Shown here: positions 1 through 64,000 of the stretch, in pieces | Layout of the letters: each line of letters opens with the position of its first letter | How positions within the stretch are numbered: the first letter of the stretch is position 1 | From: Chiloscyllium plagiosum | Lineage: Eukaryota | NCBI RefSeq assembly: GCF_004010195.1 | Contig: NC_057718.1 | Coordinates: forward strand, 97,637,300 to 97,701,299 | Length of the DNA stretch: 64,000 nucleotides | Reading direction: 5' to 3' | Program-made: the position numbers and the translations under genes | The notes under the pieces: generated by a model | The model's database searches: none | Told to the model about the DNA's origin: nothing | Seen by the model: only the letters and a program-made list of their open reading frames with translations

Positions 1-220
1 GTAGTGCGTGTGTGGAGTGAGCTGCCAGAGGAAGTGGTGGAAGCTGGTAGAATTGCAACATTTAAAAGGTATCTGGATGGGTATATGAATAGGAAGGGTT
101 TGGAGGGATATGGGTCAACTGCTGGCAAGTGGGACTAGATTGGGTTGGGATATCTGCTCGGCATGGATGAGTTGTACCGAAGTGTCTGTTTTCGTGCTGT
201 ACATCTCTGCGACTCTATGA
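1..220 (+). mobile_element. CR1/HER1-type LINE 3' end
   Basis: Matches the 'gagctgccagaggaagtggtg...tttaaaagg...ggatgg' end and 3' UTR that recurs at 34670-34860 and 49300-49497. Confidence 0.8.
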
Positions 221-605
221 CCCACTACTGGCTGTGGAAGAGAATTTCAAAGAAGTACAAACCTCTGGGAGAAGAGTTTTTTACTCCTCTCTGTCTCCAC
301 TGTCTCCTTAAGTTTTTTTAAACGCTCCCCCTTGGTTCTAGATTCTTCTCAGTACTTGCCCTGTCAAGTCCTCTCAGAGTTTGGTACATCACTTCTCATT
401 GTGCTAAACTCTAACAGGGATAGATCAAAGCTACTCAACCTTTCCACATCAGATATCCCTTTCATCCGAGGAAACAGTCGAATGAACCTTCTCTGAAATG
501 TATCCCTTTTAAGTCTATCACCAAGACAGAGGAACCTCCTTCATGAGTCCACTCTGCCCATCGAAGAGATAGCCCCCACTCCCCTCTGCCTCCTCCATAT
601 ATGTT

Positions 606-923
606 GGCGGCACGGTGGCACAGTGGTTAGCACTGCTGCCTCGCAGCGCCAGACACCCGGGTTCAATTCCCGACTCAGGCGACTGACTGTGTGGAGTTTG
701 CACGTTCTCCCCGTGTCTGCGTGGGTTTCCTCCGGGGGCTCCGGTTTCCTCCCACAGTCCAAAGATGTGCAAGTCAGGTGAATTGGCCATGCTAAATTGC
801 CCGTAGTGTTAGGTAAAGGGGTAAATGTAGGGGTATGGGTGGGTTACACTTCGGCGTGTCGGTGTGGACTTGTTGGGCCGAAGGGCCTGTTTCCACACTG
901 TAAGTAATCTAATCTAATCTAAT
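606..923 (+). mobile_element. HE1-type V-SINE, young full-length copy
   Basis: tRNA-like head (A box TGGCACAGTGG, B box GGTTCAATTCC), V-domain GGAGTTTGCACGTTCTCCCCGTGTCTGCGTGGGTTTCC, LINE-like 3' part and (AATCT)n tail. Confidence 0.9.
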
Positions 924-1439
924 CGTACTCTCAGCTTTCACCCTTCTCCATTGGATTCTCAACCCTGACACCCATCACCTTTAAAAACTCTGTGTTGTGT
1001 GTAGACAGTGTTGCGACTCTGTCTGACTGTTAGAAATCAGTTGTAGTGTTTGCTTCATAACTTATAATGTGTTCGACTGTTTTAAATAAACCAACTCACG
1101 GGATTAATCAATTCCTGACATGCGATTGATTATTAGACCACCCCACTCAAAGTGAAGTCTCGCTCCAGCAATGACCTGCACCAGGGGTAGCCCATAATCT
1201 TGCCAGTAATCATTGAATTGCTGGACATCCAACTGGTGGCAGATCTCACGTTCAGGAAGCCCCATTTCAGACGGCCAGAATTCCAGCCTCCAGCCTGTCG
1301 ACCATTAACTGACCATGGGGTCGCCATTCTTATTGAAGGTGGACTCCCCACTTATTTTTCTAGCCAGGCAAGAAAGGGACAGTGGCACATGCATGCTGCC
1401 GAATTCCACACGGGATGTCGCATTCAGGTAAGTTTTACA

Positions 1440-1575
1440 TCTCCGAAGCCCCCTTCCCTCCATCCCACATTCCTGATGAAGGGCTTAAACCTGAAACATC
1501 GACTCTCTTGCTCCTTGGATGCTGCCTGACCTGCTGTGCTTTTCCAATGCCACACGTTTCGACTCTGATCTCTGA
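1440..1575 (+). mobile_element. Penelope-type pLTR fragment with decayed hammerhead core
   Basis: CTGATGAAGGGCTTAAACCTGAAACATC followed by GATGCTGCCTGACCTGCTGTGCTTTTCC, the same family as 9508-9595. Confidence 0.7.
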
Positions 1576-1840
1576 AGGTAAGCGATATGAGAGATGAGAC
1601 AATTGCAAAGCCCAACATGGTAGGTCATTGTGCTGGTTTAAGGCACATCAAATTCAAGACTTTAATATTATACAATTGTCAGGTAAATGTTAACAATCAA
1701 TTGTACTGACGCAAGAGGAACGTAACTGTTCAAGCTGATTTACCTCGTAAAATTAAATCTGTATCATTCCCAGAAATGACTGTCCCAGTTAAGTGATAGT
1801 ATTGTTTCCTTCGTTACCTGAGATCACTCTGCCTTTACTT

Positions 1841-2060
1841 GTAGCTCAGTGGTAGCACTTAGACCTCACAGTGAGAAGGCCGTCATTACTCTCGGGGTTT
1901 AAGGCTTCAATCCGGCCTGACACTACAAGTGCAGGACTGACTGAGTGCTGCAGTGTCAAAAGAGCTCTCTTATGGATGAAATGTTAAATGGAGGTTCCAT
2001 CTGCATATAAAAGGCCCCATCATGTCATTCAAAAAGGGGTAAGTATGTCCATATCAGTGA
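1841..2060 (+). mobile_element. old tRNA-derived SINE (Deu/SacSINE-like) 5' fragment
   Basis: GTAGCTCAGTGGTAGCACT head and degenerate body; a similar head occurs at ~29295-29480. Confidence 0.45.
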
Positions 2061-2720
2061 TGCATTCAGAATTAATCCCTGAAACAACATTAAAACAGAC
2101 AATCACTGAAAAGCACATTGCTAAAGTTGCTCATTTTGTACTCATCAGAACCAGTGCGAGAATGCCAAGTTACATAGAACATAGAAAAGTACAGCACAGA
2201 ACAGGCCCTTTGGCCCACAATGTTGTGCCGAGATTTAATCCTAATATAAAATATAGTAACAACCTACGCACCCCTCAACTCACTGCTATCCATGTGAATG
2301 TCCAGCAGTCGCTTAAGTGTCCCCAATGACTCTGCTTACGAGCAATCACAACCATTTATGCAAAAGGAGAAAACGATACTGATTGGTTCATAAGTCAATT
2401 CTGATTGGATGAGGTGCTCTAGGCTCCACCCTCCATTCCCAAGCTCCGGGGTAATTTCAGAAAAGCACAAGCCTTGAGTATATTCCTTTTGTTTGCAGAG
2501 AACTGGTCCCAGTGGATGAATATCACTTGGAGGAAATTCAAACAAACTGTATTATGAGCTTGTGTGATTGTTCAGGCAGCCCAGACAGCAGCCTTTCTCT
2601 TCTGCAGTATAAATTGTTATGATCATTTCCAATGTAACATTCTGAAGTTTGCAAAGTGCAAAGTGAAAAACTTTAAAATGTGTTTTGGTTTTCAGCAATA
2701 CGAAAACAGGCTACCATTTC

Positions 2721-3298
2721 TGAAATAACTCAACAGAGGCCGGTATCCCATCCCCAAGTCACCCTTTATTTACATGTGCGCAATACAGTCAGTTGTGCTC
2801 TAACGCATGGTTCCATTCTCATACAATCCCGTGTAATGAGAAAATTGTGTAATAGCAGCACCACTTAAACTAATGGGGCCGGAATTGTGTTATAACCAAT
2901 GTACATTTTGAAAGTTCACACTATGGAAACAATGTCCCCAATTTGTCAATCGGGTTATAGCGAAACGCACGTTATAGCTGAACGACCTGTACTTGACACT
3001 GATCCAGTTTCCTCAGAGCCAGCTCTCAGAGTGAACGGAACCCCTGAGACTCCTTGTTGTCTTTTAAATATTTTTTCTCTCTTTTTTTAAGAGGTCAGTT
3101 CCATCCCTAACACAAAATGGAGAGTCCTTCACCACTGATCCAGTTCCCTCAGAGCCAGTTCTCAGAGTGAACAGAAGCTCTGAGACTCCTGTTTCTATCT
3201 GTCAGCCAGAGCTCCCGGCTTGGATCAGGTTAACAGCCCCAATCAGTGAACTCATTCTCTATGAGGTCCACCTGGCTGACCTTCTTGCAATCACTACA
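2721..3298 (-). mobile_element. Gypsy solo LTR (same family as 14455), interrupted by a MITE and partly duplicated
   Basis: Reverse complement begins TGTAGTGATTG and ends GAGTTATTTCA, matching the LTRs at 14455 and 19381. Confidence 0.85.
2786..2989. mobile_element. Tc1/mariner-pogo-type MITE
   Basis: TA on both sides (2784-2785, 2990-2991). Imperfect TIRs: CAGTCAGTTGTGCTCTAACG versus reverse-complemented end CAGGTCGTTCAGCTATAACG. Removing it restores the LTR. Confidence 0.75.
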
Positions 3299-3624
3299 AG
3301 CTCATTTATCACACTGTTGTTTATGGGATCCTGTTGCACACCCGATCGGATGCTACTTTTCCCTAATTACTGCATTGACAACAAAAGTACTTCAAGATCC
3401 TTCGGGATGTCGCATGACAGCTGCTAAATAAATGCAAGTCATTTTTGTTCAGGTTAATTCATATCTTGATGTGTTTCTGAATGTTTTTGAGGCAAGCAAG
3501 GAGTGGACACCATGTTAGTGCAAGCTGACATAATTTTTTAATAAGTATTTACATGAGGTACGGAGATGTGGTGGTGGAAGAATTCACTAGAACCTTCTTC
3601 CCTCAGGATTTCAGATGATACAGA

Positions 3625-4437
3625 ATAAGAGCTATAAGACCATAAGAAATAGGAGTGGAAGTAAGGCCATTCAGCCCGTCAAGTCCACTCCGCCATTCAA
3701 TCATGGCTGATGGGTATTTTAACGCCACTTACCCGCACTCTCCCCATAATCCCTTAATTCCTTGCAAGATTAAGAATTTATCAATCTCTGCCTTGAAGAC
3801 ATTTAATGTCCCGGCCTCCACTGTGTTCCATGGCAATGAATTCCACAGGCCCACCACTCTCTGGCTGAAGAAATGTGTCCTCATTTCTATTCTAAATTGA
3901 ACCCCTCTAATTCTAAGGCTGTGCACACAGGTCCTAATATCCCCGCCTGATGGAAACAATTTCCCAGCGTCCACCCTTTCTAAGCCATGCATTTTCTTGT
4001 AAGTTTCTATTTGATCTCCACTCAACCTTCTGAACTCTAATGAATACAATCCAGGATCCTCACATGTTCATCATATGTTAGGCCTACCATTCCAGGGATC
4101 ATCTGTGTGAATCTCCGCGAGACACGCTCCAGTGCCAGTATGTCCTTCCTAAGGTGTGGGGCCCAAAACTGGACACAGTATTCTAAATGGGGCCTAAGTA
4201 GAGCTTTATAAAGTCTTAGTAGCACCTCACTGTTTTTACGTTCCAACCCTCTTGAAATAAATGACAACATTACGTTTGCTTTCTTAACCATGGACTCAAC
4301 CTGCAAGTCAACCTTTAGAGAATCCTGGACCAGCACTCCCAGATCGCTTTGTATTTTAGCTGTATGAATTTTCTGACCGCTTAGAAAATAGTCCATGCCT
4401 GTGTTCTTTTTTCGAAAGTGCAAGACCTTGCATTTGC
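3625..4437 (-). mobile_element. CR1 LINE 3' fragment
   Basis: Minus-strand peptides KCKVLHF...DLGVLV...LYKALLRPHLEYCVQFWAP and FFSQRVVGLWNSLP are typical of the CR1 ORF2 C-terminus; short-repeat tail. Confidence 0.92.
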
Positions 4438-4573
4438 ATGAACCCTTCATGCTACTAATTTCATTCTGCTAGTCAAAATGGGCCCATTTTAGTCATTTGG
4501 TATTTCTTTCTTTGCCTCATACTGTTGAACTTCAGATCACTATTAAGATGGGGATTTTGTTGTTTCCTTTCAG

Positions 4574-4738
4574 GTGCTCTCGGGTCAATTTCTCTCCGAC
4601 AAGAAAGTTGGGACTTACGTGGAGATAGACATGTTTGGTCTTCCAGTGGACACGAGAAGGAAGGCTTTCAAAACGAAAACGTCACAGAACAATGCGGTAA
4701 ATCCAGTCTGGGAAGATGACCCCATCGTGTTTAAAAAG
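4574..4738 (+). CDS. PLCB1: PLCB1 internal coding exon (165 nt, C2 domain N-part)
   Basis: tttcag|GTG...AAG|gttcgt. Encodes [55 protein letters not shown], near-identical to the vertebrate PLCB1 C2 domain as I recall it. Phase 0/0. Confidence 0.96.
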
Positions 4739-4829
4739 GTTCGTCCTTTCCCTTTCAAGACTTTGCAGCATTACTGTATTTCCTTTCAGGCCAGTTAACT
4801 TTCTTCCTTGAGGCGAAATGCAGAGAGAG

Positions 4830-5880
4830 CTGTGGAGTCATACAGCACGGAAACAGACCCTTCGGTCCAACTCGTCCATGCCGACCTTTTTCTCCCAAAA
4901 GTAAACTAGTCCCACGTGCCTGCATTTGACCCACATCATTCTAAACCTTTCCTGTTCAGGTACCTGTCCAGTTGCCTTTTAACGTTGTAACTGTACCTGC
5001 ATCTACCTCTTGAGATGATGCTGCTCCTTTCACAAGTTCATGCTGTCTTTGGCTTTATTTTTCAGAGAGGTCGTAAATGCAGTGATTCAGAAAAGTCTGG
5101 CCTTGGACGGGCTTTAGGGCCAAGTTGATTATAGCTAACAGATACTGTCCCAGGCAACAGCCTTTCAGGTTAAAAGAAAACACTTGTACCATGAAGGGGG
5201 AGTGGCCAGTTCTCCCAGCCCAGCTTTTCTCTGGTTTGGTTTGAGTAGTCTGCCTGGTCACTGAAAGCAGTCAGTCAGTTTGAGGCTGCTGGTCCTAGAA
5301 ACAGCTACATGGAAGAGGGTCTTCCATGTTGAATATCTTTTCCACCTCTCTCTCTCTCCTGTAAGACCCTGTATTTGATTTTTCCTTTTGTGCCAAGAGA
5401 TGTTTGTGGGGATTTTTGCAAATATTTGGAACAGCACCATTAATTTGGGATAACCTGTTGAGTTTTTGGATATGTTGTTATTCCGTATTCTGTTGTCTTT
5501 TGGTTGTGTTTCATTCCATAATCTTGCAAATAAAGTCTGTTTTGTTTAAAACTAAGTGGTTTGATCAGCTGCATCGCACCTGGAATATCCACTATACACC
5601 TGCTTAAAACAATGAGCAAAGTTAGGGTCTGGGCTCCTTTCTTGAAATGTTTTGAGGGAGTCTGGCCTGGTCCATAACATGCTTCCCCAGGCAGTTCTTT
5701 CCACATACGAACCATCCTTTATGTGAAAATGTTGTCACTTTTAAATATTTCTCCAATATTTCTCATCTTATCTATGCCCCTCATGATTTTATAAACCACT
5801 GTAAGGTCACGCCTCAACTTCCTAAACTCCAGTGAGAAAGTCCCAGCTTATCCAGCCTCTCCTTATAACTCAAACCCCGA
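4830..5880 (-). mobile_element. CR1 3' fragment split by a solo LTR
   Basis: CR1 3' UTR at 4830-5010 resumes at 5680-5880 (MVRMWKELPGE in the minus ORF). Confidence 0.7.
5011..5679 (+). mobile_element. probable solo LTR (~670 bp, second LTR family)
   Basis: TG...TAACA termini and AATAAA near 5528; cleanly interrupts a CR1 tail. No exact TSD seen. Confidence 0.55.
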
Positions 5881-7427
5881 GAGAAATGCAGAGTAAAGTT
5901 TAAATGTTGATAATTTCACATCAGATGTTTCGTTGCAGATGCTGTCTGATCTGCTGACTTCATGCAGCCTATTCTGCCCTTGGGGATCTTACTTTCTGTC
6001 CTTCCCAGGCTCAACGACACTGAGCACTTCTTAAATTAGCTCAGAGGTCTCAGCTTCTTTTGATGCATGATTCTTTTGTGCAGGAGGTGTGCAAACATTT
6101 ATTTCAGACTGATGAACAGGGTTCTGCACCCAGGCTGCTGACTCAACCTCAATAAATTCCTGCGCACGGGTCAGCAACTCTTTCAAAGTCACCGCTGACC
6201 AGCATCTCAGCTTCCGCCTTCCTTTAGCTTGAGCTCATCCAAAACTCTGTTGTCCGCCCTGGAATTCACATGATTATCCTTTTGCCTCTCGCCCTGCACT
6301 CATTGATCTACAGATTCTCGTTCTATCAAAGCCTCAACTTTAAAATTTCACCTTTGTTTTGAATCTTTCCATTTCCTTCCCTACTCCCGATCTTTGTAAT
6401 ATACCCCTCGAGCCTGCGCAATATTTGTGTTTATTTGGTTTAGCCCTTTTGCAGGGGGACCATAACACCCTGGTAATGTCACTGGACTAGGAATCCAGAA
6501 GCACAGGGTCAGCGTTTTGCAAGACAGGTGTTCAAATCCCATCACGGCAATGATGGATGACAGTGTTAGCTACACTCCTGAGCCAATTAGTTAGCAATAG
6601 AAGCGAGACTCCACCTTGTGATTGGACAGCAACAGCCATTAGCAAGAGTTGTCAATCTAGCCAGGAGACCCAGATGCAAGACCAGGGAGTGAGGCTGAGA
6701 ACTGGGGTGATGCAAGGCCACCAAGTGAGGAGAGGGTGTAGAGGGGGATGGATAATAGAGCTGCAAAGGAGGCAGTGGTGCTGGAGGAAATGGTTTTAAA
6801 CATTTTAATTAAGCAATATTTATGTAATTGGGAACTGAGGTAATAAATTCCTTGCAAATAAAAGTGGAATCTCTAGCTTTAGGTTGCAGTTATTCAGGGA
6901 CTATTATATGGGGACAGGATGTATTGGATGTTAATGTCAAAAACGTTACGTCAACAGGATAATTTAATACTGAACAATTTTATTTCTTAAAGATTTGTAC
7001 TTATGTGATTTCATATCTCAGAGCATCTCACATACTATGAATTATTGAAGTTTAGTGGCTGTGTTAGAGACAAACATCCAACCATTGAGCTGTGTTGTCA
7101 CCACTCTGCAGAAAGCACATTTATGATAATGGCTCTTAGTCTGTGGTAGTGTGTGTCATTTATTTGTACAATAAAAAAGCACTTGTTGCTAACTTCTGCC
7201 TATTAACTCATGCTAATTTATTTACCGTGATTAGTAAGAAATTAATGCTCTTCTTGTGTGATTTGGTTTTAAATTACATGGAGCAGTGATTATGGGGGAC
7301 ACTGGTGAAGCCTTGTAATTCTGCTTCTGTATGAATTCAAATCCTGGACATGTCAAGGCAAATACACAAGATATTGTCGCAAAGTGACTGCATCACCTGG
7401 TGGAGGAGTAAATAAGAATAAATAGTG

Positions 7428-8325
7428 CAGTGAAGAAGGCATATGGCGTACTGGCTTTTATTGGTAGGGGAATTGAGTTCCGGAGTACTAAGGTCATGTT
7501 GCAGTTGTATAAGACTCTGGTGCAGCCGCATCTGGAGTATTGTGTGCAGTTTTGGTCGCCATACTATAGGAAGGATGTGGAGGCACTGGAACGGGTGCAG
7601 AGGAGGTTTACCAGGATGTTGCCTGGTATGGTAGAAAGATCGTATGAGGAAAGGCTGAGGCAATTGGGGCTGTTTTCATTGGAGAAAACAAGGTTTGGGG
7701 GTGACTTGATAGAGGTGTACAAGATTCTTTACTCAGTGAGTCGTGAGTTCATGGAATGCCCTGCCAGTAGCAGTGGTGGACTCTCCCTCTTTATGGGCAT
7801 TTAAGCGGGCATTGGATAGGCATATGGAGGATAGTGGGCTAGTGTAGGTTAGGTGGGCTTGGATCGGCGCAACATCGAGGGCCAAAGGGCCTGTACTGCG
7901 CTGTATTCTTCTATGTTCTATATGTTTCTATGAAATAGAAGGTTGCGGAGTGACCTTATAGAGGTTTATAAAATCATGAGGGATCTGGACAAGGTGAATG
8001 ACGATGTATTTTCCCTAGGGTTGGGGACTTCAAGACTAGGAGACATAGTTTTAAGGTGGATGGAGAAGTGTTTTAAAAAGACACGAGGGACAATTTTTTT
8101 ACATGGGCAGTGGTTCGTGTGTGGAATGAACTTCCAGAGGAAGTGGTGGCTGCAGGTACAGTTACAAAGTTTAAAAGACATTTAGATAAGTATATGAGTA
8201 AGGAAGGTTTGGACGGATATGGGCCAAATGCTGGCAGGTGGGACTAGTTGAGTTTGACATTATGGATTGGTTGGACCGACGGGTCTGCTTCCATGGTGGA
8301 TGACTTCATGACTTCATGATTCTAT
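7428..8325 (+). mobile_element. two adjacent CR1 3' fragments
   Basis: KKAYGVLAFIGRGIEFRS...LEYCVQFWSP with a (TTCTATG)n tail at ~7910-7932. A second copy, RSDLIEVYKIMR, runs from 7935 to a tail near 8325. Confidence 0.9.
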
Positions 8326-8388
8326 GAGAAAAGAAACCAAAACATAACCCTTGAGAAATCCAAGGAGGAACACGAGGGACAATTAGTG

Positions 8389-8702
8389 GGCGGCACTGTG
8401 GCACAGTGATTAGCACTGCTGCCTCGCAGCGCCAGAGACCCGGGTTCAATTCCCGCCTCAGGCGACTGACTGTGTGGAGTTTGCACGTTCTCCCCGTGTC
8501 TGCGTGGGTTTCCTCCAGGTGCTCCGGTTTCCTCCCACAGTCCAAAGATGTGCAGGTCAGGTGAATTGGCCATGCTAAATTGCCCGTAGTGTTAGGTAAA
8601 GGGGTAAATGTAGGGGTATGGGTGGGTTACGCTTCGGCGGGTCGGTGTGGACTTGTTGGGCCGAAGGGCCTGTTTCCACACTGTAAAGTAATCTAATCTA
8701 AT
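8389..8702 (+). mobile_element. HE1-type V-SINE
   Basis: Near-identical to 606-923. Confidence 0.9.
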
Positions 8703-9376
8703 GAAGGTAATCTAATGAAGGAACCTTGGCAAAATGAAAAATGCATTGAGACAGAGTACAAAAATACATTGATTATGTTGTCTCTATACTATTTCAGTTA
8801 TCTTTCTGACTGATGGTTTATTCCTATCAGCAGAGAAATGGGTCCAAGTGACAAGGGCTGTTCTGATTGGCGAGATTTGCTATCGATTGTTTAAAAATGA
8901 GGCAGCTTTTGCTGATGCCCAGAAATGTGCGCGATGGCAGTGAAATCTCTGAACTGAATTGAAATAAAGGATGATAAAGCCTAGCAAAGTCCTCAAGAAA
9001 GGTGAAGAGGTCAGAACTATATAGGTGGAGGATTAAATAAAAATTAAATGTAGTGATTTTTTAAAACAATTTAAAGAGTGGCTTTATATTACACATATGT
9101 ATGTGTAAAAATCAGAGGTGATCATGAGCAGTCACAATTTATAATCAAAACATAAATATCAGCAGTCATTCCTTAAAAATAAAGCTATGGAAAGCCATAG
9201 TGTGCAAACACCCCACTCTCCACATGGGATGGTGTCCAAAAACTGGGAAAGGTTCGGCTCTTGAATCCTACACTTTGGGATCCACAATAAAGAGGAATTA
9301 GTGAGAATGACAGTCAGGAAGAAGTGAAGAATTTGCTCCAAGAAGAATTAGCAATGCCGCACAACAATAATTCAGT

Positions 9377-9595
9377 AGGCGAAAGACAGGACCGCAGATG
9401 CTGGAGATTAGAGTTGAGATTGTGGTGCTGGAAATGCACAGCAGGTCAGGCAGTATCCGAGGAGCAGGAGAGTCGACATTTCAGGCAAAAACCCTTCATC
9501 AGGAATAGTCCTGATGAAGGGCTATTTGCCCGAAACGTCGATTCTTCTGCTCCTCGGATGCTGCCTGACCTGCTGTGCTTTTCCAGCACCACACT
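9377..9595. mobile_element. palindromic Penelope-derived mini-element (family A) with hammerhead cores
   Basis: 15-bp TSD CAACAATAATTCAGT (9362-9376, 9596-9610). Inverted arms around ATAG; + strand CTGATGA-AGGGCTATTTGCCC-GAAACGTC. Confidence 0.85.
9507..9543 (+). ncRNA. minimal type I hammerhead ribozyme motif
   Basis: Helix I AGUC/GAUU, core CUGAUGA (9511-9517), helix II GGGC/GCCC, GAA plus palindromic ACGU plus C17. Activity untested. Confidence 0.7.
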
Positions 9596-9903
9596 CAACA
9601 ATAATTCAGTCCCCAGCCAAGAGCTCTAAATTGAGCAGGCCAGTGCTGAGAATTCTTCAAGAAAGTACTTTCCAGAGTCCTTGCCTTGACTCAACAAAAG
9701 AAAAATCATGACCCTTTGTTTGTGTGTTCCCCACGTAGACCAGCCAACCCAGCCACACCCTCATCCTCAAAGCCACGTGCCAACAGGCCTGACCCTCATA
9801 TGATCCTTAATTGTTTGCGAAGACCAAAAGCAAGAGGAGCAGATGATGTGACCAAATATGAGACACCTTTTGTTAGTTAACTATCATCCTTTAAAGATCT
9901 GTT

Positions 9904-10120
9904 GTGCAGGGGGAGGGGGGGGTGGGGTTGTTGTGGTCCAGCCAATAGTTTCCTCCCTCAGAGCGAGAAGATGCAAATTAAAGTCCCGTAGTAGTGATTG
10001 TAATGAGGTCAGTGCAGGGGGAGGGGGGGGGGGGGTTGTTGTGGTCCAGCCAATAGTTTCCTTCCTCAGAGCGAGAAGATGCAAATTAAAGTCCCGTAGT
10101 AGTGATTGTAATGAGGTCAG
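9904..10120. repeat. tandem duplication, 2 x ~108 bp
   Basis: Unit GTGCAGGGGGAGGG...GTAATGAGGTCAG starts at 9904 and 10012; the copies are nearly identical. Confidence 0.9.
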
Positions 10121-10327
10121 ACGGGTGGACCACATAGAATATGAGTTCCCTGATTGGGGCTGTTAATCTGGTCCAATGAGGGAGCCCTGGCTAACAAATA
10201 TAAACTGGAATGACAAAGGTTCTGTTCACTGTGAGAGCTGGCTCTGAGGGAGCTGGATCAGTGTCAAGGCCTCTCCATGTGTAAGGTGACATGATGACGG
10301 GATACCGGCCTCTGTCGAGTTATTTAA
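10097..10327 (+). mobile_element. Gypsy solo LTR
   Basis: TAGTGATTGTAATGAGGTCAG...ATAGAATATGAGTTCCCTGATTGGGGCTG...GAGTTATTTAA, matching 14455 and 19381. Confidence 0.85.
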
Positions 10328-10404
10328 CCCACCTACTCCAGCGGCAAGTAATAGCATCAAGGGATAGCGAACTATATAAAGATCTGTTTTATCAGTCATG
10401 TTAA

Positions 10405-10730
10405 ATATGTTGATATATCATGTGATGTGGGCATTGCTGGCTAGAGGTCAGTCAATCACATTGTTGTCGGTCTGGAGTCACAGATAGGCCAGACCAGATA
10501 GGGAGGGCAGATTTCCCTCCCCAATGAACACTAGGGAATGAGATGCGTTCTTAACAAGAATAAACAGTAGATACATGGTCAGCACTAAATTAATGCTTTT
10601 GTCCAAATTTGGTTATTTGATTCAAATGTCATCTTGAATTGGGGCCTTGCTGGGATTCAAAACACATCCTCCAAACATTAGTCTGGAGTTCGATATTGGC
10701 AGTCCAGTGATGTCACCACTATGTAACCAG
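10405..10730 (-). mobile_element. second tRNA-SINE family, decayed copy
   Basis: Reverse complement resembles 51515-51962. Confidence 0.5.
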
Positions 10731-10874
10731 CTCTGCTGGTTAATGTTAGAGAAAAAATTTGGAATTTTTAATCATTTGCCCAAACCTTTTGAAAGATGTT
10801 TTTTAAACAATTGTATTCTTCCATATTAATTGAAATATGTACATTTTTTAAATAGAAACCTGTCTAATTTTCAG

Positions 10875-10974
10875 GTTGTGCTACCATCTCTGTCATCGTT
10901 ACGGATATCGGTCTATGAGGAAGGAGGGAAATTTATAGGCCACCGCATACTGCCTGTACAGGCTATTCGACCAG
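10875..10974 (+). CDS. PLCB1: PLCB1 internal coding exon (100 nt, C2 domain)
   Basis: tttcag|GTT...CCAG|gtaagc. Encodes [33 protein letters not shown](G). Phase 0/1. Confidence 0.96.
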
Positions 10975-11194
10975 GTAAGCATACATTTGTTCCGTATACT
11001 TGTCTGCAAAATTTTCTGAGGTTTCATTTTATTCCCATTCACTCTTTCTATCTGTACCTTCAATGAAAAGATAAAAAAACACATTACTAGATATTTTCAT
11101 CGTGCCCTCATCAGGATGCATGCAAGAGTACCAAATCCTAAGCAATCACAACGTTTTATGCTAAAGTAGGAAAGGGCGCTGATTGTTTGGCAAG

Positions 11195-11710
11195 TCCATA
11201 AGGACCATAAGAAACAGGAACAGGAGAAGGCTATTTGGCCCCTTGAGCCTGCTCCACCATTCTATAGGATCATGGCTGACTCGACATTCCTCACATCCAC
11301 TCTCCTGCCCTTTCCTTGATTCCCCAATTGATCAAGAATCTCTCTCTCTCTCTGCCTTAAATATACACAAGGATTCTGATCCCCACAGCTCTCTCTGTGG
11401 CAAGGAGTTCCAAAGACTCACAACTCTCTAAGAGAAGAAATTCTTCCTTATCTCAAATTGACGCATCTTTATTCTGAGTCTATACCCTCTGGTCCCAGAC
11501 CCTCCCATGAGGGAAACATCCTCTCAGCATTGACCCTGTCAAGCCCCTGAAGGATCCAATATGTTTCAATGAGATCCCCTCTCATTCTTCTAAACTCTAG
11601 TGAATAGAATCCCAACCTGTTTAGCTTTTGCTCATAAGACAATTAATCCATACCATTGTTCATCCAAACAAACCTTCACTGAACTGAATCCATTGAAATG
11701 ATATCTTTCC
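11195..11710 (-). mobile_element. CR1 3' fragment
   Basis: Similar to 3625-4100, with a CATAAG repeat tail. Confidence 0.8.
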
Positions 11711-11727
11711 TCTAGACACTGAATAAC

Positions 11728-12131
11728 ACAGTGGCTCAGTGGTTAGCATTGCCTAGCACCAGGGGCCCGGGTTTGATTCCACCCTCAGACGATTGTCTGT
11801 GTGGAGTTTGCACATTCTCCCCGTGTCTGCGTTGGTTTCCTCCGGGTTCTCCGTTTCCTCCCACTGTCCAAAGATGTGCAGGTTAGGGTGGATTGGCCAT
11901 GCTAAATTGCCCACAGTGTCAGGTGCAGTAATCAGGGGGAAATACAGTTTAGGCGGATTGACAATGCTATATTGCCCCGCAGTGTCCAGGGTTGTGCAGG
12001 CTAGGTGAATTAATCATGGGAAATGTGGAGTTAGAGGGATGGGGTGGGGTTTGGGTGGAATGCTCTTCGGAGGGTCGGTGTGGATTCAGTGGGCCGAATG
12101 GTTTGCTTCCACACTGTAGGGGTTCTTTGAT
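11728..12131 (+). mobile_element. HE1-type V-SINE (older, internally duplicated)
   Basis: A/B boxes, V-domain and LINE-like tail. Confidence 0.8.
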
Positions 12132-12388
12132 TGAGATATTGCCATGGAGAAACCAATGGGGAACTGCAGGCTCCCCAACATCCCAAATCATTAAGACAAA
12201 AATAAAAGCAGAGAGCTTGAACATAATGGGTTGCAAAGGTAGGTTTTATGGTATGATTCTATGTCACGTCTAACAAGTGTAAATGAACCTTCTCACTGAT
12301 TCGACTGTCTATCTTAACTGGGCTGTTACAGTAACTAGAAGCAAGCTGAAGATTGTATCTGTAATTTTTGTTGTCCATTGTATTTTAG

Positions 12389-12493
12389 GTTATCACTATA
12401 TCTGTCTAAGAAATGAACGGAACCAGCCACTGATGCTTCCTGCCCTTTTTGTATACATTGAAGTCAAAGACTATGTCCCTGATACCTTCGCAG
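12389..12493 (+). CDS. PLCB1: PLCB1 internal coding exon (105 nt, end of C2)
   Basis: ttttag|GT...GCAG|gtaaaa. Encodes (G)[34 protein letters not shown](D). Phase 1/1. Confidence 0.96.
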
Positions 12494-12738
12494 GTAAAAC
12501 AAAAATGAGTTGCTTCACTGTTTCGCTTCAAGTGGTGAGCAAAACTGAGACTCGTGGTAAACAATGGAAGAACACTTCTGCTGACCAAGCTGATCATATC
12601 TGTTTATTGATTGCAATCTATATACAAATGTTCAGCAGAGATATTGTAGCCTGGTTTTAAGGGTCTTCGTTCACCGTATAGGTTAATTCGAACTTGTCCG
12701 TCACTCTCACTTAAAATTTGATCTGCAGATTGATGTGA

Positions 12739-13071
<333 letters not shown>

Positions 13072-13504
13072 TGAATCACATCAATTCCCCGGCACCAAAT
13101 TGAGTTAAAATTGTTGCCTGTGTATCGGACAAGTTATTACACCCAGCACTCAGTGTTCCTCCTTTTGTGCAATCTTTGTTACTTGCCAGAAGATTCCCTT
13201 GCTCCAGGTTGTCTGGAAGTCATGAATTTAGTCCTGTTCATTTAGGGTTCTGTTCTATTCCACAGCCGATATGGCAATATAACTTTCAGAGGCATGCTCA
13301 TGACATTGTCACCAAAACAATGCCTGTACCCTGACAATATGAAGTTTTGCCAATTGACTAAAGCACCTGCAGCTATATTTTATGTATATAATAGGAGCTG
13401 TGATAAACATGCAATGAATCTTTCCGCACTACCTTGGCGACATCTAGTTCTCATGCTATGGGAGTAAACGTAGGTCTTAAACATGCAGGTGCAGCAAGCT
13501 GGGT

Positions 13505-13650
13505 GATAGTGTGGTGCTGGAAAAGCACAGAGGGTCAGGCAGCATCCAAGGAGCAGGAGGATCGACGTTTTGGTCATAAGCCCTTCATCAGGAATGGGGG
13601 GAGGTAACTGGGAAAGTGATAGGTGGATGAAGGCGAGGGAGAAGGTGAAA
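13505..13650 (-). mobile_element. Penelope pLTR fragment (family A)
   Basis: Reverse complement reads ATTCCTGATGAAGGGCTTATGACCAAAACGTCGAT (GAAA mutated). Confidence 0.75.
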
Positions 13651-13652
13651 AG

Positions 13653-14290
13653 TGTGTAAAGAAGGCAAATGATATGTTGGCCTTCATTGTGAGAGGTTTC
13701 ATGGACAGGAGCAGGGATGTGTTGTCGCAGTTAGACAGGGTCTTGGTGAGGCCACCCCGAGAATATGGTGTGTAGTTTTGGTCTCCTTTTCTGAGGAAGA
13801 ATACTCTTGCTCTCGAGGGAGTGAAGGTTTACCAGGCTGGTTCCAGGGACTGACGTATGAGGAGAGATTGACTAGGTTAGGATTGTTTTCTCTGGAGTTC
13901 AGATGAATTGAGAAGGGGGTGGTGGGGGGAGGCGTGGATCTCATACAGATAGGGTAGATGCAGGAAGGTGTTCCCATGGCAGGTACGTACAGAACCGGAG
14001 TCACAGTCTGAGGGTTCGGGGTGGACCATTTCGGACTGAGATGAGGAGACATTTCTTCACCCAAAGAGTGGTGAGCCTGTGGAATTCATTACCACAGGAA
14101 GTAGTTGATAACCAAAACATTGAATGTATTCAAAAGGCAGCTACAATGGGAGCAAATGGGATCAAAGGTTATGGGGAGAAAGCAGGATTAGGCTGTTGAG
14201 TTGGATGATCGGCCATGAATATAATGAATGCCAGAGCAGGCTTGAAGGGCTGAATGGCCTCTTCCTGCTCCTATCTTCTCTGTTTCTATC
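13653..14290 (+). mobile_element. CR1 3' fragment
   Basis: Degenerate KKAN.MLAFI...; ATTTCTTCACCCAAAGAGTGGTGAGCCTGTGGAATTCA and the 3' UTR. Confidence 0.8.
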
Positions 14291-15930
14291 TTCTAAACAA
14301 ACAGAATTTGTTGGCAAAATTCAGCAGGTCTGGCAGCATCTCTAGAGAGAAAGCAGACTTAACATTTCAAGTCCTAGTAACCCTACTTCAGAACTGATAC
14401 TAGCTAGAAAAACGTCACATATATGCTGAAGACAAGGAAGTGGGCTGTGAGGGGTGCAATGATTGTGATGAGTTCAGCAGGTTGACCTCATAGAATATGA
14501 GTTCCCTGATGAGGGCTTTTAATCTGGCCCAATCAGGGAGCCCCAGCTGACAGATTAAAAACAGGAATTTCAGACATTCTGACACTCTGAGAGCAGACTC
14601 TGAGGGAGCTGAATTCGTGTCAAGGACTCACCGTGTGTAAATAAAGGGTGACGGGATACCTTGTGGAGTTATTTCAGTGACGATGAGAGTAAAGCATGTT
14701 CCTGAAGAAACTCACTCACAACAATCATCTTTGAGTTGGGGTAAACATTTCCAGCATCATGCCATTGTTTGGGAATTTTGACTTGTTAAAACCTGGCGTC
14801 AAAGTTTGGGCCCAGATTGTGGAAGAATGCGTTATTATTTTCTGAGCAAATGACATTGGGGCTGTTGAGAAACAGTGAGTAATTCTCCTGACTGCTTGTG
14901 GACCCACAGCTTTTTTGGCTATTAGGAGCCAAACTTTCCCTGAGGCACCAGATACCAAAGCCTTTCAAGAGTTGACCGACTTAATGAAGAATATTACAAA
15001 CCAAAGCCTGCTCTAATTTTGAGATGCTATCGGTTTTACTCAGCAATTTGTGGACCGGGGACTCCACATCAAAATTTTTGACTCGGTTAAGATGTCTGGC
15101 AGAGGCATGTGGTTTTGATTTAACCCTGAGCAGAATGCTTAGAGACCATTTGGTATGTGGGATTAAAGATGTAACCCTGCCAAAGCTCCTAGCAGCTGAA
15201 ACCCAACTGGATTTCAAATAGATACTACAACTGGCTTTGTCACTGGAAAATCGACAAATGGAGTAAATGATTGCAGGCTGTTCCGATGGAAATGGACACC
15301 TTTGCCCATCCAGTTGAGCTTGGGGATCACCACTTGAGTGAAGGCAATGTCATAGCCACACTCAGGACATATCCTGAACAGAGGGACTCTCGGTTCGCCA
15401 GCAAAACCCCAAGACAAAGCCACGCCTCGGCCAAACAGTTAATATTTTCTTCTGGACTCGGGCCAGCAAGCCATTGTAGTTGCCAGTATACTGACTCAAG
15501 GCTGCAAAAGAGTCCCATTAGGCCCGAATTGTGTAAGAGAATTCATAGGCCAGTATCCAGGAGGGTCCGCACCCTGGAAAGTCCACCCACAACTGGTTCG
15601 GGACAGTTACATAGCTTAACAACATCAGTATCAGATCCAATCAAAATAAATGTCTGGTTAAATGGTCACCTGGTTCCAATGGAGGTCAATACCCACGTGG
15701 CCATTTCAGTGATCGCAGAACCACTCTTTCATAATATTCACCCTGGACTCCAACCCTTATATTTCTACAAGACCTCGGCTAGACTGAGAACCTATACCGA
15801 GGAACCTTTACAGATTAAGGTTCAACTTTGGTTCTGTTCTCTTACGAGAAGCAGCTGGTTCAGTTCCCACTGATTGTAGTAAAAGGCTCGGGTCCAAGCT
15901 TGATGGGGCAAAATTGGTTGAGAGAGATTC

Positions 15931-16285
15931 ATAGAATCTCTACAGTATGGAAACAGGCCCTTCGGCCCAACAAGTCCACACTGACCCTCCAGAGAGTAAC
16001 TTACCCAGACCCTTTCCCTTACCCTGTTATCTAGTACTTACCACTGACGAATGCACCTAACCTGCACATCCCTGAACACTATGGGCAATTTAACATGGCC
16101 TTTTCACCCTAACCTGCACATCTTTGGATTGTGGGACGAAACCAAAGCACCCAGAGGAAACCCACGCAGACACGGGGAGAATATGCAAACTCCACACAGA
16201 CTGGAGTCAAACCTGGGCTGGAGTCAAACCCGGGTCTCTGGCGCTGTGAAGCGGCAGTGCTGACCACTGAGCCACCGTGCTGCCC
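15931..16285 (-). mobile_element. HE1-type SINE nested in Gypsy pol
   Basis: Reverse-complement HE1 head, V-domain and tail; flanked by ATTCA on both sides. Confidence 0.85.
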
Positions 16286-17189
16286 CAATTCACTGAGATT
16301 GGCTCAACATTTTTCGATTAGAAAATGGCTGCCTGAGTGAACTCCTAATTAAATACCTGGACGCTTTACAGGAGAGTCCAGGAACTATCAAAGGAGCCAA
16401 GGCCACCTTGCATGTGGACAAGGGTGTTTCTGCAAGGCTTGCACATGCCATTCACTTTATGGGAAAAAGCAGAGGCAGAAATCAGGAGGCTGGGAAGCAA
16501 AGCAGTGATCAAACCAGTCGAGCTTGTGGAATGGGCAGCACTGGTCAGAGCAATTGTAAAGCCCGACAGATCGGTTCACCTTTGTGGGATTTCAAACAAA
16601 TGGTAAACCACTTCTTGCAGCTAGATAAATACACAGTCCCTCACATGGAGGATTAAAAATCAAACCTGGCAGGGGGGCTGTCCTTCACGAAACTGGAGAT
16701 GAGCCATGTGTACCTGCAATAGCAGTCAGATGAAGATTCCTAGATGTTACAATTAATACCCGTGAAGGTTTGTACCAGTATACAAGACGGCCATTTGGGG
16801 TATCATCAGCCTGTGTAACTTTTCAGCGGAGAACATTTTACAAGGTCTACCCCAGGCCGCCATTTTTTTAGATGACATGCTAATAACAGGGAAGACCAAT
16901 AAGGAGCACTTCGAAAACTTGGACAATGTCCTTAGATGTTTCTCCCAGGTGGACATGCGCCTTAGAGGGGAAAAACGTGTTCCAGGCTCCCCAAGTGACT
17001 TACTTAGGCTACAGAGTCAACCAGACTGTGTTACACCTGGAAGGTAAAGTGAGGGTGGTCAAAGGTGCCCAGGCTCCTACATCTGTACCAGAGCTTAGGC
17101 CTTTCCTTGAGTTGGTGAATGATTACAGAAAGTTCATACATACATTCTGGGACCTCTGCATCAACTCCTACAAAATGGTACATCTTTGG

Positions 17190-17496
17190 GCTGGTACGGT
17201 TCCTCAGTGGTCAGCACTGCTGCCTCACAGCACCAGGGACATAGTTTTGATCCCTGCCTCGGGTGGAAGAATTGTCTGTGTCGAGTTTGCACGTTCTCTC
17301 CATGGGTGGGTTTCTTCCCACAATCCAAAGATGTGCAGGTTAGGGTGAATTGACCATGCTAAATTGCCCATAAGTGATAGTCAGAGGTAAATATAGGGTA
17401 GGGGAATGGGTCTGGGTGGGTTACTCTTTGGAGGGTCAGTGTGGACATGTTGGGTTGAAGGGCCTGTTTCCATACTGTAGGGAATCTAATCTAATC
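17190..17496 (+). mobile_element. HE1-type SINE nested in Gypsy pol
   Basis: HE1 head and AATCT tail. Confidence 0.85.
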
Positions 17497-19497
17497 TTCG
17501 AAATGATCATGCAGCCAAGCTATAGTTTTCAGGGAAGTGAAGATACAACTATCATCCTCGCAGGTATTGGCACACTATAATCCTGAGCAAGATCTGGTAT
17601 TGACATGCAGCCTTGGGGTGGTATTAGCTCAGAGGAGGTCGAATGGAGAGGAACGCCCAACAGCATATGCACCTAGGATGCTGGCTAATGCACCCAGATA
17701 GAGAAAGAAGGTTTGGTGGTCATATTTGCAGACAGGAAGTTCCACCAATATCCTTATGGACTTAAATTTGTAACAGTAACAGGCCACAAACCCCGGCGAT
17801 GTCTACTTTCAGATGACAAGGCAATGCTGCCCATAGCTTCAGGCCAATTCAGCGGTGGGCTGTAATACTGAGTGTGTCCGGGAGGTTCAGTAGAAAATGT
17901 AGATGCATTGAGCCGCCTCCCACTGGTGATACCACCATTGGAAGAGTTCGTAATGGTTTTAAATTTTCTGGACACGCTTCCAGTCACAGCTGACTACATC
18001 AGACTTTGAACACAGAAAGACCTGCTCCTGGTAAAACTGGAACAGTAGGTGGTGATGGGCAAATCCAAAGGGCGGTCACAACCAGAATTGGATCCTTTTT
18101 GGACCCGGAGAGACCAGATCACCATCGATGATGGCGTATTATTACAGGGAGCAAGAGGGATGGTCCCGAGCAAAGGGTCACCTCCACAGGGATATCCAGG
18201 GGTTTTCATAATGAAGATGTTGGCAACAAATTATGTCTGGTGGTCAGGATCAGATGCCAACACAGCTTCCTTGGTGGGGCAGTGCCCAGAGTGCCGACAA
18301 GGACAAGAATTACTGCCAGCATCTCCCCCATGTTCGTGGGAAAGGCTGGGTAAACCCTGGACTCAGAAACACATCGCCTATGCCAGTCCTTTCATGGGCT
18401 CAGTGTTCTTAGTCATTGGCCGCCCAGTCAAAGCAGCTGGACATGCAGAGAGTTCATTCATCAAACACGGGATGATGATCAAAAGACCATCTGTGTCTTT
18501 TGCAATACATGGACTCCCATTAAGGATGATCACAGATAACGGGCCATTGTTTACATGCAGGGAATTTGAGTCTTTCTGAAAGTGACTTGGGATATAACGT
18601 TTAAGGACAGCTCCACTCCATTCATCATCCAATGGCCTGGTAGAAAGAGCAGTCCAAACTTTGAAGGCAGGTTTAAAGAAACAGCCTGCAGTTTCACTAG
18701 ATACCAAACTGTCCCAATTCCTATTCGATTATCCGGCCACCCCCTCATGGAGCCACAGAGATTGCTCCAGCAGAGTTGCTAATAGGGAGAAGACTCTGAA
18801 CCTGGTTAATTCGGATCTTCCCAGAACTCGGGGGGACGGTGGGGGGGGGCTGAAATGGCATCAGGAATGCCAGTGCCGGCCACCAAATTTCGCCAAGTAA
18901 AAGAGACGGCTTACTTCAGGGAATGAAGTTTGTTGTAGGAATCATGAGAATGGCCTTGCATGGGTTAGAGGCATGGTCAACACAAGGTCAGGTCTAGTGC
19001 CATATTAAGGAGCGACGGTCCTCAACAAGGTCATGGACCATATGGAAGCGGCAAATCCGCAGACAGTGTGGGAGAAAAATGTGCCCGGCCCCTTCGGAAC
19101 AGTCACAAAGACTGTCAGAACCATGGGTTCCCTCTCTCTCAAGTGTTGAAGAGACCTCTGAATCTGAGGTGGACATAGCAGATCTCGCAGCATTGACACC
19201 TTTGGCATCGGAAGAAGAGAGTTTCTCCCGAGGTGTTCCTGGCGCAAGGGGTGAGCTCCCTTGCATTCGTTGCGCCTGTATCCACCGCAGATTCTGGAAC
19301 CTGACCCTGTGCTAAAACACCCCAGGAGGAGCTACAAGGAAAAGGACCAGCCTATGTCCTCGGACTCCAAGGGCGACAGATGTAGTGATTGTAACGAGAT
19401 CAGCCAGGTGGACCTCATAGAATATGGATTCCCTGATTGGGGCTGTTGACCTGGTCCAATCAGGGAGCCCCGGCTGACAGATAAAAACTGGAATGTC

Positions 19498-20200
19498 TCC
19501 AACTCTATTTGGATTTAGTCCCTACCCTCCCCCCCACTGTTTTGATCACACAGCACTGCCCTTTTGATGTGAAGGGCGCCGCAGGGAGTGGAGTGCATCA
19601 TTTCTCCCTCCAACTCTATTTGGATTTAGTCCCTACCCTCCCCCCCCACTGTTTTGATGACACAGCACTGCCCTTTTGATGTGAAGGGCAGTGTTTGTCA
19701 CTGGCCACCCAGGTGTTTTTCTGTCTTCCTGGTGGTGGAATTTGAATAAAGATTCGTGCACTTTGTGTCTTTCGCTGTGTCTCACACCTGCACACACACA
19801 CACCATGGGTGCTGGGGATAAAATAAGCACTACTGCACTTAGGTGGTAGTGTGGGGGTTAATATATATTAAAAAAAAGAGAAAAAAAAGAAAATAAACAG
19901 GAATTAAAAAAAACAGGTGTGCTTGCCCTTTGAGGTGAAGGGCAGTGTTTGTCACTGGCCACCTGGGTGTTTTCCTATCTTCCTGGTGGTGGAAATTGAA
20001 AAAAAAACTGGAATGTCACACCTGCACACATACAACATGGGTGCTGGGGGAAAAAATAAGCACTACCACAGTTAGGCGGTAGTGTGGGGGTTAAAAAAAA
20101 ACTGGAATGTCACACCTGCACACACACAACATGGGTGCTGGGGGAAAAAATAAGCACTACCACAGTTAGGTGGTAGTGTGGGGGTAAAACAACAAAAAAA
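19498..20200 (+). mobile_element. stack of Tx1-like non-LTR retrotransposon 3' ends inside the 3' LTR
   Basis: ORF2 end APQGVECIISPSNSIWI* (19576-19630), 3' UTR with AATAAA and poly(A). Five partial copies, most separated by repeats of the LTR target motif. Confidence 0.7.
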
Positions 20201-20342
20201 GAACAGGAGTGTCAAACATCCTGCTTACTGTGAGAGCTGGCACTGAGGGAGCTGGATCCACATCAACAACTCTCTACTTGTAAATAAAGGATGATTTGGT
20301 GACGGGATACCAGCCTCTCTGGAGTTATATCAGAATAGTAGG

Positions 20343-20921
20343 AAAAAAACCAGGAATGTCAGAGGTTCTGTTCAATCTGAGAGCTGGCTCCAAGGGAGCT
20401 GGATCAGTGTCAAGTGCTCTCCACATGAGCTGGTGACGGGATACTGGCCTCTGTGGAGTTATTTCAGGGTGTGCTCATTTTTTTAGGCAAACAGGAGCGT
20501 TCCTGCACCTGAATGTCAGACAATTCAAGTACTGAGTCTCATGAAGTAGAAAAGTTGCGGAAAGTCCAAGACCAGTGACCCGAACAGTGGGGTGCTGCTG
20601 TGAGGTCAGCAGCTATCCTCAGGTAAATAAGGAGAAGGTAAAACCACATGATGCGGGTCCTATACAATACTATCTGTGCATATGATAATGAGACCAGTGA
20701 CTGGGAAGGATTAATAGAAAGAAGGGGGTGTATTTTCTCAATGTGGGTGAAGGAGGACCATTTCTTCTCCGATTGTAATCGTAAAAAAGATGATCCCACA
20801 AACAGGAATGTCAGAGGTTCTGTTCAATCTGAGAGCTGGCTCCAAGGGAGCTGGACCAGTGTCAAGGCCACTCCATGTAAGTAAAGGGTGAAGGGACACC
20901 GGCCTCTGTGGAGTTATTTCA
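20343..20921 (+). mobile_element. two extra 3'-half LTR copies (20343-20466, 20798-20921) around a ~330-bp insert
   Basis: Both begin at CAGGAATGTCAGAGG and end GAGTTATTTCA. Confidence 0.8.
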
Positions 20922-21409
20922 AAGAGGGAGGGGTAGTGAGCCAGCAGGTGGAGATGGAAGCTCAGAGACAGATAATGACAGTTAGACAAAGAGATGGATG
21001 ATGGTGTGCCAGGGCGAAACAAGGTTTTCTAGAAGTTTTTTTTAAAATGGCTTTTCTGCTTTCTGTTGCTTTTGTTCTTTATCTCACTTTGCTAAATGCT
21101 GACACGTATTTTAGCTGACCTGGTATCCGTAAGGAACAGGCTTGGAGTCATTGGGAGCAGATCTGGGCACCACACCTCTATCAGGATTCATAAGCCTGGA
21201 AGGAAACACAGATTTCCCAAAGGGATACCTGGACACCAAGCAGTAAGCCAAGAGAATAAATGAAACAAATTAGTGTTATGTTCTCTGGAATATACCAAAG
21301 TAAAGGGCATTTATTTAAAGTTTTCAAGACATTAAGATCAACTGGAATTTAAAGTGGGAATTTTATTGGGAATTAATACAATGGGGTTACAACAGAAGGT
21401 ACGAGAGGA

Positions 21410-21510
21410 CTATTCCGAAGAAGGGTCTCTCGACCCGAAATGTTAACTGATTTCTCTCCTCAGATGCTGCCAGACCTGCTGAGCTTTTCCAGCAATTGCT
21501 GATTTTGTCA
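21410..21510 (+). mobile_element. Penelope-type pLTR fragment (third variant) with hammerhead-like core
   Basis: CCGAAGAAGGGTCTCTCGACCCGAAATGTT...CAGATGCTGCCAGACCTGCTGAG. Relatives at 24490-24570 (+) and 14300-14395, 50920-51000, 51975-52100, 62250-62370 (-). Confidence 0.6.
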
Positions 21511-23873
21511 CAACAGGAGTCAGATGGTACCTTTCAAGCTAACACTCTAAGGCACATTTTAGCATGCATGAACCTTGAACAGCCTAAGGGTCCATGTCAG
21601 CAGAAAAGATTGGAGAGGAACCTTGTACACTCTCAGGCTTGTATCAACCTTGGAGGGCAGACTAGAAAGTTAAAAAAAAAATTCCTGCAGCCAGGATAAG
21701 TGGAAGACCTGAGATGGATGATTCCTGTTTACTGTACAAAAATGAAATGCAAACAACATATGTGTATATCATTGCAGAGGGATAAAAATAGATTATTTTC
21801 TGTATGTGTTGGGCCGATCCAAGGCAGACTCTATCTCCCTCTGAGGTTACTTGAATAAAGACAAGATTAACCTGCTTACCTCAGTACTTTTGCAATAAAG
21901 AAACTGCAACAAACTGAAAAGATAGGTCAAGAGAAACCATTTCCACTAAGTGGGGACTTCTTGGACAAGGGGTCACAGTCAAAGAAGTAAGAACTGGACG
22001 TGTCAGGCGTGAAATTAAGATACAAATCTCCAAGGAAAAGATGGTCGAGTTTAACAGTTCTCCTTTGCAAACCCTCTTGTGGTGTAGTGTACCAGCAGAC
22101 ACTCAGACAAAGCCCCACCATCAGCGGCTGTCTTTGTGTGGGATCATATTTCTATCAGGCAGCTGTCATTCGTTGCATCGCCCTGGGAAAGCTGCTTTAA
22201 TTAATTGTCTTTCGAAATTGTTCTTTCTTTTAATTTTATTGGTGGGAGAATTATAAATTGAATAAATCGGTTTCTGGCAAGCTTGCTGAAGAGCTGAGGT
22301 GACAAATCATTTTCACGAGCCTGTTGGCGGTCGCAGAGTCGATTTGAAAGCTCAATTCATCATTCGCAAACATTTTAATTCTCCATGCAGAATGTAAGCG
22401 CTGCTCTATAAATCTGGACTGTTGTACTGCAAGGTGACATGCAGCGTTGGCCAACTCACTCCATGATGTAGCTCGTGCACTTAAGTGAAATTAGTATTGT
22501 CTTCTTTCAAAATGTTCCCATTTCTTCATTCCTACTTTCTATTGTAATTTTGTTAAATGCTGAAATTATTTCAATTGCAGTGTGCTTCTATGACAAACTC
22601 AACTATAATCTGTCTAGTGGAGTTCTAAAGCATGTCTTGAAATGTGCTTTTCACTGGTAATTGGTCAGCAAAAGCATTTCATGGGGGTTATTTTCCAGAG
22701 GAATACTGTAGAAACGCAGCGAGAATATCTGCCCGAAACTGGAATACACGGTTATTATCTCCATGTTACATAAAGCTGCACTGGAGAAGGTGCGAAATGA
22801 AAATGGTTTTGTTTTATTCATTCATGGGATGTGGGCGTTACTGGCCGGGCCAGCAATTATCAGCATGACAGCAAGACTGAGAGGTTAAAGCTATCGAGGG
22901 AGGCCAAACAGATCATGGCTGCTTCCTCCAGAAAGGGAAAAGCTGAGCGTGACTTAGTGAGTGCTTTAAAATTGCAACAACCTTGTTTCTAATCTGCTCT
23001 ATTTTTCAATTCATGGGATGGTCCAAAATTAGGGATCACAACTGTAAGATAGTCAATATTAAATTCAAAAAGGGATTCGAGAGGGATTTGTTACTGAAAG
23101 CCTGCTAGGAGTATAGAACTCGCTAGCACATGGATTAGTTGAGGTGATTGGATAGAGATGCATTGAAAGGAAAGCCGAAAGGGGAAAGAATTGAAGGATA
23201 TGCTGATAAAGAGAAACCAAGCTGGATGGGAGATTGCTTGCCTGGAATTTAAAACCATAAAATTTTAGGAGCAGCATTAGACCATTCGGCCCAGCAAGTC
23301 TGCTCTGCCATTTGGTCATGGTTGATAGGTTTCTCTAACCCATTCTTCTGACTTCTCCCCTTAACCCTTGGCCCCATTGCCACTCAGGAACCTATCTATC
23401 TCTGTCTGAAATACGCTCAATGGCTTGGCCTCCAAAGCAGTGAGATTCACAGATTCATCAACCTCTGGCTGAAGAAATTCCTCATCATCTCAGTTCTGGA
23501 GGGTCATCTCTTGACCTTGAGGCTGTACCTTTGGGATAAAGCAATACGGGACACCAGTAGGGATGAGTGGCCTGATTCTATGCTGCGAATTGGAAGTAAT
23601 TAATAATTCTGGAGTGCAGTTTGTTGGAAGTCTGAATCAGCTACCTCAGTGTCTGGTCTTACTGCTTCAGAGTTGAGGAAACATAAAATGAAGCAAAATA
23701 GCAACAACTGAGCCAAGTTCTAAATTCAAAATCAACCACACTTATACAACCTGTCACTGTAATTTGCCCTCCTGGAATTCTGCTGAATTTGGGTATATCC
23801 CCTGCAAATTGAGCATATCTATTGTGAGATTCAGCACTCAAAGCTGAACTCAGTATGCTAGATGGCATCCATC

Positions 23874-23965
23874 TGAACCTCCTCAGTTTTGAACTCCCAA
23901 CCCTTCACCTTTGAACTCTCAACCCCTCACCTTTGAACTCCTAACTCCTCACCTTTGAACTCCCA
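23874..23965. repeat. minisatellite, ~22-bp unit TTTGAACTCYYAACYCYTCACC x ~4
   Basis: Directly visible tandem units. Confidence 0.8.
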
Positions 23966-24789
23966 TCTCCTTGCGATAAAAGCTAATATCATAACCCGTT
24001 TAATTTTTGTTCCTGTGCTTTGTCAGGTCTCATACTTGTCCACATTGACCTTCATCTGCAAAAGGTCACGGGCCATTACTCTGTCTCTGCTCCTCTGTAA
24101 CTGCCTACTCCAATCGCATAACTCATTGCCCCTCCTCACTTAGCATCACCATTTATCCTCTAACCTTCCTTTCAAGATTTAATTGATGTGGCAAAAACAG
24201 TCACGGATCCTGGTAGACATCACTTTTCAAATTCACCTAGCCAGGCCCATTCCCCTACTCTATTACTCCACATATGCCCTGACTAATGCACCAAACCTAC
24301 ACATCCCTGAACATTATGGGCAATTTAGCTTTGGCCAATTCACCGTCTTCTGAGAGTCGGTGTGGACTTGTTGGGCCAAATGGCCTGTTTCCACACTATA
24401 GCGATTCTATGATGACTTCAATATTGTCCGTTTTAACTCCTCCTCCCCCCTGTCGCGAGCATAAAAATAATCATCTTCCAGCTCCTCTCAGTACTGAAGA
24501 AGAGCCATACTTGACTTGAAACGTTGACTCAGTTTCGCTCTCCACAGATGCTGCCAGACCTGCTGAGATTCTGACTCTGTCAGCTCTTGCCGCCATTGTT
24601 GACAGACAATATTCAAGACACATTTCAAGGCTCTGAAGAAAGATGAGGTTGCCACAGTCTTACTAGATGATAGAGTTGTTCTCTCATTCGACAGAGAGAG
24701 AGAGACAACTGGTAAAACAAACAAGGGCAAGATTTATACAAGGAACAGTAGAGCCTTATGTAGTGTGTTAGAATGGATACACCTAGGGG

Positions 24790-25442
24790 TTCAGGTATAT
24801 AATTCTTTGAAGTTTGCATAATGTGTCGACAGGGTGGTTAAGAAGGCGTTGAGCATGCTTGCCTTCATTGCTCAAAGCTTTGAGTTGAGGAGTTGAGACA
24901 TTATGTTGAGGCTGTACAGGACATTGGTGAGGCCCATTCTGGAATACTGTGTCCAGTTCTGTTATACGAAGGCTGTTACCAAGCTGGAGAGGGTTCAGAA
25001 GAGATTTAACAGGATGTTGCTGGGAAAGGAGGGTTTGATTTATAAGGAGAGGTTGGGACTTTTTCATTGGGGCATAGGAGGTTGAGGGTTGATTTTAAGA
25101 AGGTTTATGAAATCATGAGGGGTTAGATAAGGTGAATGGCAGGTGTCTTCTCCTGAGGGTGGGAGATTTCAAGACTGAGGGCATATTTTTCAGATGAGAG
25201 GAGAAAGATTTAAAAGAGGCATGAAGGGCAACATTTTTACACATTGGTTTGTGTGTGGAATGAACTTCCAGAGAAAGTGGTGGATGCAGGTACAGTTGCA
25301 ATATGTAAATGATACTCAGAGAAGTACACGGATAGGAAAGGTTTGGAGGGATATGGGCCAGGAGCAGGCAGGTGAGACCAATTTAGCTTGGGATTATGAT
25401 CGGTACGGACCGAAGGCTCTGTTTCCGTGCTGTCTGACTCTG
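24790..25442 (+). mobile_element. CR1 3' fragment
   Basis: MLRLYRTLVRPILEYCVQF; GERFKRGMKGNIF; 3' UTR. Confidence 0.88.
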
Positions 25443-26316
25443 TGGTGGTGGTTTTACCTGCCTCAGGTGAGGGGAGATGTTGAAAAGGAGAATCCTTTAA
25501 CAATTATCTCAGCTGGTGTGGCAATCGAACTCATGGATGTTGGTGTCACTCTGCATTACCAACGAGCTATGCAGCCAACTGAGCAAGTCAACGTCACCAC
25601 ATGAACTGTGCCTCTCCTTCCCCTGGGACTGATCGATCTCCTGCACTTGGTGTTTACTGTTTTGTATCTGGGCACTCGCTTGTCGGGAAAGATAGCCAAG
25701 TGAGGGTTATCCCTGACAAAACAATCCAGACTCTTGGGATTGACATTCAATTTAATTCAGCAAATGTGGAATAAAAAAAACTTGTAAAAGCTCACTCTGT
25801 CATGACTGAATTGTCGTAAAAACTTGTCCAGTCCACTGATGTCCTTTTAGGGAAGGACATTTACCACCCTCACCCCACTTCAAGCCACAGGCTCTCAAAA
25901 CTTGTGGAATCCTAGAATCCCTCCAGTGTGCCCATTCAGCCCATTGAATCTGCTCGGCTATCCAAAGAGGTCAAGGCTGATCTGCTTTTCCCCCGAAACT
26001 CTTTGATACCCTGATTGACTAAAACTCTATTGCAGCATTGAGTGTAGTTAATGACCTAATTTTGGCAGTCCCATGTGGTTAAGAACTCCACAGATCCTTA
26101 CCTGGTCTGGCCGAGAGGTGCCATCAGACACATTGCAGAATGGTTGACTCTTAAATGCCCTCAAAATGGCCGAATATAGCCTCCTCTCCTCTGCCAAACA
26201 CCCCCCAGGGAGGTGAGGAAGACAGCTCATCACCTTTTCAATGGCAATTAGGGATTAGGGACAGCCGCATTCCACAAATGAAAGTGCTAAAAGCAGTGTG
26301 TAAGTGAGATGTTGAA

Positions 26317-26643
26317 CATACAGAATCTCTACAGTGTGAAAACAGGCCATTCAGCCCATTGAGTCACACCAACCCTCTGAAGAGCATCTCACCCCGTCCC
26401 TGTATTTCCCATGGCTAACCCACCTAACCTGCACTTCCTCCAAGACACAATGGGGCAATTTAACACGACCAATTCACCTATCCTACATGGCTTTGTGGGA
26501 GGAAACTAGAGCACTCGGAGGAAACCCACACAGACATGGGGAGAATGTGCAAACTCCACACAGACAGTCGCCTGAGGCTGGAATCAAATCCAGGTCCCTG
26601 GCGCCGTGAGGCAGCAGTATTAAACACTGGGCTACCGTGGTGC
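26317..26643 (-). mobile_element. HE1-type SINE
   Basis: Reverse-complement V-domain, head and tail. Confidence 0.85.
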
Positions 26644-28296
26644 CCATGTTATGGCCCATGTGCCATGTGTTCAACATTGCAAAGCAGGCACCAGACCCAC
26701 TCCACTTCACATTCCTAAACAGAGCGCATCTCACTTCTTCCAAACGAAAGCTAAAAGGCTATTCCTGGTGAACTTGTGAGCACCACTTTGTGAAGTGCAA
26801 TAGCATTGTTGGGTAAAGTTGTTAAACCAGTAAACTTTTGCACCTTTGGGTTAGTAGTTGTTTAATCAGGTGTTGTAACATTTCTTTGGAAATTTCAAGG
26901 ACTGTTTGTACTGTACTGAGAATGATAAGGTTTTGAGACAAATGTTGCAAGGGAGTTGGAGTAGGAGGTGGTCTGCATATGGCCAAAATCTGTCTATAGT
27001 AGCTGCTTAGTTTTTTCTTCTGTGTCCATTCACGGGAAAATTTTAACTTGCTTTCGATCCATTCAGTTCCATTCCTCCTGTTCCCTCTGAGATCCTATTT
27101 ACCCAGCTTCTCATCTTGTTCCTGTACCCCTCCCCCTTGCCCACCCCCAATCTTCAGTCAGACTGCAATTTCTTCCCCCATCTACAGAACCTCACCTCAC
27201 CCCACGTCAAACCACAGGCTGTCAATACTCATAGAATCCCTACAGGATGGAAGCAGGCCATTCGGCCCATCAAGTCCACACTGACTTTCCAAAGAGCATC
27301 CCACCAAGACCCTATCTCTGTAACTCTGCATTTCGCGTGGCCTATCCAGCTAGCCCGTGGGCAATGTAGCATGGCTAATCCACCTAACCTGCACATCGTC
27401 GGACTCCTGAGCCTTTTACTGTCTCGCTGCCTACTTAGATTTGAAGCATTCTTTGATAGCCTCTAGTGTATTATGCACATTCAGGAAGCATTCCTTTGAA
27501 ACCGTTACATGACATTCCTGTAACAGTACCTTCGGGTATTCCCTCTGGGTGATAGAGTCAGTGTAGTGTGTTCAGTCAATCAGTCATACATGTCATGCAT
27601 CAATAAGCACAGAGATCTGACTATGTATATATTTTATATCAAATTGTTAGTGTTGTTCATAAAATTCAAGACATCTGTCTCAGTAAGAACCCAATCTCTG
27701 TGGCATACATTACATGAGCTATTATATGGGGCAGCACGTAGACCTATCATACTGACAGTGTTATTTAATCCAATTAACCTCTGCAGTCTATATCTACCTC
27801 TCTGTATCCATTTTACATTCTCCAAAGAGCTCATGGAAACGTCAGCAGGCCTGTACCTCACCCCCAAGATATTATCCGGGCCTAATCTTGCCAACCTCAG
27901 CCTTGTTCTTCTTACTCCATCCATGATAGTGCCCTTTGTACCACCACTCGATCAGCAATCATCTCAAAGCTAGCACACACAGCTGCCACTGTGCATCAGT
28001 GGAGCAGGGAGGGCATGGTGAAGGGGGTACCAATCAAGCGGGCGTCTTAATCCTGCAGTGATGTGGAGCTCCTTGAATGTTGTTGGAGCTACACTCATCC
28101 AGCCATGTGGAGAGTATTTGATTACACTCCTAACTGGTGCCTTATAGGCAGCAGTCAGGTATTTAGGAGTGGGTGTCAGAGCTATCTGATAATTATAAGC
28201 CCTGTAGATTTGATAGGGACCTTTCACTGTGGCAGTGGATTCTGGGTATGTCTTTCATCCATTTGGTTTCTTGGTTTCCTCACTTCCTCCCCCTCC

Positions 28297-28339
28297 GTCT
28301 CTCTCCCTCTCTCTCTCTCTCTCTCTCAGTCTCTGGCTC

Positions 28340-28372
<33 letters not shown>

Positions 28373-28397
28373 TTCTCTCTCTCCCTCTCTCGCTCTC
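28297..28397. repeat. (CT)n/(CTGT)n microsatellite
   Basis: Directly visible. Confidence 0.9.
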
Positions 28398-29894
28398 CAG
28401 GATGCTTATCCATTTCCCTTTGGGAAACCCTTGATCACATCCACTTCTCTCACACTCTCGGGCAGCGGCGTCTTAACCACTCGGTGCGTGACAAAATTCT
28501 GAACACTCAGACAGGGGAACGAAAGAAAGGAGAAAAGAGAAAAATGAAGGAAAGAAAGCAAATAATGGAGGTGGAGGGGGAGAGCAACAATGAGAAACGG
28601 AGAGGAAAAGATGGTGGCAACAGAAAGGGCGAGAAAAAGGGGAAAAGGGACAGAAATGATGAAAGGGTTTGGAGGAAAAGGGCAAAGCACAGGTATTACC
28701 ATCACACTTGAATAGTTTTGTTGATGCAACATTGGCTGGAAATAAGCTTTTATTCCTCTTTCTCTTGACTTTAAAACTGTGAACAGTTGTCCCCAGGCAT
28801 GGGTCTGTATGTGGATGGTAACCTAAGGTTGAACGACACCTTTTTGGCTGGTTTGGATAGTGCCAGTTTTCAGAGCCTGTCCCCAATGTCCAGTGGAAAT
28901 CTCTTCACGCTGACTTGCGGCAGGTGATTAGCTGGGAGCTGTAATTCCTGTGGTTGCCAGGAGACCATGACTCAGTGGCTCTCATGATAACCGGAGAGTT
29001 TTGGTGACTCAGAGCTTTCGAAAAGAGACTGCAGAAACACTTATAAATTTGATCAGGGAGGTGGAGGCAATGCCGGTCAGTGTTCAGGCGAGTCAAAGGA
29101 TGTCCTCTGACAAGCTCGACGAAGACCTGGGTAACAACAGGCAGCCAGTGAGCTGCTCTGTGCTTGGCATAGCAAGACTCAACCAAGATTCAGTGAGTAT
29201 CCCCAGCTCTGGGCTTTGCAACAGTTGTGTTTGCGTGTACGAATTACTGCCCCTCTCCGTTGGGTGCCGGCGTGTGTGTCAGTTATGACTCGGGGGCAGC
29301 ACACTCACCTCTGAGTCAGAATGTTGTGGGTTCAAGGCTGATTCCAGGACTTGAATCATGGAAATCAAGACTGATTCTCCCGGGGAGTGCCGGACTATTT
29401 GAGGTGTGGTTTATCTGAAAAAGATCTCGCCTGAAGCCCTGTCAGGTAGATTTAAGGGAATTCTCATCTCCCCAAAGTGAAAGTCAATGGCCCAGAAAGT
29501 AACTTGCTCCCCACCCCACAACCATAATATCCTGCAAGGATGCTGTGTGGGTGAAGAGCTAATCTGTGTTCAATTGGAAAAGAAACAATGATTTTTCTTG
29601 CATTGCAAGTGGTAAAGTCAAATTAATGATAAAGCTTATATTGCAAATACCAATTCCAGGCTATTACTCTGTCTGTTGACAACGCTCCAAACTGTCCCAT
29701 GGGACTCCGGGAATCCAAGCATAATCTCCAGGACATTCCAGGGAGAAAGATCTCAGAGGCAGTGTGGAGCCTTAGAATGACGTCAGCACACGCGATTGTT
29801 TGGTTGTGCCACTGATGGCCCTCTGCATGAGTAGGTCACTCAGTCTCCACCCCCTCCCACCTCCTGCCACACTAGCCCTGTAGGCGAATGTAGA

Positions 29895-30256
29895 GGAGAC
29901 TGCATCGGGGCTCTACATTGGGGAGACAGGACGCCTCCTCACAGAGCGCTTCAGAGAACTTCTCCGGGACACCCACACCACTAACCCCACCACCTCGTAG
30001 CCGAACACTTCAACTCCCCCTCCCACTCCGCCAAAGACATGCAGGTCCTGGGCCTCCTCCATCGCCACTCACTAACCACCCGACGTCTGGAGGAAGAACA
30101 CCTCATCTTCCGCCTTGGTACCCTCCAGCCCCATGGCATCAATGTGGATTTCATCAGTTTCCTCATTTCCCCTCCCCCCACCTTAATCCCAGATCTAACC
30201 TTCCAATTTGGCACCACCCTCATGACCTGTCCAACCTGTCCATCTCTCTTCCCACC
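29895..30256 (+). mobile_element. Penelope-like element, GIY-YIG endonuclease C-terminus and 3' UTR
   Basis: LYIGETGRLLTERFRE then, after a frameshift, VAEHFNSPSHSAKDMQVLGLL...RRLEEEHLIFRLGTLQPHGINVDF. Runs into the gap. Confidence 0.85.
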
Positions 30257-30592
30257 NNNNNNNNNNNNNNNNNNNNNNNNNNNNNNNNNNNNNNNNNNNN
30301 NNNNNNNNNNNNNNNNNNNNNNNNNNNNNNNNNNNNNNNNNNNNNNNNNNNNNNNNNNNNNNNNNNNNNNNNNNNNNNNNNNNNNNNNNNNNNNNNNNNN
30401 NNNNNNNNNNNNNNNNNNNNNNNNNNNNNNNNNNNNNNNNNNNNNNNNNNNNNNNNNNNNNNNNNNNNNNNNNNNNNNNNNNNNNNNNNNNNNNNNNNNN
30501 NNNNNNNNNNNNNNNNNNNNNNNNNNNNNNNNNNNNNNNNNNNNNNNNNNNNNNNNNNNNNNNNNNNNNNNNNNNNNNNNNNNNNNNNNNNN
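30257..30592. other. assembly gap (336 N)
   Basis: Run of N. Confidence 1.
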
Positions 30593-31284
30593 CTCTCTTT
30601 CTCTCTCTCTCTCGCTCTCTTTCTCTCTCTCTCCAGGATGCTTATAAACCCTTGATCACATCCACTTCCACCATACTCTCTGTCAGTGGCATCTTAGCTA
30701 CTTGGTGTGTGACAAAATTCTTTCTCGCGTCGGCTACGGCCTTTTTCTGCCAATTGGCAGAAATTGACGTCCTCATGTTTTTGAGCATTCCGCCAAGGGA
30801 AGAGTGAATATCTCTCGGTCTCAATCCCTCGTGATTTTGACAGCCTTTATCATCGATCTCCTGTCATCTTTCCAGAACTCAGGAAAGCAGCACCTTCCCC
30901 AGGGTGACTGACCTGGCCAGCAAGGGCCACACCACATGAACAAAGTAAGGAGGACAAAGCCAGTCTCTCCAAGCTACCCCCAGAATTCTCTCATCCCTTT
31001 TACATGTTAAGCAATTCTTTCAACAACTTTGCCCATTAGTCTGGGGATGGGAAAGAAAGGGCTGTTTGGCTGAAAGCAGGAAGTTTTCCAATCGGGTTAC
31101 GAAGAGCTTAAAGGCAGGACATTGAGAAGATAGACATAGTGGGTGACCAATGAGCAAAGTGTGGGCTGTTCACAATTTTCAGGAGGAGGTCCTGCCATGG
31201 GATCTCCAGGAGTGTTTCTGGACAGAGTTGGCAACTTTCCTAGTGACAAATGAGCAACTGTTTCTAAGTGTAAGTCAAAGAAAG

Positions 31285-31685
31285 ATTGGAACATAGAAAA
31301 GAGAAGAAGGCCAGCCGACCCTTCGAGCCTGCTCCACCATTTAATACGATCATGGCTAAACATCCAACTCAGTCCTCTGCTCCCGCTTTCTCCCCATAGC
31401 CTTTGATCCCTTCAGCCCTAAGAATTATAACTAACTTCTTCTTAAAAACATCAAATGTTTTGGCCTCAACTGCTTTCTGTGGCAGAGAATTCCACAGGCT
31501 CACCATCTCTCCTTGGGCGAGGAAATTTCGCCTCACCTCAGTCTTTGAGGTCCTACCCTGTATTCTGGGGTCCCAGGTCATCGGAAACATCCTTTCTGCA
31601 TTACTCAGTCTAGTCTTAATAGAATTTTGCGAGCTTCTATGAGATCCCCCACAGTCCCACTCATTTTTCTAAACTGCTATAAATG
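31285..31685 (-). mobile_element. CR1 3' fragment
   Basis: KTEVRRNFLAQ...LWNSLPQKAVEAK. Confidence 0.82.
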
Positions 31686-32599
31686 CATTCCTAACTGAGA
31701 CAGTCTCTCCCCGTACATCTGTCCTGCCATCTTTGGGATGAGTCAAAAGCAGGCTGTTTACCCTCAAACCTGGACTGAGTTTTACCCCCTTAACCTTGGG
31801 CATTTCATTAAGTGAATGTTTTTGAAAATTAGGTTGAGAAAAGACTGGAGTTATAACTTCCCTGTGGGTGTTTATGTGAAGGAACGTGAGACTGATTCTT
31901 TCAGGATACCTAAGGTCACCAGACAAACTCATTAGGCTCAGAAAGTGGCCATTCGGCCCATCATGCCTTTAACAGCTATTCGATTCTTATCCTGTTCTAA
32001 CCCAATCTTTCCCGAATCCTGCTCTTTTCAAATATTCATCCAATTCTATTTGCGCACGTTCCAGGGAATCTGCCTTCTACCCACCTTTCAGACAATGCAT
32101 TTCCAGATCATCACAATATGGTGCATTGTTTTAACATAAATTACTCCAAAAGTTTCAAACCTTCCTGCACTTGTACCTGATTAAGCTCTTGTACCTGATC
32201 CTGGAGAGCTCTCGATTATAGGGATCTCCAAACACGGCCTTTCCTCTGTATTTCTTCTGATAAAATGGTTTCCTTCTCTGCTGTCTGGTTCTAATGTCCA
32301 CCTGCAGAAGTAGGTTAGTACTGGCCTCTAGAGTTAAACCCCTGTTCTGACTTGTGCCAGAGAGGAAACTGCCTCCCAGCAAAAGGCAGAACATCTTGCA
32401 TCTGTAGAACTGCATCTCAGTCTTGTGGCGTTTTCTTTTGTACGTGATGCAGAGGCAAAAACATTGGCAACTCTGCACTCTCGTAGAGATAGTACACTCA
32501 GAGACGAGGGCTGGGTAGAATAGAGGATTCAACACTGCAACACTGACTCTGCAACCCATTCCTATTGGAGGTACAGGGTCAGGGAATTTGCTCTCATGT

Positions 32600-34150
32600 T
32601 TATTAAGATCAGCCTCTCCTTCGGCTGTCCTCCAGGATCAACAGTGAATTGATTCTATTCAATTTGATAGGCCCAAAGCCTACTGCATGTTCTGCCACAT
32701 GTAGGGGCAAGGTAGTGCTTGGGGGCATGAGCTAATGAGGTGTTCGGTGGTTCTCCTACCTCGTCCTGTGCCTCAACTTTGCCACTGCATGTTGCTGGCA
32801 GAGTCTGCCAACTGGTTCAGTTGTTCCTTTCCTGTGGGAACCTTGCCCACTTTGGCCGGCCACATGCCAGGAACTCGCATGAGTAGGCAGCAGTGTCTGA
32901 TCCCTTCAGCAATGCTTTGCAAACTTCCGTAGAGCATTCCCGTTGTCCGACTGGGATTCTTTGGCCGCTGCTGAGTGCCAAGTAAGGCGGTTGGCACCTG
33001 AATGACATGCCCTGTCTAGGAGAGCTGGCTTTGAGTGACTTCAGCCTTTCTGCTGGCTGTTTTTGCCTGGGAAAGGACGCTGGCTGTTGGAACACCTTTG
33101 CTGCCACTGGTTTTGGAGGATATTGTAGATGGCGTCACTGCTGGTACCCCTCCAGTGCTCTGAAGTGACTGCTGTAGATTAGACCATAAGACATAGGAGC
33201 AGAAGTCAGGCCATTCAGCCCATCGCATCTGTACTGCCATTCAATCATGGCTGATAAGTTTCTCAACCCCATTCTCCCACTTTCTCCCCATGAGATCCCC
33301 TTGATACTCAAGAATGTATCTATCTCAGTCTTAAGTATGCTCAATTACCCGGCCTCCACAGCCTTCTGTGGCAGTGAATTCCATAGATTCCCCACTCTCT
33401 GGCTGAAGACGTTTCCCCTTATTTCCATTCTAAAAAGGTCTTCCCTTTACTCTAAGACTGTGCCCTCGGGTCCTAGTCTCTCCTACCAGTGGAAGTATCT
33501 CTCCAACATCTACTCTGTTCAGGCCATTCAGTATTCTGTAAGTTTCAATTAGATCCCTCCTCATCCTTCTAAACTCCATCGAGTATAAACCCAGAGTCCT
33601 CAAACATTCCTCATATGTTAAGCTTTTCATTCCTGGGACCATTCTCTTGAATCTCCTCTGAACACGCTCCAGGGTCAGTACATACTCCCTGAGATATGTG
33701 ACCCAAGTCTCCATTGAATGAAGGTATTTGGAGATTTCTGCTGCCCAGTAGGACGTGACATCAGCCTCAACTTTGCGATCCTGATCCTCAAATACTCAGT
33801 CGGCAGAGGGTTGGGCTGGCAGAGTGGAGGTGATGGTGAATTTCCCCATCTCTGTGTTTCTTCATTAAGAGAGGCCGCCCACAATATGGAAAATGTTTCA
33901 TGTTTTCAACTGTCGCACCTTAATGGATGAGTGCAGGGGTAGGAGGAGGCCAGAGGAAGGCGCTGTAGCTGGTTAAAGAGATCCTAGGTTTTCCAGGCAT
34001 CCAGGGAAAGCTCCAGTTTCTCATTGGCTTTGAGAAGTGATTGACAAGACTCTGGAGTGAAGCTGGTGGTGTACAAATTATTTTCAGCCTGTTCTGTAGA
34101 TTCTCTCAGTGCCTAAGTGCAGTTTGTTGATGGTGAGGTGTAATATTGCA
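32600..34150 (-). mobile_element. old RTE-like LINE 3' fragment, interrupted by CR1
   Basis: Minus-strand LSSGQRIPVGQRECSTEVCKALLKGSD...CEFLACGRPKW resembles the RTE C-terminal G.R..GGQ...KASLK...WE.LA.DR..W pattern. Boundaries uncertain. Confidence 0.55.
33180..33705 (-). mobile_element. CR1 3' fragment
   Basis: LERVQRRFKRMVPGM...DLIETYRIL...RTRGHSLR; TAAGAC tail. Confidence 0.9.
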
Positions 34151-34329
34151 GCAAAGATGAAAAGTAAATTAGGTTATGACACAGTCTCGATCGATCCTCA
34201 TCTTCATTGAGATCTCCAATTAGAGCCAATCTGACCGTAACCACTTGACATTCAATGGTGTTACCATCAATGAATCCCTTACTGCCAATTTTCTTGGAGT
34301 TATCACTGACCAGAAAATGAACTTATGGC

Positions 34330-34860
34330 ATACTGCATTCAGAACTGGTCTCCCTGCTTTGGAAAGATGTTGTGAAACTAGAAAGGGTTTGGAAAAAAAA
34401 TTAAAAGCATGTTGCTAGGGTTGGAGGTTTTCAATTATAAGGTGAGGCTGAACTGTCTGGGGCTATTTTCCCTGGAGCATCAGAGGCTGAGGGATGACCT
34501 CACAGAGGTTTATAAAATCATGAGGGGCATGGATAGGGTAAATGGACAAGGTCTTTTTCCCGGGGTGGGGAAGTCCAGAACCAGACGGCATAGGTTTAAG
34601 GTGAAAGGGGAAAGATTTAAAAGAGACCGAAGGAACAGCTTTTTCACACAGAGGGCGGTACGTGTATGGAATGAGCTGCCAGAGGAAGTGGTGGAGGCTG
34701 GTACAATTACAACATTTAAAAGGCATCCGGATGGGTAGATGAGTAGGAAGGGTTTAGGGCCAAATGCTGGTAAATGGCACTAAATTCATTTAGGATATCT
34801 GGTTGACGTGGACCAGCTGGACTGAAGGGTCTGTTTCCATGCTGTACAGTTCTACGAATC
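34330..34860 (+). mobile_element. CR1/HER1 3' fragment
   Basis: LGLFSLEHQRLRDDLTEVYKIM...FFTQRAVRVWNELPEEVVEAG. Confidence 0.9.
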
Positions 34861-34948
34861 TTTCACTGTGTTTCATAGAGAACTTTTGAAGAGTCAAAAA
34901 AGAAAAGGAATTTTTTCAGGGGAAAGTGAGGATTGCAAATGCTGGAGA

Positions 34949-35206
34949 TTAGATTAGATTCCCTACAATGTGGAAACAGGCTCTTTCGCTCAACATGTCC
35001 ACACCACCCCTCCAAAGATCCCCCACTCCCTCCCCTATATTTACCTCTGAGTAATGCACCTAACACAATGGGCAATTTAGCATGGCCAACTCACCTAACC
35101 TACAAATCTTTGGATTGTGGGAGGAAACCGGTGGAAACCCACGCAGACAGTCACGTGAGGCGGGAATCGAACCCAGGTCCTTGGTGCTGTGAGGCACCGT
35201 GCCGCC
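34949..35206 (-). mobile_element. HE1-type SINE (internally deleted)
   Basis: ATTAGATTAGATT tail and reverse-complement head. Confidence 0.8.
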
Positions 35207-35844
35207 CATAGGCAATAGCAGAGGATGGTTAGAGTCGAGAGTGTGTTGCTGGGAAAGCACAGCAGGTCAGACAGCATCCAAAGAGCATAAGCCCTGCTTC
35301 AGGCAATTTCTTTTTTAACAAAACAAGATGTTTAAACTGTTGTACATTCCTGGGAGAGACGAACTTTGAAAATGTAATAGTTATGGCTAAATTACATTGC
35401 TGCTCTTTCTCCCTGTGCTGCTGATATTATAGATGAAAGAAAGAAAAGACAGACCTGACAGAAAAAGGGGTATGGAGTGGACTGCAAAATAAAAGTCATT
35501 AACTGCCCCTATTCCCTTTTCAAAGCATATAAAAATGGCATTGCTGCTAATCACTGGTAAATATATAATTAATCATTCAGTCATGAATCATAAAATGACA
35601 AATGTGTCTCAGCCGTCCCTGCCCATATAATTTCAGCGCGAGTTCGCACACTGGTGGGACTGGGTAATGCTGTGGAAGAGCTTTATTTTCCTGTTGATTG
35701 GCTGTAATTACCATCAAGGAGTGAAAAATCCAAACTGAAGCACAGAGGACCACTCAATCTGGTGCCATGGCAACGGGTCATCAGAGTTTGGCCATCACAG
35801 GGTCTGAATTGCCTGCAGAGAGGGTGGGAGTTTAAATTAAAGTG

Positions 35845-35845
35845 A

Positions 35846-35880
<35 letters not shown>
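35845..35880. repeat. (GT)n(GA)n microsatellite
   Basis: Directly visible. Confidence 0.9.
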
Positions 35881-35881
<1 letters not shown>

Positions 35882-36349
35882 ATAAAGACAGCAACTGCAG
35901 ATTCACAGGGATAATCAGATGCTGACTTAAACAAGCCTAAATCAGAACCAGTGGAGGAGAGGACTGGATTAGAATGTTGAAAATATGTATCGAAAAATTG
36001 GACACCACAATCTCGTTTACTCAATTTGCGGAACTGAGGTACTGATTTTCGTAGAGTGCTTTTGGCAGGAATGACTGGTTCATTTGAGGGGCTTTATTTT
36101 TAAACTTGTTCCAACTTCATGCATATATATCCGGATATTGTCTCACATCAGTATTGTGCAGCAACAGTCGTGGGAACCTTGTTTCGAACTTACGCAGTAA
36201 ACCGGGCCTTTGATCTGTGAGTTGGAGGGGTTTTGCTTTTGTTCAAAAGCAAGTGTTGGATAGTCTTGTTGATATCCAGCAATCATTGTATTCAGTGGAA
36301 CTGATGGATTTCCTCATTCCTAAATAAGCTGTTCTTGTCCGTCCCTCAG

Positions 36350-36482
36350 GCGGAACCCGGTGACATTCCCACAGAGCCTAATAATGATCCCAAGACAGCT
36401 CTCACGGAGAATGGTGTCAGTCACACATCCAGCCAAACATCCAAACCCTCAACGCAAGTCACCCACGTTCAGCCTCCACCAG
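36350..36482 (+). CDS. PLCB1: PLCB1 internal coding exon (133 nt, CTD linker); absent from the ORF track
   Basis: cctcag|GCG...CCAG|gtaagt. Encodes AEPGDIPTEPNNDPKTALTENGVSHTSSQTSKPSTQVTHVQPPP, resembling mammalian ADPGE...ENGVNH...QPAPG. Phase 0/1 fits the neighbouring exons. Confidence 0.92.
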
Positions 36483-36584
36483 GTAAGTGAGCTTCAGCAC
36501 AACAGAATTCTCTTTAAGAAGTGAAGACATAAGCTTTTGCAGCCTTTCTACTAATTGAATTTTTTTTTAAACGTTGTACATTAG

Positions 36585-36638
36585 CTGCAGTCAAGACAAC
36601 TGGTAAGGCAGAAGATCTCATGCACAGCGTCCTGTCAG
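36585..36638 (+). CDS. PLCB1: PLCB1 internal coding exon (54 nt); absent from the ORF track
   Basis: cattag|CT...TCAG|gtaagc. Encodes (A)AVKTTGKAEDLMHSVLS(E), cf. mammalian SVKAPAKTEDLIQSVLTE. Phase 1/1. Confidence 0.9.
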
Positions 36639-36830
36639 GTAAGCTGTTAACAAACTCTGCGTGACACAAGGACTTCAAATCACTTTCATCCCAGATGTTA
36701 AAATATAGAAAAAGATGGAGATGAATTAAGAATGAAATGCATGCGCTGTACCCTGATTTGATGGACTCTTTTGTTTAAAAATTAGACTTCTGTATATCCA
36801 AGTTTACACAGAAGCAGAGAGGACAAGGTG

Positions 36831-37113
36831 GGAGGCACGGTGGCACAGTGGTTAGCACTGCTGCCTCACAGTGCCAGAGACCCGGGTTCAATTCCTGCCT
36901 CAGGCGACTGACTGCGTGGAGTTTGCACGTTTGCTCTGGTTTCCTCCCACAGTCCAAAGCTATGCAGGTTAGGTGAATTGGCCATGCTAAATTGCCTGTA
37001 GTGTTAGGTGAAGGGGTAAATGTAGGGGACTGGGTATGGGTGGGTTGCGCTTCGGTGAGTGTGGACTTGTTGGGCCGAAGGGCCTGTTTCCACACTGTAA
37101 GTAATCTAATCTA
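36831..37113 (+). mobile_element. HE1-type SINE
   Basis: Matches 606-923 with a small V-domain deletion. Confidence 0.88.
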
Positions 37114-37889
37114 AATGCAGTTACAAATTCATGGTTGTGGCGTGATTATTATTCACTTGACAATCGGTGTGATAAAATTGCTACAATATTAATAATCACT
37201 GACAGAGAAGCCACCATTTGGAACAGTCATTGAAAAATATATTTTGTTTCAAATGAGGAAAAGACACGCAATGTATAATTACAGCAAACAAGAGGTGCAT
37301 TAATGCCATCTGTACAATTTAAATCACATTGTTTGCTTATAAATGAAAGAGAAAAGTTTTATCTAATACTTTTTTGTCTCAGTTTCTGTAGAGCGAGGAC
37401 AAAAAATAAAAACAGAAAGCAAAATGAATGCTCTCTTTCTGAGTGATCATACAGCAACCTTCACTTGTAAACTGTATCGTGGAGCATCTTTATCATTCAA
37501 ATACATTCATGCATCGTTTGTTGTTTCAACTATGTGTATTCCCTTGTTTTTTGTACTCCTGTTAAACCAGCAGGCAAAATAGTCTGAAAGCATCATATAT
37601 TTGTCACCCAATATCATTTCAAAGCTGCCAGCTCATGTTTAAAGTCGTTAGGATACGGTGAGACAGGAGAGAGCAGTCACAATCAGATAGTTGAACTTTA
37701 GTTTTGTAAAACTGAGATGTTACATGGAGCTGAGTTTCAAAGGGTTCAATCAGATTGTGATAAAATTGCTGGGATTCCAAAATACTCAAAGGCTGCTCAG
37801 ATGCATACATCAAACTTAGAAGTACAATACAAAAAGCTTAAAACCGAAATTAGTTTAAGTGCTAACTTCATGCCCAGTGCACAGTCCAT

Positions 37890-38750
37890 CTATCACCCCT
37901 CAATTTAAAGCTGTGTTCCCTCGTGTTAGCCATCACCGTCTGTGGAGAAAGGCTCTCACTGTCCACCCAGTCTAACCCTCTGATTATCTTATATGTCTCA
38001 ATTAAATCATCTCTCAACTTTCTTCTCTCCAACAAAAACAGCCTCAGTTCCCTCAGCCTTTCCTCATAAGACCTTCCTTCCATTCCAGGCAACATCCTGG
38101 TAAATTTTGTCTGAACTCTTTCCAAAGCTTCCACATCGTTCCTATAATGCGGTGACCAGAACTGTATGCAATACTCTCGGTGCAGCCTTACCAGTGTCTT
38201 GTACAGCTGAAGCATGACCTCGTGGCTACGAAACTCAATCCCTCTACCAATAAATGCCAACACACCATATGCCTTCTTAACAACGCTATCAACCTGGGTG
38301 GCAACTTTCAGGGATTTATGCACATGGCCACCGAGATCTCTCCGTTCATCTACACTGCCAAGAATTTTATCAATATCCCAGGACTCTGCATTCCTGTTAC
38401 TTCTTCCAAAGTGAACCACCTCACACTTTTCCGCATGAAACTCCATTTTTCACTTCTCAGCCCAGCTCTGCATCCTACCTATTTCCTACCTATGTCCCAC
38501 AACATCCTTTGGCAATATCCACAACTTTGCCTACCTTACTGTCATCTGCAAGTTTACTAGCCCATCCTTCCACGCCCACATCCAGATCATTTATAAAAAT
38601 GACAAACAGCAGTGGCCCCAAAACAGATCCTTGCGGCACACCACTGCTAACTGAGCTCCAGGATGAACATTCACATCAACCAACACCCTCTGTCTTCTTT
38701 CAGCTCGCCAATTTCTGATCCAGACCGCTAAATCACCTTCAATCCTGAAA
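37890..38750 (-). mobile_element. CR1 fragment (RT C-terminal part)
   Basis: 192-aa ORF MEFHAEKCEVVHFG...REYCIQFWSP. The upstream reverse complement encodes [13 protein letters not shown] and an ADD motif (RT core). Confidence 0.92.
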
Positions 38751-38842
38751 CTCCTTATTGGAAAGTCCAATAACTTCCCTTAATCACAGATTCTAACCAT
38801 CTTCATCTCTTCAAATTTAACTGAGTTCATCGTTTTTAATCA

Positions 38843-38975
38843 GTCCTGATGAAGGGCTTTTGCCCGAAACATCGATTTTCCTACCTCTTGGATGCTGCCT
38901 GACCTGCTGTGCTTTTCCATCACCATTCTAATCTATACTCTGGTTTCCAGCATCTGCAGTCCTCACTTTTGCCTC
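38843..38975 (+). mobile_element. Penelope pLTR fragment (family A), hammerhead with a CpG mutation
   Basis: AGTCCTGATGAAGGGCTTTTGCCCGAAACATCGATT...CCAGCATCTGCAGTCCTCACTTT. Confidence 0.78.
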
Positions 38976-39114
38976 ATCATTTTTAAGGACAAGTTAAATT
39001 AATTTAAGAGATTTGTAGAATTGTAGAACATGACAGTCCATCATGTCTGTGTCAACCATTTGAAAGAGCATTCAATTAGTTCCTCTCCTCTTTCATCTAG
39101 CCCTGCAGCATGGT

Positions 39115-39417
39115 GGGCACGGTGGCTCAGTGGTTAGCACTGCAGCCTCACAGCACCAAGGTCACAGGTTCGATTCCAGCGACTGTCTGTGTGGAGTTTG
39201 CACATTCTCCCTGTGTCTGCCTGGGTTTCTTTTGGGTGCTCTGGTTTCCTCCCACAGTCCAAAGATGTACATATCAGGTGAATTGGCCATGCTAAATTGC
39301 CTGTAGTGTTAGGTAATAGTTAGAGGGTAATAAGACTGGGTGGGTTACTCTTCGGAGGGTCAGTGTGGAGTTTGGCCAACGGACCTGTTTCCACCCTGGA
39401 GGGAATCTAATCTAATC
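39115..39417 (+). mobile_element. HE1-type SINE
   Basis: Head, V-domain and AATCT tail. Confidence 0.87.
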
Positions 39418-39602
39418 GAAAAAAATCCTGCTCAAGTATTCATGTGCACCCATTAGTCCTCATCGTTGTATCTATTTCATTGAGGATGCATCATATTATG
39501 TTGTATGGCACTCTGAACTATTGCCTTAGGTATTTACTAACGACAAGAGGGACAAAGCAAAGCAATTTAATGTGATCAATTGGTTTTTGTAAACCGCTGC
39601 AG

Positions 39603-39822
39603 AGGTGGAAGCCCAGACCGTGGAAGAGCTAAGACAGCAAAAACCATTTGTGAAACTCCAGAAAAAACACTACAAAGAAATGAAGGAACTGGTGAAGAAA
39701 CACCACAAAAAAACCACTGATTTGATCAAAGAACACACTGCAAAATCCAGCGAGTTTCAGAACGAGTATTTAAGGCGCAGGGTACTTCTGGAAAAATCAG
39801 CAAAGCGAGATGGTAAGAGGAG
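39603..39822 (+). CDS. PLCB1: PLCB1 internal coding exon (220 nt, distal CTD coiled coil)
   Basis: ctgcag|AG...AG|gtaggt. Encodes (E)[44 protein letters not shown]...KRDGKR(R). Phase 1/2. Confidence 0.96.
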
Positions 39823-39894
39823 GTAGGTGAATCATTCTCAAATACTTTTGACTGTGGGATTGTGTGTGCTTTCTAACATTGTTCTAACGTGGCT

Positions 39895-40138
39895 GGCACG
39901 GTGGCTCAGTGGTTAGCACTGCTCCCTCACAGCACCAGGGAGCTGTCTGTGTGGAGTTTGCATGTTCTCCCTGTGTCTGCGTGGGTTTCCTCCCACAGTC
40001 ACAATGATGTGCAGGTCTGGTGAATTGCCCATCGTGTTAGGTGTCTTAGTCAGAGGGAAGTGGGTCTGGGTGGGTTACTTTGTGGAGATTCGGTGTGGAC
40101 TCGAAGGGCCTGTTTCTGTACTGTAGGTTATCTAATCT
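39895..40138 (+). mobile_element. HE1-type SINE (deleted)
   Basis: Head, V-domain and tail. Confidence 0.8.
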
Positions 40139-41454
40139 TGCCTAAACATTTTCCCCCAAAATGAATTAAATCTTTGTTAACCTATGTTAAAATAATTTTA
40201 AGGAGTGTGGGTTTGGAAATGCCTTTGTTGTAGTTTGCTTCTACAGTAATGAAAAGCAATAACTCCTTTTTATTTTAAATTCCTGGGATATCCATTGAGT
40301 CTTTTCTGCATTGTTAAAACTGACCGCTCACTGTTTCCCTCACATAAGCAGCACAGGCAGCTGCTGAGTGTTGGAAATGGGAAGATACTTTACAAGCTGT
40401 TAGAAAATGAGATGAAGTCTTTTTGTGGGAATTTCAGAGGAATTGTCCGAACTCCCAACCGGCCTTCCCGGAAACAATTTGTCTCAGAAGTTTGTTTCAA
40501 ATCCGTCTCGCGGCCGCACTTGAACATCAGACTCTTGAGGGATGATACATCAGGCACATTAAACGGTCACATTGCAGATTCACAGCATGAGATGAATCTT
40601 GTGAGTCAGCACAGGGTAATAAAAGTTTCCCTAGATTGAAATGAAGAGTAGGAACTGACTACGTGGATGAATGGATGGATGAATCTCCAAGTAATTGCTT
40701 CGCTGAGCTGCTGTCTCAGTTTCCATCCCAAGTTTTTCCACAGCACAGGTTCTATTGTAAACTCCACCCCAGACTTGCAAGTAATGGCAGAGTAGACAGC
40801 ATCCCTTTAGAGAAAGGGATACCACCCAAAAGGGAGAGGGATTAACATGAATGTGCGGATTTAGATGAAGTACTGTTGGGTGGGCTGGTTTGGATCTTGC
40901 TGTGCAAGGGAGCTGCAGAGAGCCCTTCACAGTTAGTCCACACTCTGTTATGCTTGTAATGACATGGACACTCCACCCCGTCAGCATCAGTGAATCCTCT
41001 CAAACAGCGATTGACTGGTAACATCACCGTGGCAGTTTAAGCAAATGTTTCTTTGCTGGTTTTGGAAATAAATGCAAAGTGCCCCACAGTTGTCTGGCGG
41101 TGATGTCACTGGGTTTATACTCCAGAAGCCACACCTCTGCTTCTGGGAATAGGGGTTTCTAATCCGACCACTGCACTTGGTGGAATTTTAAATAATTCTG
41201 GAAGATAAAGTTCCAGTGACAGTGGCCATGAGAATGATCACCGATTGTTGTGTATTTCCAAGTCGGGATGATGGGAAGCCTGGCGGAGAACTGCAGCTGG
41301 TGGTGTTCCCAGGAATCTGCTGCCCTTGTCCTTCTCAGCGCAGAGTTGGACTGGTTAGCTTTGAAAATGGGAAACTCTGAGAATTGCTAGTGCAGGTACA
41401 GGTGTCGATTCCCTTCAGCTAACGGGGTTGTACACCCAGGGCAACACCTTGATC

Positions 41455-41940
41455 CTAGAGATGAGGGGTTTGTTGTATGAGGAGAGAGATTGAACAGTTT
41501 AGGCCCAAACTCTCTGGAATTCAGACAAATGAGGGGAGATCAAATTGAGGTATTCAAGATGATGAAAGGTGTGGATGAAGTAGACGTGGAGTGGATGCTT
41601 CTTCTTGTGGGGCATTCTAGGACGAGAGGTCATTGTCTTAGGTTAAGGGGGAGCAAATTTAAAACAGAGTTGAGGAGAAACTACCTCTCCCAAAAGGAAT
41701 TGCTGCCTGTACCTCCCAAAGGGTTGTGCGTCTGTGGAATTTGCTACCCCAAACTGCGGTGGACAGAGAGTAAATTTAAGGAGGAGTTGGACAGATTTTT
41801 AATTGGTGATGGGTTGAAGGGTTATAGGATGAAGGCAGGAAAGTGAGGGTGAGGAACATATCAGCCATGATGGAATGGTGGAGCAGGCTCAATGGGCAGA
41901 ATGGTCTAATTCTACTCCTATATTTTATGAACTTATGAAA
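41455..41940 (+). mobile_element. CR1 3' fragment
   Basis: SLEFRQMRGDQIEVFKMMKG...RTRGHCLRLRGSKFKTELRRNY. Confidence 0.87.
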
Positions 41941-42115
41941 TGAACTACAAGCTCAGGCATCTGATGGATGCCAAGGCCTCAAGGGAAAAACGTTCCAAAA
42001 GCACGATTGATAACTTCATCTCATTCTAATATTGTCAAACTTGCATTTTTAAATGTTTTTAGGACCTTTTAATTTTAGAGCCTCAGTCAACAGTGGTGGG
42101 GGGAATAATTACTGA

Positions 42116-42338
42116 TTGGACAAAGTCAGAAGTCACACAACACCAGGTTACAGTCCAACAGGTTTATTTGAATTCACAGGCTTTCAGAGTGCTGCTCCTT
42201 TATCAGTTTATTTCACGTGATGGAGGAGCAGCACTCTGAAAGCTTGTAATTTCAAATAAACCTGCTGGACTATAACCTGGTGTCATGTGACTTCTGACTT
42301 TGTCCACCCCAATCCACCACCAGCACCTCCACGTCATG
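42116..42338. mobile_element. palindromic mini-element (family B), older copy
   Basis: GGACAAAGTCAGAAGTCAC...CTTTCAGAGTGCTGCTCC is mirrored by GGAGCAGCACTCTGAAAG...GTGACTTCTGACTTTGTCC. Hammerhead cores decayed. Confidence 0.8.
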
Positions 42339-42837
42339 ACTGCACAATAACTGCAGAGTAGAATTTTAGTTTGTTTGTCCTTCTTATTTATTTAACTGGA
42401 AGCTGATTGAGAATGGTCTCTTGTCTGATTTTTAATATGATTTGAGTTATTATTGTCACATGTACCGAGATACAGTGAAATGTATTGTTTTGCGTGCTAA
42501 CCAGACAAATCAAACGTTACGTAAGTAAATCAGGCTAATAGAACAGAATATAGTGTTACAGCTACAGAGACAGAGCAGAGAAAGATCAACTCTAATGTAT
42601 GAGAGGTCTGTTTATAAGTCTGATAACAGCAGGGAAGAGACTGTGCTTGAATCTGAGCTGGTGGTTTCTAAGCTGGCTCATGATTGAATGATTTGTTTAA
42701 TGGTATCCCTTTTAGTTGCCATTTGTTTTATTAGGAAAAATAAAGTCTGAGTTAATTGGATGTAGCTGGAAGACAGAAGCTTGTGCATAATCAACATGGT
42801 ACATTATACAGGATCAAGGAAGTGAGATATTACAATA

Positions 42838-43200
42838 TCGAGAGTGTGGTGCCAGAAACGCACAGCCAGTCAGTCAGCATCCGAGGAGCAGGAAAATCGA
42901 CGTTTCAGGCATAATCCCTTCATCAGGAATGAGGCTTGTGGGTCAGGGCGAGAGATAAATGGGAGGGGCTTGGCGTTGGGGAGATAGCTGGGAAAGCAAT
43001 AGGTGGATAAAAGTGAGGGAGAAGGTGATAGGTCAGAGAGGGGAGTGATGGACAGGTCTGGAGGGCAGCACCGAGTTGGAGGATTGGGACTGGGATAATG
43101 TGGGGGGGAGGGGAAATAAGGAAGCTGTTGAAATCCACACTTATGCCGTGTGGTTGCAGGGTCCCAAGGCGGAATATGAGGCGTTCCTCCTCCAGGCGTT
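42838..43200 (-). mobile_element. Penelope-like 3' end with pLTR and hammerhead
   Basis: RLEEERLIFRLGTLQPHGISVDF followed by CCTGATGAAGGGATTATGCCTGAAACGTCGA. This physically links family A to GIY-YIG elements. Confidence 0.88.
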
Positions 43201-43699
43201 GGAGGCATGGGACTGGGATTATTACAACTTGACTCATCAACCTTTGTGTGGATGAGAGGCCACAGTCTCTACTTAATGTATTACCAGCACTCGTCGTATC
43301 TTTGCTCAAGGATTACCCAATTAAACACTGCTTGACTAGGATAGAGACCGATGCTCTGTGATATTATGTTGCTCAGTTGAAGTTAAAGTGCTTTCAAATT
43401 GCTGTCAAGCCAGTCCTGGATGAGTTCATTCAATCAGCTAACTTTAGAGAAGATGCCTTGTTCTGGTCAATTACTTTTTCAGTGTAATCAGCGAAGTCAA
43501 TGAGTAGATAACCCTGCGTCAGTTTTTCCTCTCCCTGGCACAGCTTCTCTGTACGTTTCAAATGACTGCGTTTGTTTCTTCAAAATCTTCCCATCATGTG
43601 ACACAAACAGTCCAGTTTTCTCATTTTAGAAGCATGTCATACCACAGTTTCAAATTAAGGCAACTCTCATTTGAGACAGAGATGAGGAGCAGATTCTTT

Positions 43700-44085
43700 T
43701 TTTTAACCTACTCACAGGACATGGGCGTCATTACCTGGGCCAGCATTTATTGTTCATCTCTGTTTGCCTTTGAGAAGGTGGTGGTGAGCTGCCCTCTTGA
43801 ACTGCTGCCCTCCACTTGCTGCAGATAGAGCCACAGTGCCTTTAGTTGGGGGGGGGCTGCAGAGGGTGGGGAGGGGTAAGTTCCTGGATTTTGACCCAGT
43901 GACACTGAAGGAACAGCAATATATTTTCAAGTCAGGATGGTGAGTGACTTGGAGGGAAACTTGTCCTTCTAGATGGAAGTGATTGTGGGTTTGGAAGGTG
44001 CTGTCTGAGGATCTTTGGTAGATTTTTGCAGTGCATCTTGTAGATGGTGGACATTGCAACTAGTGAGCATTGGTATTGGAGGGAA
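43700..44085 (-). mobile_element. SINE/LINE 3' fragment of the second family
   Basis: Tail GGGCCAGCATTTATTG...GAGAAGGTGGTGGTGAGCTGCC; also at 49915-50085. Confidence 0.55.
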
Positions 44086-45383
44086 GTTTATTGAATGTCT
44101 GTTTATTGACAAGGATGTGGAGGGTCATGAATGACAGACAGGAAAGTGGAGTCAAAACAGCCGTGATCTTGCAGGGCGTAGATGCGGGAAGGATGATTGT
44201 CCTGGCTTGCACAGTTGCTCTTAAAAGACGGGGTACAATCTCAGAATAAGAGATAGGGCCACTGAGGACTGAGATGAGGAGGAACGTCTTCAGTCTAGGG
44301 TGGTCATTTTTGGAATTCTCTCATGCAGAGTACTGTGGGGGCTCAATCACGTTGAAGACATTAATAGGTATCTGTCTATTGAAAGGTATCAAAGGGTGAT
44401 GTGGGGAAATGACATTGAAGTCAATGGCAGTCCATGATCTAACTGATGGGTGGAGCAGGCTTGATGGGCCAAATGGCCTTCTCCTGTTTCTCTATCCTAC
44501 TTCCTAACATATTGCCTGGCGAGGCACGCCCAAATGGCTTATCTCTGCTGTAAGAAAAGCAAAATACTGCAGATGCTGGAAATCCAAAACAAACATGGAG
44601 AATGTTGGACAAACTGAGCAGGCGTCTGTGGAGAAAGGAACAGAGTCGCTTCTGGTCTGAGTCTCCTTCAGACTCCTTCATAAAAGGGTCATACCAGACT
44701 TGGGCTGTTAATTACTGGGCACTGGGTTAAGAGTAGCAGGGACACAGACAGGGTCTTCATGCGGGTTGTACTGAAGGACAGGGAAGTGGATGGCCCAGTG
44801 TTTAAACGGTAACTAGGGTGATCGGGAGTGCCAGCCATGCTGGTTGTGTGTGTGGAGGGGTTGGGATACAACACTGTGGCTTTGTGGCATCACATCGCTG
44901 GTGCAGGGCGATGCTAGATTGCCAATGTTTGCCTGGATGCACAGTGAGCCTCTCAATGATGACACAGACTCAAGGGCTGTCTGTCCTTCACTGGAACAGA
45001 CAAGCAGGAAGCTGGAAAAACACAGCAAGCCAGACAGCATCAGCAGGTGGAGAAGTCAATGTTTCAGGTATAACCTTTCTTCAGAACTGGGGTTGGGTGT
45101 GGGGAGAGCTGCAGATAAAGGGGTGGTTGGAGGCAGGGTAGTGAAGTGGGGATAGGTGAAGACAGGTAGAGGGTACGATCTGGTTGATCAATGGGAGGAA
45201 TTAATCCGCTTGGTGGCAGAGAGCAGTGGAAGGGAGGGGGAGGGGCTGGGAAGGGAGATTATTTGAAATTAGAGAACTCAACTTTGAGTCCTCCAGGCTG
45301 CCCAAGCGGAAGGTGAGATGTTGTCCCTCCAATTTGCAGTTTGGTTCGTTGTGGCAATGGAGGAGGCCAAGGACAGTCATATG

Positions 45384-45696
45384 ATTAGATTCCCTACAGT
45401 GTGAAAAAGAGGCCTTTCAGCCCAACCAGTCCACACCGATCCACCAAAGAGTAACCCACCCAGACCCATTTCCCTCTGTCTAATTCATCTAGCTCGATGG
45501 GCAACTTAGCATGGCCAATTCACCTAACCTGCATATCTTTGAAATGTGGGAGGAAACCAGAGCACCCAGAGGAAACCCACACAGACACGGGGAGAATGTG
45601 CAAACTCCACACAGTCAGTCGCCCAAGGCTGGAATTAAACCTTGGACCCTGGTGCTGTGAGGCAGCAGTGCTAACCATTGAGCCACCGTGCCACCC
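45384..45696 (-). mobile_element. HE1-type SINE
   Basis: Reverse-complement full copy. Confidence 0.88.
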
Positions 45697-45708
45697 CAAT
45701 GTAGCAGC

Positions 45709-45780
45709 CTCTCCGGTGGGGAATTGAACCCCGGACTCCCACGTGACAGGCAGGGATACTAACCACTATACTACCAAGGA
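45709..45780 (-). pseudogene. tRNA-Asp(GTC) pseudogene
   Basis: 72 nt TCCTTGGTAGTATAGTGGTTAGTATCCCTGCCTGTCACGTGGGAGTCCGGGGTTCAATTCCCCACCGGAGAG. C-A mismatches in the acceptor and T stems and several CpG transitions. Confidence 0.85.
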
Positions 45781-46184
45781 CTGGATTTGAAAGGGAGTGG
45801 GAAGGAGAATTGAAATGGGCGTCCTTCACTGTATAGCCACTGAGTGGTGAATTGTTGTCAGAAAAACAGGGTTAGGGCCAGATGTGAGGGATGCCGTAGA
45901 GGCAGGGTTGGTGGTTAGTAAGGAACGTTTGGTCAGGCATGGAGAAAAATGTTGCGAGGTCTCATATCTCTCCAAAAACCCAACACAGCTAACCAAAAGA
46001 AAATGTAAGATCCAGCCAGAAATGAGCCTTGTAGGACAGGGGACGTTTTGCTTAAGCAGTGTATTGGAAGGAATAAGGTAATTTCAGCCCATGTTTCCTT
46101 CCTGGGGGCACATTGTCCCCATTGTGTGAACAAGCTGGGAAAGAACATGGGGTGACACTTGGAATCTTAGAACCCCTGTCCCTG

Positions 46185-47130
46185 GATGTAGGTTTGCTCG
46201 CTGAGCTGGAGTGTTCATTTCCAGACGTTTCATCACCCTACTAAGGAACATCTTCAGTGGGCCACAGGCGAAGCAATGCTGAAAATTCCTACTTTCTATT
46301 TATATGTTTGGGTTTCTTTGGGTTGGTAATTTCATTTCCTGTGGTGATGTCATTTCCTGTGGTGATGTCATTTCCTGCTTTTTTTCTCAGGGGGTGGTAG
46401 ATGGGGTCTATCTCGATATGTTTGTTGATAGAGTTCCGATTGGAATGCCATGCATTTAGGAATTCTCGTGTGTGTCTCTGTTTGGCTTGTCCCTGGATGG
46501 ATGTGTTGTCCCAGTCAAAATGGTGTCCTTCCTCATCCATATGTAAGGATACTAGTGAGAGAGGGTCATGTCGTTTTGTGGCTAGTTGGTGGCTAGTTTT
46601 CTGCCTGTTTGTCCAATGTAGTGTTTGTTACAGTCCTTGCATGGTATTTTGTAAATGACATTAGTTTTGCTTGTTGTCGGTATAGAGTCTTTCAAGTTCA
46701 TTAGCTGCTGTTTTAGTGTGTTGGTGGGTTTGTGAAAGACACTAAACAGGCAACAAGCAAAACTAATATCATTCACAAAATACCGTGCAAGAACTATAAC
46801 AAACACTACATTGGACAAACAGGCAAAAAACTAGCCACCAAGGATACATGAACATCAACTAGCCACAAAACGGCATGATCCTCTGTCACTAGTATCCTCA
46901 CATACGGATGAGGAAAGACACCACTTTGACTGGGACAACACATCCATCCTGGGACAAGCCAACCAGAGACACACACGAGAATTCATGGAAACATGGCATT
47001 CCAACCGGAACTCAATCAACAACCACATCGGGTTAGACCCCATCTACCACCCCCTGAGAAAAAGAACAGGAAATGATGTCACCACAGGAAATGACATTAC
47101 CAACCCAAAGAAACCCAAACTTGTCATTGA
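46185..47130. mobile_element. Penelope-like element with inverted GIY-YIG arms
   Basis: Minus arm ~46185-46735 (NVIYKIPCKDCNKHYIGQTGRKL; HHFDWDNTSI...REFLNAWHS). Plus arm ~46738-47130 covers the same segment. Hammerhead-like CTGAAGA...GAAACGTC on the minus strand at ~46215-46260. Confidence 0.9.
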
Positions 47131-47999
47131 GAAGCCAATAGGGAACCATGAGCTTGCCAAGCCCCCCGTAATTCCAAAATGGTGCAAAGTTTGAAAATAT
47201 TCCTGTTCTTTCCAGTGTGTCAATGTACGTCAGCTCTCGCAATACGCCACAGGACTCAATATTAAGTTACATTTTAAATCGTAATCCTCCATTTCGCAGT
47301 TAATTCCAGTATAAAGGGGAAGAGCTTAGTGTGAGCCCAATCCCATTCACTTTTTTAATGAATCGAACTGATGTATCAGGACTCGAAAAGGTGACTCAAA
47401 TACTTCTATATTTTGGTGGTTTCCCTGCGATGCAGCCCCGCCTAGTGGCCAAGCACCCCCTCTCAGATTTACATACAGAGACCTGTGGAGTCTTGCAAAA
47501 AGACACAGCTCTTGTGCATTGGCATCAGCCGTAGACACCCACGCACCCACCATTGGCAATGTGGCAGCTGTAAATTCAAACATGCATGATATTCCCAATC
47601 ACTGATGAAGGCCCTGTCTTCGTGTTGGCCACAACTTGGCCTGGTGCTAAATTTATTAATGATCTTTCAATCCTTGATGTGAGGGGATCCAAACAATTCT
47701 GCTGTCTCCAAAACTCAGCTGCTGGTGAGTGATACTAAGTTGCCTTTTGCCCTGTTAGAAAATGGATGATTCGAGGAAGGATAGAACAGGTGCCTAATGA
47801 CTAATGTTGAATGTGCACCATGCCTTTAAGAGAGTTCACCATTAGAGTTCCATATGCTGTGTGTATGCAATGTTGCAACTCTGCCTGCTACTCCATTTCC
47901 CAGCTGTCCTGTAATATCTGCTTCTTAACTTATAATGTGTTCAACTATGATTTGTTATGGTAATGATTTTGAATGATTGGACTGAACTGTGGGAGGCAT

Positions 48000-48810
48000 C
48001 ATTGGGATATTTGTAGATGAATCAAAAATTGACTGTGTTGTTGATAGTGAAAAGGACACCGGCTGACTCCAGAATATGATTGGTGGTTTAGCTGGGCAGA
48101 AAAATGGTTAATGGAGTTCAGTATGGAGAAGCTTGAGGTAATACATTTGGGGAGGGTAAACAAAACTCAGAAGTGCACAATAAACAGGAGGACATTGGGA
48201 AAGAAGTGCACAGGACTTGTCCTTGAAGGTATAAGGATGGATGGCTAAGGGTAAAAAGAGCATGTCAAGTGCTTTCCTTCGTTGGACAAGGTATAGAAAA
48301 CAAAACCAGGGATGTGGTCCTGGAACTGGTTTGACCCCAGCTGGCGATTTGTGTTGAGTTCTGGTCACTGCATTATCGAAAGGACATAATCATTCTAGAG
48401 AGAGGACAGGGGAGATTTATGAGAATATTGGTCAATCTTGAAAGCTGTAGCATTGAGGACAGATTGCTTGTTGTTTTCCTTAGAGGCTGACGGTTTAATT
48501 CAATTTAATTATTTAATTAAAGTGTACAATGTAATGAGCAGTCCAAGTAGAGTGGATAGGACAGACTTGTTTTGCCCAGCAAAGCATTTAGTTACCAGGA
48601 GACACAGACTGAAGGTGTTTGCTAGAGGATTAGAGGAGATTTGAGGGAAAACTTGTTCACCCAGAAGGTGGTGTGTGTCTGGAATTTGCTGCTCCTGAAG
48701 TGCTGGAACCAGCAAGGCTACAGGACGGGTACTGGAAACTGGGATCAGAATGGGCATCCATTTCTTCCTCTCAGTCAGTCCCTATGGGTGAAATGGACTC
48801 TTCTGTGTGC
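48000..48810 (+). mobile_element. old CR1 fragment
   Basis: Degenerate F.D..K...; ENLFTQKVVCVWNLL. Confidence 0.7.
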
Positions 48811-48997
48811 CCTAACACTTCTGTGGTCCTGCAACACCATGTTCTTTAACATAGCCGCGTTATCACTCATTATTCATCCAGCGAGTTACAATTAGCACCA
48901 TTGATCCTTGAGCGATTTTGATGAGTTTGCACGTGCTCCCTTTAATAAACAGGCCACCTTAAACCAGGGTTGGGGGAGGACAAAGCAAGAGGGATTA

Positions 48998-49212
48998 GGC
49001 AAAGTCAGAAGTCACAGGACCACAGGCTATAATCCAACAGGTTATTTAAATTCACAAGCTTTCAGAGCACTGCTCCTTCATGAAAACTCCGCCTGACAAC
49101 AGAGCAGCACTCTGAAAGCTTGTGATTTTAAATGAACCTGTTGGACTATAACCTGTTGCCCTGTGACTTCTGACTTTGTCCACCCCAGTCCAACACCGGA
49201 AACTTCACATCA
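48998..49212. mobile_element. palindromic mini-element (family B), older copy, inserted in a CR1 tail
   Basis: CAAAGTCAGAAGTCACAGG...AGCTTTCAGAGCACTGCTC is mirrored by GAGCAGCACTCTGAAAGCT...GTGACTTCTGACTTTG. Confidence 0.8.
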
Positions 49213-49497
49213 TACAGGGCATAGGTTTAAGTTGAGAGGGGAAAGATTTAAAAGGGATCTCTCAGGGGCAAACTTTTTCATGCAGAGGGTGGTTTGTGTA
49301 TGGAATGAGGAAGTGGGGGACGCTGGTACAATTACAACATTTAAAAGGCATCTAGATGGGTATATGAATAGGAAGGGTTTGGAGGGATATGGGCCAAACG
49401 CTGGCAAACAGGACTAGATTAATTTAGGATATCTAGTCAGCATGGATGAGTTGGACCAAAAGGGTCTGTTTCCATGCTGTACATCTCTCTGACTCTA
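49213..49497 (+). mobile_element. CR1/HER1 3' end
   Basis: GHRFKLRGERFKRDL...FFMQRVVCVWNE. Confidence 0.87.
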
Positions 49498-50482
49498 TAA
49501 TCCATCCTTTACTCTTCCAGATGCTGTCAGATCTGCTTTATCTTTCAAGTATTTTCTCCTTGAGCTGCAGATTTCCAGTTTGTCTCCTTTGGTGAATCCC
49601 CCATGGTTGTGTATTTGTGTAACTGATGAGTTCACCATATTTACTTGTCCTGTCTCCACTTTTGTTTGGCACTTGTTGCTGTTCTCTTCAGTGCCTGTCA
49701 AACTGTTTCAAAGGGATCAGAATGAATCAGCTGATGTTAAGAATAACCACGTGCCTTCCTCAAGCACCGCAAAACAGCACACAATGATTGGCAAAAACGG
49801 GATCAGACTATCTTTGAAGTTAAGCAATTTAAGGAGACATCGGTAAAGATGGGGAAGAATTCATGGAGTATCTTAAAGAGAGAGAGAGATACAAAGGCAG
49901 AGAGGATTTTTTTTCCTTCTATTCACTCCCGCGATGTGACTGGGTCAACAATTTTTATTGGCCGTCCCTAGTTGCCCCTTGAGGAGGTGGTGGCGAGCTG
50001 ACTTCTTGAACCGCCGTCGTCCATGTGCTATTCATGGACCCATTAGGGAGGGAATTCCAGGATTTTGACACAGCGACAGTGACGTGAAGTTAGAAAATAC
50101 CTGAGTTCAGGGTCTAGGTGGCTGAAGGAGCACCCACTAATGGTGAAGTGATGGAAATCGGGTGCAGCGGGGGGAAGGGAAACCAGACTTGGAGCAGTGC
50201 AGGTCAATTGGAAAGGCCTGCAGAGATGCACCGTGCCACAGAGACAGACAAGGATGGCAGAAAAGGGATTGGAAAACATGAATGAGGATTCTTAGAGGCT
50301 AAACTAGGCAGGAACCTCTCGTATCATTTGAATATTTTAAACAATCATTTTCTTCAATTAACAAGGAAATATTCACAATGTTGGATATGCAGGGCATCAG
50401 TGGCTGGGAAACATAAAAGATAATTAGGAAATGCCAGTCACAACAAGAGAAAATTGACTCTTCTTTTGACTGGGTCTTTGTA

Positions 50483-50822
50483 GCACGGTGGCTCGGTGGT
50501 TAACACTGCTGCCTCACAGTGCCAGGCACCCACATTCAATTCCAGCCTCAGGTGACTGTGTGGAGTTTGCATGTTCTCCCTGTGTCCATGTGGATTTCCT
50601 CTGGGTGCTCTGGCTTCCTCCCACAGTCCAAAGATGTGCAAGTTTGTTGGATTGGCCATGCTAAAATTGTGCATTGTGTTCAGGGATGTGTAGGCTAGGT
50701 GCATTAGTTAGGGGTAAATGTATAGTAGTAAGGGAATGGGTCTGGGTGGGTTATTCTTCGGAAGGTTGGTCTGGACTTGTAAAGCTGAATGGCCTGTTTC
50801 CACACTGTAGAGATTCTATGAT
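50483..50822 (+). mobile_element. HE1-type SINE
   Basis: Head, V-domain and tail. Confidence 0.86.
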
Positions 50823-51138
50823 TTGAGCTGAGTGAAACAAAGAGTCCTTAGGTTCATCTTTGTCTATCAGAGAAGGAGCAAGTTGTTGCTGGTGTTGAAG
50901 TCTGTACTGAAGACAACCAATGCTGGAGATCACAGTGGGTCAGGCAGCATCCATGGAGAGAGAGCAAGCTAAGGTTTCGAGTCGCGATGACTCTTCAGAG
51001 CATGCCAATTGAGGTATTCTGCATGTATGATACAGTCTCAAATATCGACAAACAGGCACAAAGAAAAATATTTAGAGATTTTTTTTACTTTGGTGTGAAA
51101 ATGTGGACATGACACGGTTTCTCTTTTTGAACTGACAG

Positions 51139-51319
51139 GCCTGAATCAGCGAGCCCGGAACATCCCAGTTCCAGCGTCGAGCAAGAGCTTTCTGCCCTTG
51201 ACGCAGAGATGACGCAGAAGTTAGCAGAGCTCAAAGAACAACAGCAGCAACAGCTGTTAAACCTGAGACAGGAGCAGTATTACAGTGAAAAATACCAGAA
51301 GCGGGAGCACGTTAAGCAG
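51139..51319 (+). CDS. PLCB1: PLCB1 internal coding exon (181 nt, distal CTD)
   Basis: tgacag|G...CAG|gtgttg. Encodes [60 protein letters not shown]. Phase 2/0. Confidence 0.95.
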
Positions 51320-51514
51320 GTGTTGCTCAGAGTTTTGTTTTACAGCATGTGTGTCACTGATCATCAATGCATTGTTTTGGTTGATTTTGCAGAATTCTTG
51401 TAGCACTGATTGAAGCCATTCAGCCCATTGTATCTGCACCCGCTCTCTGGACGAGCAATTCTCCTTCTGCCTTTCCCCTATCATCTCCCAGTAACACTTA
51501 ACACATCCTAATGA

Positions 51515-51962
51515 GGGGGAAGTGATGGCCTAGTGGTATTAACACTGGACTCTTATCCCAGAGAGGAGACAGTAAGGTCTGCAGATGCTGGATTTTCCTG
51601 CTCCTCGGATGCTGTCTGACCTGCTGTGCTTTTCCAGCAACACACTCTCAACTCTTACCCCAGAGACACAGGTAATGTTCTGGGGACCTAGGTTTGAATG
51701 CCTCCACAGCGGATGGTGCAATTTGAATTCAGTAAAAATCTGGGATTGAGGGTATATGAAAACCATTGTTGATTGTCAGGAAAAACCCATCTAGTTCACG
51801 AATGTCCTTTAGGGAAGGAAACTTCTATCCTTACGTGGTCTGGCCTATATGTGACTCCAGACCCATAATAATGTGGTTGACTCTTAACTGCCCTCTGGGC
51901 AATTAGGGATGGGCAATAAATGCTGGCCGAGCCAGCGATGCCCTCATCCCGTGAATGAATAA
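51515..51962 (+). mobile_element. second tRNA-derived SINE family, interrupted at 51564-51650
   Basis: A-box-like TGGCCTAGTGG, B-box-like GGTTTGAATGCC, tail GGGCAATAAATGCTGGCC...(TGAA)n. Confidence 0.65.
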
Positions 51963-52189
51963 GAAAACTAAGTAAAACAAAGAGCTGCAGGTGCCAGAAA
52001 TCTGGAGCAGAAACTGCTGGAGAAACTCAGCCGGATTGGCATCATCTGTGCAGAGAGAAAGCAGAGTTAACATTTCGAGTCTGATATGACTCTTCTTCAG
52101 AATGCTCCCTTTTGGATAACAATCCGATTTCCTCTGCAATTCGTCGATTTTGGCTCCACCACACTTTCGGAAAGTGCATTCCAGATTGT

Positions 52190-52325
52190 AGAGTCATATA
52201 GCGCAGAAACAGAGCCTTCGGTCCAACCAGTCCCTGCCTCCCATAATCCCAAACTTGGCTGGTGCCACCTGTCTGTCCTGGGCCCATATCCCTCTACCGT
52301 AACTGCTCACTGTGTGAAAAAGATT
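52190..52325 (-). mobile_element. CR1 3' UTR fragment
   Basis: Reverse complement matches 25340-25440. Confidence 0.7.
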
Positions 52326-52753
52326 GCTTCTTTTGCAAGTACCTAGTAGCAACTTGTACCATCGACAAGTTGCATTGCTGAAATTCACCAAGGATTCTTC
52401 AACAGCATGTTCCAGAACTGTCACCACGACCAGCTGGATGGGTAAGGACAATAAATAAACAGAACACAGAGCCAGTAAGGTAGCCATGCTGGACTATACA
52501 GAGAGAGAGAGAGAGATGACTGGTGGTGGTTTCACCTGAGGGTCAACATGCCTGAGCTCAGGGGAGAGGTTAAGGAGAAGAGACCTTCACCAGTTAGTGC
52601 GGGAATTGAGCCCGTACTGTTGGCAACACTCGACATTGCAAGCCACATATCCAACCAACCCCAGTAAAGAACACAAGCAACAGCATGTTAAATCACCTCC
52701 AGTTTAAGTGCTACTGTAACAGTTGTGGGGTCATTACAGTTGTCAAATTTTCA

Positions 52754-52957
52754 TGATTTGGAGATGCCAGTGTTGGACTGGGGTGTACAAAGTTAAAAAT
52801 CACACAACACCAGGTTATAGTCCAACAGGTTTAATTGGAAGCACACTAGCTTTCGGAGCGATGCTCCTATCACCTGATGAAGGAGCGTCGCTCCGAAAGC
52901 TAGTGTGCTTCCATTTAAACCTATTGGACTATAACCTGGAGTTGTGTGATTTTTAAC
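52754..52957. mobile_element. palindromic mini-element (family B) with hammerhead core
   Basis: 12-bp TSD GTCAAATTTTCA (52742-52753, 52958-52969). Inverted arms GTTAAAAATCACACAAC...GGAGC and GCTCC...GTTGTGTGATTTTTAAC. Confidence 0.88.
52870..52906 (+). ncRNA. minimal type I hammerhead ribozyme motif (family B)
   Basis: CAC-CUGAUGA (52874-52880)-A-GGAGC guc GCUCC-GAA-AGCU-A-GUG. Palindromic AGCU helix III and CAC/GUG helix I. Confidence 0.72.
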
Positions 52958-53517
52958 GTCAAATTTTCAGCTATTCTCCCTAAATGCTCAATTAACAAAG
53001 ATTCCACTGCAGTCAAATCATCCATTGCATGTGAATTGCTATGGGCCATTTGCACTGACATGTTATAAAAGGGCCTTTCTTAAACATCTTCAAAATAATT
53101 AAAAGCATCTGGGAATGTTCAATGAGTGGTGAAAAGGTTTCACCATGACAAATGATCCCAACCCATGATTTAACATGAGAAAAATAATTTTGCATTTTAT
53201 GGCAAATTAGTCAGTCTACAAACTGGACAGTACTTAATAGTTTCAGTATCTTCCTTCTGATATCATTCTTTTCAAGCAGTTTGTTTCCCATTTTCCCCAT
53301 TTAATGGTCATTCTTCTTTAATCTTGTGCGCTGTTCCTCCAAATTTCTCCTTTTCTTCATCCAGATATGCATTCCACACATAATCTTCATCCTGTCTTTC
53401 CCATTGTTGAAAGTGACATATCCACAATCTCAGATCTTCACGATCCAAGATCAATTTCCTCTAACTTCAATTTGCTTTGCAAACACACTCCCCACAACCA
53501 TTTTCTTTTCAGGTCTG

Positions 53518-54178
53518 ATTTGGAGGTGCCGGTGTTGGACTGGGGTGTACAAAGTTAAAAATCACACAACACCAGGTTATAATCCAACAGGTTTAATTAG
53601 AAGCACCGGCTTTCGGAGCGCCGCTCCTTCATCAGGTGGTTGTGGAGGACACAATTGTAAGGCACAGAATTTATAGCAAAAGTTTACAGTGTGATGTAAC
53701 TGGAATTATACATTGAAAAATACCTTGATTGTCTGTTGAGTCTTTCATCTGTTTGAATACCATGATAGTTTCACTTCTTTCATGTGTAAATCACAAAGCT
53801 TTTTTAAAAGTTGGATTCTCAGGTTAACTGTAACAATTGGTGTTAGCTAGACAATATGTTGAAGGTGGAGAAAGTGAGGTCTGCAGATGCTGGAGATCAG
53901 AGCTGGAAATGTGTTGCTGGAAAAGCGCAGCAGGTCAGACAGCATCCAGGGAACAGGGGAATCGACGTTTCGGGCATAAGCCCTTCTTCAGGAATGGGGA
54001 AAGTTTGTTTTTATCTTAGCCTGCTGGACAAACTTTCCCCATTCCTGAAGAAGGGCTTATGCCCGAAACGTCGATTCCCCTGTTCCCTGGATGCTGCCTG
54101 ACCTGCTGCGCTTTTCCAGCAACACATTTCCAATATGTTGAAGGTGTTAGCCCCCTGTGTTCTCTGTGTGATTTTTAA
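53518..54178 (-). mobile_element. family B Penelope-type insertion (pLTR + 3' UTR + short inverted end), hosting a family A palindrome
   Basis: 13-bp TSD CTTTTCAGGTCTG (53505-53517, 54179-54191). Minus strand CACCTGATGAAGGAGCGGCGCTCCGAAAGCC; inverted TGTGTGATTTTTAAC at the far end. Confidence 0.82.
53868..54130. mobile_element. young palindromic mini-element (family A) with hammerhead cores on both strands
   Basis: 16-bp TSD CAATATGTTGAAGGTG. ~104-bp arms with one mismatch and a 19-nt spacer. CTGAAGA...GAAACGTC at 54045-54072 (+) and 53991-53964 (-). Confidence 0.92.
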
Positions 54179-54859
54179 CTTTTCAGGTCTGGTCGCATTT
54201 TGAACTCTGTCTTTGGTCTTTGCAGTTGAGCAGTTACATTTCTGATGTGACAGGTAGCCAGAATGCATCTGCATTACACACCAATTATAGCCATGTGTTC
54301 CTGAACAGGCTGTCTAGCTAATGAGCTCATTTCCCTTTGTTGTGGTGTCTTAGGTTATTATCTGTATTTACTGTGGATTTAATAACTTAGATATTGATAG
54401 GAACCGCATGGAGGGTTTCAGCTAGTTTGATTGTTAAAAGCAAGGATTGGAAATTTAAAATTGAGTCTTTGCTTGACAGGGAGCCCATGAAGGTCAGTGA
54501 ACACATGAGGGATAGGTGAATAGAACATGGTGCCAGTCAGGACACAGGCAACAAGCAATTCAAACCTCAAGTTTGAGTGCAACTTTAATAATTATTGGAA
54601 CACTACAGTTGAAGAATTCTGAGCTATTCTGTCCCAAGCACTTTTGTCACAATGGTTCCACTGCAGTCAAACCATCTATTGTGTGTAAATTGCTATGGGT
54701 CATTTGCACTGACGTGTTATAAAAATGGCCTCTCTTAAATGTCTTCAAAATAATTAAAATGTAAGTCATTTTGGAGGTCATTATATTTGCAGAATTTTCA
54801 GCCATTCTGCCTGAGACTATATACAAGACTGGTCAGTGTATGTACGGAATGATTGGAAC

Positions 54860-55630
54860 TAGTACAGGGAAGGTTTACTGGACTAATATATAGAATGAGT
54901 GAGTTGCCTCATAAGGAAAGGCTAGACAGACTAGGCTGGATCCTGTGGAGTTTAAGAAAGTCAGAGGTAACTAAATTGAAACATATAAGATCCTGAGGGG
55001 ACTTGACCAGGAAGCTAAAAAAAGGATTAGATTTCCTACAGTGTGGAAACAGGCCCTTCGGCCCAACAAGTCCTCTGAAGAGTAACCCACCCAGACCCAT
55101 TTCCCTCTGACTAATGCACCTAACACTCCGGGCAATTTAGCACAGCCAATTCACCTGGCCTGCACTGTGGGAGGAAACTGGAATACACAGAGGAAACCCA
55201 TGCAGACACAGGGAGACTGTGCAAACTCCACACAGACAGTCGCCCGAGGCCAGAATCAAACCTGGGACCCTGGTGCTGTGAGGCAACAGTGCTAACCACT
55301 GAGCCATAGTGCCACCTTCCTCTTGTTTCCTCTTGTAGGAGAACCTAGAACCAGGGTTCATCGCTTAAAAATGAGTGGTCATCAATTTAACACAAAGATG
55401 AGGAAACTTTTTTTTCTCAGAGAGCTCAGAGTCTTTGGAATTCCATTTGGCAAAGGACAGTGGATGCAGAATCGTTAATCATCTTTGAGACAAAGATAGA
55501 AAGGTTCTAGAATGCCAAGAGGGATGAAAGATTATCAGAGCATGTGCAAGAGTTGAAATTGAAATCAGATCAGCCGTGACCTTATTGAGTACAGGAGCTT
55601 GAAGGGCCCAGTGGCCTACATTTGTTCTTT
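54860..55630 (+). mobile_element. CR1 3' fragment interrupted by HE1 (55026-55316, minus)
   Basis: AGGAAAGGCTAGACAGACTAGG...GAAACATATAAGATCCTG resumes after the SINE with TTGTTTCCTCTTGTAGGAGAA. Confidence 0.78.
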
Positions 55631-55956
55631 GTATGAAGCTTGGGTTTCAAGTCTGTCCAAAAATGTAGACAGATGATCCCAGCGAAGTCAGAGGTGCCAG
55701 TGTTAGGGTGGAGCATTTGAATGCATATCCCAACTTCCCTTGTGGCTGTTTGCAAAGAATTCCCCTCCCGCACCTATTATTTTGAAGATCACCAAGAGAG
55801 ATGTCTCAGGTGTCCTTGCCAATATTTAGTCATCAATCAGCCAAAAACGCGCTTCATTGTCTCTTGGGCTTTTTGATATGTTGGTGGTTACAGAAGGTGC
55901 TCTACAAATGCAAGTCCTTTTTTTCTTTAAGAATCCTACCTGGCTCGCCAATCGAT

Positions 55957-56038
55957 GTAGTCGTGGCCGAGTGGTTAAGGCGTTGGATTAGAAATCCATT
56001 GGGGTTACCCAGCGTAGAGTCGAATCCTGCCAACTACG
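55957..56038 (+). pseudogene. tRNA-Ser(AGA) pseudogene
   Basis: 82 nt GTAGTCGTGGCCGAGTGGTTAAGGCG...TAGAAATCCA...GAATCCTGCCAACTACG. T arm and B box disrupted (AGAGTCGAATCC), acceptor-stem mismatch. Confidence 0.88.
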
Positions 56039-56059
56039 TTGCGTGCTGCATTTCTTGCC

Positions 56060-56334
56060 GGCACAGTGGTTAGCACTGCTGCCTCACAGCACCAGAGACC
56101 CGGGTTCAATTCCCACCTCAGGCTGTGTGGAGTTTGCACATTCTCCCCGTGTCTGCGTGGGTTTCTTCCGGATGCTCTGGTTTCCTCCCACAGTCCAAAG
56201 ATGTGCAGGTCAGGTGATTTGGCCATGCTTAATTGTCCGTAGTGTTAGGTGTAGGGGAATGGATCTGGGTGGGTTGTGGGTCGGTGTGGACTTGTTGGGC
56301 CGTTGGGCCTGTTTCCACAGTGTAGGTAATCTAA
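56060..56334 (+). mobile_element. HE1-type SINE
   Basis: Slightly 5'-trimmed head, V-domain and tail. Confidence 0.87.
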
Positions 56335-56950
56335 TGTCACCTTCACCTTATTTTTCCAATTTTCTCTGCATACCAACACACCCCACGACCCTGCAAATTT
56401 TCTCCAGCCTCATACCAAGCTCTGTCGGTGAAAAAGGCCCTGTGTCACAGAAGCACAGGATTGTTATGGCCCCAAGGAAGAGATTCGGCCCATCGTGACT
56501 ATACAAGCTCTCTTACCTAGTTTGGTTTGATTTAATATTGTCAGGTGTACCTAAGTACAGTGAAAAGTTTTGTTTTGTGTGTAGTTCATAAGCAGACCAT
56601 AAGCATACAAAGATCATAGGGTGATTGAACAGAGCAAGGAATACAAGGTTACAGCTGCAGAGAAGGTAAACAAACAACAAGATCAACATTAGATTTTAAA
56701 TTTGAAAGGTCCATTCAGCAGTCTTATAACAGCAGGAAAGAAGGTGTTTTTGAACTAGTCATCTGCCATTTCCCCAAATCCCTAAGCACCATTTTTATCC
56801 CAATAACCATCTAATGCCCCTCTTGAATGCCTCAATTGAACCTGCCTCTGCCATATTTCCAGGCAGTGCATTCCACATCCTAACTACTCTCTATGTGACA
56901 AAAAAACTTTTTTACACATCAGCCGTGCTTCATTTGCAAGTCACTTTAAA

Positions 56951-57270
56951 TCATAGACTTCCTACAGGGAAGAAACAGGCCATTTGGTCTATTGAATTCA
57001 TACTGGCTTTCTCAAGAGCATCACGGCCAGACTCACAACCCCCACATTTCCCACGGCTAACCCACACATCTCTGAACACTATGGGCAATTTAGCATAGCC
57101 AATCTGCCCTAATATACTCATCTTCAGACCGTGGGAGGAAACCAAAGCAAACTCACACAGACACAGGGTGAATGTCCAAACCCCACAGAGACAGTCGCCC
57201 AAGGCTGGAATTGAACCCAGGTGCCTGGTGCTGTGAGGTAGCAGTGCTAACTACAGAGCCACCATGTCAC
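56951..57270 (-). mobile_element. HE1-type SINE inside an old minus-strand CR1 fragment (~56800-57530)
   Basis: Reverse-complement HE1 with CR1-like flanks. Confidence 0.75.
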
Positions 57271-58762
57271 CTCATATTTAACCCCCTTATTCATTTTTCT
57301 TAATATGACCTGGAACACTTCTCTCTCTCTATTCTGTACAGTCCACATGTGATTTTGAAAAGCTATATCTGATCCCCTCACAGCCTTTTTTTTCTCCAGG
57401 GAGAACAGTCCCAACGTCTTTCATCTATCCTCATAGCTGAAGTTTCTCATCCCTGGAAGCATTCGTGTAAATCACTTCTGCTCTGTCTCCAATGCATTTA
57501 TATCTTCCTAATAAAGGGTAGTACCCAGAAATATAGGAAAAGGGCTAGACTATTCAGCCTCTTGTATTTGCTATTCAGTGAGATTGTAACCAATCTGCAT
57601 CCTCACTCCATCCGCTTGGTTTAGTCACGTGATCATTGGGGGGCATGTTTCCTTACAACAACAATAAATTTTAAATGACCAGATGTCAACTCAAAAGACA
57701 TTCTGTCTAGCATGTCATTAAACCGCATTGTGCATGACTCTCAGCGTCGATGTGTTACCTTGGCTGTACGTTGCAATAATTGGTTAGTGACATCAAGCAG
57801 CATGACCCTTACTTTGTTTGAAAAAGGCAAAATACTGACTTGTACTTAACCAGTCCACACTTGCAAAATCGTAACCAAAACTTCTTCTTTTGATGTGATT
57901 CCACAAATGGGCAGCACTTGCCAAACAATCTTGAGTGTGCTGATAGATACAGTAGCAACTAATTTCAGATGGTCATCTGAGCTTGAAATGTAGGTTATGT
58001 ATTCTTGCAAGGAGCAACATACATTCATATCAAGGGACCTGTTACCTACAAACAACAAATGATATGTTCAAATGTTTTAACTTGCTCTTTGAATATCCAT
58101 GGAGTTTATGGGGTCTCTAAATCATCACTGCCTCCTCCATGGTACTGTTCCCTTCAGTATTAATCGAGTTGTCAACCCTTCCGCACCTTTTTCTCCTGTT
58201 ACGCAAATTATTATTATCATTTGAAATGTGAAGCTCAAACCCTCCAACCCATGTCATTTTTGAGAGGCAATTAATGCGTAAATGCAGCAAATTCCTGCCA
58301 AAAAAGGGATGTGGCCAAAGACAAGAGATCACCTTCTTAAAACTACTGGCGGAAAACCACGACTCAAACAATTACTTCCATTTAACCACACATCTACTCT
58401 GTGCCTGAAGTATAAATAGCAGCAAGTGTCAATTGCTTTACCATTATTCTGTCAGCAGATTCTAGCCCAATAGTTGTATGGTTGGGATGAAATATTATCA
58501 GGGATATACAGGAATATAGAGTTGAGGTTCAAATTGGATCAGCCGTGTTCCTGTTCAACGGAGGAGCAGACTTGAAGACCCAAGCAACCAACTCTTGTTC
58601 CTTCCTCATATGTTCACTTAGAAATGAAGGTATCTAGTCTTATAAAGGGACGTATCTGAGAAGTGCAAACATTATCCATTCTCTCTTGATCTCTCACAGG
58701 AAAGTAGGACCTCAATAACCCTGCCATAAAGTTCACCTGTTGTTGACTTCTAATTTTCACAG

Positions 58763-58839
58763 CTTGTGCAAAAGCTGACAGAAATCGCTGAGGAATGCCA
58801 AGCCAACCAGTTGAAGAAACTGAGGGAGCTCTGTGAAAA
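58763..58839 (+). CDS. PLCB1: PLCB1 internal coding exon (77 nt)
   Basis: tcacag|CTT...AA|gtaagc. Encodes LVQKLTEIAEECQANQLKKLRELCE(K). Phase 0/2. Confidence 0.95.
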
Positions 58840-58941
58840 GTAAGCCCCTGACATACAACTTTCATAACTTTTATGTCTCCGGCTAATCTCCGGCTGAAAT
58901 TTGCGAAGGCGAGTCAATGTTTCCTCTGCTGTTCTTTCCAG

Positions 58942-59031
58942 GGAGAAGAAGGAACTGAAGAAGAAGATGGACAAGAAGCGCCAGGAGAAGATAACGGAGG
59001 CGAAATCGAAAGACAAAAACCAGATGGAAGA
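58942..59031 (+). CDS. PLCB1: PLCB1 internal coding exon (90 nt); last exon found in the window
   Basis: ttccag|G...GA|gtgagt. Encodes [29 protein letters not shown](E). Phase 2/2. Confidence 0.95.
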
Positions 59032-60579
59032 GTGAGTCGATCTCAGTCTGTGCATGAGATGCGTTGTTTCGGTCTTCAGGGTGGCTTTGATGGTCTCCTG
59101 CCGGCAAAGTCTCTGTGCTTTTGTTTTGAAATGTTAATACTGTTTTAAAGATGTGGAGCCAGGGAGAGCAGAGAGCGACACTTTAGAGTCCCCATCCACC
59201 GCAAACCCCACCCCTCCCCGACCCATCCAGGAGTTGTCTTTCAAGGTGGTGAGCAACACAATCTTTCATTCCTCAAATGGAAGAACTGTCCCTGGAGGTC
59301 AACAGAGAAGTTGCCACCATCCCCATTCACGTACCACCTCTTATTTCAAACGAGTTAGTGCCAGCTGATCTAACTCATTCAGACTGCCTGGCTGAAGATT
59401 TCTGAATGCTCCCCATTGTCCACTCTTGAAGGATTAATAAGGGGCAGAATTCCACAAGTTGCCTCAGCTTGGCTTGAATGCGTCCAGTTCCTGGCAAAAG
59501 CTTGACGATTAAGTTGAACTTAAAAGCAACCTCTTCTTTCAAAGACGTTACTAGCCACACTAAGGTCCTTCTGTGGCAGAGGGAGACCTGGTGAGAGGGA
59601 ACCTTCTCAAAAGAAATGTTTCATCAAGAGGGAAATTTCAAGTCGCACTTGGTCTTCCTCAAAATGTATGATAAGACAGAAATTGTTTCCCTTTGTGGCA
59701 GTGGACAAAGACTTGGCTTTTGTCACAAGGATTAAAATATTCCCTTTGAAAGAAAACCACACATTTATGTGGTGCCCATGAACCACGCAATAAAGAACTT
59801 TGCCTCACTCTAATTGTCTTCAGGAGCAAGTAACTCCTACTCTTCGACTAAGATCCTCAGTCAGTGACCTTGGCATTTAAGACAGACATGAGCAGTTTTA
59901 TCTTTTTATTCATGACAGACAAATAGACTGTATTTTCCAAAGCGTAGGCAATTGCTGTAGATCCTCAATTGCTGGTTGTCAGCTCAGAAGGTTATCTCAT
60001 TTTCCAGCAATGTCCATCAAAAGAGCCGGAAGGCTGACGATGAACGTTTTGAAAATTGTTTCTGCTCATGTGTCGGCCAGTTTCTCCCAAATGATAGTGT
60101 TTGATGGAGCACTATTTCAGAAAAATAACAGTGGCGCTCCAAAGGCTTTCTGTATTGTTTGTTTTAAAAGGGAACTGCATGGCGAGTTCAGGGGGAAATG
60201 TAGTGGTCAGGGGAAAGGGTAGGGGCTCCGGGACTATTTTCATATTGCCGTGTTATTGTCGTTTAATTATTTATAGAAGCATAGGAACAGGAGTAGGCCG
60301 TTCAGCCCCTCAAGCCTTTTTCCACCACTCATTGAGGATCATTGGTAATCTCTGACCTAACTCCATATACCTGCCATACCTGAGGTCTGCGGAGTTCACA
60401 CAACTATTATATGATCAGGTCTCACATCGCTCTTAATTACTGTCTTCCCATTGATAAGGTACCACAGTCATTTGATCTTAAAAGTACACAAGGAAGCCAT
60501 TCAGCCTACCTCTCCTGTACCAGCTCTTTGAGAGAACTATTGTGTACTTTGCCTTTAAAAAAGTTCACCTTTGAGGTAG

Positions 60580-60800
60580 AAACTTCTTCAGCCAGAGAGT
60601 GGTGAATCTATGGAATTCACTGCTACCGAAGGCTATGGAGGCCAGGTCATTGAGTGTACTTAAGAGGGAATATCAGGGAGATCAGGGGTTAGCGGGAGAA
60701 AGCAGGAGAATGAGGTTGAGAAACTTATCAGCCATGATTGAATGGCGGAGCAGACTTGATGGACTGAATGGCCTAATTTTTGCTCCTGTGTTTAATGGTC
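60580..60800 (+). mobile_element. CR1 3' end
   Basis: NFFSQRVVNLWNSL...; 3' UTR. Confidence 0.8.
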
Positions 60801-61234
60801 TGAAGGACCCCACGTGCTGTCTGTATACAATGTTGTGACTCTGTCTGAGAGTTCATCTGCTTTGGATCTGCAACCAGCACTCTCAGAAATCAGTTCTTTT
60901 TAATGTTTGATTTTTAACTTATAATGTGTTTTACTGTTTTAAATAAGCTAACTCCTGGAGTTAATTAATCCCTGACAAACAAGTGATCAAGAGACTATAA
61001 TCACTGAAATGGCAGTGTCCAAATTGTTCCACTTCCTTGCCCCTTTTCCAACAACCATGCAATTCTTTATTTCCCCTGTAGCAACTCATCCTGTTCCCTT
61101 TTGAAGGATCCCTTCGCCGTTTTTGTGGCAGAGCTTTCCAAGGTTGTCGTTTTTTGCAAATTTCTTAAGGCATTGTATATGTGGGGTCAGTTCAGTCAGT
61201 TATAGCCTCATTTGGAAAAATGCAACAGAAAGTG

Positions 61235-61553
61235 GGCGGCACGGTGGCACAGTGGTTAGCACTGCTGCCTCACAGCGCCTGAGACCCGGGTTCAATTCCC
61301 GCCTCAGGCGACTGACTGTGTGGAGTTTGCACGTTCTCCCCGTGTCTGCGTGGGTTTCCTCCGGGTGCTCCGGTTTCCTCCCACAGTGCAAAGATGTGCA
61401 GGGTCAGGTGAATTGGCCATGCTAAATTGCCCGTAGCCTTAGGCAAGGGGTAAATGTAGGGGTATGGGTGGGTTTCGCTTCGGCGGGTCGGTGTGGACTT
61501 GTTGGGCCGAAGGGCCTGTTTCCACACTGTAATCTAATCTAATCTAATCTAAT
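61235..61553 (+). mobile_element. HE1-type SINE, young
   Basis: Near-identical to 606 and 8389; (AATCT)4 tail. Confidence 0.9.
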
Positions 61554-62718
61554 GTAAAGCATTTCTCTTGGTTACGCAGGGTTCTGTGATTCTGAGGTCA
61601 GAGTAGGTAAACCCAAAAATCCTGCCCTGCCAAAACTGAAGCTGAAAGGAACGTCTTGAGAATAAAATTCAGTTCTTTTTTATATATATAATGGTGTGGC
61701 TTCCAACAGAACTCTGTCATTGCAAGTGTGATAATAAACCAAGGCTCCACATTCATAGACACAGCAGGATGGGAGTGATAGTAGCAGTTTGTTTGCCTCT
61801 TTCTTCCTGGCGGAGATTACGGAGTCTGTAAATAGCTCACTGCCATCTCTGCATGTGTGTCTCAATACCTAAACAATTGGCAAATAACCACCTCCCGAAT
61901 CTGCTATGGCTTTCCTGAGATCCAGCTGTGCCGTGTGTGATTGGAAAGGTTTTCTTTTCCTGCGAATGCTGCAGTTCATTGTCCAAGGATTTAATTCCGA
62001 TTGTAATTTAAATCAATACAAGAAGCTGTTCTGCTCTGAACGTGAACATCTGATGCACTTTGTGAGTTTTGTTGCCTTTTCTGTGGGGTGGGTAATATCA
62101 CAATCTGCCCTACACCCCCTACACCTTTGTATAATTCTGTCTCTGTGGTTGTTTTATCTCTGAAGTATATTTGCTGTCCCCTTAATCCTGCGCATCAGTG
62201 TTGGCAGAAACCTATGGGATGGCAGTGAACTGTCTAAATGCATTAAAAACTGAAAGAACTGCTGATGCTGGACATCAAAAACAGAAACAAACATTGCTGG
62301 AAAAGCTCAGCAGGTCTACAAGCATCTTTGGGGAGAAATTAGAGTTAACATTTCGGGTGACCCTTCCTCACAAATGCTTAATGTATTATTAGTTGACTTG
62401 TGACGCTGTTGCTGACCATAATTTGGGATGTTACACAGGCTTTGTTGGTGTCACAACCATAGACATTGGTCCGAGTTTTCTGAGTAGGGTAGTGGTGAAC
62501 ATCATGAGCCTGGACCAGCACCACTTACGTGTCAACATTTTCATGCTCAGGTGCCACAGAGAATTGACCCTGCCCCCAAAGTCTCGTGCTTGATGCCTCG
62601 ATCATGCCCAGAGATTTGCTTCCTGACAAAAGTAGAGCAAGAATAGGCCATTTGGCCCTTCAGCTCTGCTTCTTCATTCAGAGTGACCACAGCTGGTCCT
62701 CTGTCTCAGCAAATCACA

Positions 62719-63043
62719 TCATAGAATCCTTACAGCATGGAAGCAGGCAATTGGCCTATTGAGTCCACACCGCCCCGTCCGAAAAATATCCCACCCAGAC
62801 CCATCCCCTATCCCTGTAACTGCACATTCCCCATGACTGAGCCACATCCCTGGACACAATGGGGCACTTTACTGGGCTAATCCACCCTAACATGCACGTC
62901 TTTGGACCGTGGGAGGAAACCGGAGCACACCCACGTAGACACGGGGAGAATGTGCAAACTCCACACAGACAGTCACCCGAGGCTGGAATCGAACCCAGGT
63001 CCCTGGTGCTGTGAGGTAGCAGTGCTAACCACTGAGCCACTGT
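62719..63043 (-). mobile_element. HE1-type SINE
   Basis: Reverse-complement full copy. Confidence 0.87.
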
Positions 63044-63353
63044 ATTCGTGATTTCTTCACATATTCCTTGATGCCATTAAAATCTAAAAAAAAATCTTTC
63101 TTTCTGAATATACTTGATCTCCACAGCCCTCTGTGGTAGAGAATTCAACAGGTTCTCAGTCCTTTGTGTGATAAAATGTTTCCTCATCTCAGTCCTAAAT
63201 GTATCCTTAGACTTTGACCCCTAGTTCTAGACTCCCCAGCCAGGAAAAACATCCTACATGCATGCAATCTTTGCAGCCCTGTGAGAATTTTCTGAGTTTC
63301 ACTCAGATCCCCTCTCATCCTTCTCATCTCAATATAAATGTCGGCCCAGTAAT

Positions 63354-63830
63354 AGAGTCATAGAGATGTACAGCACAGAAACAGACCCTTCGATCCAACT
63401 CATCCATGCCAACCAGATATCCTAAACTGATCTAGTCCCATTTGTAGTATTTGACCCATATCCCTCTAAACCCTTCATATTCATATACCCATCCAGATGC
63501 CTTTTAAATGCTGGAATTGTACCAGCCTCCACCACTTCCTCTGGCAGGTCATTCCATACACACACCACCCTCTGTGTGAAAAAGTTGACCCTTAGGTCCT
63601 TTTATATCTTTTCCCTCTCACCTTAAGGCTATGCCCTCTAATTTTGAACTCCCCTATCCTGGGAAAAAGTCCTTGCTTATTCACCCTATCCATACTCTCA
63701 TGGTTTTATAAATCTTGATAAGATCATCGTTCAGCCTCCGACACTGCAGGGAAAATAGCCCCAGTATATTCAACTTCTCCCTGTCACTTAAACTCTTGTA
63801 AATTTTTTCTGCACCCTTTTAAGTTTAACA
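63354..63830 (-). mobile_element. CR1/HER1 3' fragment
   Basis: Reverse complement of the 34400-34860 type. Confidence 0.87.
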
Positions 63831-64000
63831 GGAGACCAATCTCCCTTCATAGGACAGTCCTGCCATCCCCAATATAAACCTAGTTAAACCTCTGTTGCAC
63901 TCCCTTAATGGCAAGTCAATCCTTTATTTGGTAGGGAGACCAAAGCTGCATGCAGTACTCTAGGTGAGGTCTCACCAAAGTAAGACATCCCTACTTCCAA

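Follow-up and report, generated by a model that had tools for sequence, protein, structure and literature searches.

Within a 64,000-nucleotide stretch of DNA (the window, i.e., the whole stretch that was analysed), the 3′ LTR of a decayed retrotransposon is interrupted by pieces of the 3′ end of another repeat, with A-runs and copies of a short LTR sequence, the target word, lying between them. The first-pass annotation read this array as a series of insertions by a LINE that regenerates its own target. The question raised by the locus is whether a LINE did return to one preferred LTR site, or whether chance insertion, local duplication or misassembly accounts for the arrangement.

The Gypsy-type host element

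The interrupted element is a decayed LTR retrotransposon which extends from 14455 to about 20920 in the window. It has paired TG...CA LTRs and remnants of RT, RNase H and integrase in that order, and is thus a Gypsy-type element, with Pfam matches in four of its 30 frames, three of the four being under the curated cut-offs. Its parts, and the other LTR copies outside it, are listed below.

14455 to 14676, plus strand: 5′ LTR of the Gypsy-type element, with TG...CA ends
14677 to 19380, plus strand: decayed internal region, carrying two SINE inserts and, arranged as in Gypsy, remnants of RT, RNase H and an integrase zinc finger
16766 to 17044: RVT_1, Pfam E 2e-4, below the curated cut-off
17507 to 17698: RT_RNaseH_2, Pfam E 2e-8, the sole match above the curated cut-off
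17689 to 17862: RT_RNaseH, Pfam E 4e-4, below the curated cut-off
18049 to 18576: Integrase_H2C2, Pfam E 2e-3, below the curated cut-off
19381 to 19497, plus strand: left half of the 3′ LTR, with CCAAT at 19455 and the target word behind a TATA-like GATAAAAA at 19480
10098 to 10327, plus strand: solo LTR with the site intact (AAACTGGAATGAC), the empty-site control
2720 to 3298, minus strand: a second LTR of this family, also split at the target site

The two SINE inserts are copies of an abundant SINE in opposite orientations (15929-16289 and about 17190-17499), and the SINEs of the window resemble those of sharks and rays. The LTR family has four copies in the window, i.e., the 5′ LTR, the broken 3′ LTR, the solo LTR and the minus-strand LTR at 3298-2720. 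The left half of the 3′ LTR is 85.3% identical to that of the 5′ LTR, and the LTR halves of the Gypsy-type element are just 80-85% identical; halves across the family are 74-90% identical, which makes it an old family. In run X1 of the public data described below, 1126 contigs have unrelated flanks preceding the LTR start at 19381, and at the LTR ends unrelated flanks follow in 203 contigs after 20332, in 498 after 20466 and in 433 after 20467. A tandem duplication of ~108 bases (9991-10120) takes in 22 bases at the start of the solo LTR.

The CCAAT and TATA-like boxes of the left half would presumably serve as promoter elements, and their position upstream of the insertion site, with an AATAAA downstream, suggests a site immediately upstream of the transcription start. 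The array is likely situated, in sense orientation, inside an intron of a gene encoding phospholipase C beta. Elsewhere in the window we observed a weak Pfam match to the PLC-beta C-terminal domain at 51131-51400 (E 1.6e-5, below cut-off), a stretch at about 12780-12892 that by eye is exon-like, and a near-perfect inverted repeat at 53904-54132 (105-base arms, 99% complementary, 19 bases apart), which could be a recent inverted duplication or a feature of the assembly.

The inserted pieces and the target word

The 3′ LTR was said to break after 19497, and this holds: its left half (19381-19497) ends with AAAAACTGGAATGTC. The sequence that follows is resolved into inserted pieces (P), target copies (T) and LTR right halves (RH).

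19483 to 19497, plus strand: T1, the upstream target copy AAAAACTGGAATGTC, all 15 letters of which recur at 20003-20017 and 20097-20111
19498 to 19577, plus strand: P1, an untailed duplicate of 19609-19689 (79 of 80 identical, one gap)
19574 to 19894, plus strand: P2, with the last 18 codons of an ORF, its stop at 19627-19629, a 3′ UTR to about 19862 and a decayed A-rich tail
19895 to 19922, plus strand: partial word AAACAGGAATT, A8, partial word AAACAGGTGTGC
19924 to 20017, plus strand: P3, the middle of the 3′ UTR up to an internal AATAAA, then A9 and T3; 92.0% identical to P2
20018 to 20111, plus strand: P4, the terminal 75 bases, then A9 and T4; 90.7% identical to P2 and 96.0% to P5
20112 to 20213, plus strand: P5, the terminal 75 bases, then an interrupted A-tail and T5 (GAACAGGAGTGTC); 91.9% identical to P2
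20201 to 20349, plus strand: RH1, an entire LTR right half to the CA at 20332, then 10 bases and A7
20348 to 20466, plus strand: RH2, a second right half, beginning at the target word
20467 to 20799, no strand assigned: spacer of 333 bases, at single-copy depth
20800 to 20920, plus strand: RH3, a third right half that opens precisely with the target word; 90.5% identical to RH2

Read from left to right, the array runs T1, P1, P2, its tail, a partial word, A8, a partial word, P3, A9, T3, P4, A9 and T4, and continues with P5, its tail, T5, RH1, 10 bases, A7, a word, RH2, the 333 bases, a word and RH3. All five pieces are in the sense orientation and come from one expressed, poly(A)-tailed repeat, further copies of whose 3′ end were found nowhere else in the 64 kb window. 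Thus, the first-pass description of five tailed pieces of one 3′ end is right about the number, orientation and common source of the pieces but not about the tails, since P1 is untailed and P3 ends at the internal AATAAA.

The reported end of an ORF is confirmed, P2 reading APQGVECIISPSNSIWI* in frame 0, and the 3′ UTR behind it measures ~230 bases. The Trp near the ORF end is peculiar to P2; nearly all contig and read depth has T at 19622, giving Leu. All array copies are 5′-truncated, and the ORF remnant amounts to 18 codons only. In RNA, 141 reads prolong the frame upstream of 19574, where it is by eye open, with ...LFRERW preceding APQG, and we take this extension and the C-terminal peptide to resemble the end of a Tx1 ORF2. 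The ORF stop, the UTR and the A-tails, present in DNA and RNA, are shared with L1 and are non-diagnostic for Tx1. Pfam gave no other LINE ORF2 protein among 91 of the 128 long frames of the window, and a search with the 3′-end pattern gave no relatives in viral contigs or metagenomes. Three metagenome matches to the C-terminal codon pattern were dismissed as chance, none of them continuing in the sequence of the element. An Rfam search of 14000-21500 returned mir-TAR at E 0.61, again a chance match, and neither an RNA-gene head nor an RNA-gene target.

The five pieces do not represent five independent insertions, as was first counted. P1 runs into the start of P2 through a 4-base GGGC overlap, and the two have three family-rare substitutions in common (19511/19622 and 19533-4/19645-6). 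P1 would be either part of the same event as P2, by template jump or donor duplication, or a later local copy. In both DNA and RNA runs, joints skip ~113-117 bases within 19558-19676, which is the ordinary single-copy 3′ UTR seen across the P1/P2 duplicate and not splicing. P3 has the family letter at three positions where P2 is off-family, and is therefore a separate copy rather than a late copy of P2. P4 and P5 start at an identical 5′ end, and slippage between A-runs may have copied P5 to give P4. However, a predicted stem-loop (z of −3.3 for P2, −1.9 for P4 and −2.3 for P5) has its foot at this shared 5′ end, which could therefore recur independently. With P2, P3 and P4/P5 mutually 8-9% apart, the pieces, judged by their letters, comprise a minimum of three distinct copies at the site. 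The short interval 19895-19922 is possibly an A-only insertion between two decayed copies of the target.

A target-site duplication is present: T1, T3 and T4 are identical over 15 letters, each ending in TGTC. The motif had been reported after every tail, which is accurate for the 15-letter T3 and T4 and for the one-mismatch word at 20201 (another such word lies at 20348), whereas only partial words, failing the one-mismatch test, stand at 19895 (AAACAGGAATT) and 19911 (AAACAGGTGTGC). The words are not uniform, with CTGG at T1, T3 and T4 and CAGG at the others. The 5′ LTR has an uninterrupted word, AAACAGGAATTTC, at 14559-14571, and in each unsplit LTR the TGTC that ends the word is altered by a substitution, an observation that with four copies is anecdotal. 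With one mismatch or fewer, AAACWGGARTGTC has nine occurrences across the window where 0.63 would be expected, a number that none of 100 shuffles reaches; as the pattern was derived from the same sites, this excess describes repetition and not targeting. All nine occurrences fall within the one LTR family, three in other LTR copies and the rest in the 3′ LTR and array (19485, 20005, 20099, 20201, 20348 and 20800). A target-like stretch, AAACAGGAG...GAATGTCAGA, lies at 20489-20520 in the single-copy spacer, 22 bases past RH2, and may be a decayed word pair or chance.

Beyond the pieces, the LTR does not simply resume, as had been stated, but is present as three right halves (20201-20332, 20348-20466 and 20800-20920). 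RH1 is 76.6-81.1% identical to five other right halves and 74.4% to the sixth, and was likely brought in by 3′ read-through from another LTR. RH2 and RH3 have four minority bases found in these two only; they look like a local duplication outside the serial-insertion model, and RH3 and the spacer remain outside the mechanism proposed below. The spacer is matched by one contig each in runs X1 and X6 (three differences in about 390) and by two contigs in X14; its presence under both species labels implies that the flank made up of RH2, spacer and RH3 predates the split between the labels. The 5′ flank of the element, AGGGG, matches GGGTG (after RH2) and AAGAG (after RH3) at three of five positions each, and GAATA, after RH1, does not fit a flanking duplication of the Gypsy element, for which 4-6 bases are expected.

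Two of the four LTR copies in the window are split at the target site. The second of these, on the minus strand at 3298-2720, consists of a left half, GGAGTCTCAG (3194-3182), a partial right half ending about 14 bases before the LTR end, an A-rich tail of 35 bases (3088-3054), GGAGTCTCAG again and a full right half; no LINE sequence was found within it. Its two right halves have in common three minority bases found in no other copy. The minority-base test is a weak one, as chance pairs also share two or three (three for the 5′ LTR and RH1, two for the solo LTR and RH1), and it hints that this pair, and likewise RH2 and RH3, may each stem from one copy. The arrangement fits a read-through RNA (LINE, tail, word, right half, poly(A)) that pairing with the target cut short at the word. 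It also fits an A-only insertion accompanied by a long duplication, and a nick at the same site is needed either way. The full right half also contains a 204-base insert (2786-2989) with TA on both sides and imperfect inverted ends, presumably a MITE of the Tc1/mariner type.

The probable site preference and its alternatives

Four of 24 public runs were compared with 19200-21100 at 80% likeness, i.e., two DNA runs of the same species (X1 and X6), one run with a second species label (X14) and one RNA run (X21), joints being detectable only inside this interval. Among the best 15 of 1810 joints, three begin at a LINE tail, and each of them leads into the start of an LTR right half. Contigs with a tail-to-right-half junction number eight in X1, five in X6 and seven in X14, counts to be read with the provisos that joints below 95 likeness are often repeat-derived, that the short sides measure 26-43 letters and that they are tallies of junctions and not proportions of all copies. 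Among the best 12 of 614 entries with letters between the joined sides, X6 has an LTR left half joined to the 3′ UTR through CAGGAGTGT, and a tail joined to another LINE piece via a word-like spacer. These two forms are absent from the window and must therefore stem from a different locus or allele. Under both species labels the repeat is present in very many copies. The summed depth of the LINE 3′ end in X1 and X6 is several times that of the LTR, although summed depth is no copy number; if the ratio does reflect copies, there are many LINE copies elsewhere or the arrays are long.

The RNA run shows a strand bias at 19712-19775 (763 vs. 21), corresponding to sense for a library of the usual type, and A-runs past the 3′ end in 74 and 106 reads. 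Just 34 of 2622 reads are at least 99% alike, suggesting that they derive mostly from other copies. RNA depth drops from 121 to 7 right after the P5 tail, so most transcripts there stop short of RH1.

We consider the best explanation, with a probability of about 0.72, to be a site-preferring LINE of the L1/Tx1 type which went through ~3 target-primed rounds at a 13-base LTR word, accompanied by local duplication. Site preference and serial insertion are argued for by the three copies 8-9% apart, by the split second LTR and by the same-site junctions in public contigs. The earlier proposal of serial insertion at the target is supported in part, its count of five being too high. Within the window all pieces sit at the LTR word, a figure of about three events at a locus that was picked for its cluster of insertions.

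In the proposed mechanism, the A-run of GAT/AAAAAC would be where the endonuclease nicks the bottom strand and where the poly(A) of the RNA primes, and the top strand would be cut ~10 bases beyond this run. Every insertion would then duplicate the word and renew the target, the copies being heavily 5′-truncated as they insert. Some donor RNAs would be read-through transcripts from other occupied LTRs, which could explain why CAGG-type words and RH1 lie between CTGG-type words. One parsimonious order has P5 and RH1 arriving first, the left word then changing to CTGG, and P4 and finally the P1-P3 block being added; other orders would also be possible. An insertion upstream of the start site in a 3′ LTR is copied into both LTRs at replication. 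The 5′ LTR is empty, and the insertions therefore postdate the integration of the Gypsy element, provided that both LTRs, at 85% identity, belong to one element.

A bolder version of this mechanism, which we regard as unlikely, holds that the LINE uses the LTR as a transcription unit: it would land between the TATA-like box and the start site, be driven by the promoter, read through to the poly(A) signal of the LTR and recopy the right half, sometimes without any LINE sequence, as at 3298-2720. If true, the LINE would disable and remodel the promoters of an LTR family and would have been active in at least two elasmobranch species.

The site preference could also be only apparent. An unspecific L1-type LINE may have hit the LTR by chance, its A-tail then attracting more insertions, so that the array would be a hot spot formed in the absence of sequence targeting. 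A duplication of 15 bases is of the usual length for L1, and the LINE family is so abundant that some chance junctions at the LTR site are expected. The LTR also offers an unspecific L1-type enzyme an almost canonical TTTT/A site, with TTTTT/A on the bottom strand (19481-19487) against an L1 consensus of TTTT/AA (PMC1950540). However, the duplications at T1, T3 and T4 share their end base (TGTC), with those at 19911 and at one X6 junction within one base of it, and the second LTR is split at the same position despite the 234 TAAAA sites of the 64 kb window. The A-runs point the same way: of the 30 runs of at least seven A in the window, the word comes next in four of the seven inside the array and in none of the 23 outside, in a test that overlooks the tail of the second LTR at 3088, and the window has no further copy of the family. 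We therefore hold the hot spot to be improbable.

A similarly low probability attaches to the idea that a single insertion, followed by local tandem duplications and deletions or by co-copying with the LTR element, gave rise to all of the pieces and the extra right halves. Local duplication certainly accounts for part of the array. The rare letters common to P1 and P2 speak for it, as do the 96% identity and single 5′ end of P4 and P5, the succession of P3 and P4 in the element's own order, and the minority bases shared by RH2 and RH3 (four) and by the halves of the second LTR (three). As an account of the whole it meets the absence of P2's private letters from P3, the replacement of 39 bases between P3 and P4 by A9 and an exact target word, the 77% identity of RH1 and RH2, which is too low for a local copy, and the stem-loop foot at which the common 5′ end of P4 and P5 could arise independently; the empty 5′ LTR speaks against co-copying. 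Least probable is an assembly artefact. No contig spanning the array was found among the 24 longest of about 91,400, and at spacer positions 20679 and 20689 both same-species runs disagree with the window. However, the pieces, the P1/P2 pair excepted, are 4-9% apart, the spacer and 3′ flank have single-contig matches in two studies and also recur under the second species label, and the same type of junction is present in short-read contigs. Taken together, the array is a real and well-formed nest which most likely records a site-preferring LINE, and its events are fewer than first counted.

Relation to known site-specific elements

Mutsu targets 5S genes and Dewa targets tRNA arrays. Among the targets given by Kojima 2015 are Tx1D for Tx1, U2 for Keno and microsatellites for Kibi and Koshi, and its main text describes two crocodilian Tx1 families, Tx1-8_Crp and Tx1-4_AMi, which prefer LTR retrotransposons, a family being called target-specific when >20% of its copies are flanked by one sequence type (PMC4494074). 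As a kind, a LINE that prefers LTRs is therefore not undescribed. Homing to one site in another transposable element is a principle already in print for frog and crocodilian Tx1 elements, and the locus described here is a new example. In the literature covered, with most subscription papers and Repbase outside it, no account of this particular family, no published shark or ray case and no TATA-proximal LTR site was found. By analogy, the repeat is a Tx1-type candidate which would work like the target-specific Tx1 families.

The locus carries only short, old fragments. If the preference holds genome-wide, a defined target of 13-15 bases would join the short list known for APE-type LINEs, and such a target would help the study of changes in endonuclease specificity and of tools for site-directed insertion. 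With the site at the presumed LTR promoter, it becomes testable whether a LINE can gain expression from, or silence, another retrotransposon.

We note likenesses and differences to four published systems. The two crocodilian families prefer LTRs, as the LINE here probably does, whereas the host lineage differs; the LTR type and site are absent from the main text ('Gypsy' has 0 occurrences), so the likeness is one of LTR preference alone. SINEU-3 and Tx1-Mar in Mariner-N4_AMi also have a target inside an older transposon and a tandem arrangement read as sequential, and for tandem SINEU-3 copies, which sandwich a TSD, transcription from the flanking target was proposed (PMC4494074). In that case, however, the target is a DNA transposon, often entered in the opposite direction, whereas the array described here lies in an LTR and has every piece in sense orientation.

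Tx1L of Xenopus laevis, which inserts in Tx1D, is an APE-type LINE with one transposon site and with the specificity of its endonuclease established in vitro, where the enzyme nicks its target almost exclusively, in contrast to the promiscuous L1 endonuclease (PMC1950540). Its target is a non-autonomous piggyBac element, and the window holds no endonuclease to compare with it. Human L1 likewise has poly(A) tails, 5′ truncation, duplications of ~15 bases and a nick at a T-tract/A junction. It is also subject to 3′ transduction, and its A-tails attract nested insertions. However, human L1 is promiscuous, whereas the duplications here keep a fixed 3′ end at one LTR word.

Follow-up and report, generated by a model that had tools for sequence, protein, structure and literature searches.

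A short inverted Penelope-like element insertion in Chiloscyllium plagiosum, and arm ends that look partly clustered near its hammerhead motif

Why should a short inverted insertion in the Chiloscyllium plagiosum genome have its centre of symmetry at the 5′ edge of a hammerhead motif? The first-pass annotation of this DNA, seeing such a fold-back in two sequence families, proposed a mechanistic link between ribozyme structure or cleavage and the template switch that makes the inversion. We analysed the insertion, at 52754-52957, with its relatives in the window, by which we mean the whole 64,000-nt stretch of DNA analysed (NC_057718.1, positions 97,637,300 to 97,701,299, forward strand); positions given below are those of the window.

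The insertion and its identity

Exons for the C-terminal part of PLC-beta are found on the plus strand at 39593-39823 and 51131-51400, upstream of the insert (Pfam PF08703, matched by 2 of 150 frames in one scan; 205 candidate plus-strand frames were scanned overall), and the host gene is probably, at the family level, PLC-beta. A C2-domain exon at 4547-4795, also on the plus strand, is consistent with a PLC-beta gene. The window further holds an LTR-type remnant with reverse transcriptase and RNase H-like fragments on the plus strand (16766-17698), and tRNA-model matches above the gathering score at 45709-45780 and 55957-56038, probably the heads of tRNA-derived SINEs.

The insert is flanked by an AT-rich 12-bp TSD whose left (52742..52753) and right (52958..52969) copies agree at 12 of 12 positions; the last three bases of the left copy are also the family B continuation past the tail end, as read from the consensus of loose read ends before 53516. 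Between the copies are 204 bp, 52754-52957. The minus strand of 52754..52791 is a 38-nt Penelope-like element (PLE) 'tail', the 3′ end of the element, present on one arm only; its end is sharp in the reads, of which 10,129-11,728 in each run stop at the equivalent base, 53516. Next to it is the tail-bearing pLTR arm (52792..52872, minus strand), which lacks an intact hammerhead core and whose 5′ end falls inside the core, at C3+1 if a 2-nt deletion is allowed and otherwise at C3+7 (52868). The inverted, tail-less pLTR arm (52871..52957, plus strand) reaches from C3-3 to the pLTR end. The junction loop (52869..52880), read directly from the sequence, continues the tail-less arm in sense orientation and on one reading includes a 2-nt microhomology at 52871-72. 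The arms pair over 77 nt (52792-52868 with 52881-52957), with four mismatches and a 12-nt spacer; the whole insert folds at -146.3 kcal/mol (z -22.75), a stability equalled by 0 of 200 shuffles, and its centre of symmetry, 52873.5-52874.5, is C3 of the hammerhead. It is a young PLE insertion, with about 5% divergence between its arms. The 204-bp hairpin and 12-bp TSD of the first-pass annotation are confirmed by these data, as is its inversion centre at the 5′ edge of the ribozyme. The 'leader' of about 37 nt that it described exists as an unpaired end, of 38 nt, but is no leader, being the 3′ tail of the element on the minus strand.

A typical PLE insertion consists of an inverted 5′-truncated copy, a direct copy and a 30-40-bp tail on one side (PMC8557442; PMC3846280). 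The insert is a head-to-head pair of short PLE 3′-end copies, one with the tail and one without, and shows the marks of EN+ PLEs: a head-to-head inverted 5′-truncated copy, a one-sided tail in the 30-40-bp range and a TSD without mismatch. The element sense is taken as the minus strand, and the 38-nt end as the 3′ end, because a non-inverted copy, B3 (53516..54178, minus strand; TSD 14/15), shows both. B3 is a longer family B copy with tail, pLTR, hammerhead (C3 at 53635) and upstream region; it is 88-91% identical to the insert, has only about 15 nt of inverted pLTR end, and is interrupted by a nested family A hairpin (53868..54130). B3 is non-coding; with its 15-nt inverted pLTR end it has short terminal inverted repeats as well as a tail. 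Reads extending to 53849 number in the thousands, and the B3-type form may be abundant.

The insert shares with the published PLE insertion unit (PMC3846280; PMC8557442) the head-to-head truncated copies, the one-sided tail, the TSD (8-10 bp in the rotifer examples) and a small junction palindrome. It differs in that both arms are cut to about 80-120 nt, so that the entire insert is a hairpin, with no ORF attached, and in the piling up of arm ends at the 5′ edge of the hammerhead, which the accessible parts of those papers do not report. Non-LTR retrozymes are likewise non-coding, PLE-related and equipped with a type I hammerhead, but by definition are made of tandem units (PMC7229834; bioRxiv 10.64898/2026.07.22.740005). 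A retrozyme was rejected, this being a single head-to-head insert with one intact core and not a series of head-to-tail tandem units each bearing a motif. The insert is an ordinary PLE insertion.

Poseidon of Anolis carolinensis (PAc; PMC11167929) resembles the present elements in having two internal reverse transcription start sites that bound the tail, an AT-rich target, nicking and extension of both strands, and a hammerhead about 100 nt upstream of the start sites. The PAc ORF starts in the hammerhead (PMC11167929), whereas the family B frame there closes after 8 codons; family B has an ATG-like end at the tail end, unlike PAc. This ATG-like word is seen in an older copy (42330-42340), in the read consensus and at the unrelated locus L002 (630-637), and the family B tail end may be an ORF start. 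A branch-point and 3′ splice-site-like stretch is present at the family B pLTR end. In a search confined to the window and to contig pattern scans, no ORF with RT and GIY-YIG was found linked to the family B pLTR, and no recognisable ORF was seen by eye in the upstream frames of L002. Pattern scanning of metagenome contigs gave two loci that share the hammerhead type, AATAAA and an ATG at the position equivalent to the tail end but are otherwise unrelated; pattern scans of genome and viral contigs for the hammerhead type gave none.

The plus strand of the insert carries an intact minimal type I hammerhead motif (52871..52905) with a predicted cut between 52902 and 52903. It reads CAC (52871-73), CUGAUGA (52874-80), a bulged A (52881), stem II (52882-94), GAAA (52895-98), the palindrome AGCU (52898-901), A (52902) and GUG (52903-05), in agreement, part by part, with the plus-strand hammerhead of the first-pass annotation and its AGCU in place of ACGU. 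A sequence scan of the minus strand of the insert found no CUGANGA and no intact core. Four sequence features of minimal PLE hammerheads are present, on the plus strand only: the CUGANGA and GAAA core, the unpaired base 9/10.1, the pair G10.1-C11.1 and a palindromic helix III region. Since the published definition asks only for a palindrome at 15.2-16.2 (PMC4209133), AGCU for ACGU is an allowed variant. Type I topology, the unpaired 9/10.1 base, G10.1-C11.1, the palindromic 15.2-16.2 and a short stem I are shared with the hammerheads of PMC4209133; AGCU and A at position 17 differ from them, and stems I and II, at 3 and 5 bp, fall short of the 4-5 and 7-8 bp of the Schistosoma consensus. In Schistosoma, motif pairs with 100-700 bp between them and opposite strands for the two members had been described before (PMC4209133).

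Rfam covariance models gave 18 matches at E<=1 with no hammerhead family among them, only sub-threshold microRNA hairpin models and two tRNA matches. A microRNA precursor was rejected, the match being that of a generic long hairpin (82.7 bits, gathering score 249). In the predicted fold of the 204-nt hairpin, stems I and II have a pair probability of 0.0; in the motif alone, as a monomer, stem II has 0.87 and stem I 0.02, and a dimer through AGCU evaluates to a predicted -18.9 kcal/mol, against -10.3 per monomer MFE. The hammerhead is predicted to be locked within the long hairpin of a plus-strand transcript. An active cis ribozyme in the host pre-mRNA was rejected on that prediction, and the motif is unlikely to cut the host pre-mRNA.

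Arm ends near the hammerhead

Blast with six probes found eight inverted insertions, a lower bound for the window. In five of the eight, both arm ends lie between C3-36 and C3+7. These are the insert at 52754 (+1/+7 and -3); two older family B hairpins on the plus strand, at 42117..42338 (arms ending at about C3-10 and C3) and 49000..49212 (about C3-11 and C3+3), neither with a clear TSD; and two family A hairpins on the minus strand, at 9377..9593 (TSD 16/17; ends within the 8 nt shared between its two cores) and 53868..54130 (16-bp TSD; ends at C3-36 and C3-17). The hairpin at 53868-54130 has intact cores on both arms. Those near 42117 and 49000 belong to an older subfamily of family B, at 70-76% identity, and fold back at nearly the same place, as had been claimed for these palindromes.

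The other three join elsewhere. They are B3, a family A insertion at 51565..51650 (minus strand; TSD 15/16) whose inverted arms do not overlap, 26-28 nt of tail being joined to a tail-less arm that starts at the predicted cut site, and an inverted repeat of a third PLE family at 46342..47119. The join at 51565-51650 has a 2-nt microhomology. The inverted repeat at 46342..47119 is centred in endonuclease-coding sequence, about 460-475 nt upstream of the hammerhead-like motif of that family (46257, minus strand); no TSD was found for it, and its right arm stops short of the pLTR. A non-inverted family A stub with a 13-bp TSD (12/13), at 38840-38973, starts about 6 nt above C3.

At E<=0.001 the third-family fragment hits 496 proteins, aligning with the C-terminal part of RTs; RVT_1 was found in five of the eight long matches scanned and a sub-threshold GIY-YIG in two. 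Run directly on third-family fragments, Pfam matched none of the four PLE-like fragments, and an Atlas search gave GIY-YIG on 17% of members at 0.89, which is a lead only. On these protein matches, the third family is linked to PLE coding sequence. Families A and B are no more alike than expected by chance (scores equalled by 195 and 286 of 1000 shuffles), and homology between them was rejected by this shuffle comparison. The description of the second family as unrelated is right at the sequence level only.

Raw reads from four runs (two organisms, at most two studies) were aligned to 53490-54026 at 80% likeness, giving 150,285-199,625 aligned reads per run. Across 53622-53648, 43-44% of family B depth is kept in all four runs, a fall of about 56% or 3.1% per nt, against 89-95% (0.1-0.2% per nt) over the next 55 nt upstream, again in all four runs and in both organisms. 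Family A depth is kept at 24-28% across 53987-53997. The loose ends of family A at 53995-53996 share another upstream sequence, with an agreement of 0.47-0.62 compared with 0.35-0.37 at tail ends or random flanks, and part of both depth steps may be subfamily divergence.

Among the 15 read joints listed, of 1837, there are 11 with a strand change. All four listed family B joints have one end at 53606, the other being 53606, 53638, 53643 or 53644; the informative ends among them, 53638, 53643 and 53644, are C3-3, -8 and -9. Reads are pooled by clipping at 53606, so these four joints, with 43-122 reads each per run, are not single junctions; the top one compatible with the insert at 52754-52957 (90-122 reads per run) pools several. 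Four listed family A joints end at 53982-53995, around C3 at 53991, one having 53902 opposite, and three listed joints pair 54004-54008 with 54026.

Clustering of this kind could mostly reflect ascertainment, with homology between subfamilies ending at the hammerhead and symmetric hairpins being the easiest to notice. The different upstream sequence shared by the family A loose ends fits such an explanation, as does the choice of the 45-nt zone after the data had been seen. Hairpin junctions, however, were read directly and not through loss of homology, and the probability of at least five of eight insertions in the zone is 2e-3 to 3e-7 under three crude uniform nulls, so that we hold ascertainment to be a most improbable main cause.

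Each hairpin might instead descend from an amplified palindromic master (non-autonomous, MITE-like), or from a template with built-in inverted microhomology, its centre having been fixed once. In family A the joint 54008/54026 is found in 4522, 4078, 4460 and 1400 reads in the four runs, compared with a depth of about 7,500 at 54005 in run X20, although the 54026 side is also the end of the alignment reference. The family A hairpin at 53868-54130 is either an amplified master or has a junction fixed by a built-in inverted repeat; possibly it is a mass-amplified palindromic non-autonomous PLE derivative, present in two organisms. Because its junction, at 54008, is common to thousands of reads, this hairpin is not an independent event, which weakens the recurrence in two families on which the first-pass annotation had relied. 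Family B joints, in contrast, are many and small, and each of the three family B hairpins in the window has a junction of its own; as a general account, copying from a master is very unlikely.

Clustering near the 5′ edge of the hammerhead looks real but partial. The earlier idea of fold-back at the hammerhead survives insofar as five of the eight insertions cluster and depth drops in all four runs, and fails for the three that join elsewhere. In a literature search that covered few subscription papers, no study came up that had placed PLE inversion junctions relative to the hammerhead or a start site. The clustering is a modest refinement of the known PLE insertion pattern.

Cleavage, structure or fold-back

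Self-cleavage of the hammerhead would create an RNA 5′ end where the cDNA stops and folds back. One arm at 51565 does begin at the predicted family A cut site, family B depth drops by 18-20% at 53606/53608, where 53606 is the first base after the predicted cut, and that same base is the common end of the four listed family B joints. The hairpin centres, however, lie about 28 nt upstream of the cut; since the predicted cut is 28 nt downstream of C3, hairpins centred at C3 would have been copied from uncut RNA. Nor do we read the 53606 step as cleavage, because that base borders two private mismatches (53607-53608) and an indel polymorphism in the B3 reference, and because the arm of the insert at 52754-52957 runs to the core and yet is clipped at exactly 53606 under two of the four scoring schemes. 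Across the family A cut there is no step at all (depth ratio 0.98-1.02 in all four runs). Taken as the general cause, cleavage has in our estimate hardly any chance of being right; a minority of ends may come from it, the 51565 arm being one candidate.

Because reverse transcriptase reaches a structure from its 3′ side, the enzyme should stall there, at the 3′ side of helices, and not at the 5′ edge. This bears on the proposal that a folded hammerhead, or a protein bound to it, stops the enzyme at the 5′ edge and brings about the switch that makes the inversion. Such a stop would suit the clustering of ends at one structural landmark in two families without sequence likeness, the listed family A top joints at 53982-53995 surrounding C3 at 53991, and the lack of a clear TATA box in family A; PLE protein, moreover, helps hammerhead folding in vitro (PMC11167929). 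Against it, stem I is predicted to form with a probability of only about 0.02 in the monomer, about 44% of family B arms read through, three of the eight inverted insertions join elsewhere, and PLE clades without canonical hammerheads make the same inverted insertions (PMC8557442). We regard a structural stop as unlikely.

For the anole element, PMC11167929 reports that RNA-seq ends are absent at the cut and that hammerhead mutants, including catalytic ones, have no effect on PLE insertion in vitro, and finds cleavage unnecessary for the nicking and extension of both strands by the purified protein. Together with the missing family A step at a cut 28 nt downstream of C3, this goes against the ribozyme-inversion link put forward at first; a ribozyme causing the inversion is poorly supported.

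Self-priming, in which a single strand folds back, was proposed for rotifer PLEs on an antisense template (PMC3846280). Short palindromes at the junctions, such as the 4-bp stem with a 2-nt loop at 52869-52878, speak for it, and in four of the five hairpins one may take the loop to continue the tail-bearing arm. In the insert at 52754-52957, however, the loop is a continuation of the tail-less arm and the tail belongs to the opposite one, and each arm has sequence that the other lacks (2 to 10 nt, depending on the reading, on one side and 38 nt on the other), which is not expected from fold-back of one cDNA and counts further against the template switch first proposed. At 51565 the arms share no sequence. 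Because loop and tail are on opposite arms here and the arms at 51565 do not overlap, two separately templated cDNAs are needed. The other four hairpins fit either fold-back or twin cDNAs. Fold-back alone also leaves unexplained why reads in which the second arm stops at the pLTR end are about as numerous as those that carry the tail, and we think it decidedly unlikely, if a little less so than copying from a master.

Two cDNAs and the RNA start

In LINE-1 twin priming, each of two nicks primes a cDNA, the product being an inverted segment that lies between TSDs and shows microhomology where it is joined. PLEs differ in that the second start site is fixed, at the pLTR end, so that the arms overlap and a hairpin results. 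Two sharp read starts are indeed seen here, at the tail end (53516) and at the pLTR end (53553), depth rising in run X20 from 28.7k at 53548 to 48.5k at 53563. PLE protein nicks both strands and extends them, and it begins reverse transcription at two internal RNA sites, one at either end of the tail (PMC11167929).

The explanation that we favour, and consider rather probable, is that two cDNAs primed from opposite nicks ran to a likely RNA 5′ end just before the hammerhead core, where they were joined. Transcription would begin, from a pLTR promoter, at about C3-8 to C3-10. Those cDNAs that are primed at the 5′ copy of the start sites would then be run-off ('strong-stop'-like) products of 90-130 nt, two of which would make a hairpin centred at the 5′ edge of the hammerhead; read-through RNAs would give longer arms, and the hammerhead would be a passenger.

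B3 has a candidate core promoter at 53643..53675 (minus strand), made up of an exact TATA box (53675-53669), the only one in 217 nt upstream, 40 nt above C3, and an initiator-like motif 32 nt on, with +1 at A 53643 (C3-8) as predicted from the TATA-initiator spacing rule. The predicted +1 coincides with the listed joints 53643 and 53644, and the tail arms of the older hairpins (42117, 49000) start up to C3-10 and C3-11, matching it. We sought the TATA/initiator pair after the joints had been seen; among 5000 shuffles 2 have one within 15 nt of the end, as does 1 of 583 window tiles. An RNA start at C3-8 is a prediction from motifs, made in a single copy and post hoc. In the third family an exact TATA box stands 47 nt above the core (C3-47), and one within a single mismatch is present within 60 nt in 5 of the 12 copies examined. 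None of the four family A copies with long upstream sequence (1473, 13591, 42926, 45084) has a TATA box in 60 nt, even with one mismatch allowed, and the initiator-like motif that these copies have at C3-4 doubles as the 5′ strand of stem I. According to a review, the pLTR is where the promoters of PLEs are located (PMC6765202); the D. virilis promoter is TATA-less, and transcription from it starts 46 nt upstream of a 75-nt intron whose end is at helix I (PMC2377424). The family A-type copies 24494, 38846 and 45084 carry a pyrimidine tract and CAG two bases before the core, resembling a 3′ splice site; a 3′ splice site was considered as another cause of the edge, and family B has no AG just before the core.

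Run-off does not account for everything. Because both arms of the insert at 52754-52957 end short of C3-8 (C3-3 and C3+1/+7), trimming or early stops must be added to it, and one of the 51565 arms starts at the cut site. We infer nevertheless that run-off at the RNA start is the best reading. A more specific version, in which the hairpins are pairs of 'strong-stop' cDNAs, twin-primed by a dimeric RT-endonuclease and each copied to the capped end of an RNA whose pLTR promoter places that end at the hammerhead's front edge, is tentative, and we would give it somewhat less than an even chance.

The population of stubs matters modestly, as it bears on how PLEs make inverted copies and complete integration. 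With many TSD-bounded stubs in one genome, counts of junction types can separate twin priming, fold-back, run-off and cleavage. If the specific version is true, such scars, in their tens of thousands, would locate the start site and preserve a record of the second-strand step of PLEs, and templates that are palindromic or have short inverted ends, such as the family A hairpin and B3, would be favoured as non-autonomous parasites, since their two cDNAs can anneal. If the arm ends mark the RNA start, the hammerhead would lie at the very 5′ end of the transcript and cutting would remove the cap, a testable role for the hammerhead other than causing inversions.

Follow-up and report, generated by a model that had tools for sequence, protein, structure and literature searches.

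The 64,000-nucleotide stretch of Chiloscyllium plagiosum DNA that we analysed (the window) contains a 263-bp insert between perfect 16-bp repeats, as the initial annotation had reported. The repeat CAATATGTTGAAGGTG stands exactly at 53852-53867 and again at 54131-54146, and it extends on neither side. The 16-mer is present only once in all four of the other copies of the surrounding repeat (family B, described below) that cover the insertion site. These copies represent empty sites, so we regard the repeat as a true target-site duplication (TSD).

We mapped the insert onto a natural copy, L023 (positions 1501-1900, reverse strand), which served as a ruler (the reference): C3 of the hammerhead motif is at 277, the predicted cut follows 304, and the end of the element is at 400. 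The 36 nt that follow the left TSD (53868-53903, minus strand) map to reference 365-400 and are present on the left arm only. The left arm itself (53904-54008, minus strand) is an antisense element end, 5'-truncated at reference 260; together with the 36 nt it is 96% identical to L023 over 141 nt, and 99-100% identical to the closest copies. The right arm (54028-54130, plus strand) is a sense element end that stops before those last 36 nt, at reference ~364, and in a BLAST comparison with L023 the 19 nt between the arms (54009-54027, plus strand) start at reference 241. The insert therefore reads antisense from 400 to 260 and then sense from 241 to 364. The joint between these 19 nt and the left arm is blunt, and the 28-mer spanning it is single in the genome.

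This mapping changes the reading of two parts of the hairpin. Because the left arm reaches 400, the supposed unpaired leader is the last 36 nt of the element; because the right arm begins at 241 and the left at 260, the 'loop' is parent sequence carried by the right arm alone. The arm, loop and leader layout of the initial annotation otherwise stands, with measured values of 105 nt for the palindrome arms (53904-54008 and 54028-54132, one mismatch), 19 nt for the spacing and 36 nt for the leader; the final 2 nt of the right palindrome arm fall within the TSD. What had been missed was the identity of the leader as the tail of a Penelope-like element (PLE), and likewise the pile-up of 5' ends described below. 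As RNA, the hairpin has a predicted folding energy of -222.7 kcal/mol (z = -25.8 versus 200 shuffles).

Both arms carry the hammerhead core noted earlier, CUGAAGA-A-GGGC-uuau-GCCC-GAAACGUC. A motif scan places the minimal type I motif at 53960-53995 on the minus strand of the left arm, with C3 at 53991, and at 54041-54076 on the plus strand of the right arm, with C3 at 54045. By hammerhead numbering, the predicted cuts follow 53964 and 54072, and the A residues at 53995 and 54041 are the likely +1 positions. The description of the insert as a pLTR plus an inverted pLTR was also correct. On these alignments, the insert consists of two ends of a Neptune/Nematis-type PLE, each 5'-truncated, placed head to head. 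It is a single, recent insertion, still young, and very probably an ordinary product of PLE integration.

The surrounding sequence is itself a Penelope insertion, older and of a second family (family B; 53505-54191, minus strand), recognised by a 13-bp TSD (53505/54179) and by homology to 52871-52957. In this host insertion, a long tailed arm that has a hammerhead motif of its own is accompanied by a tail-less inverted stub of ~12-15 nt, a mirror-image extreme of the same two-arm design.

The parent element is known through overlapping partial copies. Upstream of the arm these encode a reverse transcriptase (RT; KPADKGG and RYIDD, containing DKG and YIDD), a CX4CxxC linker and a GIY-YIG endonuclease, and IIYCIRCSRCGLLYIGET is likewise found in them; upstream sequence in L023 itself leads into the GIY-YIG C-terminus. 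EN+ PLEs have been described as an RT with a DKG motif followed by a C-terminal GIY-YIG domain with CCHH cysteines between GIY and YIG, the Neptune and Nematis clades having a CX2-5CxxC motif in the RT-EN linker (PMC8557442). The linker here reads CNRRRCNTC in L096, L104 and L298, which fits Neptune/Nematis. Pfam matches to GIY-YIG (E=2e-4) and RVT_1 (E=3e-3) both fall below the curated cut-offs, and PDB gave no sequence match. Walking overlapping copies reached the start of the ORF and found no intact full-length copy. At one joining locus, L200, the tail continues into the ATG that opens the N-terminal ORF known from L361, ~40 nt beyond the tail; the arm thus doubles as the 5' leader of that ORF. 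Arm sequence is thus present both after the EN C-terminus and before the ORF start (L200/L361), as in a pLTR.

Insertions of EN+ PLEs have been reported to carry an inverted 5'-truncated copy, a 30-40 bp tail at one end and a TSD (PMC3846280; PMC8557442; PMC2377424), and this combination is standard for the group. Our insert has it: a head-to-head inverted pLTR, a 36-nt tail on one arm, a TSD and variable truncation. It is unlike the published insertions in that the body has been wholly lost, leaving a 263-bp near-perfect hairpin.

Head-to-head insertions across the genome

A further difference from described EN+ PLE insertions is the very high copy number. A 34-mer from the arm core has 27,910 exact matches genome-wide, and a pattern search found 6,439 tight palindromes, in which the two cores lie within 14 nt of each other (the control gave 0). 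A sample of 642,913 bases, made up of the window, the adjoining 200 kb and 40 evenly spaced 10-kb pieces, contained 29 head-to-head pairs among 134 arm matches, 26 of them spanning at most 352 bp (TSD status aside). Extrapolation from these counts puts head-to-head insertions on the order of 100,000 genome-wide. Many long inverted PLE insertions (L011, L016, L017 and L020 among them) contain assembly gaps, and the assembly therefore probably gives too low a count of long palindromes.

The initial annotation had offered two readings of this architecture, (i) a non-autonomous ambisense ribozyme hairpin element, and (ii) a stereotyped abortive integration product, and had named a comparison of central junctions as the means of refuting the first. 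An element of the first kind, which would be transcribed and retrotransposed as a unit while its ambisense ribozymes process the RNA, should be found at many loci with an identical junction. The junction of the 53852-54146 insert is unique, with one exact match in 3.56 Gb, and 50 sampled loci (the first 50 of the 6,439 tight palindromes) have 32 junction types. Some junctions do recur in this sample, namely AAT/ATT (12/50), AATCATT (5/50) and AATT (4/50), and palindromic junctions are present in RNA reads (12 reads at one joint), as a mobile hairpin would predict. However, the recurrent junctions lie on 8, 3 and 4 arm haplotypes, respectively, and the commonest lies either way round with respect to the tail (8:3 in the 46 of the 50 palindromes that have one tail). 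Recurrence is explained by 2-nt microhomology at a common 5' end, and the same junction on different subfamilies means that it is rebuilt at each insertion. The predicted absence of the ribozyme fold from read-through RNA and the scarcity of arms beginning at the cleavage site, both described below, also count against a transposing hairpin. We consider this reading largely refuted and scarcely credible. The second reading fares better: integration is stereotyped, but 'abortive' is only partly apt since the insertions were completed and are TSD-flanked. Non-LTR retrozymes (bioRxiv 10.64898/2026.07.22.740005; PMC7229834) are similarly non-coding and PLE-derived with type I hammerheads, but are described as head-to-tail tandems with same-strand ribozymes, whereas the arms here are head to head and form no unit family.

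After removal of duplicates, and with a minimum of 88% identity and a TSD of 10 bp or more, we assembled 77 TSD-verified head-to-head insertions, and 76 of them have a tail on exactly one arm. A recount that included short stubs gave 71/71 within 110 TSD-defined insertions, a set that overlaps the first; the other 39 comprise 15 solo arms and 24 unclassified insertions. Family B follows the same one-tail rule (10/10). The 50 tight palindromes divide into 46 with one tail, three with two and one with none; of the three two-tailed cases, one was re-scored as single-tailed and another is L200. The TSD mode is 14-15 bp, compared with 8-10 bp in the rotifer PLE examples described. The samples here and below are biased toward young, core-bearing arms, mostly on contig C1.

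The two arms of an insertion nearly always belong to the same subfamily. At each of 11 non-CpG subfamily sites they are discordant at 0-3 of ~72 loci, where 15-28 would be expected for independent templates; background arm discordance is 1.8%. This concordance points to one template for both arms. The few differences at two sites are polarised: at site 310, five pairs have C on the tail arm and T on the non-tail arm and none has the reverse (in a query-biased set), and at site 315 the split is 3 vs 0, so a second template appears to be used sometimes. The site 310 pairs (L007, L009, L011, L027 and L159) always have C on the tail arm and T on the other, as if a source with two non-identical pLTRs had given one arm each. 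Separately, at L019:1501-1721 a tailed antisense arm directly adjoins an antisense segment from the first codons of the ORF, which is a template jump linking far-apart regions of the element.

Neither arm is consistently the longer. The tail arm reaches further 5' in 20 of 76 insertions and the non-tail arm in 21, with 34 equal to within 3 nt and one unresolved. We refer to the tail end as site A and to the start of tail-less arms as site B. Among 33 inverted tail arms, four consist of the tail alone (tail-only stubs); they end at 371, 372, 379 and 389, and two of them abut site B. Solo site-B arms with TSDs make up nine of the 110 TSD-defined insertions, and their existence marks site B as a primary start.

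The 5' hotspot and the hammerhead motif

Arm 5' ends pile up at one place. We examined 75 arms among the first matches listed to the 34-mer core, anchored on 276-309, and 54 of them stop at reference 267-276, with a mode at A273; ~5 would be expected from the upstream truncation rate. Solo arms with TSDs show the hotspot too, so it needs no partner arm. By hand count of the listed rows, 26 non-reference bases precede A273 among the first 100 matches listed (20 G, 4 A and 2 T), and removal of five palindrome junctions and one duplicate leaves G in 15/20 (p=2e-5 against 0.28). A script count of solo arms, which overlaps this set, found G before A273 in 11/15, before 274 in 0/8 and before 275 in 2/6. 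Family B, with 7,481 exact matches, ends 5-9 nt before its core and shows the same preference, again by hand count: G precedes the peak A in 10/12 arms, and in 6/8 of those lacking a partner arm (p=0.008). An unambiguous extra G on the non-tail arm is present at 2/50 junctions (L198 and L211). At full-length L1 junctions, an extra G marks copying of the cap (PMC11702581).

The sequence context of the hotspot, CTCATTCC, also resembles a transcription start. It matches the initiator consensus YYANWYY. The Drosophila Penelope promoter is reported to be internal to the pLTR, with an Inr and a DPE (PMC2377424); a DPE-like motif at ~+26..+33 here bears a loose resemblance to Drosophila RGACGTGY, and we did not count it as evidence. 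A splice acceptor at the hotspot was rejected, as no AG lies immediately upstream. The transcript is likely to have A273 as +1, with the hammerhead at +1 to +36, site B at ~+92-97, site A at +128 and the ATG at ~+168. A cap-derived C at the cDNA end would supply the 2-nt microhomology of the commonest junction. In the 53852-54146 insert the arm starts lie 13 and 32 nt before +1, which puts it in the ordinary truncated minority; it would stem from a downstream or read-through pLTR.

The RNA reads gave no confirmation of this start. Run X19, a poly(A) single-cell library sampled at ~2% that cannot map a start, gave 2,065 reads on the natural copy with no start or end peak. Depth drops fivefold upstream of 273, mirroring the DNA copies, and palindromic joints are covered by 12 and 5 reads. 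The loose-end consensus at A273 opens with A, not with the C that a cap G predicts (agreement 0.39). Run X20 gave 0 reads on the natural copy.

The initial annotation had assigned the motif to the minimal type I hammerheads of Penelope pLTRs, and its core features agree with those described in PMC4209133. In sequence it has the core, the extra nucleotide after A9, the G10.1-C11.1 pair and the palindromic 15.2-16.2, which makes it a PLE minimal hammerhead, and it shares with the published motifs a loopless palindromic helix III and a short helix I. It differs in helix II, which is 4 bp here versus 7-8 bp in the Schistosoma motifs, and in its location, which is probably the first 36 nt of the transcript, ahead of the ORF. 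The same source reports little in vitro activity for minimal hammerheads of the PLE type, and dual opposite-strand motifs 100-700 bp apart were already described there (PMC4209133). A covariance-model search, which the initial annotation had suggested, gave no hammerhead match with Rfam at gathering thresholds; its only matches were two tRNA-like ones. In a two-copy cofold the minimum-energy structure is not the active dimer, which we treat as weak evidence.

The proposal that folding during transcription could act as a switch was not supported by modelling. In an equilibrium model without kinetics, the pairing probability of stem II is <0.0001 at 5/5 prefix lengths on each strand, while the same type of folding gives 0.96-1.0 for RNA beginning at reference 273. 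Given the head-to-head layout, read-through transcription entering from either flank produces the antisense arm before the sense arm. The hammerheads are thus predicted to be passengers, silenced by the hairpin in read-through RNA. Arms templated by cleaved RNA were sought as well: among the first matches listed, 2/100 arms begin at the predicted cleavage site (reference 305), against four spread over 12 positions upstream, which is no convincing excess. The low count agrees with the anole PLE, in which hammerhead cleavage is protein-assisted and not needed for insertion, and uncleaved RNA serves as template (PMC11167929). If the transcript begins with the hammerhead, as is likely, a cut at +32 would strip it of its cap.

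A proposed model for integration

In L1 twin priming, two target nicks prime cDNAs that are joined through microhomology while the TSD is kept, and the two cDNAs cover different RNA segments. The best explanation of the insert, and one that we consider quite likely, is a PLE insertion reduced to two truncated ends that did not move as a hairpin but was twin-primed at the target. Both target strands would be nicked ~15 bp apart by the protein, which is probably dimeric; cDNA synthesis would start at site A from one nick and, from the other, at site B, ~35 nt earlier on the same RNA, and the two cDNA 3' ends would then be joined by end joining, often with 1-2 nt of microhomology. We hold this series of double nick, A/B priming on one RNA and end joining to be fairly probable. 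Most arms in the genome are probably short because cDNA synthesis is primed within the 5' pLTR and then runs off the capped end of the template RNA, whose first base would be the first base of hammerhead helix I. The broader proposition, that PLEs integrate by obligatory two-ended priming in which one RNP uses two sites 35 nt apart and most cDNAs run off the cap, is one toward which we lean only slightly.

The comparison with L1 extends to priming from two nicks, microhomology joining, the TSD and the extra G at run-off ends (the last from PMC11702581), but the cDNAs here usually overlap almost fully, which yields a palindrome. Such near-full overlap would need strand displacement or two repeat copies. 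The closest biochemical parallel is Poseidon of Anolis carolinensis (Frangieh et al. 2024, PMC11167929), for which in vitro work describes cleavage and extension of both strands, two internal RT starts flanking the tail, the use of uncleaved RNA as template and a dimer model. We see the same bounding of the tail by two starts. The anole element is of a different clade, and its ORF starts inside the hammerhead rather than past the tail as here; the accessible part of that study offers no explanation of inverted pairs or of a 5' hotspot.

We weighed this model against two other routes to a PLE integration product. In the first, the 3' end of a tail-primed cDNA snaps back and copies itself to site B, and asymmetric centres reflect later deletion. 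Self-priming of this kind is a published suggestion for PLE inverted repeats (PMC3846280), and snap-back has been seen for R2 cDNAs, its nearest precedent (PMC11371274). Fold-back accounts for the one-tail rule and for arm concordance, which fits it and twin priming equally. It needs the tailed arm to reach furthest 5', however, and the non-tail arm is the longer in 21/76 insertions, the 53852-54146 insert among them; the 20:21 symmetry could also be obtained by later loss of the centre from perfect palindromes. The solo site-B arms with TSDs, the unambiguous extra G on the non-tail arms of L198 and L211, and the tail-only stubs, which lack overlap with the partner arm, all argue against it. 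Either-arm reach and tail-only stubs are hard to obtain from fold-back, barring later deletion of the centre, and follow from twin priming. We therefore regard fold-back as unlikely.

The remaining alternative concerns the hotspot: the insertion would be a PLE product whose pile-up reflects RT stopping at a folded or protein-bound helix I, with two RNAs priming the two arms. Such a stop is favoured by the exact coincidence of A273 with the opening base of helix I, by the protein-assisted hammerhead of the anole element (PMC11167929) and by the polarised arm differences at sites 310 and 315. Yet an RT, which travels 3' to 5' along the RNA, would meet the structure at about 305-308 and stall there, in a region with few arm ends, and neither the preference for G before A273 in solo arms, with its loss at 274 and 275, nor the initiator-like context is explained. 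With both arms nearly always of one subfamily as well, we judge RT stopping to be very unlikely. A point that weighs against twin priming with run-off at the cap is that the RNA data show no directly seen transcription start.

As a single locus, the insert is ordinary; the useful part is the class statistics. One tail, a shared template, either arm longer, tail-only stubs and an extra G at a fixed 5' end in two families yield predictions for the published in vitro system. We found no report of twin priming or of a cap-derived G in PLEs in the literature searched, outside of which lay key subscription papers and supplements, and the formation of the PLE tail and inverted repeats is described as unresolved in PMC8557442. 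If two-ended priming is obligatory, a single step would account for both the tail and the inverted repeat. Priming near the RNA 5' end would then deposit a module of ~95-128 nt with a start site and a hammerhead, and the resulting hairpins, of the order of 100,000 in number and with start sites facing outward, would be a base-level fossil record of the PLE mechanism. The counts also imply a very large source of double-stranded RNA hairpins in read-through transcripts.

Related elements in the window

The initial annotation had counted at least five occurrences of the architecture in 64 kb. This recurrence was confirmed, with palindromes in the window at 9418-9596, 42117-42306, 49000-49178 and 52792-52957, together with a long one at 46306-47120. 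TSDs flank two of them (9362/9596, 15 bp; 52742/52958, 12 bp); none was found for the older palindromes 42117-42306 and 49000-49178 or for the long palindrome. The long one is a palindromic insertion of a third PLE family, whose endonuclease end we take to be Poseidon-like; a hammerhead motif with a longer helix II adjoins it (46228-46257), and an ORF piece at 46853-47080 has no similarity to the parent PLE protein described above.

At 51557-51666 there is an older insertion of family A, in which a tail-only stub (374-400), in inverted orientation, adjoins a sense arm beginning at reference 305, the predicted hammerhead cut site; its TSD is 8 bp if exact and about 15 bp if imperfect. A further family with a hammerhead core, CUGAAGAAGAGUC/CC...GACUCGAAA, is present at 24494-24521 (plus strand) and 52073-52100 (minus strand). 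The two tRNA-like Rfam matches, at 55957-56038 (plus strand, 43 bits) and 45709-45780 (minus strand, 39 bits), are possibly SINE heads or tRNA pseudogenes.
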